Shown piece after piece: positions 1 through 64,000 of a stretch of 64,000 bases of DNA. Each line of letters begins with the position of its first letter. Position 1 is the stretch's first letter. A program made the translations under genes and the position numbers. Below the pieces are notes generated by a model that saw nothing but the letters and a program-made list of their open reading frames with translations, had not been told where the DNA came from and did no database searches. The stretch lies in assembly GCA_043825735.1 (NCBI GenBank), contig JBDRRP010000155.1, positions 1 to 64,000 of the forward strand, given 5' to 3'. This DNA comes from Pseudomonadota bacterium (GTDB taxonomy: Bacteria > Desulfobacterota > Desulfobacteria > Desulfobacterales > JBDRRP01).

Positions 1-1
1 A

Positions 2-1087
2 TCAAAAGATTATGTCGATAAAAATCTGAGACTGGTCAGGATTACCGGCTCTTTTTTCCCCATGATGGTTCTGTTTTCAAACTTAAGCCTGGCCATCGTT
101 CTTTTTCTTGGGGGACGTCAAACCATCGATTTTACCATCACCCCCGGAGATTTTGTGGCGTTTATCGCTTATCTGGGTCTTCTAACCTGGCCCATGATGG
201 CCATCGGATGGGTCACAAACCTTATCCAGCGGGGGAAAGCTTCTCTTGACAGGATCGATAAGATCATAAAGACAGAACCTGAAATTGACGATATGCCGGA
301 CGCAAGGACCATCAAAAAGACCCGCGGCGGCCTTGTTTTTGAAAATGTCTCCTTCTCATATGGGCTTGAAGCTGCCGGTCCTGACACTACCACGGTTTTA
401 ACTGCAATCGATATTAACCTCGACCATGGCAAGATTTTAGGTATCGTTGGTCCTCCCGGAAGCGGTAAATCTACTCTTTTGAGTCTCATACCAAGGATTT
501 ACGATGTCTCCCGGGGGCGCATTCTGATAGACGGCATCGACATTCGAAAAATACAGCTGGCCGATCTCAGATCCCTGATCGCTTTCATGTCACAGGAGCC
601 TTTTTTATTCGCCGGCACCATCCGGGAAAACATTACCTTCGGTGCTGATACAAAAGAGGTGGAATTGATACGGTCGACGGAAAGAGCCGTCCTTTATGAT
701 ACCATCCAATCATTTCCCGAAGGCTTTGATACCATGGTCGGCGAAAAGGGAGTCATTCTTTCCGGCGGCCAGAAACAGCGTGTTGCCCTGGCCCGGAGCC
801 TGCTGAAGGAGGCCGGCATTTTGATCCTGGACGACCCCATCAGCCAGGTGGATATGGAAACCGGCCGTGACATTATCAAGACCGTCAGATCCATGGCCGA
901 CAACAGAACCATCATTATTGCCTCCCATCGGATTTCTGCAGTCAGCTTTGCGGATCATATCATCGCCCTTGACAGGGGGCGTATGGTGGAATCCGGAACC
1001 CATACGGAATTGATGGCAAACAATCAGTACTATGCCGGAATATTTCGCCTTCAGGAAATAGAGGAGGAATTTATTAATGCAGACTGA
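2..1087 (+). CDS. ABC exporter permease/ATP-binding subunit (MdlA-like), 5'-partial
   Basis: Frame is open from the window start. TM helices, Walker A GPPGSGKS, signature LSGGQKQR, Walker B ILILDD. Confidence 0.9.
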   Translation, partial: SKDYVDKNLRLVRITGSFFPMMVLFSNLSLAIVLFLGGRQTIDFTITPGDFVAFIAYLGLLTWPMMAIGWVTNLIQRGKASLDRIDKIIKTEPEIDDMPDARTIKKTRGGLVFENVSFSYGLEAAGPDTTTVLTAIDINLDHGKILGIVGPPGSGKSTLLSLIPRIYDVSRGRILIDGIDIRKIQLADLRSLIAFMSQEPFLFAGTIRENITFGADTKEVELIRSTERAVLYDTIQSFPEGFDTMVGEKGVILSGGQKQRVALARSLLKEAGILILDDPISQVDMETGRDIIKTVRSMADNRTIIIASHRISAVSFADHIIALDRGRMVESGTHTELMANNQYYAGIFRLQEIEEEFINAD

Positions 1088-3101
1088 TTTTGGTTATTTT
1101 GAGGAAAAGCAGCTTGGAAAACCTTATGATGTAAAATTGTTAGGGCGCCTGTATCCGTATGCGAGGCCTTACAAACTGCTCTTGGGCTTATCAATTGTTC
1201 TCATTGTTGTTGTCACCCTGCTGGATCTTGCTCTGCCGTATCTAACCAAGATTGCCATCGACCGCTATATCGTGCCACAGGCAGAACCCGTGCACGGTAT
1301 GGGTCGGGATACGGCTGATCGTAACGTCAGATACCTGCGGGCTGATCTGGCGGATGCCAAAGTTGAGGCGATTGTCCAAAAATATGCAGACATCTTCAAA
1401 AGATACGAATCATTTGCCCTCGTTAAATTAGACGACCTGGAGCAATTAGAAAAAAAAGACCTGGCTGTGTTGCGCCGTAACGACCTGGCCGGGGTCAGCA
1501 TGATTGCCGCTTATTTTTTCGTGATTGTGCTGGTGACGTTTGTGCTCAACTTTGTGCAGGTTATGGTGATGGAATATACGGGGCAGATGATCATGCATGA
1601 TCTGAGGGTTCGCCTGTTTGAGCATATCCAGAGCCTGTCGGTTGCATTTTTTACCCGTAATCCCGTGGGCCGTCTCGTCACCCGGGTCACCAACGATATT
1701 CAAAACATGCAAGAACTTTTCACGTCCGTGATTGCATTTGTTTTTAATGATCTTTTTTTGCTTCTGGGAATCACCGCCGTTCTTTTAGGTATCAACTGGC
1801 AACTGGCACTTATTTCCTTTATGGTGCTCCCGGTTGTGCTGCTGGCCTCCATCCATTTTGCCGGCCAGGCCCGGGATGCTTTCAGAGTTCTCAGGATCAA
1901 GATTGCCGAGATTAATACCAAGTTTTCGGAAACCATCGGCGGCATAAAGGTTATCCAGCTCTTTTTGCAGGAGAAGGGGAACTACCGGGATTTTTCCAGA
2001 CTGAATCATGAACATTATCTGGCCGGTATGCGACAGGTCCATGTTTTTGCAGTCTTTATGCCGGTTATAGAACTTCTGGGCGCGGTAACCATAGCGATCG
2101 TAATCTATTACGGCGGCGGCAGAGTGCTGGCCGGCAGTATCAGCCTCGGAGCGTTGGTGGCCTTTATTTCCTACATGAAAATGTTTTTCAGGCCCATTCG
2201 AGACATCGCCGAAAAATATAATATCATGCAAAATGCCATGGCATCGGCTGAAAGAATTTTTTTAATTTTAGACAGTACGGCAAGGCTGCCGCAGCCTGTA
2301 CCGGCAGTCGCGCGCCTATCAATATCCGGACTTAAAACCCAAACTTGTGCAAGTGCGCCGGATAACATTACCCAAATTGCCTTAACAGATGTTTCCCTTG
2401 AATATATAAAAGGTGAAACCGTACTGAAACGGGTCTCTTTTAAAGTTTCAGCCGGCGAAACGGTTGCTTTGGTGGGACCGACCGGCTCGGGGAAAACATC
2501 GATTATAAACCTTATTACCCGGTTTTATGACCCCACATCAGGCCAGGTACTTGTCAACGGCATCGATATCAAAAACATACCCACTGCGGCCTTAAGGGAG
2601 AAAATGGCCCTGGTTATGCAGGATCCTTTTCTGTTTTCCGAAACTGTACGTGACAATATTACGCTGGGCAAAGACGGCATTTCCGAAAAAAAGATCCGGC
2701 GGCTTATCAAGGACTCAAACTGCAAAAACCTCATCGACCGATTACCCCGCGGCCTCGATACCGTTCTTGCTGAAGGCGGGATGTCAATTTCAAGCGGAGA
2801 ACGCCAGCTCATATCGATTGCACGGGCCTTGGCCCGCAACCCCGATCTTATTATTTTAGACGAAGCCACTTCATATATCGATTCGTCCACAGAACTTAAA
2901 ATCCAGGAAGCTCTTTTTAACCTGATGGCCAACCGCACATCCATTATCGTCGCCCATCGACTTTCAACCGCCCGGGGAGCCGACCGCATTATCGTGATCA
3001 ACAGAGGCCGGATCATCGAAACCGGGACGCACAACGAACTGATGCAACGGCAGGGGTTTTATTTCAGGCTGTATCAACTGCACAGCCCGAATTTTTCATG
3101 A
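1077..3101 (+). CDS. ABC exporter permease/ATP-binding subunit (MdlB-like heterodimer partner)
   Basis: TM domain, GPTGSGKT, ISSGERQ, ILDEATS. Overlaps the upstream gene by 11 nt. Confidence 0.9.
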   Translation: MQTDFGYFEEKQLGKPYDVKLLGRLYPYARPYKLLLGLSIVLIVVVTLLDLALPYLTKIAIDRYIVPQAEPVHGMGRDTADRNVRYLRADLADAKVEAIVQKYADIFKRYESFALVKLDDLEQLEKKDLAVLRRNDLAGVSMIAAYFFVIVLVTFVLNFVQVMVMEYTGQMIMHDLRVRLFEHIQSLSVAFFTRNPVGRLVTRVTNDIQNMQELFTSVIAFVFNDLFLLLGITAVLLGINWQLALISFMVLPVVLLASIHFAGQARDAFRVLRIKIAEINTKFSETIGGIKVIQLFLQEKGNYRDFSRLNHEHYLAGMRQVHVFAVFMPVIELLGAVTIAIVIYYGGGRVLAGSISLGALVAFISYMKMFFRPIRDIAEKYNIMQNAMASAERIFLILDSTARLPQPVPAVARLSISGLKTQTCASAPDNITQIALTDVSLEYIKGETVLKRVSFKVSAGETVALVGPTGSGKTSIINLITRFYDPTSGQVLVNGIDIKNIPTAALREKMALVMQDPFLFSETVRDNITLGKDGISEKKIRRLIKDSNCKNLIDRLPRGLDTVLAEGGMSISSGERQLISIARALARNPDLIILDEATSYIDSSTELKIQEALFNLMANRTSIIVAHRLSTARGADRIIVINRGRIIETGTHNELMQRQGFYFRLYQLHSPNFS

Positions 3102-3108
3102 GCAACTC

Positions 3109-3128
3109 GATGTTTTACGAATTCATCA
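3109..3128. repeat. Isolated degenerate end of the GTAAAAAGT/ACTTTTTAC MITE-like family
   Basis: GATGTTTTACGAATTCATCA resembles the ends at 15883-15900 and 16869-16890. Confidence 0.4.
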
Positions 3129-3460
3129 TTTGATGGTTTCCCGGATTTTAAGGGCCGTTATTTTTTTATCCAAAAAATTAACATATTACTTGCCAAATAA
3201 GATTGTATGTGCTTTAAGGCAGTTTTTAGTTGATGATAACATATCGCCAGTGCTTTTTAAGGTCTTTTCCAGCATAAGTGCTTGTTATCTAAAACTAAAG
3301 AAATAACCGGTCTGTCAGGGTTTTCTATTTACATGGAAACCGTCTGATGGAATATATAGGGTTCATAGCCCTATAAAATGAGTAAAGTGCAGGGAACCGT
3401 GCGGGTGATTTAGCGTTGGGTTCCCGTATCTTTTAACTTTAAATAGAGGAGGTTGAGTAG

Positions 3461-5224
3461 ATGGCTTACAATGCGGTAAAAATGGCCGACTGGCAGATTT
3501 CGGAAGCGGCCGAAGAGAACATGCCTACTCCTGAAGATTGGCGGGAGAAACTGGCACTGGAAGCGGATGAGATCCTGCCCATGGGAAGATTGTGCAAGCT
3601 GGATTTCCTTAAAATTATTAATCGGTTGAAAGACAAACCGGATGGCAAGTACATTGAAGTTACCGCCATCACCCCCACACCATTAGGTGAAGGCAAGAGC
3701 ACCACGTCCTGCGGTCTGATGGAAGGTCTCGGCAAACGCGGCAAGAATGTCGGTGGTGTTCTACGTCAGCCCTCGGGCGGCCCGACCATGAACATCAAGG
3801 GAACCGCGGCCGGCGGCGGCAACTCATTGATCATTCCCATGACCGAATTCTCCATGGGTCTGACCGGCGACATCAACGACATCATGAACGCCCACAACCT
3901 GGCCATGGTGGCCATGACTGCGCGCATGCAGCATGAGCGCAACTACAATGACGAGCAGCTGGCTCGCCTGACCAAGATGCGGCGTCTGGACATCGATCCT
4001 ACCCGCGTTGAAATGGGCTGGATCATCGACTTCTGCGCCCAGGCCCTTCGAAACATCATCATCGGCATCGGCGGACGCACCGACGGTTTCACCATGCAAA
4101 GCAAGTTCGGCATTGCCGTGGGCTCCGAGCTGATGGCCATCCTGGCCGTTGCCACCGATCTCGCCGACCTGAAAGAGCGCATCAACAACGTCACCGTCGC
4201 CTTCGACAAGAGCGGCAAGCCGGTGACCTGTCGGGATCTGGAAGTGGGCAACGCCATGGCTGCCTTCATGCGCAACACCATCAACCCGACCCTCATGTGC
4301 ACCGCTGAATACAACCCCTGCTTCGTCCACGCCGGGCCTTTTGCCAACATCGCCGTGGGCCAGAGCTCCATCATCGCCGACCGCGTGGGCCTGAAGTGCT
4401 TTGACTACCACGTGACCGAGTCCGGTTTTGCTGCAGACATCGGGTTCGAGAAATTCTGGAACGTGAAATGCCGCTTCTCCGGCCTCAAGCCCCACGTCTC
4501 CGTTTTGACCTCCACCGTTCGCGCCCTCAAGATGCACGGCGGCGGACCCAAAGTAGTCGCCGGCAAGGCACTGGATGAAGCCTACACCAAGGAGAACCTG
4601 GCCCTGGTGGAAAAGGGCTGCGAGAACATGGTCCACATGATCGGCGTCATCCGCAAGGCCGGCATCAACCCGGTGGTCTGCGTCAACCGGTTCTACACCG
4701 ACACGGACGCTGAAGTGGCCATCGTCAAGAAGGCCGCCGAGGCCGCCGGCGCGCGCTGCGCCGAGTCCAAGCACTGGGAAAAGGGCGGCGACGGCGCCCT
4801 GGAGTTCGCCGATGCCGTCATCGACGCCTGCAACGAGAAAAACGACTTCAAATTCCTCTACCCGCTGGAGATGAAGCTGCGCGATCGCGTCAATACCATC
4901 GCCACGAACGTCTACGGCGCCGACGGTGTGGACTGGGCTCCCGAAGCCAACGCCAAGGCCGAAATGCTGGAAAACGATCCCAAGTACGCGGATTTTGCCA
5001 CCATGATGGTGAAAACCCACCTGTCCCTGAGCCACGACCCGGTCAAAAAGGGCGTTCCCAAGGGCTGGCGGCTGCCCATCCGCGACGTGCTGATCTACTC
5101 CGGCGCCAAGTTCCTGTGCCCCTGCGCAGGGACCATCAGCCTCATGCCGGGCACCAGCTCCAACCCGGCGTTCCGTCGCATCGACGTGGATCCGGCCACT
5201 GGAAAGGTCAGCGGCCTGTTCTAA
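3461..5224 (+). CDS. fhs: Formate--tetrahydrofolate ligase
   Basis: [40 protein letters not shown] and [11 protein letters not shown] motifs. RBS GAGGAGG. Confidence 0.97.
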
Positions 5225-5247
5225 GCTGCAGTATACTAGGTGCCATC

Positions 5248-5284
5248 AAGGCCCGGAGGCTTTATCGCCTCCGGGCCTTTTTTT
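5248..5284 (+). terminator. Rho-independent terminator after fhs
   Basis: AAGGCCCGGAGGC-tttatc-GCCTCCGGGCCTT followed by a T run. Confidence 0.9.
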
Positions 5285-5347
5285 CTTGTTCGGTTGATGC
5301 TAATGAGAGCGGTCCCGGTCTTCGCAGTGAACAGAAGCACAGGAAGA

Positions 5348-5606
5348 TCACCACGAGAACACGGAGGGCACGGAGGACACCTAAATTTTATAGCCATTGC
5401 CATAAATTCGTTCCGTTTGCGCGACAACTCATAGTGGGCATCGAAATCGGTATCGGTATCGACTCTGGAAAACATCGATTTCGATCCCGATAGCGATCCC
5501 GACCCCGATACGATCTTGGGAATAAAGCGGAACATTATTCTGGCAAGCGCTCTAAAACGTCGTCTCTTGATTTCCTCTCCGTGATCTCCGTGTACTCCGT
5601 GGTTGA
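5348..5606. mobile_element. Three-layer nested non-autonomous inverted-repeat element
   Basis: Outer (CACGGAG)n arms at 5348-5376 and 5575-5606. Middle imperfect TIRs at 5389-5418 and 5524-5554. Inner ATCG..-hexamer arms at 5440-5514. Confidence 0.7.
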
Positions 5607-5627
5607 TTATCGGTATTCCTAAGAAAG

Positions 5628-7214
5628 ATGCTGCCCATGCGCGTTTTACTGGTCAATCCCTACTACCCCATCGACGAAACCCCCACGCCGCCACTGGGCA
5701 TTGCCTTTCTGGCCGCGGCCCTGGAGGCGGCCGGTATCGCGGTTCAGGTGCTGGACTACGTGGTCTTTCCCTACAGCCGAAAGCACCTGGCCGCCGCCAT
5801 CGACCGGTTCTGCCCGGATCTGCTGGGCGTCACCGCAGTGACCATGACCTTCGCGGCGGCCGCTACCGTGGTGGCCGATGCACGGATTGCCGCCCCGGAT
5901 CTGTTCACGGTCATGGGCGGGCCGCATGTCAGTTTTCGCGCCGAAGAAACCCTCAACGAACTTTCCGCGCTCGACGCCGTGGTGCTCGGCGAAGGCGAGC
6001 AAACCCTGGTGGCGCTAGCGCAGGCGCTTTCCGGCAACCGGAAACTGGACAGCGTGTCCGGGATGGTATTTCGCCGCGTCGACGGCGCGCTGCAGCGAAC
6101 CCCGCCGCGGCCGCTGTGCCCGGACATCAACGGGCTCCCCATGCCCGCACGCCACCTTTTGCCACTGGGCCGGTACCGGGCGCTCAACCTTTCCATCAGC
6201 ATGACCACCAGCCGAGGCTGCCCGTTCCAGTGCATCTTCTGTGTGGGAAGGAAAATGGTAGGGGCCAAAGTCCGCTACCGGGATCCGGCCGCCGTGGTGG
6301 ATGAGCTTGAGGCGATCACTGCGATGGGCTTTCCGCAGGTGAACCTGGCCGATGATCTGTTTACTGCCAATGCGGACCACTGCCACGCGGTCTGCGATGA
6401 GATTATCCGGCGCGGTCTCAAGGTCAAGTGGACCTCATTTGCTAGGGTGGATACGGTATCGGTGCCCGTTCTCAGGAAAATGAAAGCCGCCGGATGCCTG
6501 GCCGTGAGTTTCGGTCTTGAATCGGGGAGCCCGGCCATCTTGAAAACCATTCGAAAGAAAATCACAGTGGATCAGATGACGGCGGCGGCAACAATGTGCA
6601 CCACCGCCGGGGTGACGCCGCATGGCTCGTTTATCCTGGGACTTCCCGGTGAGACCGAAGCCACCGTTGCCGAAACCCTGGCACTGGGTGAAAAACTGGA
6701 GGCCATGGGGGTGGCCTATGGTTTTCATCTGCTGGCGCCCTTTCCGGGGACCGAAATCAGGGAAAAGGCGGCCGACTACGGCATCCGTATCCTGACCGAC
6801 GACTGGTCCAGATACCACGCCAACCTCAGTATCGTGGACACCGGCGGGGTGGCGCCCGAGCGCCTCGACGATATCGCCACGGGCTGGAAACGGCGCTTTG
6901 ATGCCTGGCTCGGGGACGTGGCCCGCAGAATGGATACCGGCGAGGCCGCCGAGGACGAAGCCGCCCAACTGACCAACCTGAGGCGAACGGTCGCCGTCTA
7001 CGATGCCATGATGGCCGAATGCCTGGAAAAACACGGCAGTTGGGAGGCACCGGGTGCAGTGCCTGTGGCAGCGCTCATCGACCGCGTGATGCCCCACCAG
7101 CGCCGCAGCCGCGAAGAGCTGACCGACGCCTTCACCCATGCGGCGTCCTTGGGCCTGCTTCAGCAGACCCACACGAACGGCCGCGTCACCTGGCAGTGGC
7201 GCGACTATCTCTAA
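5628..7214 (+). CDS. B12-binding-domain radical SAM protein
   Basis: N-terminal PPLGIAFLAA and MGGPHVS (cobalamin-binding domain). CxxxCxxC in RGCPFQCIFC. Start may be the ATG at 5637. Confidence 0.9.
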   Translation: MLPMRVLLVNPYYPIDETPTPPLGIAFLAAALEAAGIAVQVLDYVVFPYSRKHLAAAIDRFCPDLLGVTAVTMTFAAAATVVADARIAAPDLFTVMGGPHVSFRAEETLNELSALDAVVLGEGEQTLVALAQALSGNRKLDSVSGMVFRRVDGALQRTPPRPLCPDINGLPMPARHLLPLGRYRALNLSISMTTSRGCPFQCIFCVGRKMVGAKVRYRDPAAVVDELEAITAMGFPQVNLADDLFTANADHCHAVCDEIIRRGLKVKWTSFARVDTVSVPVLRKMKAAGCLAVSFGLESGSPAILKTIRKKITVDQMTAAATMCTTAGVTPHGSFILGLPGETEATVAETLALGEKLEAMGVAYGFHLLAPFPGTEIREKAADYGIRILTDDWSRYHANLSIVDTGGVAPERLDDIATGWKRRFDAWLGDVARRMDTGEAAEDEAAQLTNLRRTVAVYDAMMAECLEKHGSWEAPGAVPVAALIDRVMPHQRRSREELTDAFTHAASLGLLQQTHTNGRVTWQWRDYL

Positions 7215-7252
7215 TACCCGGTTGGTCGGCACCGATGCGCCGTTGGAAAATG

Positions 7253-7331
7253 AACCACGAAGTTCACGAAGGACACGAAGATTTTCAAACTCACTTGTTT
7301 TTAGGTTTTTCTTCGTGAACTTCGTGGTGAA
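7253..7331. repeat. (CACGAAG)n inverted-repeat element
   Basis: AACCACGAAGTTCACGAAGGACACGAAG ... CTTCGTGAACTTCGTGGTG. The left arm is near-identical to 16708-16735. Confidence 0.85.
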
Positions 7332-7351
7332 TATCGACAAGCGGCGGACAA

Positions 7352-8239
7352 TCAATCATCGCCGGACCAGCAGTAGGTGATGATCTTCTGGGCGATGCGG
7401 GCGGCGGTGTATTCGCTGACTTGGTTTCCGGGGATCTTGACCAATTCGACGATGTCGGCGGCAACGACGCGGGTGTGCCGGCCCAGGAGTCGGATCAGGG
7501 CCACCAGCTGGCGGTAGTCCATCCCGCCGGGTTCCGGCGTGCCGGTCCCCGGCATGACGGCCGGATCCAGGCCGTCCACGTCAATGCTGAGGTAGACCGT
7601 TTCCGGCAGCCGGTCCCTGACCCGTTCGAGCCAGCGGCCGTCATGGCCGGCCATCTCATGGGCGAAAACCGGGGCAATGGCGTTGGCCGCGAGATAGTCG
7701 CGTTCTTCGGAAGCCACGGACCGGATACCGATGGGGAGGATGGCGAGCCCCTGATCGGCCGACGCCCGTCGCATCACGCAGGCGTGGTTGTACCGGCTGC
7801 CGTTCCAGCGCTCTCTGAGATCCAGGTGGGCGTCTACCTGAACAACGGCCATCTCCGGAAATCGACGGGCGGCGGCGGCAATGGGACCGATGGACACCGC
7901 GTGGTCACCGCCCAGCGACAGGAGGCGTTTTCCGGCCGAGAGCACCGCGTCGGCGGCCGCTGCCATCTCAGCGGCCGCCTCGCGGGGCGAACCGTCGGGA
8001 TAGCGCGGGGCCTGGGTAAATATGGCCTGATCCACCCAGGGGGTCAGTGTTTGGTCATCCAGGCACTCCATCTGCCCCGATGCCTCCAGAAGGGCCAGCC
8101 CCCCTTCGCGGCATCCCGTTCCATAGCTGACGGCCCCCTCATAGCATAACGGCGCCACCACGATGCGGGCGGCCTCAAAGGCAATCGAGGCGACTTCGTC
8201 TCCCCCGAAACGGGGATATGCAGGTGCGGCGGAGGTCAT
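7352..8239 (-). CDS. speB: Agmatinase (ureohydrolase family)
   Basis: GGDHAVS, DAHLD and SIDVDGLDP..MPGTGTPEPGG motifs. Lies downstream of an arginine decarboxylase. Confidence 0.88.
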   Translation of the reverse strand: MTSAAPAYPRFGGDEVASIAFEAARIVVAPLCYEGAVSYGTGCREGGLALLEASGQMECLDDQTLTPWVDQAIFTQAPRYPDGSPREAAAEMAAAADAVLSAGKRLLSLGGDHAVSIGPIAAAARRFPEMAVVQVDAHLDLRERWNGSRYNHACVMRRASADQGLAILPIGIRSVASEERDYLAANAIAPVFAHEMAGHDGRWLERVRDRLPETVYLSIDVDGLDPAVMPGTGTPEPGGMDYRQLVALIRLLGRHTRVVAADIVELVKIPGNQVSEYTAARIAQKIITYCWSGDD

Positions 8240-8253
8240 GGCAGGATCGGCTA

Positions 8254-8485
8254 CTCATATGCCGGCTTCGCCGGCGTCGATACGCTTCGCTGTCAAATGG
8301 TCGCTACGCGACCGTCATTTGTCGGCTCCGCCGACGTCAACTGCTCGCCGCGCTCGCTGTCATATGGTCGCTGCGCTGTCAATGACGGTCGCGTAGCGGC
8401 CAAGTGACGCCCCGAAGGGGCAATTGACGTGCCGCAGGCACAATTGACGTTCGCAAAGCGAACAACTGACGCTCTTGCGGGGAGC
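8254..8485. repeat. Bipolar array of short hairpins, mostly GNA triloops, joined by GTCAnnT / AAnTGAC heptamers
   Basis: Read directly from sequence; see findings. Confidence 0.8.
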
Positions 8486-8511
8486 AAAAGATGCCGTTTA
8501 TGGATGGACAC
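8486..8511 (-). repeat. End of GTGTCC MITE-like family fused to a stop codon
   Basis: AAAAGATGCCGTTTATGGATGGACAC is similar to 11936-11961 and 37072-37096. Confidence 0.7.
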
Positions 8512-9056
8512 TATTTAACAAAAATCGCCGCTGCGAGCACGGTGGTCCACTTGCCGCCTTCGGCACCCAGACTCGCCTGGCTTGTGTGCTGACTTTTGAC
8601 GATTTTACCGGACATGCTGTAGATCTCTCTGCGCTCGTCGTAGTCCTTGTCCGGGTCGAACTCGATGCCCAGGGTATTGGCCAGCATGGAGGCGGCCAGA
8701 TCCTCTGCGTATTCCCCGGCTTCCTTTTCAGTCTGACCGAACCCGTGATGCTCCGAAAGATAGCCGTACATGCCGCTTTCTGCTGGCAGTGCAAGACCGA
8801 TGCTGGACACCAGACGCCGGCCGGGTTCCTGACTCTGCTCTCTGGCCAGGACACAATGGGTAATTTCGCCCGGCTCCAAACGCTCCAGCCCAGAGTCGAC
8901 TTCAATAATGCGGCAATGGGGCGGAAAAATCGATGAGACCTGCACGAGGTTTAGATGTGCAATACCGGCATCCCGCAACGCGTTTTCAAATGAGGCCAGT
9001 TTTTCCTTGGCGACACCGGCGCCCTTGGTGAAAAACATATAACGAGGTACGTACAT
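8511..9056 (-). CDS. pdaD: Pyruvoyl-dependent arginine decarboxylase
   Basis: [25 protein letters not shown], with the SS self-cleavage site. Also [17 protein letters not shown]. Confidence 0.88.
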
Positions 9057-9330
9057 GATGCTTGGCTCTCCTTTGCTAAGATGGGCTTATCGAAAAGGCC
9101 CGCAACAATACCGGTTCAATCGAGGTCATCGCCTGCGGTGGTAATGCACTCGGCATTGCCGAGGGCAAGCGGGCACCGTAGAATCAACCAAAATACAAAA
9201 CACCGAACACTTGATGGGTCGAAGGTCAGGTCGGTCATCAAGGCCGGCGTCGCGGAGGTGGTCAGGCCGACACTTATGGCGAAGGCCTCCGCTTGTCAAT
9301 ACAAAGTACGCAAAGCGCTGTGATCCATCC

Positions 9331-10767
9331 TCAATCGCCGGCCACCCAACGCTCCAGCGTCGGCGGCACCGCCACACAGGCGGAAACGGCGTCCAGGGGG
9401 CAATGGGCACTGAGTTCGACCCCTTCCTGAATGACGGAAACCGGCCGGTCGGAAGACACGACAACGATCATGAGTCCCGGGCGGGCCGCGGTAAACCGCA
9501 GGGCCGAGTTGTACCGCGCCCCCCGGGCGCGGTCTTCACCGGCAATGGCGCGGCCGTCCAGAAGACAGGCAAAGGCATGGAGTTTTACATCGGCCCCGAT
9601 ATGCAGCGCCCCGTCCACCTTGGCCAGGGACTGCGCCAGCGAAAGATTCTCGGGCGCTCTGAGGTCCAGCGGCGCCTCCAGGCGCTGTCCACTGATGGAT
9701 ACCGGCCGTCGGTTCAGATCAATAACTAGGGTGCACCCGTATTTGCCGCTTTCCGCCGTGTGGACGATGTCGTTGATGGTCTTGAACAAGGCATCGCGCA
9801 CCTCCGGATCGAGGCGGGATTCCAGCAGTATTTCCTCCACCTGCACAAGCTTGGCACGATGGGTTGTGGACAGAAACCGGCCATTGGCGAAACTGCAGAT
9901 TTTCTCCCCGTTGAGGCGCAGCAATCCGTAGCCTCCGCGGAAATCGGCGACGATATTGAATCGCGGCGGCGCCCCCCGGGCGATCCCAACGATGGCGCGT
10001 CCATCCGACACCAGTATCCTGGGCGAAAACTCGACGGAAGTGAGGAGTTTGCGCACATGCTTGAAATTGTCCAGCAGGGGCCGTTCGGCTTCAGGAAACC
10101 GGGCTGCGAACACGACACTTTGCATGGCACTCGGTTCCACGAACATGAGTTTCCCTCTGGCCCAGGCCCCCTCCTCCAGTGTCCTGGAAATCCCCAGCAC
10201 CGCGTCGAGGATGGGATAAATCCTAAGCCGGGTATCCATCCCCAGGGCCTGTCCCATTTCGTCGATGATGAAATCACGGACGGCATGGGTCGCATACTCC
10301 CTGAGAAAGGCTCCTGAAATGCCGGTGTAAAGCTCCTTGGCGTTGGCCACATCGTGGCTGAGCCGATACACCGCGTGCTCCAGCCACCGCCCGGTCGGCC
10401 CCACGGCGCACATATCGGGATGGTGTTCGGTGAACCACATCTGGTAGTACATGGAGGCCGAACGTCCCCCGAAAGAGATGCGCCCTGCCAGCCCCAGGTC
10501 CTTCTCGGTCAGGATCTGATCGAACCGCCGCAGCCGGGCCATGGCCACCGGGGGGAGGCGCCAATCGCCGCTGTCCACAAAGAGTTCCCGGAACCGCGGC
10601 TGGTGTCCATCCAGCAAGCCCTGAGGGTCGCACACCCGCAAAGGGTCATCGGCGGCGACCGCATAGATCATGGCCACCCGACTGGTCCCGGAAAAAAGGC
10701 TCAAGCCTTCCCGCAGGCCGTCCAGGATGTCGTAAATGCACCGGCAGTGGAAATCGTTGACTGGCAT
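9331..10767 (-). CDS. DisA_N/diadenylate-cyclase-like domain protein with a long N-terminal region
   Basis: C-terminal GCTLVI...LAKVDGALHI...RGARYNSA...IVVVSSD matches the DAC-fold pattern. RHR is replaced by RYN. Confidence 0.75.
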   Translation of the reverse strand: MPVNDFHCRCIYDILDGLREGLSLFSGTSRVAMIYAVAADDPLRVCDPQGLLDGHQPRFRELFVDSGDWRLPPVAMARLRRFDQILTEKDLGLAGRISFGGRSASMYYQMWFTEHHPDMCAVGPTGRWLEHAVYRLSHDVANAKELYTGISGAFLREYATHAVRDFIIDEMGQALGMDTRLRIYPILDAVLGISRTLEEGAWARGKLMFVEPSAMQSVVFAARFPEAERPLLDNFKHVRKLLTSVEFSPRILVSDGRAIVGIARGAPPRFNIVADFRGGYGLLRLNGEKICSFANGRFLSTTHRAKLVQVEEILLESRLDPEVRDALFKTINDIVHTAESGKYGCTLVIDLNRRPVSISGQRLEAPLDLRAPENLSLAQSLAKVDGALHIGADVKLHAFACLLDGRAIAGEDRARGARYNSALRFTAARPGLMIVVVSSDRPVSVIQEGVELSAHCPLDAVSACVAVPPTLERWVAGD

Positions 10768-10769
10768 CG

Positions 10770-11531
10770 CTACACGTCTGTGTGGTCAGGTTTCATGCTA
10801 AAGCGCCAGGCGCAAAACCATTCCTCCGGGTGTGCATCCGGCGGGCAGGCCACGCATTGGGTGACGATGCGCGGATCCACGGCCCGGGCAAAATAAGTGT
10901 ACTCCACCAGGCCGGCCGATTTGCAGGGATAGTCGTCCAGCCCTTTACGCTGGCGGGTCGCTTGCACGCGACACTGGTTCATCTGGAAAACAAAGGCGTG
11001 CGGCCCCTCGTCCACAATGCTCTGGGTGTTGATACGGGCGTAGATACGAAACTGCAGGGCATGCTTGAGCCCCTCAAGACCGGGGCGCTCGGACAATCCG
11101 AGAAAACGCTTGATGGCCCGGGCTTCGACAGGTGAAAAGTGCGCCCAGCAGGAATCGTTGCACCGCTTGGCCTCGTTCATTCCACTGTCGAACTCCACCG
11201 CCTGGAACCAGACGCCGTCGTTGGCCAGCCAGTTTACGGCAAGGGCGTCGATGAGGCGGTCCAGACGATCATCGGAAAGATCGTGCACGGGTGCCGGAAG
11301 CCCTTGCACCAATTCAACCCCGAAGAGTTTTCCGATTCGGGCGAGCTGGATGTCCAGGCTTTTTTGCGAAACGGTTTCAAGCACATCGAGGGCCCGTTCC
11401 ATTCCCATCTGGTGCCTGACTTCAGTGAACCACAAACCGTAGTGAACGATGGTGCGTTGGAACAGATCACGAATCAGTCGGGTTTTGTCTTCGCGGGAAA
11501 GGTGATGGATGCTTTTCGGCACGACGCTCAT
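10770..11531 (-). CDS. DUF6125-like Cys-rich cytosolic protein
   Basis: WLANDGVWFQAVE, CRVQ..R.RKGL..YPCK and CVACPPD.HP..WFCAWRF. RBS ACAGGAGG before the ATG at 11531. Confidence 0.7.
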   Translation of the reverse strand: MSVVPKSIHHLSREDKTRLIRDLFQRTIVHYGLWFTEVRHQMGMERALDVLETVSQKSLDIQLARIGKLFGVELVQGLPAPVHDLSDDRLDRLIDALAVNWLANDGVWFQAVEFDSGMNEAKRCNDSCWAHFSPVEARAIKRFLGLSERPGLEGLKHALQFRIYARINTQSIVDEGPHAFVFQMNQCRVQATRQRKGLDDYPCKSAGLVEYTYFARAVDPRIVTQCVACPPDAHPEEWFCAWRFSMKPDHTDV

Positions 11532-11685
11532 CGGTGAAATCCTCCTGTGAGAGGGTATCGGAGGCAGGAGCCGGTGGAAAGTATACACCAGGGGGCGACA
11601 AAAGGCCACAAACACCGGGCAGAACGCTCGATGTCGATGGCTCTGAAAAAAAGCCGGTTTTTCTCGCAAAGTGTTCAACCGAGCA

Positions 11686-11712
11686 CGGGCGGGGATAACC
11701 CCCGCACCCTAC
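11686..11712 (-). repeat. GTAG-type REP-like palindrome
   Basis: Minus strand reads GTAGGGTGCGGGGGTTATCCCCGCCCG. A partial second copy CCCCGCACCCTAC lies at 30613-30625. Confidence 0.6.
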
Positions 11713-11780
11713 ACAAGATTTAGTGATCCCCAGTGCCTATTTGCAACGCTGCGGTGGACCAAAAGAGCCGCTGTTGGTTC

Positions 11781-11962
11781 GGTGCCCATTCACAGGTGGT
11801 AGATTTTGGTTCCTGGCACTTGTCCGCCATCGCCGTAGTTTTGGCGACGGCGGAAGGCCCGAGCACTTTTGCAACCGGAGGCGTAGCTCCGCTACGTCGA
11901 GGATTGCAAAAGGGGCGAGTACGCCGCCAGGGGCCAAAAAATGCCGCCTGTGAACGGACACC
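11781..11962. mobile_element. MITE-like element, about 180 bp, with TIRs
   Basis: Left end GGTGCCCATTCACAGGTGG; right end (reverse complement) GGTGTCCGTTCACAGGCGG. Internal long hairpin CTTTTGCAA...CGTAGC-TCC-GCTACG...TTGCAAAAG. Confidence 0.75.
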
Positions 11963-11964
11963 CG

Positions 11965-12603
11965 CTACCCTTCGTACAGCACCGCCAGGATGGTGGCTTT
12001 TCCCGTCTTGGCGGCCAGTACGTGCGGGGTGGTGGAGAGATAATAGGCGCTGTCGCCGATCTCGAGTTCGTAGGCATTGTCACCGATCTGAAATGACACG
12101 ACGCCGTCCAGCACGAAGATAAACTCCTCTCCGCCATGAACCGAGTGCTCCGGATCCGGGTTTTCCTCCAACTGCACCACAAGCGCTTCCATGTGGCGCC
12201 CGTGGACCTCTGGAGCAAGACTCTTGTAGGAGTAAAGGTGTTTTTTTCCCTTGCTGGACGTGGACCGGGACACGCTTTTGCGGGCGTTGCTGCGGGTGAT
12301 GGCATAGAGCTGGTCGCCCACTCCGGAGACGAGCCGGCCGAAAGCGCCGTCCAGGGCCTTGGAGAGCTTCATCACGGTGCCCAGCTGAGGCTGCACCTCG
12401 TTTGTCTCGATCCGGGCAAGAAGATCGGGTTCAAAACCGGTCATGTTGGCCAATGCTTCCAGAGTGAGGCCCTTGCTCTCGCGCAGACCCCGGATGCGTT
12501 GCCCGATCTCTTCGATCCCCGGGCGATCGGCATCGGGCAGATCACCGGTGAGATCTTCAAAAAAGTCCACGTTGATGTAGGGTTTCTTGTCCTTTTTTTC
12601 CAT
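11965..12603 (-). CDS. XRE-family HTH / cupin transcriptional regulator
   Basis: IGQRIRGLRESKGLTLEALA HTH; cupin HGGEEFIFVLDG. Confidence 0.9.
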   Translation of the reverse strand: MEKKDKKPYINVDFFEDLTGDLPDADRPGIEEIGQRIRGLRESKGLTLEALANMTGFEPDLLARIETNEVQPQLGTVMKLSKALDGAFGRLVSGVGDQLYAITRSNARKSVSRSTSSKGKKHLYSYKSLAPEVHGRHMEALVVQLEENPDPEHSVHGGEEFIFVLDGVVSFQIGDNAYELEIGDSAYYLSTTPHVLAAKTGKATILAVLYEG

Positions 12604-12623
12604 TGATCAACTCCTTGGTCGGG

Positions 12624-13790
12624 TTACGGGCGATAGGCTTCCGGCAGCACCGCCTGGGCAGTCCACTCGGCGGGGATCTTCTGGTCGGGCGCCTCGCCCA
12701 TTTTCTCCTTGAGTTTTTTCAGGCCTGGCCGCGCGAACTCCATGTGCCCCTCCTTGAGGGTGCGGCCGTTGATGGCCGCCTCGCTTCTGAGCCGATGGCC
12801 TGCGGTGCGCTCGAGCTGGCGGCCCAACCAGAGCACCCGATCCACGTCGTAGCCGTGGGCGATCCCCATTTCATCGATCTGCACCAGCATGTCTTCCAGG
12901 CAGGCGAGCCCCACGTAGCGCGGATCTTTGTAATAGTAATCCCCGGTGCCCGGTACCGGACAGTCGTCGAGAAAGTTGGCCGGCTGGCCGCCCAGCCCCC
13001 CCAAGGTACCTTCAAAGTGGGTGATGCCCGCCTGGAGCGCGGCCAATATCGAGGCGGAAGCCACCCGCTTGGTCTCGTGGAAGTGGGCGATATGAACCCG
13101 GGTGTCGGGGATGGCGTCAAGAACCATGGAAAAATACCGGTAGACTTCCGGCGCCGAGGCGCTGCCGTCATGGTCGGCGTGCTCGATGTCGGTGGCGCCG
13201 ATCTCAAGCCATCGTTTAGTGAATTCCACGGCGTCTTTGAGCTCGGTGGCGCCGGCAATGGGACTGCCCCAGATGGTACTCACCGTACCGCACATCTGCA
13301 TGCCGGCGTCACGGCATTTCTTGATCGCCCGCTCGCACTCCTTCCAGTACTCGGGCAGGGTCAGGCCAGAGTTGGCAAAATGGTGCTGCTCCTCGGTGGA
13401 CACCATCATGAGGCATCGATCCGGCCCGACGCCCTTCTCCCGAAGGCGGATGGCCCGATCCACACCCGGCTCGCGGATGGTGACCACCGTGATGGTGATA
13501 TCCTCGGGGCTGATCCCCCGCTTCAGGCAGCGTTTTTTGAATGAATCGCTGCGCAGGTGGGTCAGCACCGCCTCGGCGTCGCTGAACTGCGGCATCAGGT
13601 AGGGGTTGCCCAGATTGGTCACTTCGATGTTGCGGCAACCGGCGAATATCATCTCTTCCGCGTAGAAGATCTTGGCCCGCGTGGAAATGAATTTTTCCAG
13701 GTGCTGGAACCCATCGCGAACGGTGATATCGCCGAGGGTAACTTTGCGGGGCATTCGAGGAAATATTTTCCAGTAGTCATATTCAGTCAT
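12624..13790 (-). CDS. HMG-CoA lyase-like DRE-TIM metallolyase (LiuE-like)
   Basis: VRDGFQ and HFHET motifs; GTLGGLGGQP; operon context. Confidence 0.75.
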   Translation of the reverse strand: MTEYDYWKIFPRMPRKVTLGDITVRDGFQHLEKFISTRAKIFYAEEMIFAGCRNIEVTNLGNPYLMPQFSDAEAVLTHLRSDSFKKRCLKRGISPEDITITVVTIREPGVDRAIRLREKGVGPDRCLMMVSTEEQHHFANSGLTLPEYWKECERAIKKCRDAGMQMCGTVSTIWGSPIAGATELKDAVEFTKRWLEIGATDIEHADHDGSASAPEVYRYFSMVLDAIPDTRVHIAHFHETKRVASASILAALQAGITHFEGTLGGLGGQPANFLDDCPVPGTGDYYYKDPRYVGLACLEDMLVQIDEMGIAHGYDVDRVLWLGRQLERTAGHRLRSEAAINGRTLKEGHMEFARPGLKKLKEKMGEAPDQKIPAEWTAQAVLPEAYRP

Positions 13791-13823
13791 GGTGTCCTCC
13801 TATTATGGTAGCGATAGATGTTC

Positions 13824-13909
13824 AACCACGGCGTTCACGAAGGGTCCGGGGGGCTTGTCGATAACACTTGTTCTTGGTTTCTCCGCTTCTCCGTGTCCTC
13901 CGTGGTAAA
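13824..13909. repeat. Degenerate (CACGGAG/CACGAAG)n inverted-repeat element
   Basis: AACCACGGCGTTCACGAAG ... CTCCGCTTCTCCGTGTCCTCCGTGGT. Confidence 0.7.
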
Positions 13910-13948
13910 AACGTCATTTTGCCATGGCATCCACTTCATGCAGCGCGC

Positions 13949-15553
13949 TTAGAACCTGAAATTGCCAAACGCCGGCTCGCCGATGGGCTTGAGCAAACTA
14001 ACCTCGAATGCCATGGCCAGCCAGTCGCGAACCTCAGCGAATTTAAGTACCCGGTCGTTGAGCAGCCGGGCGCCGCAGGTAAACGGGTGGGCCTCCCCGT
14101 CGTATTTCTCGATCATCTGCTGCTGAAACGCCTGTTTTTCATCATCGCTCATGGGTTTTCCGCCGGCAGCCCGTTTGCGCTCTTCGATGGACAGCAGCAC
14201 ACCGGCGGCGCTGCGGCCGCTCATGACACCGGTGCGCGCCCGCATCGTGGAGAAAAGAAAATGGGGCTTATAGGCGCGCCCGCACATGCCGTAATTGGCC
14301 GCGCCGTTGTCGGGGCCGATGACGAGCTGAATCCGGGGCACCTGGGCGCAGGAAACAGCGCGCACCATGTCGGAGCCGTACTTGCCGATGCCCATATGCT
14401 CGGACTCGGAGCCCACCATGTACCCCGGGGCGTTCTGGACGAACAGCAGCGGCGTCTTCTCCTGGGAGCAGCGCACGATCCACTCGGCGCCCTTGCGGGC
14501 GGATTCCGCGAAAATGATGCCCACTGAATTGGAGGCCACCACCCCCACGGGGATCCCCTTGATGCGGATTTTTCCGCACACGAGATTGTCGCCGCGGCCG
14601 GGGGCGTAGTGCTGCTTGTACTCGATAAAGTAGCTGTCATCGGCGATGGTTTCCAAAAAGCGGCGGCCGTCGATGCCCTGATGGATCTTTGACGGCATGA
14701 CCTCGTAGATCGTCTCCGGCGGCACCCGGGGCGGCGTTTCGGCATAGCGGTGGGAATGGAGTTTTTGCGGCGCCTCCAGGGCCAGGATTTCCCGCACCCG
14801 GATCACCGCCTCATCCTGGCTGGTACAAAAATGATCCGCACCGCCGGACACATGGGTGTGGACCCTGGCCCCGCCCAGGTCCTCGGCGGAGATTTCCTCG
14901 CCGGTAGCCATCTTCACCAGCGGCGGCCCGCCCAGAAAGGAGTAGGACATTTTGTCGATCATGACCGACTGGCAGGCCATGAAGACGATATAAGCGCCGC
15001 CGGCGGTGTTGCCACCGGTGCTCATGGTGATCTGTTTGAGCCCCATCGCCGACATGCGGGCCATGTTGTAGAACATGGAGCCGAAGTGGCCGTCATCGGG
15101 GAAGACATCGGCCTGCATGGGCAGAAAGGCCCCGCCCGAGTCGGCAATGTAGACGCAGTTGATCCCGCAGCGCTCGGCGATGGCCTGGGCCCGCATGTGC
15201 TTTTTCAAGGTGATGGGAAAATAGGTGCCTGCCTTCACCCGAGGGTCGTTTCCGAAGATCATGGTCCAGTTGCCGTTGATCTTGCCGATGCCGGTGACCA
15301 CGCCGCCGGAATGAACGTCGTCGATGCCTTCGGGGTAGTTGACCCCGAAGCCGGCGATCGCGCTCAACTCGAAAAACGCCGTCCCGGGGTCCACCAGTTT
15401 TTCGATGAGCTGGCGCACCGGCTGTTTGCCCTGTTTGGCCAGCCGGTCCACCGCCTTTTGCCCGCCGGGCCAAACGGCTTCAAAGACGCGCTGGTCCAGC
15501 TTCTGCTCCTCGCTCAGCCAATGGCTGCGATTTTCCTCAGGATTGATCGTCAT
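13949..15553 (-). CDS. Acyl-CoA carboxyltransferase (methylcrotonyl-CoA carboxylase beta-like)
   Basis: ADSGGAFLPMQ.DVFPD..HFG, TAGGAY, LGGPPLVK.ATGE, GAANYGMCGRAY. GGAG RBS before the ATG at 15553. The longer ORF runs into repeat DNA. Confidence 0.88.
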   Translation of the reverse strand: MTINPEENRSHWLSEEQKLDQRVFEAVWPGGQKAVDRLAKQGKQPVRQLIEKLVDPGTAFFELSAIAGFGVNYPEGIDDVHSGGVVTGIGKINGNWTMIFGNDPRVKAGTYFPITLKKHMRAQAIAERCGINCVYIADSGGAFLPMQADVFPDDGHFGSMFYNMARMSAMGLKQITMSTGGNTAGGAYIVFMACQSVMIDKMSYSFLGGPPLVKMATGEEISAEDLGGARVHTHVSGGADHFCTSQDEAVIRVREILALEAPQKLHSHRYAETPPRVPPETIYEVMPSKIHQGIDGRRFLETIADDSYFIEYKQHYAPGRGDNLVCGKIRIKGIPVGVVASNSVGIIFAESARKGAEWIVRCSQEKTPLLFVQNAPGYMVGSESEHMGIGKYGSDMVRAVSCAQVPRIQLVIGPDNGAANYGMCGRAYKPHFLFSTMRARTGVMSGRSAAGVLLSIEERKRAAGGKPMSDDEKQAFQQQMIEKYDGEAHPFTCGARLLNDRVLKFAEVRDWLAMAFEVSLLKPIGEPAFGNFRF

Positions 15554-15570
15554 ATCCATCTCCGTTAACC

Positions 15571-15900
15571 TTGATAAAACCGTAAAAAGTGATTTTGAAC
15601 CACAGAGACCGCAGAGAACATATCGAATAACAAATTCCGCTTGTTTATGAATCGCCAGTTCTACGTCAAAGGCCAATGTCCCCAATGAGATTTTCATCAC
15701 CACGGAGTCACTGAGGGCACGGAGAAACTCAAAATCAGTTGATTTTGAATATCAAATCTCCGTGTCCTCCGTGACTCCGTGGTTCAACATCACTGTGGGA
15801 AGAGCCCCACTGTCGATTTGCTGCATAAGCGAATTACTAATGAGCATCTCTGCGCTCTCTGCGTCCTCTGTGGTGATTTGAGACTTTTTACATTGCCATA
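15571..15900. mobile_element. Nested composite element with three clear layers and one weak layer
   Basis: TIRs 15571-15590 / 15883-15900. CAGAG arms 15598-15616 / 15848-15874. Weak IR 15632-15659 / 15809-15835. CACGGAG arms 15698-15724 / 15758-15784. Confidence 0.75.
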
Positions 15901-15905
15901 GTCTG

Positions 15906-16688
15906 CTACTCGCCCCGATAGACCGGTTTTCGTTTTTCCCGGAAGGCGGCCAGACCTTCCAGCCGGTCCTTCGTGGGAATGGTGACCCAGTAGGCGTTGG
16001 ACTCGATGGCCATGCCCGTTTGCAGATCGGTTTCCATGCCATAGTTGATGGCATACTTGGCCTGCTCGATGGCGACGGGGCCGGTTTCACAAATCATGGA
16101 CGCCATCTCCTGACAGGCCGGCAGCAGATCCGCCGGCGGGCAGACCCGGTTCACCAGTCCGATCGCCAGTGCCTCTGCGGCGTCCACGCGGCGACCGGTG
16201 AAAATCAGTTCCTTGGCCTTTCCCTTACCCACAAGACGCGGCAGCCGTTGGGTTCCGCCGGCACCCGGGATGATGGCCAGCCGGGTCTCGGTCAACCCCA
16301 TGGTGGCGGTATCCGCCGCCAGCCGGATGTCTGCGGCCAGGGCCAGTTCGGTGCCCCCGCCCAAGGCAACGCCGTTGACCGCTGCGATGACCGGCTTGGG
16401 CAGGTTTTCGATGTCGGCAAACAGGCTGCGAATGGTATAGATAAACGTTTTGACCTGAACCGGGCTCAGCGTGGCCCGTTCCTTGAGATCCGCTCCGGCG
16501 CAAAACGCCCTGTCACCGGCCCCGGTGACAATGACGACCCGGATGTTCGGATCGAACCGAAGCGCGCTCACCTGATCCCGCAGTGCTTGGAGCATTTCAA
16601 AATTAAGACTGTTCATGATCTGCGGCCGGTTCAGGGTGAGCGTCGCCACACCCCCCTGGTCCTCCCGGATCAACACCGCTTCTGTCAT
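15906..16688 (-). CDS. Enoyl-CoA hydratase (methylglutaconyl-CoA hydratase-like)
   Basis: AFCAGADLKER, ALGGGTELALA.D, LTETRLAIIPGAGGTQRLPR. Confidence 0.9.
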   Translation of the reverse strand: MTEAVLIREDQGGVATLTLNRPQIMNSLNFEMLQALRDQVSALRFDPNIRVVIVTGAGDRAFCAGADLKERATLSPVQVKTFIYTIRSLFADIENLPKPVIAAVNGVALGGGTELALAADIRLAADTATMGLTETRLAIIPGAGGTQRLPRLVGKGKAKELIFTGRRVDAAEALAIGLVNRVCPPADLLPACQEMASMICETGPVAIEQAKYAINYGMETDLQTGMAIESNAYWVTIPTKDRLEGLAAFREKRKPVYRGE

Positions 16689-16707
16689 AGTCGCCTCCTT
16701 AGGAGAT

Positions 16708-16931
16708 CACCACGAAGTTCACGAAGGACACGAAGGTTTGATAAACTCAAATTTGATGAATCCGCAAAAAGAGATTTTGAACCACAGAGAGCGCAGAGGA
16801 CCGCAGAGAATATACTGAATAATTATTAAGTTATCTCTGCGCTCGCTGCGTCCTCTGTGGTGATTTCAGACTTTTTACGTGACTGCCAAATTTGTTATGG
16901 TGTTCTTCGTGCACTTCGTGAACTTCGTGGT
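16708..16931. mobile_element. Three-layer nested composite element
   Basis: CACGAAG arms 16708-16735 / 16905-16931. MITE-like ends 16753-16771 / 16869-16890, bracketed by AAATTT. CAGAG arms 16780-16808 / 16835-16861. Confidence 0.78.
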
Positions 16932-16992
16932 CCATATTAAATACTATTCGTAAGATCGACTTCAAACGGTTAATACCGCATCCAAAGTGCCA

Positions 16993-18141
16993 TCAGCACC
17001 CGATATAGCGGCTAATGACCAGCCGCTGGATCTCCGATGTCCCTTCCCCGATGTCCAGCAGCTTCTGATCCCGGTAGAAGCGCTCCACGCCGTAGTCCTT
17101 CATAAGCCCGTAGCCACCGTGAATCTGTACGGCATTGTTGGCCACCCGGCCCATGAGCTCCGAGCAATAGAGCTTGCCCATGGCCGCCTCCTTGGCAAAG
17201 GGCCGCTTGTGGTCCCTTAGCCAGCAGGCCTTGTAGAGCAGGTTTCGGCCGCACTCGATTTCCATGGCCGCGTCGGCCAGTTTGAAGGCCACCGCCTGAA
17301 ACTTGCTGATGGGCTGGCCGAACTGGACCCGCTCCTTGGCGTATTTCAGCGCTGCGTCATAAGCGCCCTGAGCACCACCGAGCCCCATGGCGCCGATGCT
17401 CAGCCGCCCGCCATCGAGGGTTTGGAGCATCTGGTGGAAACCGTCGCCGCGGTTGCCCAGAATGTTGGCGGCCGGCACCCGCACGTTGTCGAAATAGAGC
17501 TCAGCGGTGTTGGAAGCGCGCCACATCATTTTCCCGTGCATGGGCACGGTTTTGAACCCGGGGGTGCCGTGCTCCACCAGAAAGCAGGTGTATTCCGGTT
17601 TACCGTTTTCCCGGGTGCCGGTAATGGCCTGGACCGTCACCCCCAGCGACATCTCGCAGGCCGCGTTGGTGATGAAGATCTTTGAGCCGTTGATCACCCA
17701 ATCGTCGCCGTCGGGGACGGCTGTCGTCTTGCTACCGCCCGCATCGGAACCGGCGGTGGGTTCGGTGAGCCCGAAACCCCACAGAGCCTCTCCGCGGCAC
17801 AGGGGCGGCAGGTATTTTTTCTTCTGCGCCTCGGTCCCGAAATAATGGATGGGGCCGATACCCAGCGAGTTTCCGGCGGCGATGGTGGCGGCCTGGGATC
17901 CGTCCACACGGGCGATCTCCTCCACGGCAATGATATAGGAGATGTAGTCCATGGCCTGACCATCGTAGGTCTCGGGGACGAACATGCCGAACAGGCCGAT
18001 TTCCCCCATTTTCCGTGTAATTTCAGGAGAGAACGTCTCCTTTTCGTCCAACTCGGCCGCCACCGGTGCGATTTCGCTGAGGGCGAATTTGCGCACCTCC
18101 TTGCGGATCATTTCCTGTTCCCTGCTGAGATCGAAATCCAA
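16993..18141 (-). CDS. Acyl-CoA dehydrogenase (isovaleryl-CoA dehydrogenase-like by context)
   Basis: FGLTEP.AGSD, NGSKIFITN, QIHGGYG, IGEGTSEIQ. TTG start with AGGAGG RBS. Confidence 0.9.
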   Translation of the reverse strand: MDFDLSREQEMIRKEVRKFALSEIAPVAAELDEKETFSPEITRKMGEIGLFGMFVPETYDGQAMDYISYIIAVEEIARVDGSQAATIAAGNSLGIGPIHYFGTEAQKKKYLPPLCRGEALWGFGLTEPTAGSDAGGSKTTAVPDGDDWVINGSKIFITNAACEMSLGVTVQAITGTRENGKPEYTCFLVEHGTPGFKTVPMHGKMMWRASNTAELYFDNVRVPAANILGNRGDGFHQMLQTLDGGRLSIGAMGLGGAQGAYDAALKYAKERVQFGQPISKFQAVAFKLADAAMEIECGRNLLYKACWLRDHKRPFAKEAAMGKLYCSELMGRVANNAVQIHGGYGLMKDYGVERFYRDQKLLDIGEGTSEIQRLVISRYIGC

Positions 18142-18199
18142 CGGTTCCTCCTTTCCCCGGGCCGGCGCTGCTGTCCGCGGCGTCGAAAAACCCGCCTGT

Positions 18200-18763
18200 T
18201 CAGGTAATTCCCTTCAAGATGAATCGTTCGTAAATCCCTGCGATATCGTCCACCGACAGCCGCCCGCCCGGCTGAAACCAGAAGGCCCCGGACGTGCATA
18301 GCGCCAATACGGCATAAGAGAGAATTTTAACATCCCACTGGCCGAACACGCCTTCATCACGGCCCCGGGCGAGCAGGTCTTGAAAGATCCGCTCGTAGGC
18401 GTCGCGCTTGGCGACGATGTCATCGTAGTGCTCCGGACTCAATCCCCGCAGCTCGGTATTGGCGATGAAGTTTTCCTTCTGCCGGTTGAGGTGGAAGGAC
18501 ACATGGGCCCGCACCGCGGCGCGGATTTTGGCTTCCACCGGGCTCAACCCGCCGAGGCATTCGCTAAGATAGGCCACCAGGTCGTCCATGGTAGTGGCCA
18601 TGATGGAATACAGAAGCGCTTCCTTGCTGGTGTAGTGATAGTAGATGGACGCTTTCTGGATGCCGCAGGCGGTGGCGATCTCACTGATGCTGGTGGCAAA
18701 GTAGCCCTTGCGATAGAACAGCTCGGTGGCCGCTTCCTTAATGGTCTGTTTCATGTCCGACAT
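18200..18763 (-). CDS. TetR-family transcriptional regulator
   Basis: AATELFYRKGYFATSISEIA..CGIQKASIYYHY.SKE HTH. Confidence 0.92.
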   Translation of the reverse strand: MSDMKQTIKEAATELFYRKGYFATSISEIATACGIQKASIYYHYTSKEALLYSIMATTMDDLVAYLSECLGGLSPVEAKIRAAVRAHVSFHLNRQKENFIANTELRGLSPEHYDDIVAKRDAYERIFQDLLARGRDEGVFGQWDVKILSYAVLALCTSGAFWFQPGGRLSVDDIAGIYERFILKGIT

Positions 18764-18843
18764 GCGCGCCGCATCTCCCCGGCAGCGGGTTTCAAACGCT
18801 CAAAACCCGTGTCATGCCATCGGTCGTCTGTGGCAGAAAGACC

Positions 18844-18901
18844 ACTTACCGACCGGACGGTAGGTTAACTTTTCAAACCATGCCACCGCCCCTGTTGTCA
18901 A
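18844..18901 (-). promoter_or_regulatory. Putative TetR operator with upstream TTGACA (copy 1)
   Basis: Minus strand TTGACA-N31-CCTACCGTCCGGTCGGTAAGT, an imperfect palindrome upstream of tetR. Confidence 0.6.
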
Positions 18902-19251
18902 GTGAGAAATGATTGAGGCCAAGGGTATTTATGATGGACACTTTGGCGCAGTTTTAAAATTGCAATCTTTACCAAAAAACTCGAAAGCGTCTCCACGGCA
19001 GCAGATTTCCCATATTGACAACGCGTTCAAAACCTCGGATAGGGCGGCCATCCCACAGGGGCGGCGATATCTTGTCGCGACATCAATTCCACACACAATT
19101 CGAGCCGAGGGGACACCGGCATGCTGAAAAGCAAGTCCTTATCTCCAAAGTTCTGTTCATCAGCGCCGGACAACTGTTGGCAACAACTCGATGTCCGATA
19201 ATGACGGTGGCCATGCCGCGGGGGGCACGGTTGGATGCGCCCGGGAAACAT

Positions 19252-19309
19252 ACTCACCAACCGGACGGTAGGCCAATTTCTGTGAGCATATGACCAAACC
19301 GGTTGTCAA
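19252..19309 (-). promoter_or_regulatory. Putative TetR operator with upstream TTGACA (copy 2)
   Basis: Minus strand TTGACA-N31-CCTACCGTCCGGTTGGTGAGT, with the same spacing as copy 1. Confidence 0.55.
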
Positions 19310-19370
19310 ACCAGTATTTCGGGGAGTTAACCGTCAGGGGCACGGCGATGCGCGGGTTGATCCGATTGAA

Positions 19371-20636
19371 TCAGACCATCAGATTCATCAATTTATCGTG
19401 GAGCACCTCATAGGAATAGAATTTTTCGGCCAGTGCATAGTTGGTCGCCACCATTTTCTCCCGAAGCGGTTCGTCCCGGAGCAATGCACGGGTTTGATCG
19501 AGCGCTTCATCAGTGACATACCCGTCTATTTCAACGGCAACGAACCCCTTGGGCTTGATATCGAAGGTGTAGATCGAGTAGCGGTTGACAAGGATCGGTT
19601 TACGAAAATAGACTGCTTCTAAAAAGGCATTGCCGAAGCCTTCGATGGTGGAAGGATAGGTGACAAAATCGGCGTGGCGATAGATATCGTAAAGGGTGTA
19701 GATCTTGCGACCGTCCACAGTGGTTCCCCGGCGCTCGTTGATGATGTCCGAGACAAACAGGGTGTTTACCTGCATGCGCCGTGAGTAGTCGATGATCCGT
19801 TTCTCGTAGTCGTGCCCCTCGTCTCCGGAAGCATGGGAGATCACCAGCCGGGCCTTGATCCCCAGCCGGCTGACCAACTCGATGGCATTCTCGATGCCCT
19901 TTCTTTTCACCACGCGTGTGGGCTGGAGGATCAAGCGTTCATCCGGATCGAGTCCCAGCGCCTGACGGACATCGGCGGCATAGTCATCCGCCGGCCGCGG
20001 CGGGTTCCTGAAATCCATGACGTTGGGAATGATGGTGGCGGAAATGCCGGTCCGGAGGGAGAGCTGGTTGGCTGCCGACGAATTGATCACCACATGGCGG
20101 ATGGGCGGCAAATGCGGGGGAAACGCCATATTTAGATAATCCCAGACGCAGTTGGTCTTGAACTGCCGGCGCTCCCAGAAGAAATCGTGGTGGTGGGCGA
20201 TGGTTGGCAAGCCGGTTTCGGCGATGACTTCGGTAATGGCCAGGCCGAGGGGGATATTAAGCGGGATGGTCAGTGCATTTTCGGGAATCAGCAGATCGAT
20301 GTCGAATCTGGCGATGTATTGGTATAGCTGATCTTTGAGAGATTCCTTGATTTCGTGAATCTGCGTGGTTAGCTGCCGATCCCGGATACCGTTGGCTTGG
20401 GGGTCGAAAACGGTGTTGAAGATCGTCCGGATTTGCGGTTCCATGAAGTGGGCCTGGGGAGCCATGAAAGACTTGGCCGGATCACGATCCAGTTCCCCGG
20501 CAAAATAGAAGCAATGAAACCGTTTTTTCTCGAACACACGGGCCCATTTTTCCGTTTCCAGGGACACCCCGTCGGTTCCGGCAAAGCGGGTGGAGATGAA
20601 TCCGATATTTTTGATTCCGCTAAAGGGGATATACAT
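19371..20636 (-). CDS. GT4 glycosyltransferase, mannosylglucosyl-3-phosphoglycerate synthase (MggA)-like
   Basis: STRFAGTDGVSLE..KW, AHHHDFFWER, QPTRVV.RKGIE, YPS..EGFGNAFLEA. Confidence 0.8.
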   Translation of the reverse strand: MYIPFSGIKNIGFISTRFAGTDGVSLETEKWARVFEKKRFHCFYFAGELDRDPAKSFMAPQAHFMEPQIRTIFNTVFDPQANGIRDRQLTTQIHEIKESLKDQLYQYIARFDIDLLIPENALTIPLNIPLGLAITEVIAETGLPTIAHHHDFFWERRQFKTNCVWDYLNMAFPPHLPPIRHVVINSSAANQLSLRTGISATIIPNVMDFRNPPRPADDYAADVRQALGLDPDERLILQPTRVVKRKGIENAIELVSRLGIKARLVISHASGDEGHDYEKRIIDYSRRMQVNTLFVSDIINERRGTTVDGRKIYTLYDIYRHADFVTYPSTIEGFGNAFLEAVYFRKPILVNRYSIYTFDIKPKGFVAVEIDGYVTDEALDQTRALLRDEPLREKMVATNYALAEKFYSYEVLHDKLMNLMV

Positions 20637-20765
20637 CGCAGCCCCTGCACGTTTGAAAAAGACGATGTCGACGTGAGGCAAACAGTCCGGCAGGATGAAG
20701 CTATGATGAAATGACATCAATAAACCCGGGATGTCAACGGTTGAATCCGGCCGACCGGCGCCCCG

Positions 20766-22487
20766 GTGGAGTCCTCCGGCTTAAAACGCATGGAATCGAT
20801 TCTCAAACGGATCTATGGACGTGAAAAAGGCGCTGCCGCCTTTTCACGCCTCTCAAAATTGCTGGACGCCTTTTCGCGCGGGGGGCCGGCCGATGAGAAC
20901 CCGCCCTTCAGCGAGAAAGATGCCATCCTGATTACTTATGGCGACGCCCTTTTACGCAGCGGCGAACGCCCCTTGCAAACCCTGCATCGCTTTGCCGGAG
21001 ACTATTTCAAGGAGGCGTTCTCCGGCATCCACATCCTGCCGTTTTTCCCCTATTCGTCCGACGACGGCTTCAGCGTCTCGGACTTTTTTACGGTGAGATC
21101 CGATCTGGGACAATGGCAGGACATCCAGGCCCTCGGCAAGGATTACACGCTGATGGTCGATCTCGTGGCCAACCACGTATCCGCCCAAAGCGGTTGGTTC
21201 AAATCCTACCTGGCCGATGAAGTCGGATTCAGGGATCTTGCCATCGAGGTCGATCCGGCCGCGGATCTGTCGGCCGTCATCCGGCCGCGGGCGCTGCCCC
21301 TGTTGACCCCAGTCACCAAAGCGTCGGGCCGCCGTGTGGATGTCTGGACGACCTTCAGCGCCGATCAAATAGATCTCAACTATCAGAGCCTCGACGTTTT
21401 GGAGAACATGGTGCGCGTACTGCTCTTCTACGTTTCCAAGGGGGCGCGGATCATCCGGCTGGATGCCATCGCCTACCTGTGGAAAGAGATCGGCACGCCC
21501 TGCATCCACCTGCCGCAGGCCCACGACATGGTCCGGCTGTTCCGTTGGATTCTGAATCAGGTGGCGCCCGGCGGCGTCATTGTCACCGAAACCAACGTGC
21601 CGCATGCCGAGAACATCCGCTATTTCGGCAATGGTGCCGACGAGGCTCAGATGGTCTATAATTTTACCTTGCCGCCATTGCTGCTGTATTCGCTGGCCAC
21701 CGGCAGCGCGCGCGTTTTTTCCGATTGGGCCCGGGGCCTGGCGACGCCCACGGAACGAACGGCGTTTTTCAATTTCACCGCCTCCCATGACGGTATCGGG
21801 GTGCGCCCCCTGGAAGGGATATTACCGCCGTCGCAGATTGACTGGCTGGCCCATCGGGTGCGTCTGAACGGCGGGCAGGTTTCCGAAAGGCGCAATCCGG
21901 ACGGATCCACCAGTCCCTATGAGCTGAATATTACCTACCTGGACGCACTGAAAGATCCGTCAAGTCCGGAAGATCCGCTGCACAGTTCCCGATTCCTGGC
22001 TTCTCAGGCCGTGGCCCTGGCCCTGGCCGGGGTTCCGGCCGTATACCTGCACAGCCTGTTGGGATCGCAAAATTGGACAGAAGGGGTCCACTTGACCGGC
22101 CGGGCCCGGACCATCAACCGTGAGCGGTTATCGGCCGATGCCATCAGCATGGAACTGGCCGATGGACGCCGTCTTCGGGGGCGCATTTTTTATCCCTATC
22201 TCGAGATGATCCGTATCCGCACCCGCCAGCCCGCCTTTCACCCTGCCGCCGGCACGCAAATCCTGCACCTGGATGACCGGGTGTTCGCACTAAAGCGCTT
22301 TTGCGCGCAACAGACCCTGTTCGCCCTGACCAATTTTTCCGCCGCCCCGCTGACCGTCACCCTGCCTGCCGCAACAGCGTCGCCCTGCTGGTACGATCTT
22401 CTCAACGGTGAACGTTTCGGCGCGGGGGCGATCCCTCTGTTCGCCTATCAAAGCGTGTGGCTGACGCAACATTCAGCTAACCATTGA
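20766..22487 (+). CDS. GH13_18 glycoside phosphorylase, probably glucosylglycerate phosphorylase
   Basis: LITYGD, HILPFFPYSSDDGF, WTTFSADQIDLN, RLDAIAY, SHDGIG. ETN and YELN loop residues resemble GG phosphorylases rather than the sucrose phosphorylase YQ. Confidence 0.82.
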   Translation: MESSGLKRMESILKRIYGREKGAAAFSRLSKLLDAFSRGGPADENPPFSEKDAILITYGDALLRSGERPLQTLHRFAGDYFKEAFSGIHILPFFPYSSDDGFSVSDFFTVRSDLGQWQDIQALGKDYTLMVDLVANHVSAQSGWFKSYLADEVGFRDLAIEVDPAADLSAVIRPRALPLLTPVTKASGRRVDVWTTFSADQIDLNYQSLDVLENMVRVLLFYVSKGARIIRLDAIAYLWKEIGTPCIHLPQAHDMVRLFRWILNQVAPGGVIVTETNVPHAENIRYFGNGADEAQMVYNFTLPPLLLYSLATGSARVFSDWARGLATPTERTAFFNFTASHDGIGVRPLEGILPPSQIDWLAHRVRLNGGQVSERRNPDGSTSPYELNITYLDALKDPSSPEDPLHSSRFLASQAVALALAGVPAVYLHSLLGSQNWTEGVHLTGRARTINRERLSADAISMELADGRRLRGRIFYPYLEMIRIRTRQPAFHPAAGTQILHLDDRVFALKRFCAQQTLFALTNFSAAPLTVTLPAATASPCWYDLLNGERFGAGAIPLFAYQSVWLTQHSANH

Positions 22488-23718
22488 CGCCAAAGAAATT
22501 GGCCATCAGGTTATTCAATTGTCGCTGCAGCGTGGCATAGCCGTAATGGCGGGCGGCGATCTCGTAATTGTGGGTCGTCATTCGTTCCCTTAGGGCCGGC
22601 GATTCGAGGACCTCCCTGACCTTCTGGACGTTTTTCTTGCTCAGAAAGCCGTCCATGACGATCAGATCGAAACCCTTGGGTTCGATGTCCCGCACGAAAA
22701 TGGCGTACCGGTTGATGAGCAGCGGCTTGTTGAAGTACACCGCCTCAAGGAAGGCGTTGCCAAAACCTTCGTAAAGGCTGGGGTAGGTGATGAAATCGGC
22801 GTGCGCATATAATTCCCACAGTGTCGGCCGATCCGGATCCTCCGGAACGCGGGTACCGATCAAGCGAAGATCCACGCCCCGCTCCCGGGCATGATCGGTC
22901 AGCCATTCGGCGTATTCGAAGCCTTCGTCGCCGGCCTCGTGGGAGATCACGAGCTTGAAGTGCCGATTGCCCAGTTCGTGAACCAGATCGATGGCGTGCT
23001 CGATCCCTTTGCGCTGAACGATACGCGTCGGCTGAAGGATCAAAAAGTCCCCCGGTTTCAGGCCGATCCGCTGTCTGAAGGCATGGGTATCCCTTTCGTC
23101 AGTTGCGGGCGGGTTTTCGAAATCCAGTACATTGGGGATGATGATGGCTGCGATGCCCGTTCGCAGGGCGAGTTCCTCCTGAGCCGCGGAGTTGATGACC
23201 ACGTGCTCGATATTCGGCAGGTTGGGCGGAAATGCCATGCGGAGGAAATCCCCCACGGCATTGACCGAAAAACGGGTCCGCTCCCAGTAAAAGTCGTGAT
23301 GATGCGCCACCGTGGGAATCTGGGTTTCGGCAATGAATTCGGTCATGGCCAGGCCCAGTGGAAGGTGCATGGGAATCGTCAGCGCGTTCTGAGCCACCAG
23401 CAGGTCGATGCCGAACCGTTCGGTAAATTCGTAAAGGCGCTTTTTCAGATGGTTGCGCAGATCGTGAATGGCCTGGGTCGTTTGCTGGCTTCGCCGCTTC
23501 CGGCCGAATATCTGGGCGTCGATGGCTTTATTCGTATCGTGCAGGAAAAAGGCTTCCGGCACGTTAAGGCTTCGCGCCGGATCGCGGTCAAGGTCGCCGG
23601 CAAACCAGAAACAACGATGACCGCATCGCTCTAAGATCTGCGACCATTTGGCGGCTTCCAGGGACACCCCGTCGTTACCGGCGAACCGGGTGGATACGAA
23701 GCCGATGGATTTGCCCAT
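22477..23718 (-). CDS. GT4 glycosyltransferase, MggA-like paralog
   Basis: Same motifs as 19371-20636. AGGAGG RBS before the ATG at 23718. Confidence 0.8.
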   Translation of the reverse strand: MGKSIGFVSTRFAGNDGVSLEAAKWSQILERCGHRCFWFAGDLDRDPARSLNVPEAFFLHDTNKAIDAQIFGRKRRSQQTTQAIHDLRNHLKKRLYEFTERFGIDLLVAQNALTIPMHLPLGLAMTEFIAETQIPTVAHHHDFYWERTRFSVNAVGDFLRMAFPPNLPNIEHVVINSAAQEELALRTGIAAIIIPNVLDFENPPATDERDTHAFRQRIGLKPGDFLILQPTRIVQRKGIEHAIDLVHELGNRHFKLVISHEAGDEGFEYAEWLTDHARERGVDLRLIGTRVPEDPDRPTLWELYAHADFITYPSLYEGFGNAFLEAVYFNKPLLINRYAIFVRDIEPKGFDLIVMDGFLSKKNVQKVREVLESPALRERMTTHNYEIAARHYGYATLQRQLNNLMANFFGVNG

Positions 23719-23842
23719 AACGCCTCCTGACACTGCGGCCATCCGCGGTTGACGAATCGCCCCTGTTATTCAACAATGGAAACATCCATCCAGGCTATTC
23801 CGTCCAGCGGCGATGGCGCGTGGGTTCCGCTGCGGAGGTTCC

Positions 23843-25249
23843 ATGAAGATCGCCTTTGTTCATTACCATCTCAAAACAGGGGGCGTGACCTCTGTACTTA
23901 AAAAACAAGTCGCCGCGCTCCAGGGGGCCGGCGATACCCTCGTCCTGACCGGAGACCAGGCGGCCACCGAATTGCCTTGCCCGGTGGTGGAGATCCCCGG
24001 ACTGGGTTACGATCAACCGCTCGATTCACCTCCGAATGCAGACAGGGTCGCCGAGCGGATCCTCAAGGCGCTGTCCCAAAAGTGGCCGGGTGGCTGCGAT
24101 GTGCTGCATATCCACAACCCAACCCTGGCCAAAAACCGGCAATTTCTAAAAATCATTAAACGGTTGCAACAGGCCGGGGTCAATCTTTTTTTGCATATCC
24201 ACGACTTCGCCGAAGACGGGCGACCCGATCTCTATTTCGAGGACGATTATCCGGCGAATTGCCATTACGGCGTCCTCAACGCCCGGGATGCCGGAATTCT
24301 CATCAGGGCGGGGTTGGATCAAGCTGGCCTTCACCATATTCCCAACGCCGTCGACGGTCTGAAGGTCAGCGCGGGCCGCGGCCCGAATGGGCTGGTTCTA
24401 TATCCGGTGCGCGCCATTCGGCGAAAGAACCTGGGGGAGGCCATCCTGTTGTCCTTGTTTTTCAGCGACGGTCTGCGGCTGGCCGTTACTCAGCCCCCAA
24501 ACAGTGCAGTGGATGCAAACAGCTACCGGGACTGGATCGATTGGGTGGAGCAACGCCATCTTCATGTCGATTTCGAGGTCGGCAAGCACGCGGACTTCCC
24601 CGAACTCCTGGGCGCCTCGGAATCGGTGGTCACCACCAGCATCTCCGAAGGGTTTGGATTGACTTTTCTCGAGCCCTGGACAGCGGGCAAGCTGCTGTGG
24701 GGAAGACGGCTCGGGGAAATCTGCATCGACTTCGAAAAGAACGGGATCCAGCTGGATTCACTTTATGACCGGCTCCTCGTCCCCCTGGCCTGGATCGACG
24801 CGGATGCTTTTTCCCGCCAGTGGTCCGCAGTGGTCTTCAGGGCGGCTGAACGATATGGCCACCCTGTGGCAGGCGATACGGTGTATCGCGCCTTTGGCCG
24901 CCTGAGCTGTGATCAAATGGTTGATTTCGGCCTGTTGAATGAGAAATTTCAACGTCAGGTACTCACCCTGCTGATCGACAACCCATCGACCAGAACGGAT
25001 TTGATTTCGCTAAATCCCTGGCTGTCGCGGCCTGGCGTGATGACGGATCCGTCGGCAATCATCGAACACAACCGCCGGGCTGTTCTGCAGTGCTATGGCA
25101 CGGCGCAATACCGGAACCGCCTCCTGGAAATATACCATCAAATCGTCAACCATCCGGTGTGCCATCGCATCGACAAGGGGGCCTTGCGCGAGGCGTTTTT
25201 CAATCTCGACCGGTTCTCGTTGCTCCAATGGGGTGAATATGACGGATAG
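23843..25249 (+). CDS. GT4-like glycosyltransferase
   Basis: HYHLKTGGVTSV, HIHDFAED, YPVRAIRRKNLGE, TTSISEGFGLTFLEPW. Confidence 0.75.
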   Translation: MKIAFVHYHLKTGGVTSVLKKQVAALQGAGDTLVLTGDQAATELPCPVVEIPGLGYDQPLDSPPNADRVAERILKALSQKWPGGCDVLHIHNPTLAKNRQFLKIIKRLQQAGVNLFLHIHDFAEDGRPDLYFEDDYPANCHYGVLNARDAGILIRAGLDQAGLHHIPNAVDGLKVSAGRGPNGLVLYPVRAIRRKNLGEAILLSLFFSDGLRLAVTQPPNSAVDANSYRDWIDWVEQRHLHVDFEVGKHADFPELLGASESVVTTSISEGFGLTFLEPWTAGKLLWGRRLGEICIDFEKNGIQLDSLYDRLLVPLAWIDADAFSRQWSAVVFRAAERYGHPVAGDTVYRAFGRLSCDQMVDFGLLNEKFQRQVLTLLIDNPSTRTDLISLNPWLSRPGVMTDPSAIIEHNRRAVLQCYGTAQYRNRLLEIYHQIVNHPVCHRIDKGALREAFFNLDRFSLLQWGEYDG

Positions 25250-26093
25250 GGAGGCCATCTGCGCGCGGCATCTGCGCCCCCTGGCACCGATCCCCACCGG
25301 TGATGCGCCGGACCTATCGAAAATGCAGCGATTTTCGGCAATGCTTTTCGATGTCTACGGCACCCTGCTGATCAGCGGGGCTGAGAATATCGGGTTCAAC
25401 CGGGGGCGCTCGGAAGAAAAAGACGAGATCCGGAACCTGTTGACGCGCTTCGGGAGCAATATCACGCCGGATGCTCTCGCGGACGCACTGATGACGGCTG
25501 TCCGGCGACACCATGGGCTCGCCTCCCGGCAGGGCATCGATTACCCCGAGGTGGATATTGTCCGGATATGGCAGCAAGTGATGGGTTTTCACGACGCATC
25601 CGCAGCGGCCGATTTCGCCCTGGAATATGAACTGATCGTCAACCCGGTCTACCCCATGCCCGGGCTCGAGGCGCTGCTGAAGGTGTGCAAACGCCGGAAG
25701 ATGCCGTTGGGGATCATCTCCAACGCCCAGTTTTACACCATTTATTTACTTGAGCGGTTTCTTGGCGCAACCCTCGACCGGCGGGGGTTCGATCCGCGGT
25801 TGCTCTTTTTTTCCTGGCGAGAGGGGCATGCCAAGCCATCGACCGTCATGTTCAACCGGGCCAAAGCGGTTCTGCGCGCCATGGGAATTCCGCCGGCCGC
25901 GGTCCTTTATGTGGGCAACGACATGCGCAATGACATTGTGCCGGCCCGGACTGCCGGGTTCAAGACCGCTCTTTTTGCGGGAGACGGGCGATCCTTGCGC
26001 CGCCGAGAATCCGATGACCGCTGCAGGGATCTCTCGCCGGATCTGATTCTCACCGATCTTCACCAGTTGATCACTGGAAACGGCAATCTTTAA
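25239..26093 (+). CDS. HAD-superfamily hydrolase (candidate phosphoglycerate-glycoside phosphatase)
   Basis: FDVYGTL, IISNAQ, AKPS, YVGNDMRNDI..A..AG. Overlaps the upstream GT gene. Confidence 0.8.
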   Translation: MTDREAICARHLRPLAPIPTGDAPDLSKMQRFSAMLFDVYGTLLISGAENIGFNRGRSEEKDEIRNLLTRFGSNITPDALADALMTAVRRHHGLASRQGIDYPEVDIVRIWQQVMGFHDASAAADFALEYELIVNPVYPMPGLEALLKVCKRRKMPLGIISNAQFYTIYLLERFLGATLDRRGFDPRLLFFSWREGHAKPSTVMFNRAKAVLRAMGIPPAAVLYVGNDMRNDIVPARTAGFKTALFAGDGRSLRRRESDDRCRDLSPDLILTDLHQLITGNGNL

Positions 26094-26106
26094 CCAAGAG
26101 GTCGTT

Positions 26107-27264
26107 ATGGTAAAATATCTCGACGTGCTGCCGACGTTTGTGGACCAGATTCGCAAGATCCGCGAAATCATCATCAGCAACATCGTGCTCATCGGGCAGA
26201 TCCCGGCGCCCACATTTTACGAACGACGACGCGCGGAGTGTCTGGTGGAACGCCTGGCCGATTTCAATGTGGATGAATGCAGTATCGATGCGTTTGGCAA
26301 TCCCATCGGTGTGATCCGCGGCAGATCGGCAGAAAGGCAATCCATCTTTGTCGTTGCCCACCTCGACACCTTTTCAGACGTGGAGGTCGACCAGCATTAC
26401 GAGGTGACGGAAAAAGTCATCGCCGGTGTGGGGGTTTCGGACAATTCGGCGGGTGTCGGCGTTCTGGCCTCACTGCCGGAAGTGTTCAGACGGCTGGGGC
26501 TGACGTTTGAATCGGATATCGTACTGCTCGCCCCCACGCAGTCCCTGGCACGTGGAAATCTGAGGGGCATCCGCCGGTTTCTCCAGGCTTGGCCCACGCC
26601 GATCCGGGGTGCCATCTGCCTGGAGAGCGTGGAACTGGGACGGCTCAATTACTACTCCGACGGCATGATCCGCGGGGAGATCAGTTGCAGCATCGCCTCG
26701 GAAAAGCAATGGGGCCGGCACCATCAACCGAACGCGATCATCGTCATCAACGAAGTAATCAATGCGATCCTTGCACTGCGCCTGCCCCAGAAACCGAGGA
26801 CGCAGATCGTCATCGGCAAGATCGCCGGTGGGTTCAACCATGGCAATATCGCCTATGAGGCCAAAATCGGTTTCGAGATTCGCAGCGACGCCGACGACAT
26901 GGTCACAGAACTCTACCGCGATATCAGAGATATCGTCGACGGCATCAACAAGGCCTTCGCCGTTGAACTGAGGCTCGACCGCATCAGCAACCTCAGCGCC
27001 ACCCGCCTGCGTTACGATCACCCGCTGGTCAAATGCGCTTCACGGATTTTAAATCGCCTGGAGGTGGAAGCCGTAAGCGAGCCCAGTGAAACGGCGTTAT
27101 CGATTTTCTTGCAGCGCAAAATTCCGGCAATCACCTTAGGATTGACCTGTGGGGACAATTATCATCAGGATGGCGCCATGATCGAAATCGAGCCGATGTT
27201 CAAAGGCATCGCCCAGATATCGGCACTGATCATGGCCATGGACAATGGGGGGTGTGATGAATAA
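26107..27264 (+). CDS. M20/M25/M40-family metallohydrolase-like protein with altered active site
   Basis: AHLDT, GVSDNSAG, dimerisation domain and C-terminal YH are present. The usual EE motif reads QS. Confidence 0.7.
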   Translation: MVKYLDVLPTFVDQIRKIREIIISNIVLIGQIPAPTFYERRRAECLVERLADFNVDECSIDAFGNPIGVIRGRSAERQSIFVVAHLDTFSDVEVDQHYEVTEKVIAGVGVSDNSAGVGVLASLPEVFRRLGLTFESDIVLLAPTQSLARGNLRGIRRFLQAWPTPIRGAICLESVELGRLNYYSDGMIRGEISCSIASEKQWGRHHQPNAIIVINEVINAILALRLPQKPRTQIVIGKIAGGFNHGNIAYEAKIGFEIRSDADDMVTELYRDIRDIVDGINKAFAVELRLDRISNLSATRLRYDHPLVKCASRILNRLEVEAVSEPSETALSIFLQRKIPAITLGLTCGDNYHQDGAMIEIEPMFKGIAQISALIMAMDNGGCDE

Positions 27265-28273
27265 AAACTGGATCGAATCCAACACGTTTCATCATTCCGA
27301 ATTTAAGGATCTCAATCGCCTGGTGGACGCCAAACACCGGAAAAACGTATCCATCTCCTTGTGCCTGCCCACGCTGAACGAGGAAAAGACCATTGCCAAA
27401 GAAATTGTCATCATGCGATCGGAACTGATGATGCGCTACCCGCTCTTAGACGAGATCGTGGTCATCGATTCCGGATCGACGGACAATACCCGTCAGATTG
27501 CCCGGTCCTACAATGTTACCGTACACAAGGCGGATGACATCCTGCCGCATTTGGAAAAATTCAAAGGAAAAGGGGAAAACCTGTGGAAGGCGCTTTTTGT
27601 GACCCGGGGAGACATCATCATCTATATCGACGCGGACATAAAAAACATTCACCATCGTTTTGCCTACGGGCTGCTGGGGCCGTTGCTGCTTTCAGATCAC
27701 ATCCGCTTTACCAAAGCCTTTTACGACCGCCCCATTTCGCTGGGAGACAACAAGTTGCGACCGACCGGCGGCGGCCGGGTCACGGAACTGGTGACACGGC
27801 CGCTGTTTTCGATGTTCATGCCGGATTTGACCCAGTTTCTACAGCCGCTTTCCGGTGAATACGCGGGCTATCGCAGCATTTTCGAAAACATTCCCTTTCA
27901 CATCGGTTACGGGGTGGAGACCGGCATGCTGATCGATATCCATGAAAAATGGGGTCTCGACGTCATGGCCCAGGTCGATCTTGACCGGCGGGTACATAAA
28001 AACCAGGATACCAAGGCGCTGGGACGCATGGCATTCGTAATCATGACAACCTTTCTGGACCGTGTCCAGAAGCTCAACCGGATGAACATCAAGCAGGAAA
28101 TCTTCAACGAGATGATCCAGTACAGCCTGGTAGGGGGCACCCTTCGCGCTGAAAAGCATCTGCTGGAGCAGCGCGAGCGGCCGCCGATCATTCAGATTCC
28201 TGAATATTTCACCAATGGCTCAGCCTCGAAAAGGCCATGTCACACAGCTACTCGACCACCACGTCGTAGGTAG
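27257..28273 (+). CDS. gpgS: Glucosyl-3-phosphoglycerate synthase
   Basis: LPTLNEE, DSGSTD, GKGENLWK, YIDAD, GGGRVTELV.RP, QPLSGEYA, GYGVE, H.NQ..ALG.MA. Confidence 0.9.
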   Translation: MNKNWIESNTFHHSEFKDLNRLVDAKHRKNVSISLCLPTLNEEKTIAKEIVIMRSELMMRYPLLDEIVVIDSGSTDNTRQIARSYNVTVHKADDILPHLEKFKGKGENLWKALFVTRGDIIIYIDADIKNIHHRFAYGLLGPLLLSDHIRFTKAFYDRPISLGDNKLRPTGGGRVTELVTRPLFSMFMPDLTQFLQPLSGEYAGYRSIFENIPFHIGYGVETGMLIDIHEKWGLDVMAQVDLDRRVHKNQDTKALGRMAFVIMTTFLDRVQKLNRMNIKQEIFNEMIQYSLVGGTLRAEKHLLEQRERPPIIQIPEYFTNGSASKRPCHTATRPPRRR

Positions 28274-28637
28274 CGCTCTGCGCCGGCGGCCTGTCGGTCT
28301 CCCACGGCCGGCGACAATCGAACCGCAGTGTCGCCTGACCGGATTTCACAGCGATAAAGTGGAAGCGCTCTCTGCCGCCGGACCCAAGAAGCTGTGGCGC
28401 CTTCGGCGTGTACGCCGACCCATTCGCTGCGATGACGCCTTCCGGCGTGAGCTGGAAAGACCAAGTGTAGCCCGTGCTCGGGTTGCTCGCCAGGTCAACG
28501 ACGAGCTCCTGAGCGACTGCCAGCTTGATCTGGTGACCGGCGTCGTTCTCGCCAACCTGCACGGAATCCGCGTCGCACCCGGCCGAGCAGACTGCCAGGC
28601 ACAACACTAAGGCCATCTTCTTCATCATAGCGGACAT
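28248..28637 (-). CDS. Chagasin/I42-family cysteine protease inhibitor lipoprotein
   Basis: Lipobox-like SAGC; LASNPSTGYTW, GSGG and RPWE motifs. Confidence 0.8.
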   Translation of the reverse strand: MSAMMKKMALVLCLAVCSAGCDADSVQVGENDAGHQIKLAVAQELVVDLASNPSTGYTWSFQLTPEGVIAANGSAYTPKAPQLLGSGGRERFHFIAVKSGQATLRFDCRRPWETDRPPAQSATYDVVVE

Positions 28638-28720
28638 GTGTATCGATCCTCATCGTTTTGATATCTTTGTGGCAGGGCGCTATTTGCCATCCCTGCCAAT
28701 TTTCCCGAATCGCATACGAT

Positions 28721-28913
28721 TTATAAGAGGTGCCAAGGCGAATCTGTGCAAAGAGGCAACAATACCCGAAAGGTGCTTCCGAGATCTTTCGCGCTCTCCA
28801 CACTTATCGCTCCATCCCATGACTTCACGATCCCCAATACCACTGGCAGGCCCAGCCCCCGCCCGGTGAATTTAGTAGTAAAAAATGGGTCGAAAAGCCT
28901 GTCCATATCCTCA
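28721..28913 (-). pseudogene. Remnant of a histidine kinase HATPase C-terminus
   Basis: EDMDRLFDPFFTTKFTGRGLGL.VV.GIVK...GAISVES....GSTFRVLLP with no upstream kinase body. The preceding sequence is another gene. Confidence 0.75.
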
Positions 28914-30467
28914 GCTGTCCAGATATTTACAACAGGCAACCGCTGATAAGATCCCATCGATAGCCGCAGAGACAATTCCCCCGGCATAGCCTGCGCCCTC
29001 TCCACAGGGAAACAACCCCGCAATCTGCGGATGCTGTAGGGACCTCATGTCCCGAGGAATGCGCACCGGGGAGGAGGTTCTGGATTCCGGAGCATGCAAC
29101 ACCGCTTCGGCAGTGTAATATCCATGACTTTTCCTTCCAAACGCTCGCAGCCCCTTTGTTAAGGCCTCTGATATATTGGCTGGAAATAACTCAAAAAGGC
29201 TGGAGCTCTTTACCCCGGGCGGATAGGATGTTTTAGGCAGTTGGGCCGATATCCGCCCTTCACAAAAATCGGTCATTCGTTGCGCGGGAACCACCTGGGT
29301 TTCGCCACCCGCCAACCAGCATCTTTCCTCCACCGCCCTTTGATATTCCAGCGCCCGCAATTCACCATGTTGTGAGAAGTTGATAAAATCTTCCATCTTT
29401 AACTCAACGACGATGCCCGCGTTGGCGAAACGGCCGCTTCGGCCGGAGGCGGACCACCCATTGGTGACAACCTGCCTTTCCCCTGTGGCACAAGGTGCAA
29501 TCACCCCCCCGGGACACATACAAAACGAATAGACTCCGCGGCCGCCTATCTGCTGGACAAAGCGATAGGCAGCGGGAGGTAAATAGGGCCCTCTTTCTTT
29601 GACATGGTACTGAATTTGGTCGATCAAGCTTTGGGGGTGTTCGATGCGCACCCCGATGGCAAAAGGTTTTGCCTCGATTAAAATCTTCTGTCGAGACAGG
29701 GTTTCATAGATGTCTCTGGCAGAATGTCCCGTTGCAAGGATCACGGCCTTTCCATGAAAGGCGTCGCCTTCCGACACACGAAGGCCCTTCATTCCGGAAG
29801 CGTCATGGAGAAAATGATTGACTTTTTTTCCGAGGTGGATTTCTCCACCGTGATTTAAAATACAGGTTTTTATTGCAGTGATGATCGCGGGCAGTTTATT
29901 ACTGCCTACATGTGGATGAGCGTCTATCAAGATATCTTCGCTGGCTCCAAATCGGACCAGCGTATTTAATACCTCATTCCTATCTCCCCTTTTTTTTGAT
30001 CGGGTGTAGAGTTTCCCATCGCTATAAGTACCGGCGCCGCCTTCACCAAAACAATAGTTGCTATCGGGGTTGACGATATGTTGAGTATTGATGGCCTTGA
30101 TATCTTTGATTCGCTCTTTGACATTTTTTCCCCGCTCCAGCACCACGGGTTTTTTCCCAAGCTCAAGACATTTTAAAGCGGCAAATAATCCCGCAGGACC
30201 CGCGCCAACGATAATTACTTCTTTTTCGTGTGATACATCTCGGTATTTTATCGATGCCTCATTTTTAGGAAGGTCCTCCTCTGCGGTAAAAATCTCCAAT
30301 TGAAGGTTGATTTTAATATTCTTCTGCCTGGCGTCAATGGATCGTTTTTTAAGTTGTATATGGAAAATATCAGCGGGGCCGAGGCCGAGTTTTTTGGAAA
30401 CGTGCTTTTTTAAGGCCTTGGGTTCCCCGGCTATTTCAGGAGGTAATTGCAATTGGATGATCTTCAT
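28911..30467 (-). CDS. FAD/NAD(P)-dependent oxidoreductase (COG2509-like)
   Basis: IVGAGPAGLFAA, FGEGGAGTYSDGKL, YSFCMCPGG, ESRTSSPVRI, GEGAGYAGGI. Confidence 0.9.
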   Translation of the reverse strand: MKIIQLQLPPEIAGEPKALKKHVSKKLGLGPADIFHIQLKKRSIDARQKNIKINLQLEIFTAEEDLPKNEASIKYRDVSHEKEVIIVGAGPAGLFAALKCLELGKKPVVLERGKNVKERIKDIKAINTQHIVNPDSNYCFGEGGAGTYSDGKLYTRSKKRGDRNEVLNTLVRFGASEDILIDAHPHVGSNKLPAIITAIKTCILNHGGEIHLGKKVNHFLHDASGMKGLRVSEGDAFHGKAVILATGHSARDIYETLSRQKILIEAKPFAIGVRIEHPQSLIDQIQYHVKERGPYLPPAAYRFVQQIGGRGVYSFCMCPGGVIAPCATGERQVVTNGWSASGRSGRFANAGIVVELKMEDFINFSQHGELRALEYQRAVEERCWLAGGETQVVPAQRMTDFCEGRISAQLPKTSYPPGVKSSSLFELFPANISEALTKGLRAFGRKSHGYYTAEAVLHAPESRTSSPVRIPRDMRSLQHPQIAGLFPCGEGAGYAGGIVSAAIDGILSAVACCKYLDS

Positions 30468-30763
30468 TTAACAACCACCGCCATTATGATGTCCGGAACT
30501 GATTTTGAGGGGGGGTACTGCTCGGAGCGTACAGTTGGCACTGAATGGTGTCAATCGAAAGTCCGACGATTCGGGTGCATTGGCGATGCTGGAGGATCCA
30601 TTTACAGGTACACCCCGCACCCTACACGATTGACTGACCGCCGGTGCCCATATAGAATGCCGCGATGAACGCTTCGGTGCAATGACGCGTTTTTGGTTCA
30701 ATCAGCGTTGGCTCACTCTCTGAAGAATCCGGAATAAATACAACCGATCGCTTCCAAGAAAGC

Positions 30764-32107
30764 ATGCCGCCAACGGAGAATGGGATGTCGGTTTCGATTT
30801 TCAAAAAGAAAGCAACCGCTTTTCTCCTAATTCTTGCCGGGGTTCTTGTTTTTTTGGCTTTCGCGCCGGGTGCCGCCGACATCCTGCGCTGGATCCGGCC
30901 GCTGTTTCTGTTTGTCGATCCCCAGCAACGTCCCCTGCCGCCCGCCACCGTGGCCTGGCCTTTTCGAACGAGCCTGGCGGTCAAGGAAATGGCCAGGTCC
31001 ATGACCTTCCGGTTGTCGCCGTTCCTGCCGATTCTCAGAGACACCCTGGGGGCCCGGGACCCGGCCCACAGAAGCCTGGCCGCTGAGCAACTGGGGCTCC
31101 TGGGGCCGGATGCAGCAGCAGCGGCGCCCGATCTGATCAAAACATTAAAAGACCCCGGGCAAAGGGTGCGTGCGGCGGCGGCCGCTGCCCTGGGAATGAT
31201 TGCGGCGCCCGAACCGCAAATATTGCCGCAGTTGCTGGGAATGCTGAACGATCCGGATTCGGATGTCCGATGTGCGGCCATGACCGCGCTGGGACGTTTC
31301 GGGTATAGGGCGTCCCCCGCGGTCCCTTTGCTGATCGAGGCACTGAAAGCAGATGACCAGAAGATCGGTACGGCGGCCCGCGATGCCCTTTCGCGCATCG
31401 GTCCTCCGGCCGCCGCGGCACTGAAGGCCGAACTTGAATCAGGGAATCTGGAAAAAAGCGCGCGCATTCGTGAAGCGTTTTTGATGGTGCAATTCGAAGC
31501 GGACCACCCCAGTACCGACGCCGGGTACATCAGTCCCGCTGAAACGGGCCTGCTCATGGCCACGGAGCAGGGCGATCTTGAGACGGCAAGGCAGTTGCTC
31601 AAAATCGGTGTTCTCCCCAACGCCGTCGGCGTCGGCGGCCTGACGGCCCTTTTCATGGCCGCTTCCCAAGGTCAAGCGCGCATGGCAACGCTTCTCCTTG
31701 AACACGGTGCCGACCCCAATATCAAGACCTCGGCTGACGGCACCCCGCTTCACATCAGTGCGCGGAAAGGTCATACCGCAGTGGTTGCCCTTTTGCTCGA
31801 GCACGGCGCCGATCCGAACATCCGCACCCGCTTCGGATGGACCCCGCTGATGCGCGCCGTTGATCGCGACGATCTGGCCAGCATCAAGCGGCTGCTCGAC
31901 CATGGGGCCGATGTGAACTTGAAAAACTACGATGGAAAATCCGCCCTGGCATACGCCCGTATCCGCAACCGCGAAGTTGTTGCATCCCTTCTCAAGTCCC
32001 ACGGCGCCATCGATTTTGAGGCCCTGGCCAAGGCCCGGCAGCAGGCCCAAAAAAAAGCCGTCGAACAGCAGCAGAAAAAAGCGGCGATCGAAAGGCTGGA
32101 CCCATAG
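30764..32107 (+). CDS. HEAT-repeat plus ankyrin-repeat protein with N-terminal signal/TM segment
   Basis: HEAT units L.DP...VR.AAA.ALG; ankyrin units TPLH.SA.KGH..VV.LLLEHGADPN. Confidence 0.85.
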   Translation: MPPTENGMSVSIFKKKATAFLLILAGVLVFLAFAPGAADILRWIRPLFLFVDPQQRPLPPATVAWPFRTSLAVKEMARSMTFRLSPFLPILRDTLGARDPAHRSLAAEQLGLLGPDAAAAAPDLIKTLKDPGQRVRAAAAAALGMIAAPEPQILPQLLGMLNDPDSDVRCAAMTALGRFGYRASPAVPLLIEALKADDQKIGTAARDALSRIGPPAAAALKAELESGNLEKSARIREAFLMVQFEADHPSTDAGYISPAETGLLMATEQGDLETARQLLKIGVLPNAVGVGGLTALFMAASQGQARMATLLLEHGADPNIKTSADGTPLHISARKGHTAVVALLLEHGADPNIRTRFGWTPLMRAVDRDDLASIKRLLDHGADVNLKNYDGKSALAYARIRNREVVASLLKSHGAIDFEALAKARQQAQKKAVEQQQKKAAIERLDP

Positions 32108-32359
32108 GGGCGGGATGCGGCTTTTTTAGAGGCGCTCAAGCGACGCAAGCTTGCCGACATGGCGGCCCTGCTGGAGATCGGGGCGGCCATCGAGGCCCGC
32201 AATGACAAATCCGCCCCCTGATCTTGGCAAAATTCTTGTTGACGCAACGAAGGAATAATGGATAACAATTCACACCTTTAGGGTCTGTGGCACCCACGGA
32301 TATTGAGGTCTGGCAGCAGTTATCCAAGATCTGCTGATGCAACGCGCGTTAGCGGATTT

Positions 32360-34033
32360 CTAGAAACCCGGCATGAAGCGGTCGAAGATCTCGTGATCCA
32401 CCTTGCGCCGGGGCGGCGGCGCGATGAGCCGGGCGCGCAGACGCTCCATATAGTCCGTGTCGAATTCCGCGGGGCGCACCCGGTCGGGGTGCTTTTCCAC
32501 GACCCGGATCAACGCCGCCACGACGTCCGGGTCGAATCCTTTGCCGGCCTCGTGTCGCAGTTGACTCAGCGCATCGTCCAGCTTCAACCGCGGCATTTTG
32601 GGTCTTCCCGAGATCATGGTGTCGAAGGCGTCGCAGGCGGCCAGGATTCTGGCCGCCTGCGGTATCCGGTCGCCGCTCAGCCCCTCGGGATAGCCGGAGC
32701 CGTCGTAGCGTTCGTGGTGGTAGAGAATCAGCGGGGCGATGTCGGCCATGAAGGAAAGGCGGCGCACGATCCGCTCGCCGATGACCGGATGCAATTTGAT
32801 GATCTCGTGCTCCTTGGTGTTGAGCCGCCCGAGCCGGTTGAGAGTGCGGCCGGCAATGCCGATTTTACCGATGTCGTGCAGGAGTCCTGCCTGATGCACC
32901 TGCTCGGCGGCCAGCGCGGGCAGCCCCATCTCCAGGGCGGTCTGCCGGGCGTATTCGGCCACCTTCATCGAGTGACCGTGCGTGGTGGTATCCTTGGCTT
33001 CGATAGCTAAAACGAGGGTCTCGACGGTTTCCCGAAAGGCCTGGAGCATGTGTTCATCATAGCTGAGGGCTTTTTGAAGCGCGATCGCCCCCTGCTCGCC
33101 CAGCGCCACGAGAAAATCGACTTCGGTGTGCACCAATTGCCGCTGGCTGCCGAAATAGACGGCCAGGACCCCGGCATACGGAGCCGCAATGTCGAAGGGA
33201 ACGCCGAAAATACTCGCCACGCGGCGTTTTCCCAGCCGCTCAAGATCCGGAATCCGTTCATCGGTGCGGGCATCGGCGATATGAACGATCTGCCGCTCAC
33301 TGATGCGAAACAACCGGTCCAGCGTCTGAAAGTCGGCACCGGCAAGACTGTTGTAGGCAAATCCGTGTGCCACGGAGGTCTGAATGCGTTTTTTGTCTTC
33401 ATCCACGATCCAGTAGATGCACCCCTTGGCCCCCATGATCTCGGTAATATGGCCGGCAATGCTTTCCAGAATTTCTGCCACCCCCAGGCCCGAATGGATG
33501 GCGGTGCTCACGGCCCGAAAAGTTTCAAAGTACTGCCGGTGCAGGATGGAATGACGAATGGCCAAAGCCCCCTGCCCGGCCAGGACATTGATCATGGCGA
33601 TTTCGTCGTCGTCCAGGGAGACGGGCTCTTCGAAATACAGGCGCAGCTCCATCTGCACATCCCCTAAAATCTCCACGGGAAAGGACATGAACATGCGGAT
33701 GCCTTCCCGGCGCGCCGCATCGGGGTATTGCACCCGCGGATCGCTCCAGGCATCGGTGATGACCACCGGACCGCTGGCCACCACCCCGGACGCTGGACCG
33801 TTGGACCACACCGCGCCTTTGGCCAGGTATTCCTGGCTCAGACCGGCGGCAGCGCGAAGTACCAGTTCACGGGTGGCAGGATCTCGGACACGAAGGGCAC
33901 AGCCCCTGGCGTCGAAGGCATCGCGCAGATGGCGTACGATCAGGGCCAGCACCGCATCGGTGTCGGCCGTGCGGTGGGTGGCCTGCAGGATATCGGTAAG
34001 AATCTGGAAGTACTGCCGAGTGGATAGACGCAT
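32360..34033 (-). CDS. GAF-domain HD-GYP phosphodiesterase
   Basis: Tandem GAF-like regions; AIEAKD..T.GHS, LLHDIGK, HHERYDGSGYP. Confidence 0.88.
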   Translation of the reverse strand: MRLSTRQYFQILTDILQATHRTADTDAVLALIVRHLRDAFDARGCALRVRDPATRELVLRAAAGLSQEYLAKGAVWSNGPASGVVASGPVVITDAWSDPRVQYPDAARREGIRMFMSFPVEILGDVQMELRLYFEEPVSLDDDEIAMINVLAGQGALAIRHSILHRQYFETFRAVSTAIHSGLGVAEILESIAGHITEIMGAKGCIYWIVDEDKKRIQTSVAHGFAYNSLAGADFQTLDRLFRISERQIVHIADARTDERIPDLERLGKRRVASIFGVPFDIAAPYAGVLAVYFGSQRQLVHTEVDFLVALGEQGAIALQKALSYDEHMLQAFRETVETLVLAIEAKDTTTHGHSMKVAEYARQTALEMGLPALAAEQVHQAGLLHDIGKIGIAGRTLNRLGRLNTKEHEIIKLHPVIGERIVRRLSFMADIAPLILYHHERYDGSGYPEGLSGDRIPQAARILAACDAFDTMISGRPKMPRLKLDDALSQLRHEAGKGFDPDVVAALIRVVEKHPDRVRPAEFDTDYMERLRARLIAPPPRRKVDHEIFDRFMPGF

Positions 34034-34254
34034 GATCGGTTGCCGTCAGAAGACTGTTGTCCAATGGCCGCCGGTGAGTGCACGGTCCTGGGACCACGGG
34101 TTGTCACGGCAGCATCGGGTTCATGGTGGTGCTGCCGTGAATCACATCACCGCTAAGGCTCATTGCTGGAATTTCATGTCCACCGAGGCTTCCGGAAACG
34201 AAAAACGCTGGGCCGGTGATGATGACGGCCGTCACCACTGGCTTTTCTAATACA

Positions 34255-34812
34255 TCAGATCCACAGGTAAAGAAAGCATCCGATATATGTCAGCGTGGCA
34301 ATCACGGCTGCGGTCATTTTCGCATGGGACAAGCCACTGGCCGCCTGAACGGCCGCATACTGCACCGCCGCCCCCCAGGCACCGGCCATGAAAACCGCCG
34401 CCACCAGATACGCGCCGCCCAACCCCACCTGAACACAGGCCACCGCCGGCGCCACGGGCCACAACGCGATGCCGGCAACGCCCATGTTCAAATAATACGG
34501 GGTCAGCCGCGAACGGCCGCCGAGACCGCGACAAAAAACCCAAACGAAAAGCGCCGAAGCGCCGTGCAGCAGATAAACCGCCAGCACCCCCACGACAGTC
34601 ACGGCCAATGGGCTGAAACGCGCGCCCGCACTGCCGGCCGACAGTCGCGCCAGCACGACCTGGCTCAGACCGGCGCTGGCTACGCCGTAGATCAGGCCGA
34701 GCACCGTGAGGTTGACGATAAACAGAACAAAAATTCGCCGGTGCTCGGTCATCTCTCCGTAGACATCACCATCACGGGCGGCGACCCGCCGCATCACCTG
34801 CCAATAATACAT
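34255..34812 (-). CDS. Yip1-like integral membrane protein
   Basis: About 5 hydrophobic helices. AAGGAAAGG RBS before the ATG at 34812. Confidence 0.6.
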   Translation of the reverse strand: MYYWQVMRRVAARDGDVYGEMTEHRRIFVLFIVNLTVLGLIYGVASAGLSQVVLARLSAGSAGARFSPLAVTVVGVLAVYLLHGASALFVWVFCRGLGGRSRLTPYYLNMGVAGIALWPVAPAVACVQVGLGGAYLVAAVFMAGAWGAAVQYAAVQAASGLSHAKMTAAVIATLTYIGCFLYLWI

Positions 34813-34931
34813 GAAACCTTTCCTTGTCTGCCGGTTGGCGGGAAAGCCCACCGTATGGATGCACTGCCATTCGGCTGTGTCGGTCATTGCTCTGATCCCC
34901 TATCAATTATCAACGCACGATGTCCATTTTT

Positions 34932-34962
34932 AAAAAAAGGGGAGGCCGAAGGCCTCCCCTTT
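34932..34962 (-). terminator. Rho-independent terminator of the symporter operon
   Basis: Minus strand AAAGGGGAGGCC-TTC-GGCCTCCCC-T7. Confidence 0.85.
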
Positions 34963-35052
34963 CTGCTGCTGCCGATGCCGCGGTCACGATGAATAATTCT
35001 CGGCTCCTACCCCTCAAGTTATCAATAGTGTGCGGCGCCGGCAGCAAATCGT

Positions 35053-36687
35053 TTACCAGGGCACCAAACCCCAGCAGAATACCGCGATACAAACGCCCAC
35101 CGTAATGAGCGGCATCAACATGCTGCCGTAGCGGGTTTCCACGTAGTTTTCACCCCAGCCGTGAATCCGGTCCACCACCTTGCGATCCTCGAGTGTGGGG
35201 GCGAACGATGCCAGGGCCGCAACCCGGTTGAACACCAGAGACAGAACAATGAACATGGCAAAACTGAGCGGAACGGTGACCATGCCACCGGACATGCCCA
35301 GTGCGGCCACCAGCCCTTTGCCCACGCAGATGCTCGGAATCACATGGGGGGAGATCACGATGTAGATGACGCCGCAGACCAGAGATGAGACGATCAGGGC
35401 CAACTTGTTGGCCTCCTTCCACCACACCCCCATGAGAATGCCCGGTGTGGCCGTGGTGGCCAAAAGGCCAAAGGCCCACAGGATGCTGGTCACCAGGAAC
35501 TTGGGTGGTTTGAAGGCCAGCAGGATAGCGATGATCCCGCCCAGGGCCAGTGCCAGATACCCCCAGCGCATTTTCTGCTTGGTCTGCATCTGCGGGGCGA
35601 GAATGCCCAGAAGGTCATTGCCCACCAGGCCTGCGATGGCCATAAGGTTGCCGCCGATGGTCGACAGACCGGCCGCCAAAGCGCCGCCCATGACGAAGGC
35701 GGCCACCAGGGTCGGGTTGTAGAAAACGTTCAGGATCAGGATCGTCTGGTCCGGCTTGGCAATAACACGCCCCGTGGAAGCGGTGAAGTAGTTGCCCGCA
35801 AAACCGGCCACGTACGTCCCGGTGAAGAGCAGTCCCAGAAACATGACGAACCACACAACGGCCCACCGGGCGCTTTTGACGCTGGAAGAAGTGAACACCC
35901 GCATGGCCAGATGCGGCAGGGCGATGGGCCCCAGCGTGAAGGCCGGAATGAGGGCGAAATACCAGCGGAAATCATATTTCATGTCAAAGAAGGTGGGAAT
36001 CGCTTTGATCATGTCGGGCACCATGTCGCCGTAGGCCAGGGGCGGAAACCACCAGCCCGAGGAGCCCATGGCCTTCATGATGGCGCCCATGGGCACGATC
36101 ATGGCGATGGTCATGACGATCATCTGGAAGGCGGCGTTATAGGACGCCCCGTACATGCCGCCGATGGTGATAAAGCCCACGGTGGCCAGCCCGGCAACGA
36201 TGAGGGCCGTGTTGTAGGGCACGCCGAAGAGCAACTCGAAGGCGCGGCCCAGGCCGATCATCTGCCCGAGGGCATACATGACCATAATCAGCACCATCCA
36301 GCACACGATGACGATGGTGGCTTCCTTGCCGTAGCGGGCCTTGATGAACGTGGCCGGGGTGAACGCCTTCATCCGCCGCAGACTGGTGCCGTAGAGCAGC
36401 GTCAGAAGCGGAATGGAGATCGCCCACTGGATCCACAGGTAGACGAACGGCACCTGCAGCTTGAGGATCAGTGCGATGACCCCCATGAAAGTGGCCAGAC
36501 TGGCCCAGGTGGCCGCCATGCCCAGGCCGTTGGTGACCGGTCCGATGGAAAAGCCGGCCGCATAGAAATCATCTTCGCTGACCGTCTTTCGGCTGGCCCA
36601 GTACCCCACGTAATAAAACACCGCAAACAGGGCGGCGACCACCCCGATGCCCATCCAGATATTTCCCAGAGCGTATTCAGCTGGCAT
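35053..36687 (-). CDS. Sodium:solute symporter (ActP-like monocarboxylate permease)
   Basis: NGLGMAATWASLATF, GGMYGA, ALPHLAMRVFT, AAGLST; many TM helices. Confidence 0.85.
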   Translation of the reverse strand: MPAEYALGNIWMGIGVVAALFAVFYYVGYWASRKTVSEDDFYAAGFSIGPVTNGLGMAATWASLATFMGVIALILKLQVPFVYLWIQWAISIPLLTLLYGTSLRRMKAFTPATFIKARYGKEATIVIVCWMVLIMVMYALGQMIGLGRAFELLFGVPYNTALIVAGLATVGFITIGGMYGASYNAAFQMIVMTIAMIVPMGAIMKAMGSSGWWFPPLAYGDMVPDMIKAIPTFFDMKYDFRWYFALIPAFTLGPIALPHLAMRVFTSSSVKSARWAVVWFVMFLGLLFTGTYVAGFAGNYFTASTGRVIAKPDQTILILNVFYNPTLVAAFVMGGALAAGLSTIGGNLMAIAGLVGNDLLGILAPQMQTKQKMRWGYLALALGGIIAILLAFKPPKFLVTSILWAFGLLATTATPGILMGVWWKEANKLALIVSSLVCGVIYIVISPHVIPSICVGKGLVAALGMSGGMVTVPLSFAMFIVLSLVFNRVAALASFAPTLEDRKVVDRIHGWGENYVETRYGSMLMPLITVGVCIAVFCWGLVPW

Positions 36688-36695
36688 ACTTCCCC

Positions 36696-36980
36696 CTATT
36701 CGTCGGATACGGTTATCTTGTCTGCGTCTTGGCTGTCAGCCAGCTCCGCCATTTCATCGTCGAACCGGTTGCACACGATGGCCATGACGATGCACACCAC
36801 CGCCAGCCCGACCCACCCCAGAAGGATCGGTACGATGTACTGCACCGGAAACCCCCACATGGTACCCGACTGAAGACCCGGGAACAAAACGAACACCGAC
36901 GCCGAATGTCCCATGAGCATCAGCAGCGCGGCAAAGATGATCGTTATCCGGATCTCCTTCTTGTAGAGCTTCTCCCTCAT
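36696..36980 (-). CDS. Small membrane subunit associated with a solute:sodium symporter
   Basis: 94 aa, two TM segments, WGFPVQY. Directly upstream of the symporter gene. Confidence 0.7.
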   Translation of the reverse strand: MREKLYKKEIRITIIFAALLMLMGHSASVFVLFPGLQSGTMWGFPVQYIVPILLGWVGLAVVCIVMAIVCNRFDDEMAELADSQDADKITVSDE

Positions 36981-37071
36981 CTCACACCCTCCCTCTCCAA
37001 AGTTTTATTATCCCCTCAAGCGGCGGCCCTCCCGCGGAGCGCCGCCGCTTCTCAACAAATTGTCAAGGTTT

Positions 37072-37096
37072 AAAGATGCCGCTTGTGGACGGACAC
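37072..37096 (-). repeat. End of GTGTCC MITE-like family at a stop codon
   Basis: AAAGATGCCGCTTGTGGACGGACAC adjoins the TAG of the acyl-CoA synthetase gene. Confidence 0.65.
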
Positions 37097-38728
37097 CTAA
37101 CGGCCCCACTCCTTGTCGCGCAACTCGATGCGTCGGATCTTGCCGCTTACGGTCTTGGGCAGACTCTCCACAAAATCGATCCGGCGAGGGTACTTGTAGG
37201 GCGCCGTGACCTGTTTGACATGGTCCTGCAGTTCTTTTTTGAGCGCGTCGCTGGCCGTGTGTCCCGGTGCCAGGATGACAAAGGCCTTGACCACTTCCCC
37301 GCGAGTATCGTCCGGACTGGACACCACGGCCGATTCGGCGACGGCCGGGTGCTCGATCAGGGCGCTTTCGACCTCGAAGGGACCGATGCGGTAGCCGGAA
37401 GTCAAAATGACGTCGTCGGCACGGCCCACGAACCAGAAGTAGCCGTCCTCGTCCACATAGGCCCGGTCGCCGGTGATGTAGTAGTCGCCGCGGTAGGATC
37501 CGGCCGTGCGCTCCGGCTCTTTCCAGTATTCCCTGAACAAGCCTACGGGCCGTTCCGGCTTCACCCGCACGGCGATGTCACCTTCGGTATTGGGAGGAAG
37601 CACGTTGCCGTCCTGGTCAATGACCTTGAGAACGATGCCGGGGCTGGGCTTGCCCATGGATCCAAACCGCGGTTCGATGCAGGGAAAGCTGCCGCACAGA
37701 CAGACCGTTTCCGTCTGGCCGTAGCCATCACGGATGGTGCACCCGGTGGCTTCTTTCCACACTTCGATGATTTCCGGGTTGAGCGGTTCGCCGGCCCCAA
37801 CGCAGTGGCGCAACGCGGGGAAGCTGTATTTCTTCAGATCCTGGAGCACCAGCATGCGGTAGATGGTGGGCGCCCCGCACATGGTGGTCACCGGGTAGGC
37901 AGCCAGCAGATCCAGTGTCTTGATGGGGTCAAAGCGGTCGGTGTGGTGGATGAACTGGGCGGCGCCCTGATTCCACGGGCCAAAATAGCTGCTCCAGGCG
38001 GCCTTGGCCCAGCCGGTGTCGCTGATGTTCCAATGCATATCGTCTTCTCTCAAATCGAGCCAGTACTTGCCTGTCACCCGGTGGCCGATGGGATAGGATG
38101 CATGGGTGTGCAGGGCCATCTTGGGCATGCCGGTGGTGCCGGAGGTGAAGTAGACGATGCAATTGTCGTCACTGCGGGTCATGGCGGTCTCGAACGCGGC
38201 GGCGGCCCCGGCGATGGCGTCGGTGTAGTAGGTCCATCCCGACCGGGGAGCGGTGATGACGATCTTGGACGTCATCTTGGGACAATCGGCGGCCACTTTG
38301 TCGACCCGCTCGGCAATCTGCGGATTGGTGATGATGCACACGGCGTTGGAGGTATTGGCCCGGTAGGCGATGTCCTTGCTGGTGAGCTGGGTGGTACCCG
38401 GCGCCACCACTGCGCCCATGCGAATACACGCGGTAAAGGTTTCCCACCACTCGATGTTGCGGGGGAGAATGACCATGACCACATCGCCCTGCTTGACGCC
38501 CTGCGCGGCAAGAACATTGGCCAACTTCTTGGAATTGTCGCTGAGCTGCTTGAAGGTGCGCCGTGCCTCATTGCCGTCGTCGTCCACCCAGAGCATCGCC
38601 AGTTTGTCAGGGTCCTGGGCCCACTTATCGATGACTTCGCCGGCGAAATTGAAAAACTCGGGTTTCTCCCACTTGAATGCGGCATACTCCTTGTCGTAGT
38701 CGGTCATGTTGTGAGTGGTGGTCAGCAT
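37097..38728 (-). CDS. Short/medium-chain acyl-CoA synthetase (ACSM-like)
   Basis: YFTSGTTGMPK, SDTGWAKAAW, YGQTET, KYPR..DFV..LPKTVSGKI. Confidence 0.92.
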   Translation of the reverse strand: MLTTTHNMTDYDKEYAAFKWEKPEFFNFAGEVIDKWAQDPDKLAMLWVDDDGNEARRTFKQLSDNSKKLANVLAAQGVKQGDVVMVILPRNIEWWETFTACIRMGAVVAPGTTQLTSKDIAYRANTSNAVCIITNPQIAERVDKVAADCPKMTSKIVITAPRSGWTYYTDAIAGAAAAFETAMTRSDDNCIVYFTSGTTGMPKMALHTHASYPIGHRVTGKYWLDLREDDMHWNISDTGWAKAAWSSYFGPWNQGAAQFIHHTDRFDPIKTLDLLAAYPVTTMCGAPTIYRMLVLQDLKKYSFPALRHCVGAGEPLNPEIIEVWKEATGCTIRDGYGQTETVCLCGSFPCIEPRFGSMGKPSPGIVLKVIDQDGNVLPPNTEGDIAVRVKPERPVGLFREYWKEPERTAGSYRGDYYITGDRAYVDEDGYFWFVGRADDVILTSGYRIGPFEVESALIEHPAVAESAVVSSPDDTRGEVVKAFVILAPGHTASDALKKELQDHVKQVTAPYKYPRRIDFVESLPKTVSGKIRRIELRDKEWGR

Positions 38729-38885
38729 GGGTTTGTCGCCTCCTGTTACCTCCCCGCCGCTGCCTCCGGCGGGGGTACGATTAGAAAAAATGGTTCGCGC
38801 ATCGCCAACTTAATGAGAAAAATTTACTGAATGGTATTTAAAAAACGGGGGGCGTGGAGGCAATCGGTCAAAGGCGGAATTTTGA

Positions 38886-38947
38886 GTAAGGATTGTCCCT
38901 GCAACAGAGAAGGCAGCGCGCCTACAAAGCGTAGGGCATCGACCTAC
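38886..38947. promoter_or_regulatory. Three tandem GTAGG-N7-CCTAC palindromes (candidate response-regulator sites)
   Basis: GTAAG-N7-CCTGC at 38886, GAAGG-N7-CCTAC at 38909, GTAGG-N7-CCTAC at 38931. Confidence 0.6.
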
Positions 38948-39600
38948 AGGGCGTCGGTCTTGATCCAGTGAACGGCATGACGGACCAGTTCGTTGGCATG
39001 CTTGAGCTGGAGCTTTTCCTTGAAGCGGTCGCGGTAGGTGCCAATGGTCTTTACGCTGAGATGAAGGTGATCGGCGATTTCGCGGGTGCGGAACCCCTGC
39101 CCGATGAGGTGGAAAACTTCCAGTTCCCGGTCGGTGAGGCGCTCCATGGGGTTTCTCTCCCCGTCCTGCGGGCGGTGTGTCATGCGTGACAGGATGTGCT
39201 CCTTGACCCGGTCATTGAGAAAAATTTTCCCGGCAAGCACATGACGGATGGCCGTGACCACGCTTTCCATGGCTTCCTGCTTCATGATGTAGCCGCGTGC
39301 GCCGGCGTGCAGGGCACGCTCGGCATAGAGCAGCTCGTCGTGCATGGACAGCATGAGTACCGGGATGCGGTGATTGCGTTTGTTGATTTCCTTGACTAGG
39401 TCGATGCCATCGCCATCGGGCAGAGAGATGTCGGCGATGATGAGATCCGGCTGATCGGCGTCGATGGCTTTCCAGGCCTGACGGAGGTCTTCGGCCTGGC
39501 AGCTCACCGCAAGATCGTCCTCCTGATTGATCAGCTCTCCCAGTCCGAGACGAAAAATGGGGTGATCCTCGACGATCATGATACGCTTTTTCCAGTTCAT
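38944..39600 (-). CDS. NarL/LuxR-family response regulator
   Basis: IVEDH, ADISLP, GYIMK, LTDRELEVF...LSVKTI.TYR. Confidence 0.93.
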   Translation of the reverse strand: MNWKKRIMIVEDHPIFRLGLGELINQEDDLAVSCQAEDLRQAWKAIDADQPDLIIADISLPDGDGIDLVKEINKRNHRIPVLMLSMHDELLYAERALHAGARGYIMKQEAMESVVTAIRHVLAGKIFLNDRVKEHILSRMTHRPQDGERNPMERLTDRELEVFHLIGQGFRTREIADHLHLSVKTIGTYRDRFKEKLQLKHANELVRHAVHWIKTDAL

Positions 39601-41882
39601 CCCTCGTCCGTGTCCGTCCGTGTCCGTCCGTGTCCGTCCGTGCCAGTCCGTGTCAGTCCGTGCCCGTCCCCGGTCGCTTTACCACCCGAGTCTGGAACCT
39701 CGAAAACCAGCCGAACCACGGTGCCGCCGCCGTCACCGCGGCGCACCTCCAGATGGCCGCCGATCATATTGGCACGGAAAGCCATGATCCGCAATCCCAT
39801 CCCGTCGGTGTCCGGTTTCTCGGCAATACCGGAGCCGTCATCGGCCACCGTCACGCTGAACCGTCCGGCGCTGCGCCGCAGGTCGATGCTCACGTGTCGG
39901 GCCTTTCCGTGGCGAACGGCGTTGTGAACCGCCTCCTGGGCGATGTGAAACACCTGGGAGGCCAGTGCGCCGTCGGCGTTCTCCACAGAATCGTGGCGCC
40001 GGAAACGGCAATCGACACCATAGACCGACTCGGCTTGAGCCGCTAAATGACCTAAGGCCGCCTCCAGGCCGCGATCGAGCATGTGCACCGGACACAGTCC
40101 CCGCGCCAGGTGCCGGGTCTTTGAAATGGCATCCTTGACCAGATCCGTGATTTTACCGGCCAACTGGGCGGCGCCGGGATCACGGTCCCCCAGTTTTCGG
40201 GTCAGCACCTTTCCCAGGCCTTCGATACCGATGAGGTGGGGGCACAGATCGTCGTGGAGGTCCTGGCCGAAATTTTGGCGCTCCTGTTCACCGATCTCCA
40301 TGATCTTGCGTTCCAGTCGTTTGACCTCCGAGACATCCCGGTGGATGATCACGCTGCCGGCGGGACGCCCGGCTCGGTTTCTGAACACGGCCCCTCGAAT
40401 GCTCACGTCCACGGACTTGCCGGTTTTGGTCAGCCGCCGGGTTTCGATGCTGCTGAGGGATTCGCCGGCGGCGATGGTGGCCAGCCCGCGATGGGTTTCT
40501 TCCCAGGTATCCGGGGGCACGAAGCGGTCCATCTTCTCCCCGGCGCACTCTTCCAGGGACCATCCGAACACTCTGGTAAACGCCGGATTGAGATAGATCA
40601 CCCGTCCCTGCATGTCGTAGACAATGATGGGATCCGGCGCGGCCTCCATGACGGAGCGGTATTTTTCTTCACTGATCCGAAGGGCCTCTTCGGCCTGCTT
40701 TCGCTCCATGATCTCTTCCATGAGGCTGCTACTGTTTTGCTCCAGCCGCGCCATGAAGGTATTGAAGTAAGTCGCCAGGTGGCCGATTTCGTCGTGGCTG
40801 CGCCGCAGCATGCGCACGGAAAAATCCCCCGAGGCGCCTTTTGCCAGCTGGGCGATGAGCTCAGCCAGTGGATTGGTGACGGATGCGCTGATCAGAAAGG
40901 ACATGGGCAGCACGAGCACGATGGCCGCCACAACGATAAACACGATGACGTTGGTGAGGGTTTCCACCGGGGCGTAAAACTCGCTGAAATAACTGGAGCA
41001 GGCGACGATCCAGTCGTATTCCGGCAGGTAGTTGAAAATCACCAGCTTCTTGCGGGGAACGAACTCGTTGGGATTCTGCCAACTGTAGACCAGTTTCCCG
41101 GTCTTTTCCCGCACCATGTCGCGGAAGAACTGATTGGGGACCCCCTCCTCCTTGAACAGATTCAGGCCCTCGAACCGAGGGTGGATGATCACATTGCCCG
41201 CGCCGTCGGTGACGTAGGCATAGCCGGTTTTGCCAAACCGCAGAGAGAGTACACCGGCTTTGAAATCCTCGATCTTCACCAGGCTCATGAATTCCTTGCG
41301 GTAGGATGACACATCGATGATCCAGTCCCACGGCGCAAAATAGACCATGTACAACGCCTTGGGCCGGGCGTTGGTATCGCCCGGGTTTTTCCAGTCGTAC
41401 TCGAGATACCCCTCCTTGAGCGTGATCATTTCCTGAACAAAGGCATATGCAGTGATGTCCTGGTTGATCCACGCCGCTTCGGGATGCACCACCATGACAC
41501 CCCGGCTGTTGACGCAGGCGATATACCCGGTGGACCCGATCCGCTGGCTGAGCAGTATCCGTGTGGCCATGGCTTTGGCCTCGGATTCGGTCATCTCCCC
41601 GCGCTGGTAGCGCATGTAAAGCTGCTGCACCATTTTCAGGTTTTGCTCGGCAGCGGATCGCAGGTAGTTTTTGATGGAAACGGACACCGAGGTGCGCACC
41701 ATGTTGACGATGGCCATGGTGGCATTGTTGAGCTCGCTTTCGATACTGGATTCCACGGCACGCTTGAGCACCGCGTACATAGTGAATCCGGTCATGGCAA
41801 TGATGAGAAGAAAAACAACCGCATAACTGATGAGCAGCTTGTTGCGCAGCCGCATGTCTTCAAACCAGTTCTGCAAAGCCAT
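39597..41882 (-). CDS. Cache-HAMP-PAS sensor histidine kinase (HisKA_3 type)
   Basis: Two TM segments, Cache-like periplasmic region, HAMP DEIG.LA..FN, PAS, GQDLHDD, QEAVHNAVRH, DDGSG, GMGL. Confidence 0.9.
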   Translation of the reverse strand: MALQNWFEDMRLRNKLLISYAVVFLLIIAMTGFTMYAVLKRAVESSIESELNNATMAIVNMVRTSVSVSIKNYLRSAAEQNLKMVQQLYMRYQRGEMTESEAKAMATRILLSQRIGSTGYIACVNSRGVMVVHPEAAWINQDITAYAFVQEMITLKEGYLEYDWKNPGDTNARPKALYMVYFAPWDWIIDVSSYRKEFMSLVKIEDFKAGVLSLRFGKTGYAYVTDGAGNVIIHPRFEGLNLFKEEGVPNQFFRDMVREKTGKLVYSWQNPNEFVPRKKLVIFNYLPEYDWIVACSSYFSEFYAPVETLTNVIVFIVVAAIVLVLPMSFLISASVTNPLAELIAQLAKGASGDFSVRMLRRSHDEIGHLATYFNTFMARLEQNSSSLMEEIMERKQAEEALRISEEKYRSVMEAAPDPIIVYDMQGRVIYLNPAFTRVFGWSLEECAGEKMDRFVPPDTWEETHRGLATIAAGESLSSIETRRLTKTGKSVDVSIRGAVFRNRAGRPAGSVIIHRDVSEVKRLERKIMEIGEQERQNFGQDLHDDLCPHLIGIEGLGKVLTRKLGDRDPGAAQLAGKITDLVKDAISKTRHLARGLCPVHMLDRGLEAALGHLAAQAESVYGVDCRFRRHDSVENADGALASQVFHIAQEAVHNAVRHGKARHVSIDLRRSAGRFSVTVADDGSGIAEKPDTDGMGLRIMAFRANMIGGHLEVRRGDGGGTVVRLVFEVPDSGGKATGDGHGLTRTGTDGHGRTRTDTDEG
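39606..39665. repeat. Six 10-bp tandem units (GTCCGTGnCn) in the kinase 3' end
   Basis: GTCCGTGTCC x3, then GTCCGTGCCA, GTCCGTGTCA, GTCCGTGCCC. Confidence 0.9.
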
Positions 41883-42164
41883 GGTGATCCTTTCCAGCAC
41901 TTCGTAGTGAACCCTTCGATGATCCGGATACCCTCAATTAGCGCTTTCCGGACGGCCTCACGGTGGCGGACGACAGCGCGATATCGCCATTTCGCGACCG
42001 GAGGGGTAACTTCGTATTATAAAAGCCCCTTACCAATCAACCGATCACTGCGTCTTTTCTGGAATTCTCCGATTCCGGGCACAACAATCCAATCGGGAAA
42101 TAACTGCTTTATGTATATTTTCAAATAGTTATATAAACATTTCAAAGCTCTGGCAAATTCCCGC

Positions 42165-42209
42165 TTGACAGGGCCAGCCCCCACCGATATGTTGACTGAG
42201 CGCTCGTTC
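42165..42209 (+). promoter_or_regulatory. Sigma70-type promoter with adjacent TetR-type operator
   Basis: TTGACA-N17-TATGTT followed by GACTGAGCGCTCGTTC (palindromic core GAGCGCTC), upstream of tetR-icmF. Confidence 0.7.
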
Positions 42210-42325
42210 GGATTTCGACTCAAGCGCCTCACTCCTACCCCAGTCTCTCAGCTATTGTCCATTCAGAAATGGATGAACACTAGCGATCAGGATGTGCCAT
42301 GCGCACCCATGCCGCCAGACCGCCC

Positions 42326-42940
42326 ATGGATATTCCCACTCAGGTGAAGAACCTGGATCTCATCGAACGCCGGCGCCGACAGATCATCGATGCGGCCGTG
42401 CAACTGTTCATCGAGCACGGGTTCCACAAGACCACCACACGGCAGATTGCCCGCGCTGCGGGGATCTCCATTGGCTCGCTCTATGAATACATAGCATCGA
42501 AGGAGGACATCCTTTACCTGGTTTGTGATGCCATCCATGCCGAGATTCAGCGCGGCGTGTCCGCGGCCCTGAATCGGGCAGCCAGCGGCCACCATTCACT
42601 GGCTGAAGTGATTCGGGAATATTTTCTGGTGTGCGACCGGATGAATGACCACATTTTGCTGATCTACCAGGAAACCCAGTCCCTGCCGTCCCAGTGGCGC
42701 AAACGGGTCCTGGAAAACGAGGTCCGCATCACCGGCATCTTTATGGGGGTGCTGGCCCGCCTCATGAGCGAAGGGGCCTTGCCCCCCATGGGCGACCGCA
42801 CCGTGGAACTGATGGCCCACAACATCACCGTGATCGGTCACATGTGGACCTTCCGGCGGTGGTTTCTGGCACGTCACTACAGCATCGACGATTACATCAC
42901 ACTGCAGACCGGCTTCATCATGGGGCTTTGCCGCGCCTGA
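42326..42940 (+). CDS. TetR-family transcriptional regulator
   Basis: IIDAAVQLFIEHGFHKTTTRQIARAAGISIGSLYEYI.SKE. Confidence 0.92.
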   Translation: MDIPTQVKNLDLIERRRRQIIDAAVQLFIEHGFHKTTTRQIARAAGISIGSLYEYIASKEDILYLVCDAIHAEIQRGVSAALNRAASGHHSLAEVIREYFLVCDRMNDHILLIYQETQSLPSQWRKRVLENEVRITGIFMGVLARLMSEGALPPMGDRTVELMAHNITVIGHMWTFRRWFLARHYSIDDYITLQTGFIMGLCRA

Positions 42941-43035
42941 GGCGGTGCGCCCCGGAGCCTTTTGAAGATCACTGCAATCAACAACCTTAAATCGACCCGG
43001 GCCCTGCGTTTCCGGTCGAAGGAGGGGACCACAGT

Positions 43036-46000
43036 ATGGAAGCCGAGGTATACGCACCCCAGAACAGTATCCGCGTAATCACCGCCACATCCCTTTTTGA
43101 CGGCCATGACGCATCCATCAACATATTCCGGCGCATTCTCCAGTCCTCCGGTGCAGAAGTTATCCATCTGGGACACAACCGATCGGTAAAAGAGATCGTC
43201 GATGCCGCTATCGAGGAGGATGCCCATGGCATCGCCGTCTCCAGTTACCAGGGTGGTCACGTAGAGTTTTTCAAATACATGATCGATCTGCTCAAAGACG
43301 CCGGCGCCGGCAGCATCAAGGTGTTCGGCGGTGGCGGCGGCGTCATCGTCCCCGAGGAAATCAAGGAACTGGAAGCCTACGGCGTGACGCGGATCTACTC
43401 CCCAGAAGACGGCGCCCGGTGGGGGCTGCAGGGCATTATCAACCACATGCTAAAAACCATGGACACTGCCCCGCCCACCCTTGACAGCAGCGACATCAGC
43501 GATCTTACCACCGGCAACAAGCGGCGCGTGGCCGCCCTCATCACGGCGGTTGAGAAAACCAAACCGCGGGAAAACGGAAACATGGCCGCACTGCGCGCCG
43601 AGCTGGCAAAAAAAATTGCGGCCAAGCGGGTACCGGTGATCGGCATCACCGGCACCGGCGGTGCCGGCAAGTCGTCGCTGACCGACGAACTCATCCTGCG
43701 CATGCTCCATGATCTCAAAGATATCCGCGTGGCCATCATCAGCGCCGACCCCTCCCGCCGAAAAACCGGCGGCGCGCTGCTGGGTGACCGCATCCGGATG
43801 AACGCCATCGACAGCCCCCGGGTATACATGCGCTCGCTGGCCACCCGTCGCTCCAACACCGAAATCCCCGAATCTCTATCCGACGCCATCGATGTGGCAA
43901 AGGCCGCCGGTTATGATCTGGTGATCGCCGAGACGGCCGGCATCGGCCAGGGGGACTCCAACATCATCGATATTGTGGATCTGTCCATCTACGTTATGAC
44001 CAGCGAATTCGGCGCGGCCTCTCAGCTCGAGAAAATAGACATGCTCGATTTCGCCGACCTGATAGTGGTCAACAAATACGAAAAACGCGGCGGTGAAGAC
44101 GCCGTGAGAGACGTCCGAAAGCAGGTGCAGCGCAACCGCAACGCCTTTGACAAGGATACCGAGGAGATGCCGGTCTATGGCACCATCGCCTCCAAGTTCA
44201 ATGATGACGGGGTGACGGCTCTCTACCATGGCCTGCTGGACACCATTGCCCAGAAAACGGGGGTTGCGTTTGACTCCAGCCTGCCGCGGCCGCAAATCAA
44301 ATCGAGCACGTCAAAAACCATCATCATCCCGCCCGAGCGCACCCGGTATCTGTCGGAGATATCCGAGACCATTCGCGGCTACCACAGCGCCACCGAGGCG
44401 CAGGCCCAACGTTTGCGCCATCACTGGCACCTGACATCGACCTGCGCCGCGCTGGAAGCCGGAGATCTGGACGGCGACACGCCGGCGCTGCTGGCACGGC
44501 TCAAGGCCGCCGTAGCCGAGACGGAAAAGGGAATCGACCCCCGGGCCCGGCAGCTCACGGACCAGTGGGCGGCCGTGCGGCAAGCCTATTCCGGCGATGA
44601 GCTGGTTTACCACGTGAGGGGCAAAGAGATCCGGGTGCCCCTCCTCACCGAGTCCCTCTCCCGGCAGAAAATCCCCAAGATCGCACTTCCCAAGTTCACC
44701 GACCCCGGGGAGATCTACCGGTGGCTGCGGCGGGAAAACCTGCCGGGCTACTTTCCCTACACGGCCGGCGTGTTTCCCATGAAGCGCGTGGGCGAAGACC
44801 CCACCCGCATGTTTGCCGGCGAAGGCGACCCGGCCCGCACCAACCGGCGATTCAAACTTTTATCGGCGGCCAGCGAGGCCAAACGGCTCTCCACGGCCTT
44901 CGACTCGGTGACGCTCTATGGCTACGATCCGGATCGACGGCCCGACATCTACGGCAAGGTGGGCAACTCAGGGGTCAGCGTCTGCACCCTCGAAGACGTG
45001 AAGGTCCTCTATGACGGGTTCGAGCTGTGCGCGCCCAACACATCGGTGTCCATGACCATCAACGGCCCGGCACCCATCATGCTGGCCATGTTTTTGAATA
45101 CGGCCATTGACCAGCAGATCGAAAAATACCGGACCGAGCACGGCGCCGAGCCGTCACCGGAAACCTATGAAAAAATCCGCGGCATGGTGCTCACCAACGT
45201 GCGGGGCACCGTCCAGGCCGACATTCTCAAAGAGGATCAGGGGCAGAACACCTGCATTTTTTCCATCGATTTCGCCCTCAAGATGATGGGAGACATCCAG
45301 CAGTTTTTCATCGACAACAATGTGCGCAATTTCTACTCGGTGTCCATTTCCGGCTACCACATCGCAGAAGCCGGCGCCAATCCCATCTCGCAGCTTGCCT
45401 TTACACTGGCCAACGGGTTTACCTACCTGGAGTACTATCTCTCTCGCGGAATGCCCCTGGATCAGTTCGGCCCCAACCTGAGCTTTTTCTTCTCAAACGG
45501 CATGGACCCGGAATATACCGTGATCGGCCGGGTGGCCCGCCGCATTTGGGCCGTGGCCCTGCGCGACAAATATGGCGCCTCGGAACGGGCCCAGATGCTG
45601 AAGTACCACATTCAGACATCGGGGCGCTCGCTCCACAGCCAGGACATCCAGTTCAACGATATCCGCACCACGCTGCAGGGATTGTGCGCCATCTACGACA
45701 ACTGCAACAGCCTGCACACCAACGCCTTCGACGAGGCCATCACGACCCCCACCGAAGAGTCGGTGCGCCGGGCACTGGCCATCCAACTCATCATCAACCG
45801 TGAGTGGGGACTGGCCAATAACGAAAACCCGATGCAGGGGAGTTTCATCGTCGACGAGCTCACCGACCTCGTCGAGGAGGCGGTGCTCACCCTGTTTGAC
45901 CAGATGACCGAACGCGGTGGGGTGCTGGGCGCCATGGAAACCGGCTTCCAGCGCAGCCGGATCCAGGAGGAGTCGATCTACTACGAAGTGCGCAAGCACA

Positions 46001-46320
46001 CCGGCGATCTGCCCATCATCGGGGTCAACACATTCCGTGACCCCCACGCCGACGGAGACGATCTGAGCGAAATGGGGGTCAGCTGCATCGACCTTGCTCG
46101 GGCCACACCGGAAGAAAAAGAGTCCCAGCTCAAACGGCTGGCGGATTTCCAGAAGCTTCACGCGGCCGAATCAGCCGCAGCGCTCGAACGGCTCCAGCGG
46201 GTGGCACTCGCCGGAGAGAACATTTTTGCCGAGTTAATGGACACTGTCCGGGTCTGCTCCCTGGGGCAGATCACCAACGCGCTGTACGCCGTAGGTGGAA
46301 AATACCGCAGAAACATGTAG
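43036..46320 (+). CDS. icmF: Fused isobutyryl-CoA mutase / MeaB-like GTPase
   Basis: B12 domain [10 protein letters not shown]; GTPase [20 protein letters not shown]; mutase [21 protein letters not shown]; 1094 aa. Confidence 0.95.
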
Positions 46321-46339
46321 GCCGAATTGGCAGAAAAGC

Positions 46340-46534
46340 AGGGGTCAAGGGGTCAAGGGGTCAAGGGGTCGAGTAAACAACAAAAAACAAAGCCTCCAAC
46401 GGCTCTGGCCTAAACAGAAAACCGGCAAGGCACATCGGAACAACATTGCCGAAAATGATTTTGCAGTTGCCTTTCACTAGAACCCTTGTCGCGGTTAAAC
46501 CGTATAGGCGCAACCCTCGGCCCCTTGGACCCTT
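46340..46534. repeat. (AGGGGTCA)n octamer inverted-repeat element
   Basis: Left arm 46340-46373. Right arm 46473-46534, interrupted by a 23-nt insert. Confidence 0.75.
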
Positions 46535-46605
46535 CACGGCGATCAAATTGGAAGAGAACGGTCACAGGACATAAAAAACATCACTTTTTCTCAAGGATCT
46601 TAACT

Positions 46606-47781
46606 ATGAACGAAGCAGTCATCGTCAGTGCGGTCAGAACCCCTCTGGGCAACTTCAACGGCAGCCTTGCCGGCATCGGCGCTACCGATCTTGGCGCCAT
46701 CGTCATCGAAGAAGCCGTAAATCGGGCCGGAATCGAAAAATCTCAGGTCAACGAAGTGATCATGGGTCATGTGCTGACTTGCGGATACGGCCAGAACCCA
46801 GCAAAGCAGGCAGCCATCAAGGCCGGCATGCCGTGGGAAATGGAGGCCTTCACCGTGAACAAGGTCTGCGGCTCGGCACTCAAGTCGGTGATGCTGGCCG
46901 CTCAGGCGATCCAGGTGGGCGACGCCGAAGTCGTGGTGGCCGGCGGCATGGAAAACATGAGCATGGCGCCCTACTATCTTGAAAAAGCCCGCTGGGGTTA
47001 CCGCATGGGCCCGGGGCAGCTTCAGGACCATATGATTCATGACGGCCTGTGGGACATCGTCAACGATTTTCACATGGGCATGTCCAATGAACTGTGCTCC
47101 GAAAAATACGGGATCTCCCGCGAAGCACAGGACCGCTACGCGGCGGAATCCTACCGTCGCGCCATTGCCGCCGCCGCCGAAGGCCGTTTCGATGAGGAGA
47201 TCGTTGCGGTATCCATCCCTCAGCGCAACCGGCCCCCGAAGATCTTCGACAAAGACGAGTGCTTCCAGGAGACGTCTTACGAGGTGCTCGCGAACATGCG
47301 CCCGGCATTCAAGAAAGACGGTGTGGGCACTGCTGGCAACGCTTCCATCATCAGTGACGGTGCGGCTGCCGTGGTGGTCATGAGCCGGCAGAAGGCCGAA
47401 GCACTGGGGTGCACGGTTCTTGCCGGTATCGGCGCCCAGGCCTCCTACGCCATCGACATGAAGTACGTGCTGGTGGCCCCCATCTGGGCCGTTCCCAAGT
47501 GCCTAAAAAAAGAAGGCATCGGCGCGGGCGACGTGGACCTGTACGAAATCAACGAAGCCTTTTCCGGATCCACCTGCGCCGTGCTCAAACAGCTCAGCCT
47601 GGATCCGGCCATCACCAATGTCAACGGCGGCGCGGTGGCCATCGGCCATCCCATCGGCGCCAGCGGGTGCCGGGTGCTGGTGACCCTGCTTTATGAAATG
47701 AAACGCCGTGATGCCAAAACCGGCCTGGCATCCTTGTGTCTGGGCGGCGGCGAAGCGGTAGCGATGGTGGTGAAAAGATAA
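46606..47781 (+). CDS. Acetyl-CoA C-acetyltransferase (thiolase)
   Basis: NKVCGS, EINEAF, GHPIGASG, SLCLGGG. Confidence 0.95.
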   Translation: MNEAVIVSAVRTPLGNFNGSLAGIGATDLGAIVIEEAVNRAGIEKSQVNEVIMGHVLTCGYGQNPAKQAAIKAGMPWEMEAFTVNKVCGSALKSVMLAAQAIQVGDAEVVVAGGMENMSMAPYYLEKARWGYRMGPGQLQDHMIHDGLWDIVNDFHMGMSNELCSEKYGISREAQDRYAAESYRRAIAAAAEGRFDEEIVAVSIPQRNRPPKIFDKDECFQETSYEVLANMRPAFKKDGVGTAGNASIISDGAAAVVVMSRQKAEALGCTVLAGIGAQASYAIDMKYVLVAPIWAVPKCLKKEGIGAGDVDLYEINEAFSGSTCAVLKQLSLDPAITNVNGGAVAIGHPIGASGCRVLVTLLYEMKRRDAKTGLASLCLGGGEAVAMVVKR

Positions 47782-47788
47782 AAACAGC

Positions 47789-47920
47789 AAGGGTTCAAGG
47801 TGCCAAGGGGCCGAGGGGCCAAGTGAAGGGCAACACCAACACCGCCTCACCGGGCACCTCTTGCAGTGAACGGTTTTGGTTTTTCACTTGAACCCTCGAC
47901 CCCTTGGACCCCTGGACCCT
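47789..47920. repeat. Octamer inverted-repeat element (second copy)
   Basis: AAGGGTTCAAGGTGCCAAGGGGCCGAGGGGCCAAGTGAA ... TTCACTTGAACCCTCGACCCCTTGGACCCCTGGACCCT. Confidence 0.8.
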
Positions 47921-47975
47921 GATCCACTGAATTTGGAGTGAAACAAATCACTTTACCAAAAGGAGACTACTTAGC

Positions 47976-48830
47976 ATGACTACCGACATCAAAACTTTCG
48001 GCGTCATCGGCGCCGGCCAGATGGGCAACGGTATCGCACAGGTTGCCGCAGCAGCCGGCTGCAACGTTGTTATGATGGACATCAAGACCGAATTTGTTGA
48101 ACGGGGCCTGGCCGCTATCGGTAAAAACCTCGGCAGGGCCGTGGACAAGGGAAAGATGGCAACCGCTGACAAGGATGCCGTTCTGGACCGTATTCGCCCG
48201 AGCACGAACATCGCCGACATGGGGGCCGCGGATTTTGTCGTAGAGGCGGCAACCGAGAACGAAACCCTCAAATTCAAAATCTTCAAAGACCTGGATGCCG
48301 CCTGCCCAGATCATGCCATCTTGTCCACCAACACGTCGTCCATTCCCATCGGCCGCATCGCAGCCCAGACCGCTCGCCCGGATAAAGTCATCGGCATGCA
48401 CTTCATGAATCCGGTGCCCGTCATGAAGCTGGTGGAAGTCATCCGTGGGCTCGCTACCAGTCAGGAGACCTTTCAGATCACCTGGGATCTTTCCATCGCC
48501 TTTGGTAAAACACCGGCCGAAGCCAACGACTTTCCTGGCTTCATCGCCAACCGCATCCTCATGCCCATGATCAACGAGGCGGTGTTTTGCCTCTACCACG
48601 GGGTCGGATCCGCCGAGGCCATCGACACGGTGATGAAACTCGGCATGAACCATCCCATGGGCCCGCTGGCCCTGGCTGATCTCATCGGCCTGGATACGTG
48701 TCTCGCCATCATGGAAACCCTTTTCGACGGGTTCAAGGATCCCAAGTACCGTCCCTGCCCCTTGCTGAGAAAATACGTGGAGGCCGGCTGGCTCGGCCGA
48801 AAAACAGGCAAGGGATTTTACACCTATTAA
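47976..48830 (+). CDS. hbd: 3-hydroxybutyryl-CoA dehydrogenase
   Basis: [46 protein letters not shown]. Confidence 0.92.
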
Positions 48831-48908
48831 CCGGTTGACCCGGCGCGGTCGGCGGCGATGCAGCCACCGGCGACGGCACCGCGGGGCAATCAACCAGGAG
48901 GCCGTTCC

Positions 48909-49463
48909 ATGCCAAGAAAAAAAAAGACCGGGCTGACTCCGGTAGGGCAGAAAATCAAAACCGTGCGTCAGGGCAAAAAGATGTCTCTGGACAACCTGGC
49001 CAATGAGACGGGTTTTTCCACCGACTACCTCAAGCAGATCGAAGCCGGAGATGAAATGCCCCCCGTCGGGGCGCTCCTGCAGATTTCCCGCGCGCTCCAG
49101 ATCGACTCGGCCCTCTTCCTGCGGGAAGAAGAAGAGTCAAAACTCAGCGACCGGATCCAGGCCTACGCCAAACGCACCGACAACTACGCCTATGTGACCC
49201 TCACTCCGGGAGCGGAAAACAAGCACCTCAAAGCATTCAAGGTGACCATCGATGCCTTGAGCGACCACAAGGGCGTCGGCTACCAGCACGAAGGGGAAGA
49301 ATTCGTCTACGTTCTCAAGGGGCAGATCGCGGTAACCGTCGGCGACCATGTCAACACGCTCAAACGGGGGGACTCCCTGCATTTCAATTCCGGCATCCAC
49401 CACAACCTGAAAAACGTTGGCCGGGACGCAGCGGAAATGCTGGTGGTGATCTACGGCCCGTAA
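48909..49463 (+). CDS. XRE-family HTH / cupin regulator
   Basis: HTH plus HEGEEFVYVLKG. AGGAGG RBS. Confidence 0.9.
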   Translation: MPRKKKTGLTPVGQKIKTVRQGKKMSLDNLANETGFSTDYLKQIEAGDEMPPVGALLQISRALQIDSALFLREEEESKLSDRIQAYAKRTDNYAYVTLTPGAENKHLKAFKVTIDALSDHKGVGYQHEGEEFVYVLKGQIAVTVGDHVNTLKRGDSLHFNSGIHHNLKNVGRDAAEMLVVIYGP

Positions 49464-49480
49464 GCAGCCCACAGGGAGCA

Positions 49481-50647
49481 ATGGAAATGTTTAAACTCAC
49501 AGAAGAGCAGTTGATGATCCAGAGCATGGTCCGGGAATTCGCACGCAAGGTGGTGATGCCCACTGCGGCCGAACGGGATAAAACCAAGGCGTTCCCTGCC
49601 GAGAACTTCCGGCAGATGGGGGAACTCGGCCTCATGGGAATGATGATCCCCCTGGAATACGAAGGCGCCGGCGCGGACTGTGTGAGCTATGTGCTGGCGC
49701 TCATGGAGATTGCCTATGCCTGTGCCTCCACGGCAGTGGTCATGAGCGTTCAAAATTCCATCGTCTGCGAAAGCCTTTACAAATTCGGCAACACCGCGCA
49801 GAAAGAAAAGTATCTCAAACCGCTGGCCGCAGGAGAAATTATCGGCGCCTTCGCCCTCACCGAACCCCATGCCGGCAGCGATCCGGTAAGCCAGTCCGCT
49901 ACGGCCGTAAAAGACGGCGACCACTACATCCTCAATGGCACCAAACGTTTCATCACATCCGGCCAGAACTGCCAGGTGGTCATCGTCACCGCAAAGACCG
50001 ATGAGGCCGCCCGGCACAAGGGCATCAGTGTCTTGATTGTAGACAAGGGTACCCCTGGGCTGACGGTGGGCCATGTGGAGGACAAAATGGGGCTGCGAGC
50101 CTCGGACACCACCGATTTGATCTTTGAAAACTGCCGGGTGCCTGTGGAGAACCTTCTGGGAAAAGAGGGCGACGGGTTCAAGATCGCCATGAGCGGGCTG
50201 GATGGCGGGCGCATCGGCATCGCCGCCCAGTCGGTGGGCGTGGCCCGGGCCGCGCTGGATGCGGCGATCAAATACGCCAAAGAGCGGGAACAGTTCGGCC
50301 AATCCATTTCAAAATTTCAGGGAATCCGCTGGATCGTAGCCGATATGGCCACCGAAGTAGAGGCTGCCCGGCAGCTAATGCTCAGCGCGGCCGCCATGAA
50401 GGACCGTGGTGAGAAGGTCGGCACTCAGGCCTCAATGGCCAAACTTTTTGCTTCGGAAATGGTCAACCGGATCACCGCAAAGGCGCTTCAGATACACGGT
50501 GGTTACGGCTTCACCACCGACTACCCGGTGGAGCGTTACTACCGGGACGCCCGGGTATTCACCATCTACGAGGGGACCTCGGAAATCCAGCGTATCGTGA
50601 TTTCCAACAACATCTTCAAAGACAAGCGCCAGCCGCAGACAGGGTGA
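49481..50647 (+). CDS. Acyl-CoA dehydrogenase (butyryl-CoA dehydrogenase-like)
   Basis: FALTEP.AGSD, KMGLRAS, QIHGGYG, IYEGTSEIQ. Confidence 0.92.
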   Translation: MEMFKLTEEQLMIQSMVREFARKVVMPTAAERDKTKAFPAENFRQMGELGLMGMMIPLEYEGAGADCVSYVLALMEIAYACASTAVVMSVQNSIVCESLYKFGNTAQKEKYLKPLAAGEIIGAFALTEPHAGSDPVSQSATAVKDGDHYILNGTKRFITSGQNCQVVIVTAKTDEAARHKGISVLIVDKGTPGLTVGHVEDKMGLRASDTTDLIFENCRVPVENLLGKEGDGFKIAMSGLDGGRIGIAAQSVGVARAALDAAIKYAKEREQFGQSISKFQGIRWIVADMATEVEAARQLMLSAAAMKDRGEKVGTQASMAKLFASEMVNRITAKALQIHGGYGFTTDYPVERYYRDARVFTIYEGTSEIQRIVISNNIFKDKRQPQTG

Positions 50648-50704
50648 CAGGCCCCAATGGCCGCGAATGTCGCCCGGCACCAAACGGATTGCCGGCGACA
50701 AACC

Positions 50705-50741
50705 ATCCAAATCGAAATCGGGATCGCTATCGAAATCGAAA
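50705..50741. repeat. ATCG-hexamer tandem repeat arm
   Basis: ATCCAAATCGAAATCGGGATCGCTATCGAAATCGAAA; same family as 5440-5514. Confidence 0.75.
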
Positions 50742-50861
50742 CGGCATTGTGGCGTTGGCAGGCCCACAGAAGCATCAGGAGGAGGCCAAGCATCTGGGTT
50801 GATGCTTGGCTTCGCGGTGATCTGAGCCAAAAATCTTTTGAGATGGGTTATCGTCGCTGAA

Positions 50862-51344
50862 TCACGCGTTAAAAACACGTGAGGCCAGATCAATGTCTTC
50901 GGGGCAGAAGACAAAGAGGCACTGGGCGTCGGGGCCGGCGACGGACCCGTAGACGTAGTTGATGTTGATCCCCTCTTCGCCGAACTTTGAAGCCAGTGCA
51001 GCCAGGGTGCCGGGGTGGTTGTCCAACTGGACAGCGATCACCGGCATGATATCGAAAACATAGTCGGCCTTGCTGAGCAGGTCGATGGCGGCGTCGGTCT
51101 TGTCCACGATAAATCGGATCAGGGCAAATTCAACGGAATCCTTGCGCATGGAATTGTAGCTGGCCGCAGAGGCGATGCGCTTGAGCGACTTGCCCCGCGC
51201 CTTGAACAGCTCCTTGACGTAGTCCGAGGCGTCCTGAATGGTCATGGCATCGATGTTGATGTTGTTGCCGGACATCAGCGTTGCCAGTTTCCCCAGTTCT
51301 CCAGGGGCGTTTCTCAAAAAAAGCGAAATCTCGGTTCTGACCAT
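50862..51344 (-). CDS. ACT-domain protein
   Basis: ISLFLRNAPGELG and AVQLDNHPGTLA....GININYVY, i.e. two ACT units. Confidence 0.8.
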   Translation of the reverse strand: MVRTEISLFLRNAPGELGKLATLMSGNNINIDAMTIQDASDYVKELFKARGKSLKRIASAASYNSMRKDSVEFALIRFIVDKTDAAIDLLSKADYVFDIMPVIAVQLDNHPGTLAALASKFGEEGININYVYGSVAGPDAQCLFVFCPEDIDLASRVFNA

Positions 51345-51499
51345 GATGTCTCTCCTGGTAACGATGCCCGGCGAAGCCGTTCAGACGGCTGCCAGATAAG
51401 GATATGATAACTTGAGGCGCCTTCGTAGTATATAAACGGAATGCCGGGGAGCGTCAACTCGCTTTTAGCCGGCACGATGAGCGACCTTTCAACAAGCGG

Positions 51500-51901
51500 T
51501 TAGTCATCTTCCCAGGAGGGTTCACCATCGGGAAACATGTCATCGTCGCCCATGGAAAGGCGGTCGGAAAGGGCGTCGGAATCGACGGCGTTGTACAGCA
51601 GAATGTTTTTTAGGTGAAAGTAGCTGTCGAGATCGACGGTGTTGAAAACGATGCCGAAACCGGCGTCATCTTCTCTCACCACACGGCCGTCGATATTGAG
51701 GGTCAATTGACTGGAGGCGCCGGTGAGTTGCAGTTCCAGACCGCAGTGCGTGCCGATGCCGAGGCGTTTGTCTGTTTCGACATAAATCCCCTTTAGGCTG
51801 ATGTTGCGAGTATCTGCGCCGCTGACGATCCGCTGGCCCTTGCAAAAAACGGTTACCTGTGCTGAAAACGCCACACGTTCATGGGTTCGTTTGTTTTCCA
51901 T
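51500..51901 (-). CDS. PilZ-domain protein
   Basis: RxxxR (KRTHERV) and NISLKG motifs. Confidence 0.85.
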   Translation of the reverse strand: MENKRTHERVAFSAQVTVFCKGQRIVSGADTRNISLKGIYVETDKRLGIGTHCGLELQLTGASSQLTLNIDGRVVREDDAGFGIVFNTVDLDSYFHLKNILLYNAVDSDALSDRLSMGDDDMFPDGEPSWEDD

Positions 51902-52141
51902 AGGTCCCTCCCGGCTGGTTGACATCCCGACTGCGGGATGCCCACTGTGGTCACTATCGCCGATTCCGCCTATTTCTAAATCGTTTCCAAGAGGTCTGTC
52001 AACGGGATAGCCCCTGAGAGACCAATTGTTGAGCACCGCGACCAGAAGACATTTTCCAGAAAGAAAGCCGCGGCAACGGGGATTGACACCGGCACGATAA
52101 CATAGTTATATTCTTGGAAAATTAACAGAGGCGCGCTACTC

Positions 52142-53113
52142 ATGACCGTAAAACCCACCATCATTCCTATCGCCGCCGGCAAAGGGGGCGTGGGCAAATC
52201 TCTGCTGACGGCCAATCTGGCCCTGTGCCTCTCGCGCATGGGCCGACGCACCATCGCTGTTGATTTGGATTTAGGCGGGGCCAACCTCCACCATTTCCTG
52301 GGCGTTCAAAACAAGCATCCGGGCATCGGTGATTTTCTCGTGGCCAGACAGGGTGAATTGATCGATTATCTGGTCCCCCTGGATAACGATCGCCTGCACT
52401 TCATCCCCGGCGACGGCAAAACCCCGTTTATGGCCAATCTGGCCCATACCCAAAAATTGAAATTGATTAACCGGATCCTAAAGCTACCGGCCGATGTGGT
52501 CCTCCTCGATCTAGGCGCCGGTTCCGCTTTCAACACGCTCGACTTTTTCGGGCTTTCGGACCAAGGGATCGTGGTGACCACCCCCGACATCCTGGCCGTG
52601 GTGAGCATGCTCAGTTTCTTGAAACACGCCCTGCTCAGATCAATGGAAAGAAGTCTGGTCAATTACCGATCGGCGCAGGCGGTACTCAAGGAAGGGTTTC
52701 GCAATCCCATGGCGGATCAAGTCCCCACGATTGCGCATTTTCACGAAATGATCGCCAAGGAAGACCCGGCAGCCGCCCGAATGGTCATTGATCGTCATCG
52801 CCGGTGGCGTCCGCGCATCATCTTCAATCGCGGCAGGAAACCGGAAGACTCCCTTCTGGCGGACCAGATCAGTCAGAGCCTCAAAGGGATCCTCCAAGTC
52901 GAAGCCGACTACTTCGGCTTTATTTTTGAAGACCCGGCCATCGAAGCGGCGATGAAAAACCGGGCACCGCTGACGGCCATTTACCCAGATAGCATGGCGG
53001 CTCAGAATATCGCCCGTATCGCCGAACGGATCGCAAAGTACTGGGATCGCAAAATCCCAAACAGCGCCGAGCTCATCTACGCCCATGTCTCCGAGGTCTA
53101 CAAAAAACCGTGA
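52142..53113 (+). CDS. MinD/FleN-like P-loop ATPase
   Basis: GKGGVGKS, DLDLGGANLH, LDLGAG. Confidence 0.85.
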   Translation: MTVKPTIIPIAAGKGGVGKSLLTANLALCLSRMGRRTIAVDLDLGGANLHHFLGVQNKHPGIGDFLVARQGELIDYLVPLDNDRLHFIPGDGKTPFMANLAHTQKLKLINRILKLPADVVLLDLGAGSAFNTLDFFGLSDQGIVVTTPDILAVVSMLSFLKHALLRSMERSLVNYRSAQAVLKEGFRNPMADQVPTIAHFHEMIAKEDPAAARMVIDRHRRWRPRIIFNRGRKPEDSLLADQISQSLKGILQVEADYFGFIFEDPAIEAAMKNRAPLTAIYPDSMAAQNIARIAERIAKYWDRKIPNSAELIYAHVSEVYKKP

Positions 53114-53154
53114 GGGGGGCTTCCACTGCGTGAAAGCCCCCCTCACGGTTTTTT
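53102..53154. terminator. Bidirectional terminator between convergent genes
   Basis: A6-CCGTGAGGGGGGCTT...AAGCCCCCCTCACGG-T6. Confidence 0.85.
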
Positions 53155-53204
53155 AAGGTGCTAATGGATTGTCGGCACCTTACAAGTCGGCTTCGCCTTA
53201 TTCA

Positions 53205-53260
53205 GTCATCCCTGCGACCTGTCCGCCATAGCGCAGCGACGTCGGAAGGCCGAGATCCAG
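53205..53260 (+). repeat. GTCATCCC...GATCCAG REP-like unit interrupted by a 29-nt hairpin insert
   Basis: GTCATCCCTGCGA[CCTGTCCGCCATAGCGCAGCGACGTCGGA]AGGCCGAGATCCAG. Confidence 0.6.
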
Positions 53261-53308
53261 TTATTTCAGATCTGAGCCGAAAGGTGCCCTTTTGGGACGG
53301 GCACTACT

Positions 53309-54823
53309 TTAAACACCGCCATATTTCTTCTTAACCGCCGCCCGGTCCGGTTTGCCGTTTTTCAGCAGCGGCATCGCTTCGGCAAATTCCACATACTGGG
53401 GTTTTTTGTAGCGCGCGATGCGCTCTCCCACAAAAGCAATCAGCGCCTCAGCCGTCAATCGACTACCGTCTTTGAGACGGCACACCGCCTTGATTCCTTC
53501 CTTCCATTTGGGATCCGGCACGCCGAACACCACTGTCGCTGCCACATCGGGATGCTCCAGAATCGCCGCCTCCACCTCCGCCGGATAAACGTTCTCTCCC
53601 CCCGGCTTGATGAGTTCCTTATCAGGTCTGCGGCCGGCATAAATGAGGTAGCCGCCGTCGTCGATCTTGCCCATATCGCCGGTGTGATGCCAACCGCCGC
53701 GAAAAGCGTTGGCGGTGTCCTGCTCCAGGTTCCAGTAGCCCTTGAAAACGGTCGGTCCCTTGACCGCGATTTCGCCCACCTCCCCTGGTGCGACGGTGTT
53801 GTCGTCTTCGTCCACCAGGCGCACAGCTGCAAGGGGCACGGTCTTTCCCGCAGAGCCAGGCCGTTCCCGGTAGGGGGCAAGCGTGGAGATACAGGAGGTT
53901 TCGGTCTGTCCGTACATGCAATAGAAGGTACCGCCGGTATCGGCGTGGTAGCGTTCGATGGTCTCCGGTGCTTCGAGGCCGATCACTTTCTGAAGGGTGG
54001 CGACAGATTTCCCGGTAGCTTCAGCCGCGTTGAGGATTTCTCCGAGAATGGGCGTAAAATCAAAAAGAAGGCTCACCTTTTTTTTCTCGATAAGCGCGGC
54101 GGCCGATGGTCCATCAAATTTACGCATGTTGACGTTCAGGGCGCCGGCGTGAAAGGCGCTGATAGCCATGAACAGCCCCCCCACATGAAACAGGGGCAGC
54201 AGATTCAAGTGGACGTCGGCGGGGGTCACTCCAAGACCGTAGCCGATGTTCATATTGGCCGCAAGAACATTGGCATGGCTGAGCAAAGCCCCCCTGGGGC
54301 GCCCTGCCACGGCGGCGGTATGAATGATCACAAACCCGTCGTCAGAGAAAACATCCGTCCGGCGGAACACCCCGTCATTGTCAATGAGCGCGTCGAAATC
54401 GCCAAAAGTGCCGCCTAAAAGATTTCGGCAAATCTCCACGGAGGGAATCCGGTCCAAGACACCGTGGATCAACCCCTGGTATTCCTCGTCGACAAAAAGG
54501 ACCTTCGGCTCGCAGTCGTTAAGGTTGAAAATCACCTCGTCTTCTGACAGCCGCCAGTTGATGGGCAGGACGATGGCGCCCAAAGCGGCAGCGGCCCCAT
54601 AGACCAGAAAATACTCCAAGCTGTTTTTCCCCAACACACCGATGCGGTCTCCCTTTGAAACACCGATCTGCTGCAAGCCAACAGCCAGTCGATCGACCTG
54701 CTCTCGAACGGCCGAAAAGGAGCGTTCACGCCCATCGGCCGCTTCAAACCAGGCCGGCGCGCCGCAATGCAGATCTGCATTGCGGCAGATCATGTCATAA
54801 CAGGTAAAATCGTGAAGTCCCAT
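53309..54823 (-). CDS. AMP-dependent acyl-CoA ligase
   Basis: LPLFHVGG, YGQTET, HTGD, KPGGENVYPAEVE, NGKPDR. Atypical P-loop HTAAVAGRPRG. Confidence 0.88.
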   Translation of the reverse strand: MGLHDFTCYDMICRNADLHCGAPAWFEAADGRERSFSAVREQVDRLAVGLQQIGVSKGDRIGVLGKNSLEYFLVYGAAAALGAIVLPINWRLSEDEVIFNLNDCEPKVLFVDEEYQGLIHGVLDRIPSVEICRNLLGGTFGDFDALIDNDGVFRRTDVFSDDGFVIIHTAAVAGRPRGALLSHANVLAANMNIGYGLGVTPADVHLNLLPLFHVGGLFMAISAFHAGALNVNMRKFDGPSAAALIEKKKVSLLFDFTPILGEILNAAEATGKSVATLQKVIGLEAPETIERYHADTGGTFYCMYGQTETSCISTLAPYRERPGSAGKTVPLAAVRLVDEDDNTVAPGEVGEIAVKGPTVFKGYWNLEQDTANAFRGGWHHTGDMGKIDDGGYLIYAGRRPDKELIKPGGENVYPAEVEAAILEHPDVAATVVFGVPDPKWKEGIKAVCRLKDGSRLTAEALIAFVGERIARYKKPQYVEFAEAMPLLKNGKPDRAAVKKKYGGV

Positions 54824-54948
54824 CTGTGAACAAAGCCTCCTTACAGACGCCCATGCGCCGATGGTCACACCGGCGTCGTGCTACTACCGGCGGCGCCCGG
54901 TCACACTAAGCTGGCCGGCGCCCTCTCCGCATCTGCCGCCATCAATAT

Positions 54949-55344
54949 TCAGGGTTTCACCGTGGTAACGGGGCAATGAGCTTTGAGAATAATGTATTGG
55001 GCCGTGGAGCCCAGCAGCAACTTGCCCAGTCGCGACGTTTTCTCAATGCCGAGAAAGATATGGTCGATGTCGTTTTCTTTGGCGAAGTAAACCAGATCTT
55101 CCCCCGGAGACATCCCGCGGACGAGTTGACTGAGTTCATATGGGATCCCCTCGGAGGCCATCAGCGCTTTTGCTTCGTTGAGAATTTCCGAAGCCCGGCT
55201 GATGTCTTCTGGTTTCTCGCTACTGCCCCCTTCCATGGAAGTCATGACATAGACGGTAGCTTTGAAGGCCCGTGCGTATTGCACCGCTTCATCCAGCGCC
55301 AGCCTGGATGCCTTGGATCCATTGTACCCCACAAGGACTTTCAT
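54949..55344 (-). CDS. Universal stress protein
   Basis: VLVGYNGS..S..AL; LLLGSTAQYII..A.CPV. Confidence 0.88.
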   Translation of the reverse strand: MKVLVGYNGSKASRLALDEAVQYARAFKATVYVMTSMEGGSSEKPEDISRASEILNEAKALMASEGIPYELSQLVRGMSPGEDLVYFAKENDIDHIFLGIEKTSRLGKLLLGSTAQYIILKAHCPVTTVKP

Positions 55345-55476
55345 CGTTTTCCCCTTTCCAGCGCTTCAATGGCGGCCTGTCGGCTGTACACCAGAGGCAA
55401 TCGCAAGGCAGACCGTCATCTGACCCGTCTGCCGGCAGGCGGGCAGAACACGCGTGCCGACAAGCCCGCGGCGAAC

Positions 55477-56292
55477 TTACATCCAGCGTTTCCGCCGCTT
55501 GTAGGATTTGACTTCCTTGAAAGACTTACGTCCTCCCCCCTCTGTGATGCCCATGTAGAACTCCTTGACGTCCGGGTTGTTTTTGAGCTCATGGGCAACC
55601 CCTTCGAGCACGATTTTCCCCGACTCCATGATGTACGCGTAGTCGGATACCTCAAGGGCAATCTTTGCATTTTGCTCCACCACCAGGATTGTGGTTTTCA
55701 GCTCCTTGTTGATGATCCGGACGTTTTCGAAAATTTCCTGAACCAGCAATGGGGCCAATCCCAGCGAGGGTTCGTCGAGCATGAGCATTTCCGGTGCAGC
55801 CATCAGTGCCCGGGCAATGGCGATCATCTGCTGCTCACCGCCGGAGCAGTATCCCGCCAGACGGTTGGGGATGTTAGCCAGACGCGGGAAGTGGGCGTAC
55901 ATCTTCTTGTGGTCCTGCCGGATCTGAGCCCCCCCGTCCTTTCGGGTTATGGATCCCACCCGGATGTTTTCATCGACGCTCAGGTGCTTGAAGACCCTGC
56001 GCCCCTCGGGAACCATCACAGCGCCGATCTTGACCACTTCGGTCCCAAGAACATTGGTGATGTCTTGACCGCTGAACTTGATGTATCCGTCCTTGATAAA
56101 ACCGTTTTCCGGCTTCAAGAGACCGCTGATAGCCCGCAGGGTTGTCGTCTTCCCGGCACCGTTGGTTCCCAGCAGTGCGACGATGCCACCCTTGGGTACC
56201 GTCAGACTGACACCCCGCAACACCTGCACGATGTCGTTGTAAACCACTTCGATATTGTTGACTTCCAGCAGGTTGTTATCCGTTGATTCCAT
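55477..56292 (-). CDS. Liv-type ABC transporter ATP-binding subunit (LivF-like)
   Basis: GTNGAGKTT, VPEGRRVF, SGGEQQM, LDEPSLGLAP, VEQNA. Confidence 0.92.
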   Translation of the reverse strand: MESTDNNLLEVNNIEVVYNDIVQVLRGVSLTVPKGGIVALLGTNGAGKTTTLRAISGLLKPENGFIKDGYIKFSGQDITNVLGTEVVKIGAVMVPEGRRVFKHLSVDENIRVGSITRKDGGAQIRQDHKKMYAHFPRLANIPNRLAGYCSGGEQQMIAIARALMAAPEMLMLDEPSLGLAPLLVQEIFENVRIINKELKTTILVVEQNAKIALEVSDYAYIMESGKIVLEGVAHELKNNPDVKEFYMGITEGGGRKSFKEVKSYKRRKRWM

Positions 56293-56456
56293 AAATTATC
56301 GCTCTATTGCCTGCCCGGTCTCGCCGGACTGAGAAAGGCTTTTTGTGCGCGCCGGTCCTGCCCGCCCGCAAACAGCGGGCAGGTGCCGGCGACAGTGACG
56401 ATTAACGCTCCGCCCCTGGAACGATCTTCCCTGAGCGGTCCCATCGTTTTGACGGT

Positions 56457-57722
56457 TTACTTGATCTTTTTCATGTAGACCGACTGGACAGGAAGCCCCA
56501 CGGCCTTGAACACGCCATCTTGCACGCGGTAGATCTGCAGCGTATCAACACCGGCTTTGTCCGTTTCCGAGTAAGTCACCGGACCGACGGTGGTGACCGG
56601 GTAGAAGGCGTCGATGCCGTTCATGGCCAGCAGCTGCTTGTAAAGGTTTTCACGATTGATGGTCTGACCGGCGGCCTTGGCGCGGCGGATGGTCTCGAAG
56701 GCCACCTGGGCCACCATGACGCCGTTGGTGTAGTTGTGGCTGTTGGCGGTCTTGTCGTCACGGCCATAGCGTTTGGCCAGAGCAATCTGGGCATCGGCGC
56801 CCGGACCCGGCTCTGAGGTCAGTGTATACGACGTGGTCCAGAAGAAGTTGTTCGCGGCGGGGCCGGCAAGCGCGATCAGGTCGGTGCCACCGGTGTAGTG
56901 GCAGCCCATGAAGGTGATCTTGTCTTTTTCGCCGAACTCACTGGCCACCAGATTAAGACGCTCGGCGTCCTTCAGGAATGTGGCCACCGGGCTTTGGACC
57001 GTCTGGCTGATGACATACTGCACGCCTTTGCTGGCCAGTCGCTGGAGGGTAGCGGTGCTGTCGAGGTCTTTGCCGTGCTCTACCACTTCGACGACTTCGA
57101 TGGGCAGACCCGCTTCGATCGCCTTTTGTACATCTTCAACCGGTCCACGGCCGAATGCCGACGGATGGATATACATGGCGACTTTCGCCTTGCCGCCACC
57201 CGGGTTGTTGTTGGCGATGTATTCTGCCAGGGCGATGGCCTGCTCGGAGTAGGAGGCAATCGGCAGGAAGATGTAGGTCGACCCATCAAGGTTACCCTTG
57301 TGGAAAGAGGCTGGGATGGTGGCGATCTTCGTTTCGTCGAAATCTTTTTTCAGGGCCATGGTGCTGCCCGTGGAATAGTTAAGATAAAGAACGATGCCCA
57401 TATTGAGAAATTCTTCGAAATTGCGTTTGGTCACGTCGGTCTTGTACTGGTCGTCGCGGATGGTGCACTCAATCTTGTCTTCACCCAATAGTTTTTCGTC
57501 ATTGACGAACTTGAAAAAGTCCTCAACGCCCATGGCGTATGGCTGCCCGGCGTCCGACGTTGGGCCGGATTGCGCCAATGAAAGGGCCAGCTTATAGACC
57601 TTGGCCTTTTCTACAGCTTTTTGGGCAACAGGCTTCGCCTCTTCCTTTTTGCCGCAGCTCACAAATAACCCTAGGCCGAACAAAACAGCGACGATCAAAG
57701 CAATTATCCCATTTCTTTTCAT
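56457..57722 (-). CDS. Liv-type ABC substrate-binding lipoprotein
   Basis: Lipobox FVSC; SGPTSDAG; operon context. Confidence 0.85.
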   Translation of the reverse strand: MKRNGIIALIVAVLFGLGLFVSCGKKEEAKPVAQKAVEKAKVYKLALSLAQSGPTSDAGQPYAMGVEDFFKFVNDEKLLGEDKIECTIRDDQYKTDVTKRNFEEFLNMGIVLYLNYSTGSTMALKKDFDETKIATIPASFHKGNLDGSTYIFLPIASYSEQAIALAEYIANNNPGGGKAKVAMYIHPSAFGRGPVEDVQKAIEAGLPIEVVEVVEHGKDLDSTATLQRLASKGVQYVISQTVQSPVATFLKDAERLNLVASEFGEKDKITFMGCHYTGGTDLIALAGPAANNFFWTTSYTLTSEPGPGADAQIALAKRYGRDDKTANSHNYTNGVMVAQVAFETIRRAKAAGQTINRENLYKQLLAMNGIDAFYPVTTVGPVTYSETDKAGVDTLQIYRVQDGVFKAVGLPVQSVYMKKIK

Positions 57723-57800
57723 CTGCTCCCCCTTCATTCTTAGGTGGTTTGGTGTGGCTATCCATGAATCGATACAAACATCGTTGCCTCCCCTTATGAA

Positions 57801-58895
57801 TCAATATCGGAAAGGCCATAGTTTAACGTATGATCTTGCGATGCGCCACCAATTGGCGATCCCTCGCGGCTCGAACATGAGAAAAAGCACAATGACAAGA
57901 CCGAAAGTCAGCGGCCTCAGGGCCGTGGTAAGATTGGTGGACGCCGTGAATATCTCTCCGGCACGCTCAGCGATGGTTTCCACCTGCAGGTCGAGATACC
58001 GGATGGCGGCCGGCCCCCAGAAACTGCCGTTCAGGGTACCCAACCCACCCACGATGGCCATGGCCAGGTAGGTGATAGATTGGTGCAGCGTAAACGACTC
58101 GATGCCAGCGCCTTTGAACAAATAGGCGTGAAGCGCCCCGGCAACACCGGCCAGGAAACCGGCCAGGGCAAAGGCGTAGACTTTGGTGAGCCCCGGGTGC
58201 ATCCCCATGGCGTCGGCCGCCCGGTCGTTGTCGCGCACGGCGATAAGGCTTCGACCGTAGCGGCTGCGCAGCAGGTTGCGTACGCCGAAACCGCAGATCA
58301 CTACCGATACCAGCGCCACGTAATACCAGAACTGGTAGTGTCGGGCCCGTGTAATTTCTCCGGTGAACCAGTAGACCCGACCGATATAGATGGTCTGGCC
58401 CTGATTGAAAAACCGCATCACCTGGATCGTCCATTCGAAGATCATCTGAAACGACAACGTGGCGATGGCCAGATACAAATGCTTCAATCGCAGCGCCGGC
58501 AGGCCCACAAACGCCCCGAAAACAGCCCCCATGAGGCCGGACAAAACGATCATCAGGGGCCATGCATGGGTAATCAGCACATGATTGTCGCCAAACAGGG
58601 TCGATACCGTGGCCAGGGTGTAGGCCCCCACCCCCACAAAAGCGGCGTGCCCGATGGAGATGAGTCCGGCAAAACCGGTAACCAGATTAAGCCCGATGAT
58701 GGCCACGACGGCGATGAGAATGTTGTCTAAAACCAGCATATACTTGTTGCTGAGTTCGAAAAAAAACGGCCAGACAAATAAAATGGTCAGAAACGCGGCG
58801 AATATCGATCGGTCCAGGTTGGTTGTGAATATCCGCTGCTCTTCCGTATATGTGGAGAAGAAATTGCCTGTGGTTAACCAACGATTCGCTGACAT
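57801..58895 (-). CDS. Liv-type ABC permease (LivM-like)
   Basis: GLNLVTGFAGLISIGHAAF..VGAY; AVRDN..AA..MG. Confidence 0.9.
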   Translation of the reverse strand: MSANRWLTTGNFFSTYTEEQRIFTTNLDRSIFAAFLTILFVWPFFFELSNKYMLVLDNILIAVVAIIGLNLVTGFAGLISIGHAAFVGVGAYTLATVSTLFGDNHVLITHAWPLMIVLSGLMGAVFGAFVGLPALRLKHLYLAIATLSFQMIFEWTIQVMRFFNQGQTIYIGRVYWFTGEITRARHYQFWYYVALVSVVICGFGVRNLLRSRYGRSLIAVRDNDRAADAMGMHPGLTKVYAFALAGFLAGVAGALHAYLFKGAGIESFTLHQSITYLAMAIVGGLGTLNGSFWGPAAIRYLDLQVETIAERAGEIFTASTNLTTALRPLTFGLVIVLFLMFEPRGIANWWRIARSYVKLWPFRY

Positions 58896-58898
58896 ACG

Positions 58899-59792
58899 TT
58901 ATACCCGTTCAATTTCGTGGGTTCCGAAGAGACCGTGGGGTTTGAACAGCAGGATCACCAGAAGGATAACATAGGGCAGCACGTTGGCCGTGCCGACGAG
59001 GCCCCAGTTCCCGTCAAGATAGCCGCTGGCCAGTTGCTGGATCAGCCCCATGATGATGCCTGCCACAACGGCGCCGATGATGCTGTCGAGCCCTCCGAGA
59101 ATGACCACGGGAAAGACCGTGATGCCGAATGCGTGAAGGGTATCGAAATTGAGGCCCGTGATGTTGCCGATAATTCCGCCGGCGGCCGCTGCGCTCAGAC
59201 CCGCCATGGCCCAGGCCAGTCCGAACACCCGGGGCACGGAAATGCCGATGGACATGGACGCAAACTGGTCATCGCTCACCGCCCGCATAGAGATGCCCAG
59301 GGTAGAGCGTTTGAAAAACCACGAAAACGCGCCAATAAGGATGGCCGTGACGATGACCCCCACCAACTGTGTCCACGAGATGGACACCCCGCCCAGCACC
59401 AGCGGCGTGGTGGGCAGAAACGGCGGAAACGACATGTTCACCGAACCGAACGGCGTCAGATAGATAATACCGTCCAGAATCGACATCAAGCCGATGGTGA
59501 CCATGATCACCGAAATGATGGGCTCGCCGATGAGACGGCGCAAGAAAATCCGCTCCACGCTCATGGCCAGAAAAAAAGTGATGATCATGCTCAGAAGAAA
59601 AGAGAGCACGATGGGAATGCCGACCCAGATGGTCAGGGCATAGGTGATGAAGCAGCCGCCTGCGATGATCTGCCCGTGGGCGATGTTGAGCACCCGGCTC
59701 GATTTGTAGATGAGCACAAAACCGAGGGCCGACAAGGCGTAGATCGAGCCAACGACGACGCCGCTAACGATGAGTTGAAAGAAATAGGTCAT
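58899..59792 (-). CDS. Liv-type ABC permease (LivH-like)
   Basis: GSIYALSALGFVLIYK....LNIAHG; VILGGLDS. Confidence 0.9.
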   Translation of the reverse strand: MTYFFQLIVSGVVVGSIYALSALGFVLIYKSSRVLNIAHGQIIAGGCFITYALTIWVGIPIVLSFLLSMIITFFLAMSVERIFLRRLIGEPIISVIMVTIGLMSILDGIIYLTPFGSVNMSFPPFLPTTPLVLGGVSISWTQLVGVIVTAILIGAFSWFFKRSTLGISMRAVSDDQFASMSIGISVPRVFGLAWAMAGLSAAAAGGIIGNITGLNFDTLHAFGITVFPVVILGGLDSIIGAVVAGIIMGLIQQLASGYLDGNWGLVGTANVLPYVILLVILLFKPHGLFGTHEIERV

Positions 59793-61726
59793 GACATGCG
59801 TTCCATGGTGTAAAAGGGCATCCGCATACTGACGGTGGCGGTCTGACCGTCCTGGTACTGAAAGACCGCCGCCACCTCTTTTTCCGTAACGCTCTCGTCG
59901 TAGAGCGCCTGGTACAATTCGTTGTACTTCTCCCGTACAAACTTTCGCCGGATTTTACCGGTCTTGGTCAACTCGCCGTCATCGGTATCGAGCATTTTGT
60001 ATAAAATGGCGAATCGATGGATGTAAAAATGGGCTTTTTCGATCGACTGGTTGAAATCGGCCACCTGCACTCGGATAAGATCGGCCACCTTCGGATTCAA
60101 CGACAGGTCCATAAACGTGGTGTAGGAGATCCCCCGGTCCTCGGCCCACTTACCCACGATAATCGGATCGACGTTGATGAGAGCCGCAACGTAGTCCCGC
60201 TGGTCCCCGAAGATCACGACCTCTTTGATATAGGGGCTGAACTTGAGCTTGTTTTCCAGAAACATGGGGCTGAACATGTCCCCCTGTCGGTTGTGCATCA
60301 CGTCGGAAATGCGGTCGATGACCACCAGATGGCCGTCGTCGTCGATGTAGCCGGCATCACCGGAGTGAAGCCATCCGTCTTTTTCCAGCAGTTCGTCTGT
60401 CTTGTCGGGCAGTTTGTAGTAGCCCGCGCACACCGACGGCGAGCGCGAGAGGATTTCGCCGGCTTCGGAAATGAGGCACTCGGTGCCCGGCAGCGGTTTT
60501 CCCACCGTGTCCGGTTTGATATCGCCATCAACGTGCATGTAGGCGATGCCGGTGATTTCCGTCTGGCCGTAGATCTGTTTGAGGTTGACCCCCATAGCCT
60601 GATAGAAGGTGAACAGATCTGGACCCAGCGCCGCCCCGCCGGTGTAAGCCCGCCGGAGTCTCAAAAACCCGATCTGGTTGATCTGGGGCCGGAAGACGAT
60701 CTGGGTGCCCAGCCAGGACAGCACTCCCAGCATGAAGGGCATGGACTTGCCGGACATCCGGTAGCGGGCGGCCTTTAAACCGATCTTCATGAAATAGGCA
60801 TGAATCATCCGGTTGAACCAGTAGCTGTCATCCATCTTGAGCCAGATCTGGGAGCGGATGGTCTCGTAAATGCGCGGCGCGCCGAAGACAAAGTGGGGCC
60901 CGATCTCTTTGAGATCGTCCATGGCGGTTTCAACCGATTCGGGGAAATTGATGGTGATCCCGGTGGCCATCGCCACACCAAAGGAATTCATCTGCTCGCC
61001 GATCCAGGCAAAGGGCAGAAAGCTCAGATACTCATCGGTGGGCTCCAGCGGGTCGACCTTGGTGATCTGCACCCCCATGTTGATGTAGTTGCGGTGGGTC
61101 ATCATGGCGCCCTTGGGCAGTCCCGTGGTGCCGGACGTCAGGCATAAAAAGCAGACGTCATCTGGCGCGCCCTCATCCACCATGCTTTCAAAGGCGGCGG
61201 GGTCCTTTTCCATGGCCGCTTCGCCCAGCCTGCACAGGTCCTTAAAATCCAAGAACCAGTCGTCAGAGCGGTAGCTGCGCATGCCGCGCGGATCCTCGTA
61301 GATCACCCGGGTGACACCCGGCACGCGGTCTCGAATTTCCAGCAGCTTATCCACCTGCTCCTGGTCTTCGCAGAACACGACGGTCACTTCCAGATACTCC
61401 AAAATCTGGGCGATCTCGTCAGGCAGGCTCGATTGGTATATACCGGCGCCGATACCGCCCACGGCCTGCGCCCCCACGGCGGTAAACAGCATCTCGGGAA
61501 TGTTATCGCTGATGAGGGCCAGCTTCATTCCCTTGCCAAAACCGATCGCCCCCAGCCCCATGCCCACCTTGCCCACGATGTCGTAGTATTCCTGCCAGGT
61601 GTAGCCGCGCCAGATGCCGAACTCCTTTTCCCGCAGCGCAACCCGCTGCGCGCTTTTTCCCACGCGCCAGCGAAGCAGTTGGGGGATGGTGAAATCCGTA
61701 AGCGTGATTGTGTCTTCCACGGTCAA
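59789..61726 (-). CDS. Long-chain acyl-CoA ligase-like AMP-binding protein inside the ABC operon
   Basis: LTSGTTGLPKG, FLPFAW, YGQTE, WLHSGD, GELTKTGK. Confidence 0.9.
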   Translation of the reverse strand: MTVEDTITLTDFTIPQLLRWRVGKSAQRVALREKEFGIWRGYTWQEYYDIVGKVGMGLGAIGFGKGMKLALISDNIPEMLFTAVGAQAVGGIGAGIYQSSLPDEIAQILEYLEVTVVFCEDQEQVDKLLEIRDRVPGVTRVIYEDPRGMRSYRSDDWFLDFKDLCRLGEAAMEKDPAAFESMVDEGAPDDVCFLCLTSGTTGLPKGAMMTHRNYINMGVQITKVDPLEPTDEYLSFLPFAWIGEQMNSFGVAMATGITINFPESVETAMDDLKEIGPHFVFGAPRIYETIRSQIWLKMDDSYWFNRMIHAYFMKIGLKAARYRMSGKSMPFMLGVLSWLGTQIVFRPQINQIGFLRLRRAYTGGAALGPDLFTFYQAMGVNLKQIYGQTEITGIAYMHVDGDIKPDTVGKPLPGTECLISEAGEILSRSPSVCAGYYKLPDKTDELLEKDGWLHSGDAGYIDDDGHLVVIDRISDVMHNRQGDMFSPMFLENKLKFSPYIKEVVIFGDQRDYVAALINVDPIIVGKWAEDRGISYTTFMDLSLNPKVADLIRVQVADFNQSIEKAHFYIHRFAILYKMLDTDDGELTKTGKIRRKFVREKYNELYQALYDESVTEKEVAAVFQYQDGQTATVSMRMPFYTMERMS

Positions 61727-62493
61727 TTGCTCTCTTCTTCTCCGATGTAGGCCTCAATGACCTTTCTGTTAGCGGCAATTTCCTTGGGCGTGCCCGAGCC
61801 GATCACCTCTCCGAAATCGAGCACGTACACCCGGTCGGAAATATCCATGACCACACCGAGGTCGTGCTCCACAAGCACAACCGTGATGTTGCGCTCCTTC
61901 TGGATATCGAGGATAAAGCGCACGATGTCTTCTTTTTCCTCGATGTTCATCCCGGCCATGGGTTCATCGAGCAGCAGCAGTTCCGGCCCCAGCGTCAGCG
62001 CGCGCGCCACTTCAATGCGCTTTTGCACGCCGTAGCTGAGGTTTCCCACAGTCTTTTTCCGATAGGGTTCCAGTTCCATGAAATCGATGACATCCTCCAC
62101 ATGTCCGCGATTCTCGGCTTCGATGCGCGAAGCCTTCCCGTAGTAGATGAGGGCGTGCAGGAAACTGTAGTTCAGATGACAGTGGCGGGCGAGCATCAGA
62201 TTGTCGAGCACGGTCATACCACGAAAAAGTTCAAGATTCTGAAACGCCCGGGCGATGCCGTACTTGGTGATTTTGTGGGGCGAGGCCTTGGTCAGCCGGT
62301 GCTCACCATAATGGATCTCGCCCTTTGTGGGATGATAGAAGCCCGAGATGCAATTGAGCAAACTGGTCTTTCCGGCCCCGTTGGGTCCGATCACCGAAGT
62401 GATCAGTCCGGGTTCGATGGCGATTTCGGCGTTGGTCAAGGCATTGAGCCCGCCGAAAGTGAGCGTGACATCGGAAACGTGTAACTGTCTCAT
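61723..62493 (-). CDS. Liv-type ABC transporter ATP-binding subunit (LivG-like)
   Basis: FGGL.A, GPNGAGKTS, LSYG.QK, LDEPMAG, VEHD. Confidence 0.92.
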   Translation of the reverse strand: MRQLHVSDVTLTFGGLNALTNAEIAIEPGLITSVIGPNGAGKTSLLNCISGFYHPTKGEIHYGEHRLTKASPHKITKYGIARAFQNLELFRGMTVLDNLMLARHCHLNYSFLHALIYYGKASRIEAENRGHVEDVIDFMELEPYRKKTVGNLSYGVQKRIEVARALTLGPELLLLDEPMAGMNIEEKEDIVRFILDIQKERNITVVLVEHDLGVVMDISDRVYVLDFGEVIGSGTPKEIAANRKVIEAYIGEEESN

Positions 62494-62990
62494 GAGGGCG
62501 GCGTCCTGTGGTGAAAAAGCAGCTGGCGCCTAGAGCGCCTGCCAGAGAATGAACGTAATTCATTTTTAAATTAAAGTTAACTGTTTAATCTCAGTTCACC
62601 TGTCAGCAGTCAAGGGAAATCACCGGCAGGGTTTTGTGACGAACCGCGGCGCCCACTATTAAATTATTAAGCGGTCGGCCGGAATCACGCTGTCGGCACA
62701 AAACGTGTGCCTGCGGACGCAAATCGCTCCCTGTGCCGGTACAACCGCGGACGCCACCCCAGGGGTAACGCGGCGCAGGGGGCAGTAACCCTGATATTTT
62801 CCGTTATATTAATATGTTATTCGTTTTTAGCGATTATTTAGGAGGCTGCTGTCATCAGGGCGGCGCACCAAGAGCCCGAACACTGGATCAATGGGTGCCG
62901 ACAGGGGCATCCGCGTTTAAAAAACCCTTCGCTCAGAAAATGGAGGGTCCGCACATGAAATAATAGCTGGATAATAGTGGGTAAATACCG

Positions 62991-63998
62991 CTACTCATCA
63001 AAGGACAGCAAGTGGGTGGCCAGGTTGACCTTTGTATTGAGCAACCCCAGCTTACGCCGGATATTATAGCGATGGAAAAGCACTGTATTTTTTGAAAGAT
63101 ACAGCAGGTCGGCAATTTCCTGACTGCTCCGGCCGGCCTTGATAAGGTTGGCCACCTTTATCTCCATCGGAGTGAGCCTGAAATGCTTGGCGGAAAGACG
63201 GCTGATGAAGGGCGAAACGATATTGTCCAGGTTACTCTCCAGGACATGCACCAGTGAGGCCTGCTCGGTACTCAGTCGGGCCTTTTTAAGCCGCCCCAGA
63301 TAAGGCGTCACTAACTCCCGCACATTGGACAGCAGATTATCTTCAAGCTCCCCCTTGTCGGACTCCCGTTGCTTGAGCAGCACCTTGAGAGCGGTGTTGA
63401 CCTCTTCCAGATGGCCGGACTGGGCCGCCAGCTCCGCCTTGCTGCGACGCTGAGCCTCCTCGGCCCGCCGGCGCTCCTCCACTTCGCGGGCCAGGCGCCG
63501 GTTGCTTTTTTCCAGCTCCGAAGTGCGGGCCTCCACGAGTTTCTCCAGCCGCTCATGGTATCGGTGGAGTTCGCGTTCGGCGCGCTTTCGGGCCGTAATG
63601 TCCCGAAGGATCACGATATTGCCGGCAGGTTTTCCGCTGTGATCGTCATAGAGCGTAGAGCTGATTTGCACATCCAGCACCTGACCGTCCCGAGTGAGGC
63701 GCCGGGTTTCGAAAAGCTGGATTTTTTTGCCGCTCAGCATGCGCTTGATGGCCTCCCGCGTCTCCGGCCAGTTTTCCTCGGGCACAAAATCGATGTTTCC
63801 GCCGAGCATCTCCTCCCGTCGCCATCCGAGTGTCTGCTCGAAGGCCGGATTCACATAAACCGCTTTTCCTTCAATATTGTAGACGACAATGGGATCCGGG
63901 GAATATTCCAGCAGGCTTCGATAGCGTTCTTCGCTTTCCCGCAGACTCTCCTCGGTGTGGCGGCGTTGGGCCAGCTCACGCCGGAGGTCTTCGTAGAG
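62991..63998 (-). CDS. PAS-domain LuxR-type HTH regulator, 5'-partial
   Basis: PAS (SPDPIVVY...NPAFE..GW), coiled coil, LTPMEIKVA...EIA..L.LS.NTV.FHRYNIRRKLG. Frame stays open to the window end. Confidence 0.88.
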   Translation of the reverse strand, partial: LYEDLRRELAQRRHTEESLRESEERYRSLLEYSPDPIVVYNIEGKAVYVNPAFEQTLGWRREEMLGGNIDFVPEENWPETREAIKRMLSGKKIQLFETRRLTRDGQVLDVQISSTLYDDHSGKPAGNIVILRDITARKRAERELHRYHERLEKLVEARTSELEKSNRRLAREVEERRRAEEAQRRSKAELAAQSGHLEEVNTALKVLLKQRESDKGELEDNLLSNVRELVTPYLGRLKKARLSTEQASLVHVLESNLDNIVSPFISRLSAKHFRLTPMEIKVANLIKAGRSSQEIADLLYLSKNTVLFHRYNIRRKLGLLNTKVNLATHLLSFDE

Positions 63999-64000
63999 CC

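What the first reader, a model, noticed from the sequence alone, without database searches (positions are those of the whole stretch)
8254..8485. Bipolar array of GNA-triloop hairpins with conserved 7-nt linkers between pdaD and speB
Seen: about 10 GC-rich mini-hairpins with differing stems, joined by a conserved heptamer whose orientation flips at GTCA/ATGAC (about 8378-8386). The left half has GTCAnnT linkers with GCCGGC-TTC-GCCGGC, GC-TTC-GC, GGTCGC-TAC-GCGACC, GTCGGC-TCC-GCCGAC and GC-TGC-GC. The right half has AAnTGAC linkers with GGTCGC-GTA-GCGGCC, GCCCC-GAA-GGGGC, GTGCC-GCA-GGCAC and GTTCGC-AAA-GCGAAC. So most loops are C-GNA-G, on the minus strand in the left half and on the plus strand in the right half, and all four GNA variants occur. 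Established: C-GNA-G triloops are exceptionally stable in single-stranded DNA, whereas RNA favours GNRA/UNCG tetraloops. Inference: the structure is selected at the ssDNA level. It has constant short linkers and variable hairpin units, could be a substrate for an HUH/RAYT-like or unknown enzyme, and is neither a CRISPR nor a standard REP/BIME.
Basis: partly seen in the sequence, partly recalled or inferred. Interest (0 to 1): 0.8.

Follow-up and report, generated by a model that had tools for sequence, protein, structure and literature searches.

The report
Empty hairpin-armed four-helix-bundle gene cassette
This two-armed string of tiny DNA hairpins is not a control element of the polyamine genes beside it. 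It is one copy of a scattered repeat whose complete form, in other bacteria, encloses a small gene of unknown function, and its sequence suggests that it folds as single-stranded DNA.

Summary
The array is real: 11 units at 8254-8485, with 8 exact C-GNA-G mini-hairpins (shuffles: mean 0.9, maximum 4). It is one of 11 clusters in this genome beside unrelated genes, and was not seen after pdaD in 14 relatives. In other bacteria the same two arms enclose a four-helix-bundle gene (TIGR02436, Avd-like fold). TGAC arms flank 61 of 79 loci of that protein clade and 0 of 59 other family loci. GNA loops and tandem G·A pairs follow the TGAC strand, which differs between the arms. That favours a DNA fold, though hairpins are 2.6-fold commoner on the sense strand. 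No Y1 transposase locus carries the arms (0 of 36). I saw no fixed ends or target duplication. The cognate gene was not found in this genome, and the mobilising enzyme is unknown. The closest published relative is the Gut-1 motif (same arm layout, different linker; below its cut-off). This scan has noted sister families on other DNA.

The parts
8254..8381 (-). Left arm: six units read outward on the minus strand as TGAC-[stem-GNA-stem]-NNN; five C-GNA-G loops and one tandem-G·A unit (8343-8357, loop GCG)
8378..8386 (.). Centre GTCA-A-TGAC where the arms diverge; the place that holds the four-helix-bundle gene in complete cassettes. The same centre occurs in the copies at C127:10770 and C90:10020
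8383..8485 (+). Right arm: four hairpin units (loops GTA, GAA, GCA, AAA; one T·G wobble) and a degenerate fifth, joined by AAnTGAC
8485..8513 (-). Lone end of a separate ~145-bp MITE-like repeat (TAGTGTCCATCC...), abutting the right arm; its TAG is the pdaD stop codon. Neighbour, not shown to be part of the array
8511..9056 (-). pdaD, pyruvoyl-dependent arginine decarboxylase (upstream host gene)
   Evidence: TIGR00286 above cut-off
7352..8239 (-). speB, agmatinase (downstream host gene)
   Evidence: TIGR01230 above cut-off

Best explanation
The array is the gene-less, non-autonomous form of a small selfish cassette: left arm, four-helix-bundle (23S-IVP/Avd-like) gene, right arm. It sits between co-transcribed host genes. 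Each arm is a row of TGAC tags, and in this variant GNA mini-hairpins lie between the tags. Shown: the anatomy, dispersal, strand rule and link to one protein clade. Inferred: (1) the strand carrying the GNA loops folds when transcription or a replication fork exposes it, and the mirror layout offers one folded arm whichever strand is exposed; (2) the stiff, nuclease-resistant hairpins keep the TGAC tags unpaired and spaced for the ring-shaped four-helix-bundle protein; (3) copies reach new intergenic sites by a copy-in route using host or unlinked enzymes, not by cut-and-paste, since I saw no fixed ends or target duplication; (4) arms then grow, shrink and shuffle by slippage or conversion at the linkers. 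My odds: empty form of the cassette 0.9; DNA-level fold 0.75; protein-assisted spread as stated about 0.5.
For: Dispersal: 11 clusters beside unrelated genes; none seen in the 330 nt after pdaD in 14 relatives, 11 of which keep speB next to it. Complete form: the arms enclose a 129-aa TIGR02436 ORF in G003 and in L137, L155 and L296. Clade link: arms on both sides in 61 of 79 loci close to that protein against 0 of 59 other PF05635 loci, and all 30 such rows of the tree fall in one group; a four-member subclade uses TTAC instead. Polarity: 58 outward-facing bipolar elements against 1 inward among 98 loci from several phyla. Strand rule: GNA and tandem GA/AG on the antisense strand upstream (35 of 49 units, 6 tandem) and the sense strand downstream (115 of 153, 14 tandem). 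Only GNA of 64 loops forms the stable DNA mini-hairpin, and the RNA counterpart of the GAAA form is far weaker (PMC13037366, passages). Fold: 2GSC, 2RLD, then Avd 4DWL at TM 0.78. Unit shuffling with block duplication: 59 distinct neighbour pairs of 86, with an excess at lags 3-4.
Against: No cognate-clade gene was found in this 100%-complete genome (best 27-32% identity), nor in G041, G042 or G044, and only a broken one in G043. G041 nonetheless has 33 matches to the centre pattern. No enzyme was identified and no binding was tested. Hairpins are lopsided: 117 downstream against 45 upstream in 49 loci, with similar linker counts, which an RNA role would also give. On the sense strand upstream of the gene 24 GNA units were also parsed; in the stricter count 13 such hairpins, 10 from one locus with a right-type arm upstream. 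The 79 clade loci were picked by likeness to one protein and many share one genomic site, so they are not independent. The tree is the quick version and the group's own support is 86. The neighbour-avoidance pattern did not repeat in G041. No exact pre-insertion site was found.
Confidence: 0.55

Rival explanations
1. The cassette works as RNA. The arms pair through GUCA/UGAC around the gene like an rRNA intervening sequence, are cut out of the operon transcript or bound by the protein, and may spread through a reverse transcriptase in the manner of a DGR.
For: Family members occur in 23S rRNA intervening sequences and resemble Avd, which is essential for DGR retrohoming (PMC10053308, passages). 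Hairpins are 2.6-fold commoner where GNA is on the sense strand. Gut-1 was called an RNA (PMC2864571). DGR targets use a hairpin with a GRNA or GRA loop (PMC3240598, PMC4372165, passages). The genome has 7 reverse-transcriptase matches.
Against: Upstream arms put GNA and tandem GA on the antisense strand, so the transcript would carry UNC loops and UC/CU mismatches. The two arms are not collinear complements. No array lies beside the reverse-transcriptase loci (one single-unit match in 7 loci).
Confidence: 0.2
2. The arrays are REP/BIME-like elements with a TGAC guide, moved by an HUH (RAYT-type) nuclease encoded elsewhere; the four-helix-bundle gene is a passenger.
For: [quoted passage not shown] CGTC REPs lack a dedicated transposase too (PMC3733652, abstract). 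All six genomes checked have Y1 genes.
Against: 0 of 36 Y1 loci carry the arms. The tag is not GTAG/GTGG. CGTC families have 8-9 bp stems, 4-5 nt loops and negligible head-to-tail dimers. The arms grade into hairpin-free heptamer runs, which a hairpin-reading nuclease would not explain.
Confidence: 0.1
3. The arrays are by-products. Short inverted repeat runs arise around small genes picked up by some general host process, and GNA or tandem-GA units build up because such hairpins promote their own slippage and survive repair; no protein reads them.
For: Inverted short-repeat arms of many other sequences flank 45 of 59 other four-helix-bundle loci (mismatched control 6.2) and also GxxExxY genes in this genome. 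Array-rich genomes can lack the cognate gene. Ends are ragged.
Against: Repeat type follows protein clade. Empty copies share a conserved centre within a genome. Polarity is fixed, 58 to 1.
Confidence: 0.12
4. It is a cis-regulatory RNA of the polyamine operon pdaD-speB.
For: It lies between two co-oriented polyamine genes.
Against: It has ten other clusters beside unrelated genes, was not seen at the orthologous site in 14 relatives, and has no Rfam match.
Confidence: 0.03

Closest known systems
Gut-1 motif (Rfam RF01706; PMC2864571)
   Same: Rows of short hairpins with variable stems joined by a 7-nt linker. The alignment rows show mostly C-UNC-G loops, the complement of C-GNA-G (supplement 5). 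Six of the model's seven hits in this genome fall on the arrays.
   Different: The linker is GUGAAAU rather than GTCAnnT. The best score is 31.5 bits against a cut-off of 50, and the window copy is not hit. Gut-1 was described as a noncoding RNA of human gut sequences; the passages read mention no mirror arm or enclosed gene.
REP/BIME/REPIN elements with RAYT (PMC6006769, PMC3733652)
   Same: Intergenic, multicopy, tetranucleotide plus hairpin, inverted arrangement, mosaic clusters.
   Different: The tag is TGAC, the loops are 3-nt GNA, units run head-to-tail with variable stems, no Y1 transposase is flanked, and the enclosed gene is a four-helix bundle.
Bacterial heptamer repeats (TAACTGA, PMC4679880; GGGAATC, PMC4692102; cyanobacterial STRR, recalled)
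   Same: Intergenic 7-nt runs inside operons; the GGGAATC repeats often come as inverted pairs. Hairpin-free GTCATTN runs flank members of the same protein clade.
   Different: Here hairpins are placed between the heptamers. Neither paper contains the terms 'helix bundle' or 'intervening'.
23S rRNA intervening-sequence protein / Xcc0516 / DGR Avd
   Same: Same family and fold: TIGR02436 at 95 bits, 2GSC rmsd 1.0, Avd rmsd 2.2. DGR targets also use GC-rich hairpins with GRNA or GRA loops.
   Different: The site is an mRNA operon, not rRNA. I saw no linked reverse transcriptase and did not test for template or variable repeats. The window copy has no gene.
MITEs
   Same: Short, non-coding, inverted symmetry, derived from a gene-bearing element.
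   Different: No fixed terminal repeats or target duplication were seen, and length and unit order differ between copies.

Membership tests
Gut-1 (RF01706) | Score at or above the gathering cut-off of 50 bits | tested here: not met
   Best 31.5 bits in the genome; no hit on the window copy
Gut-1 (RF01706) | Consecutive short hairpins joined by a 7-nt linker | tested here: met
Gut-1 (RF01706) | Linker GUGAAAU | tested here: not met
   Linker is GTCAnnT / AnnTGAC
REP/BIME with RAYT | GTAG or GTGG guide 5' of the hairpin | tested here: not met
   TGAC at that position
REP/BIME with RAYT | A tnpA-REP gene flanked by the repeats | tested here: not met
   0 of 36 Y1 loci in six genomes; several genomes are incomplete
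REP/BIME with RAYT | Multicopy intergenic hairpins in inverted clusters | tested here: met
CGTC REP families 1-4 | 8-9 bp stems, 4-5 nt loops, mostly head-to-head dimers | tested here: not met
   Stems of 2-7 bp, mostly 3-nt loops, head-to-tail rows
MITE | Fixed terminal inverted repeats and target-site duplication | tested here: not met
   Ragged ends in the G041 loci where ends could be traced (29 examined, 7 without a mapped centre) and in the 11 own arrays; judged by eye
CRISPR array | Constant repeats of 24-48 bp with unique spacers | tested here: not met
   The constant part is 7 nt and the variable units recur between loci
TIGR02436 / PF05635 (gene of the complete cassette) | Profile score above cut-off and four-helix fold | tested here: met
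DGR | Linked reverse transcriptase with template and variable repeats | tested here: inconclusive
   No array beside the 7 reverse-transcriptase loci of this genome; flanks of complete cassettes were short (1.5 kb) and not searched for these parts
rRNA intervening sequence | Removal from the transcript by processing | not testable with these tools
   Needs RNA reads of a carrier organism

The most novel reading that the evidence does not exclude
Repeat-armed four-helix-bundle cassettes are an undescribed class of mobile element. An Avd-like protein ring reads clade-specific short tags on single-stranded DNA, and an unlinked polymerase or reverse transcriptase builds or rebuilds the arms outward from the centre, unit by unit. 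On each strand the GNA arm lies at the 3' end, as in telomeres, and unit order differs in every copy. This would explain Gut-1, the bacterial heptamer repeats and the orphan protein family as parts of one system.
Probability: 0.3. Interest if true: 0.88.

Novelty: new variant of a known kind. Interest (0 to 1): 0.6.

Why it matters
It gives a widespread protein family of unknown function a concrete candidate ligand, with a built-in specificity control (TGAC against TTAC subclades). It suggests that an Rfam 'RNA' (Gut-1) may be a DNA structure read on the wrong strand. It also offers a natural, multi-phylum case in which GNA mini-hairpins and tandem G·A pairs appear to be selected together. If mobility is shown, it is a route of spread that needs no transposase in the element.

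Tried and rejected
- Rfam: nothing at the gathering cut-off over the window. The E-value search gave only hairpin-type hits far below their cut-offs, the best a plant microRNA model at 30 of 99 bits.
- RAYT link: rejected.
- Viral contigs: 3 matches, all a single unit inside one phage gene start, taken as chance.
- Sequencing runs: no RNA holder listed. Three runs with small shares gave only short pieces and no usable empty site.
- Same-genus genome G001: no match to the unit pattern, and a different spacer after pdaD, so the insertion boundary could not be fixed.
- G·T against A·C test: it leaned to the GNA strand in this genome (5 against 0) but had few cases and was mixed in the cassette loci.
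- Avoidance of same-stem neighbours: clear here (0 of 86, expected 6.0; 0 of 67 at lag 2, expected 5.0) but not in G041 (5 of 80, expected 4.2).
- No protein-complex prediction was obtained, and the wide structural search had not finished when last asked.
- The likeness to cyanobacterial STRR heptamers is recalled; one search did not confirm it.
- Literature searches for a description of the cassette found none. The library lacks most subscription papers. The text discussion of Gut-1 in Additional file 1 of PMC2864571 did not come up in the supplement search and was not seen; it may bear on the comparison.

Full report
Observation. The array lies at 8254-8485 between pdaD (8511-9056, minus strand) and speB (7352-8239, minus strand). 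It has six units left of the flip at 8378-8386 and five right of it. Eight units carry an exact C-GNA-G loop: five on the minus strand in the left arm, three on the plus strand in the right arm. In 2000 dinucleotide shuffles the mean is 0.86 and the maximum 4. It omits one unit, 8343-8357, which on the minus strand has tandem G·A mismatches. Rfam gives nothing at its cut-offs.

It is a dispersed repeat. A genome scan found 11 clusters of such units; two of them needed wider bounds on inspection. They lie beside genes I read from their translations as rplM, ilvN-ilvC, hemL, thiolases, coaE and others (names by recognition, not by a family search). Nine are bipolar and two are single arms. pdaD was found in 14 of 40 relatives, 11 with speB next to it, and none shows the array in the 330 bases after pdaD (judged by eye). 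One unit pattern matched 1 of 40 relatives and 98 stretches of the species-genome collection. The 80 listed records include Rhodothermales, Kiritimatiellae, Victivallales, Rikenellaceae, Cloacimonadota and Desulfobacterales. Of the 98, 55 are outward-facing empty elements, 3 enclose a gene, 1 faces inward, 34 show one arm and 5 none. Many come from two genomes, and some single matches are chance.

The complete form. In G003 the two arms enclose a 129-aa ORF that runs with the flanking operon. It scores 95 bits on TIGR02436 (cut-off 24). Its model has four helices (pLDDT 95) and matches 2GSC, 2RLD and then the DGR protein Avd (TM 0.78, rmsd 2.2). All three gene-bearing elements hold this family, one of them the same protein as L011. 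The 80 best metagenome relatives (of 266 found) show a continuum from plain GTCATTN runs to hairpin-interleaved arms.

Link to one protein clade. Two or more linkers lie on both sides in 61 of the 79 loci recovered by the profile, against 0 of 59 other PF05635 loci. Those others mostly have inverted short arms of different sequence: 45 of 59, against 6.2 for mismatched flanks. In a quick tree of 95 proteins (half the close set and all duplicates and short rows left out), all 30 TGAC rows fall in one 39-row group with support 86. The four exceptions inside it form a subclade with TTAC linkers. These loci were chosen by likeness to one protein and are related, so this shows association, not binding.

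DNA or RNA. Units were parsed between TGAC tags without regard to loop letters. In this genome 77 of 86 have C-GNA-G on the TGAC strand and none has C-TNC-G; the masked rest of the genome gives 10 of 228. Tandem GA/AG mismatches occur 12 times and TC/CT never. Around the gene, the upstream arm carries these features on the antisense strand (35 of 49 units, 6 tandem) and the downstream arm on the sense strand (115 of 153, 14 tandem). A review reports that only GNA of 64 loops forms the stable, nuclease-resistant DNA mini-hairpin, and that r(GCGAAAGC) melts at 39 C (PMC13037366, passages). That tandem G·A pairs are stable in DNA and RNA is recalled. One transcript cannot carry the favoured strand of both arms, so DNA is the simpler reading.

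Against a purely symmetric model. In 49 distinct loci with 300 bases on each side, hairpins number 117 downstream and 45 upstream, while linkers number 337 and 311. This fits folding of the non-template strand during transcription, or a part for RNA. One search also parsed 24 GNA units on the sense strand upstream. In the stricter count there are 13, and 10 come from one locus where a right-type arm sits upstream.

Partner enzyme and mobility. None of 36 Y1 transposase loci from six array-bearing genomes has the arms. This genome has three full PF05635 genes, each with other repeat types and 27-32% identity to the clade. The cognate gene is intact with arms in G003 and G045, broken in G043, and not found in G000, G041, G042 or G044. 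G041 has 33 matches to the centre pattern, with a conserved core, so empty units seem to be copied as units. Outer ends are ragged and I saw no target duplication. Unit order is shuffled, with block duplications (excess at lags 3 and 4) and no same-stem neighbours here; G041 does not show this avoidance.

Mechanism. I hold it most likely that the window copy descends from the gene-bearing cassette by loss of the centre. The arms would fold on exposed single strands and present TGAC tags to the four-helix-bundle ring (five subunits by the title of the 2GSC paper cited in PMC10053308). Copying to new sites would use host or unlinked enzymes. Anatomy, dispersal, strand rule and clade link are shown; binding, mobility and the enzyme are inferred. 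The rivals are an RNA or retro route, an unlinked HUH nuclease, and self-promoting slippage.

Known relatives and novelty. Gut-1 is the closest published match. Its alignment shows mostly C-UNC-G hairpins joined by GUGAAAU (PMC2864571, main-text passages and supplement 5 parts 193-194). Six of its seven hits in this genome fall on the arrays, at best 31.5 bits against a cut-off of 50. The array works like a Gut-1 or BIME-type hairpin row but belongs to neither. GTAG and CGTC REPs differ in tag, stem and loop (PMC3733652, abstract, opening part, section 6 and passages; PMC6006769, passages). Papers on heptamer repeats do not contain the terms 'helix bundle' or 'intervening' (PMC4679880, PMC4692102, passages). 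DGR hairpins with GRNA or GRA loops give a parallel (PMC3240598, PMC4372165, passages). Searches found no description of the armed cassette in the held library. Earlier notes of this scan describe sister families on other DNA; the Gut-1 lead came from one of them and was tested here.

Verdict. The array is real, is not a polyamine regulator, and is a new variant of an orphan hairpin-array kind, tied here to one protein clade. Interest 0.6.

Noticed in passing
window 8485-8513; genome-wide: End of a ~145-bp MITE-like family (108 end matches, 10 paired, 7 of these 144-146 bp long). A MITE end lies within 7-17 bases of 3 of the 11 arrays, which is unexplained.
   Followed up: partly
window 7256-7326, 5360-5601, 13904, 15781-16929: Inverted arms of CACGAAG/CACGGAG 9-mer repeats (240 and 161 pattern matches in the genome). 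The same or related arms flank the genome's GxxExxY genes, a second kind of repeat-armed small gene.
   Followed up: partly
L113:2290-4030 (G003 C7): A left arm and a right arm bracket a 445-aa host metabolic gene, with other short repeat types nested inside: either a captured gene or two lone arms.
   Followed up: no
L022:1245-1595 (G000 C3): A bipolar copy with about 80 bases of unrelated sequence at its centre, directly after a small ORF that looks like a RelE-type gene by eye.
   Followed up: no
L053, L095, L105, L107: A subclade of the protein with TTAC linkers and shared residue changes near the conserved EGxG motif; a natural specificity control, but a single event.
   Followed up: partly
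L024, L025, L026 (G000): The genome's three intact four-helix-bundle genes each have their own inverted 7-8-mer arms; two also share a short hairpin-like insert.
   Followed up: partly
window 9331-10767 (-): 478-aa ORF with a weak match to an anti-phage family (NF053872, 67 bits, cut-off 630) upstream of pdaD.
   Followed up: no
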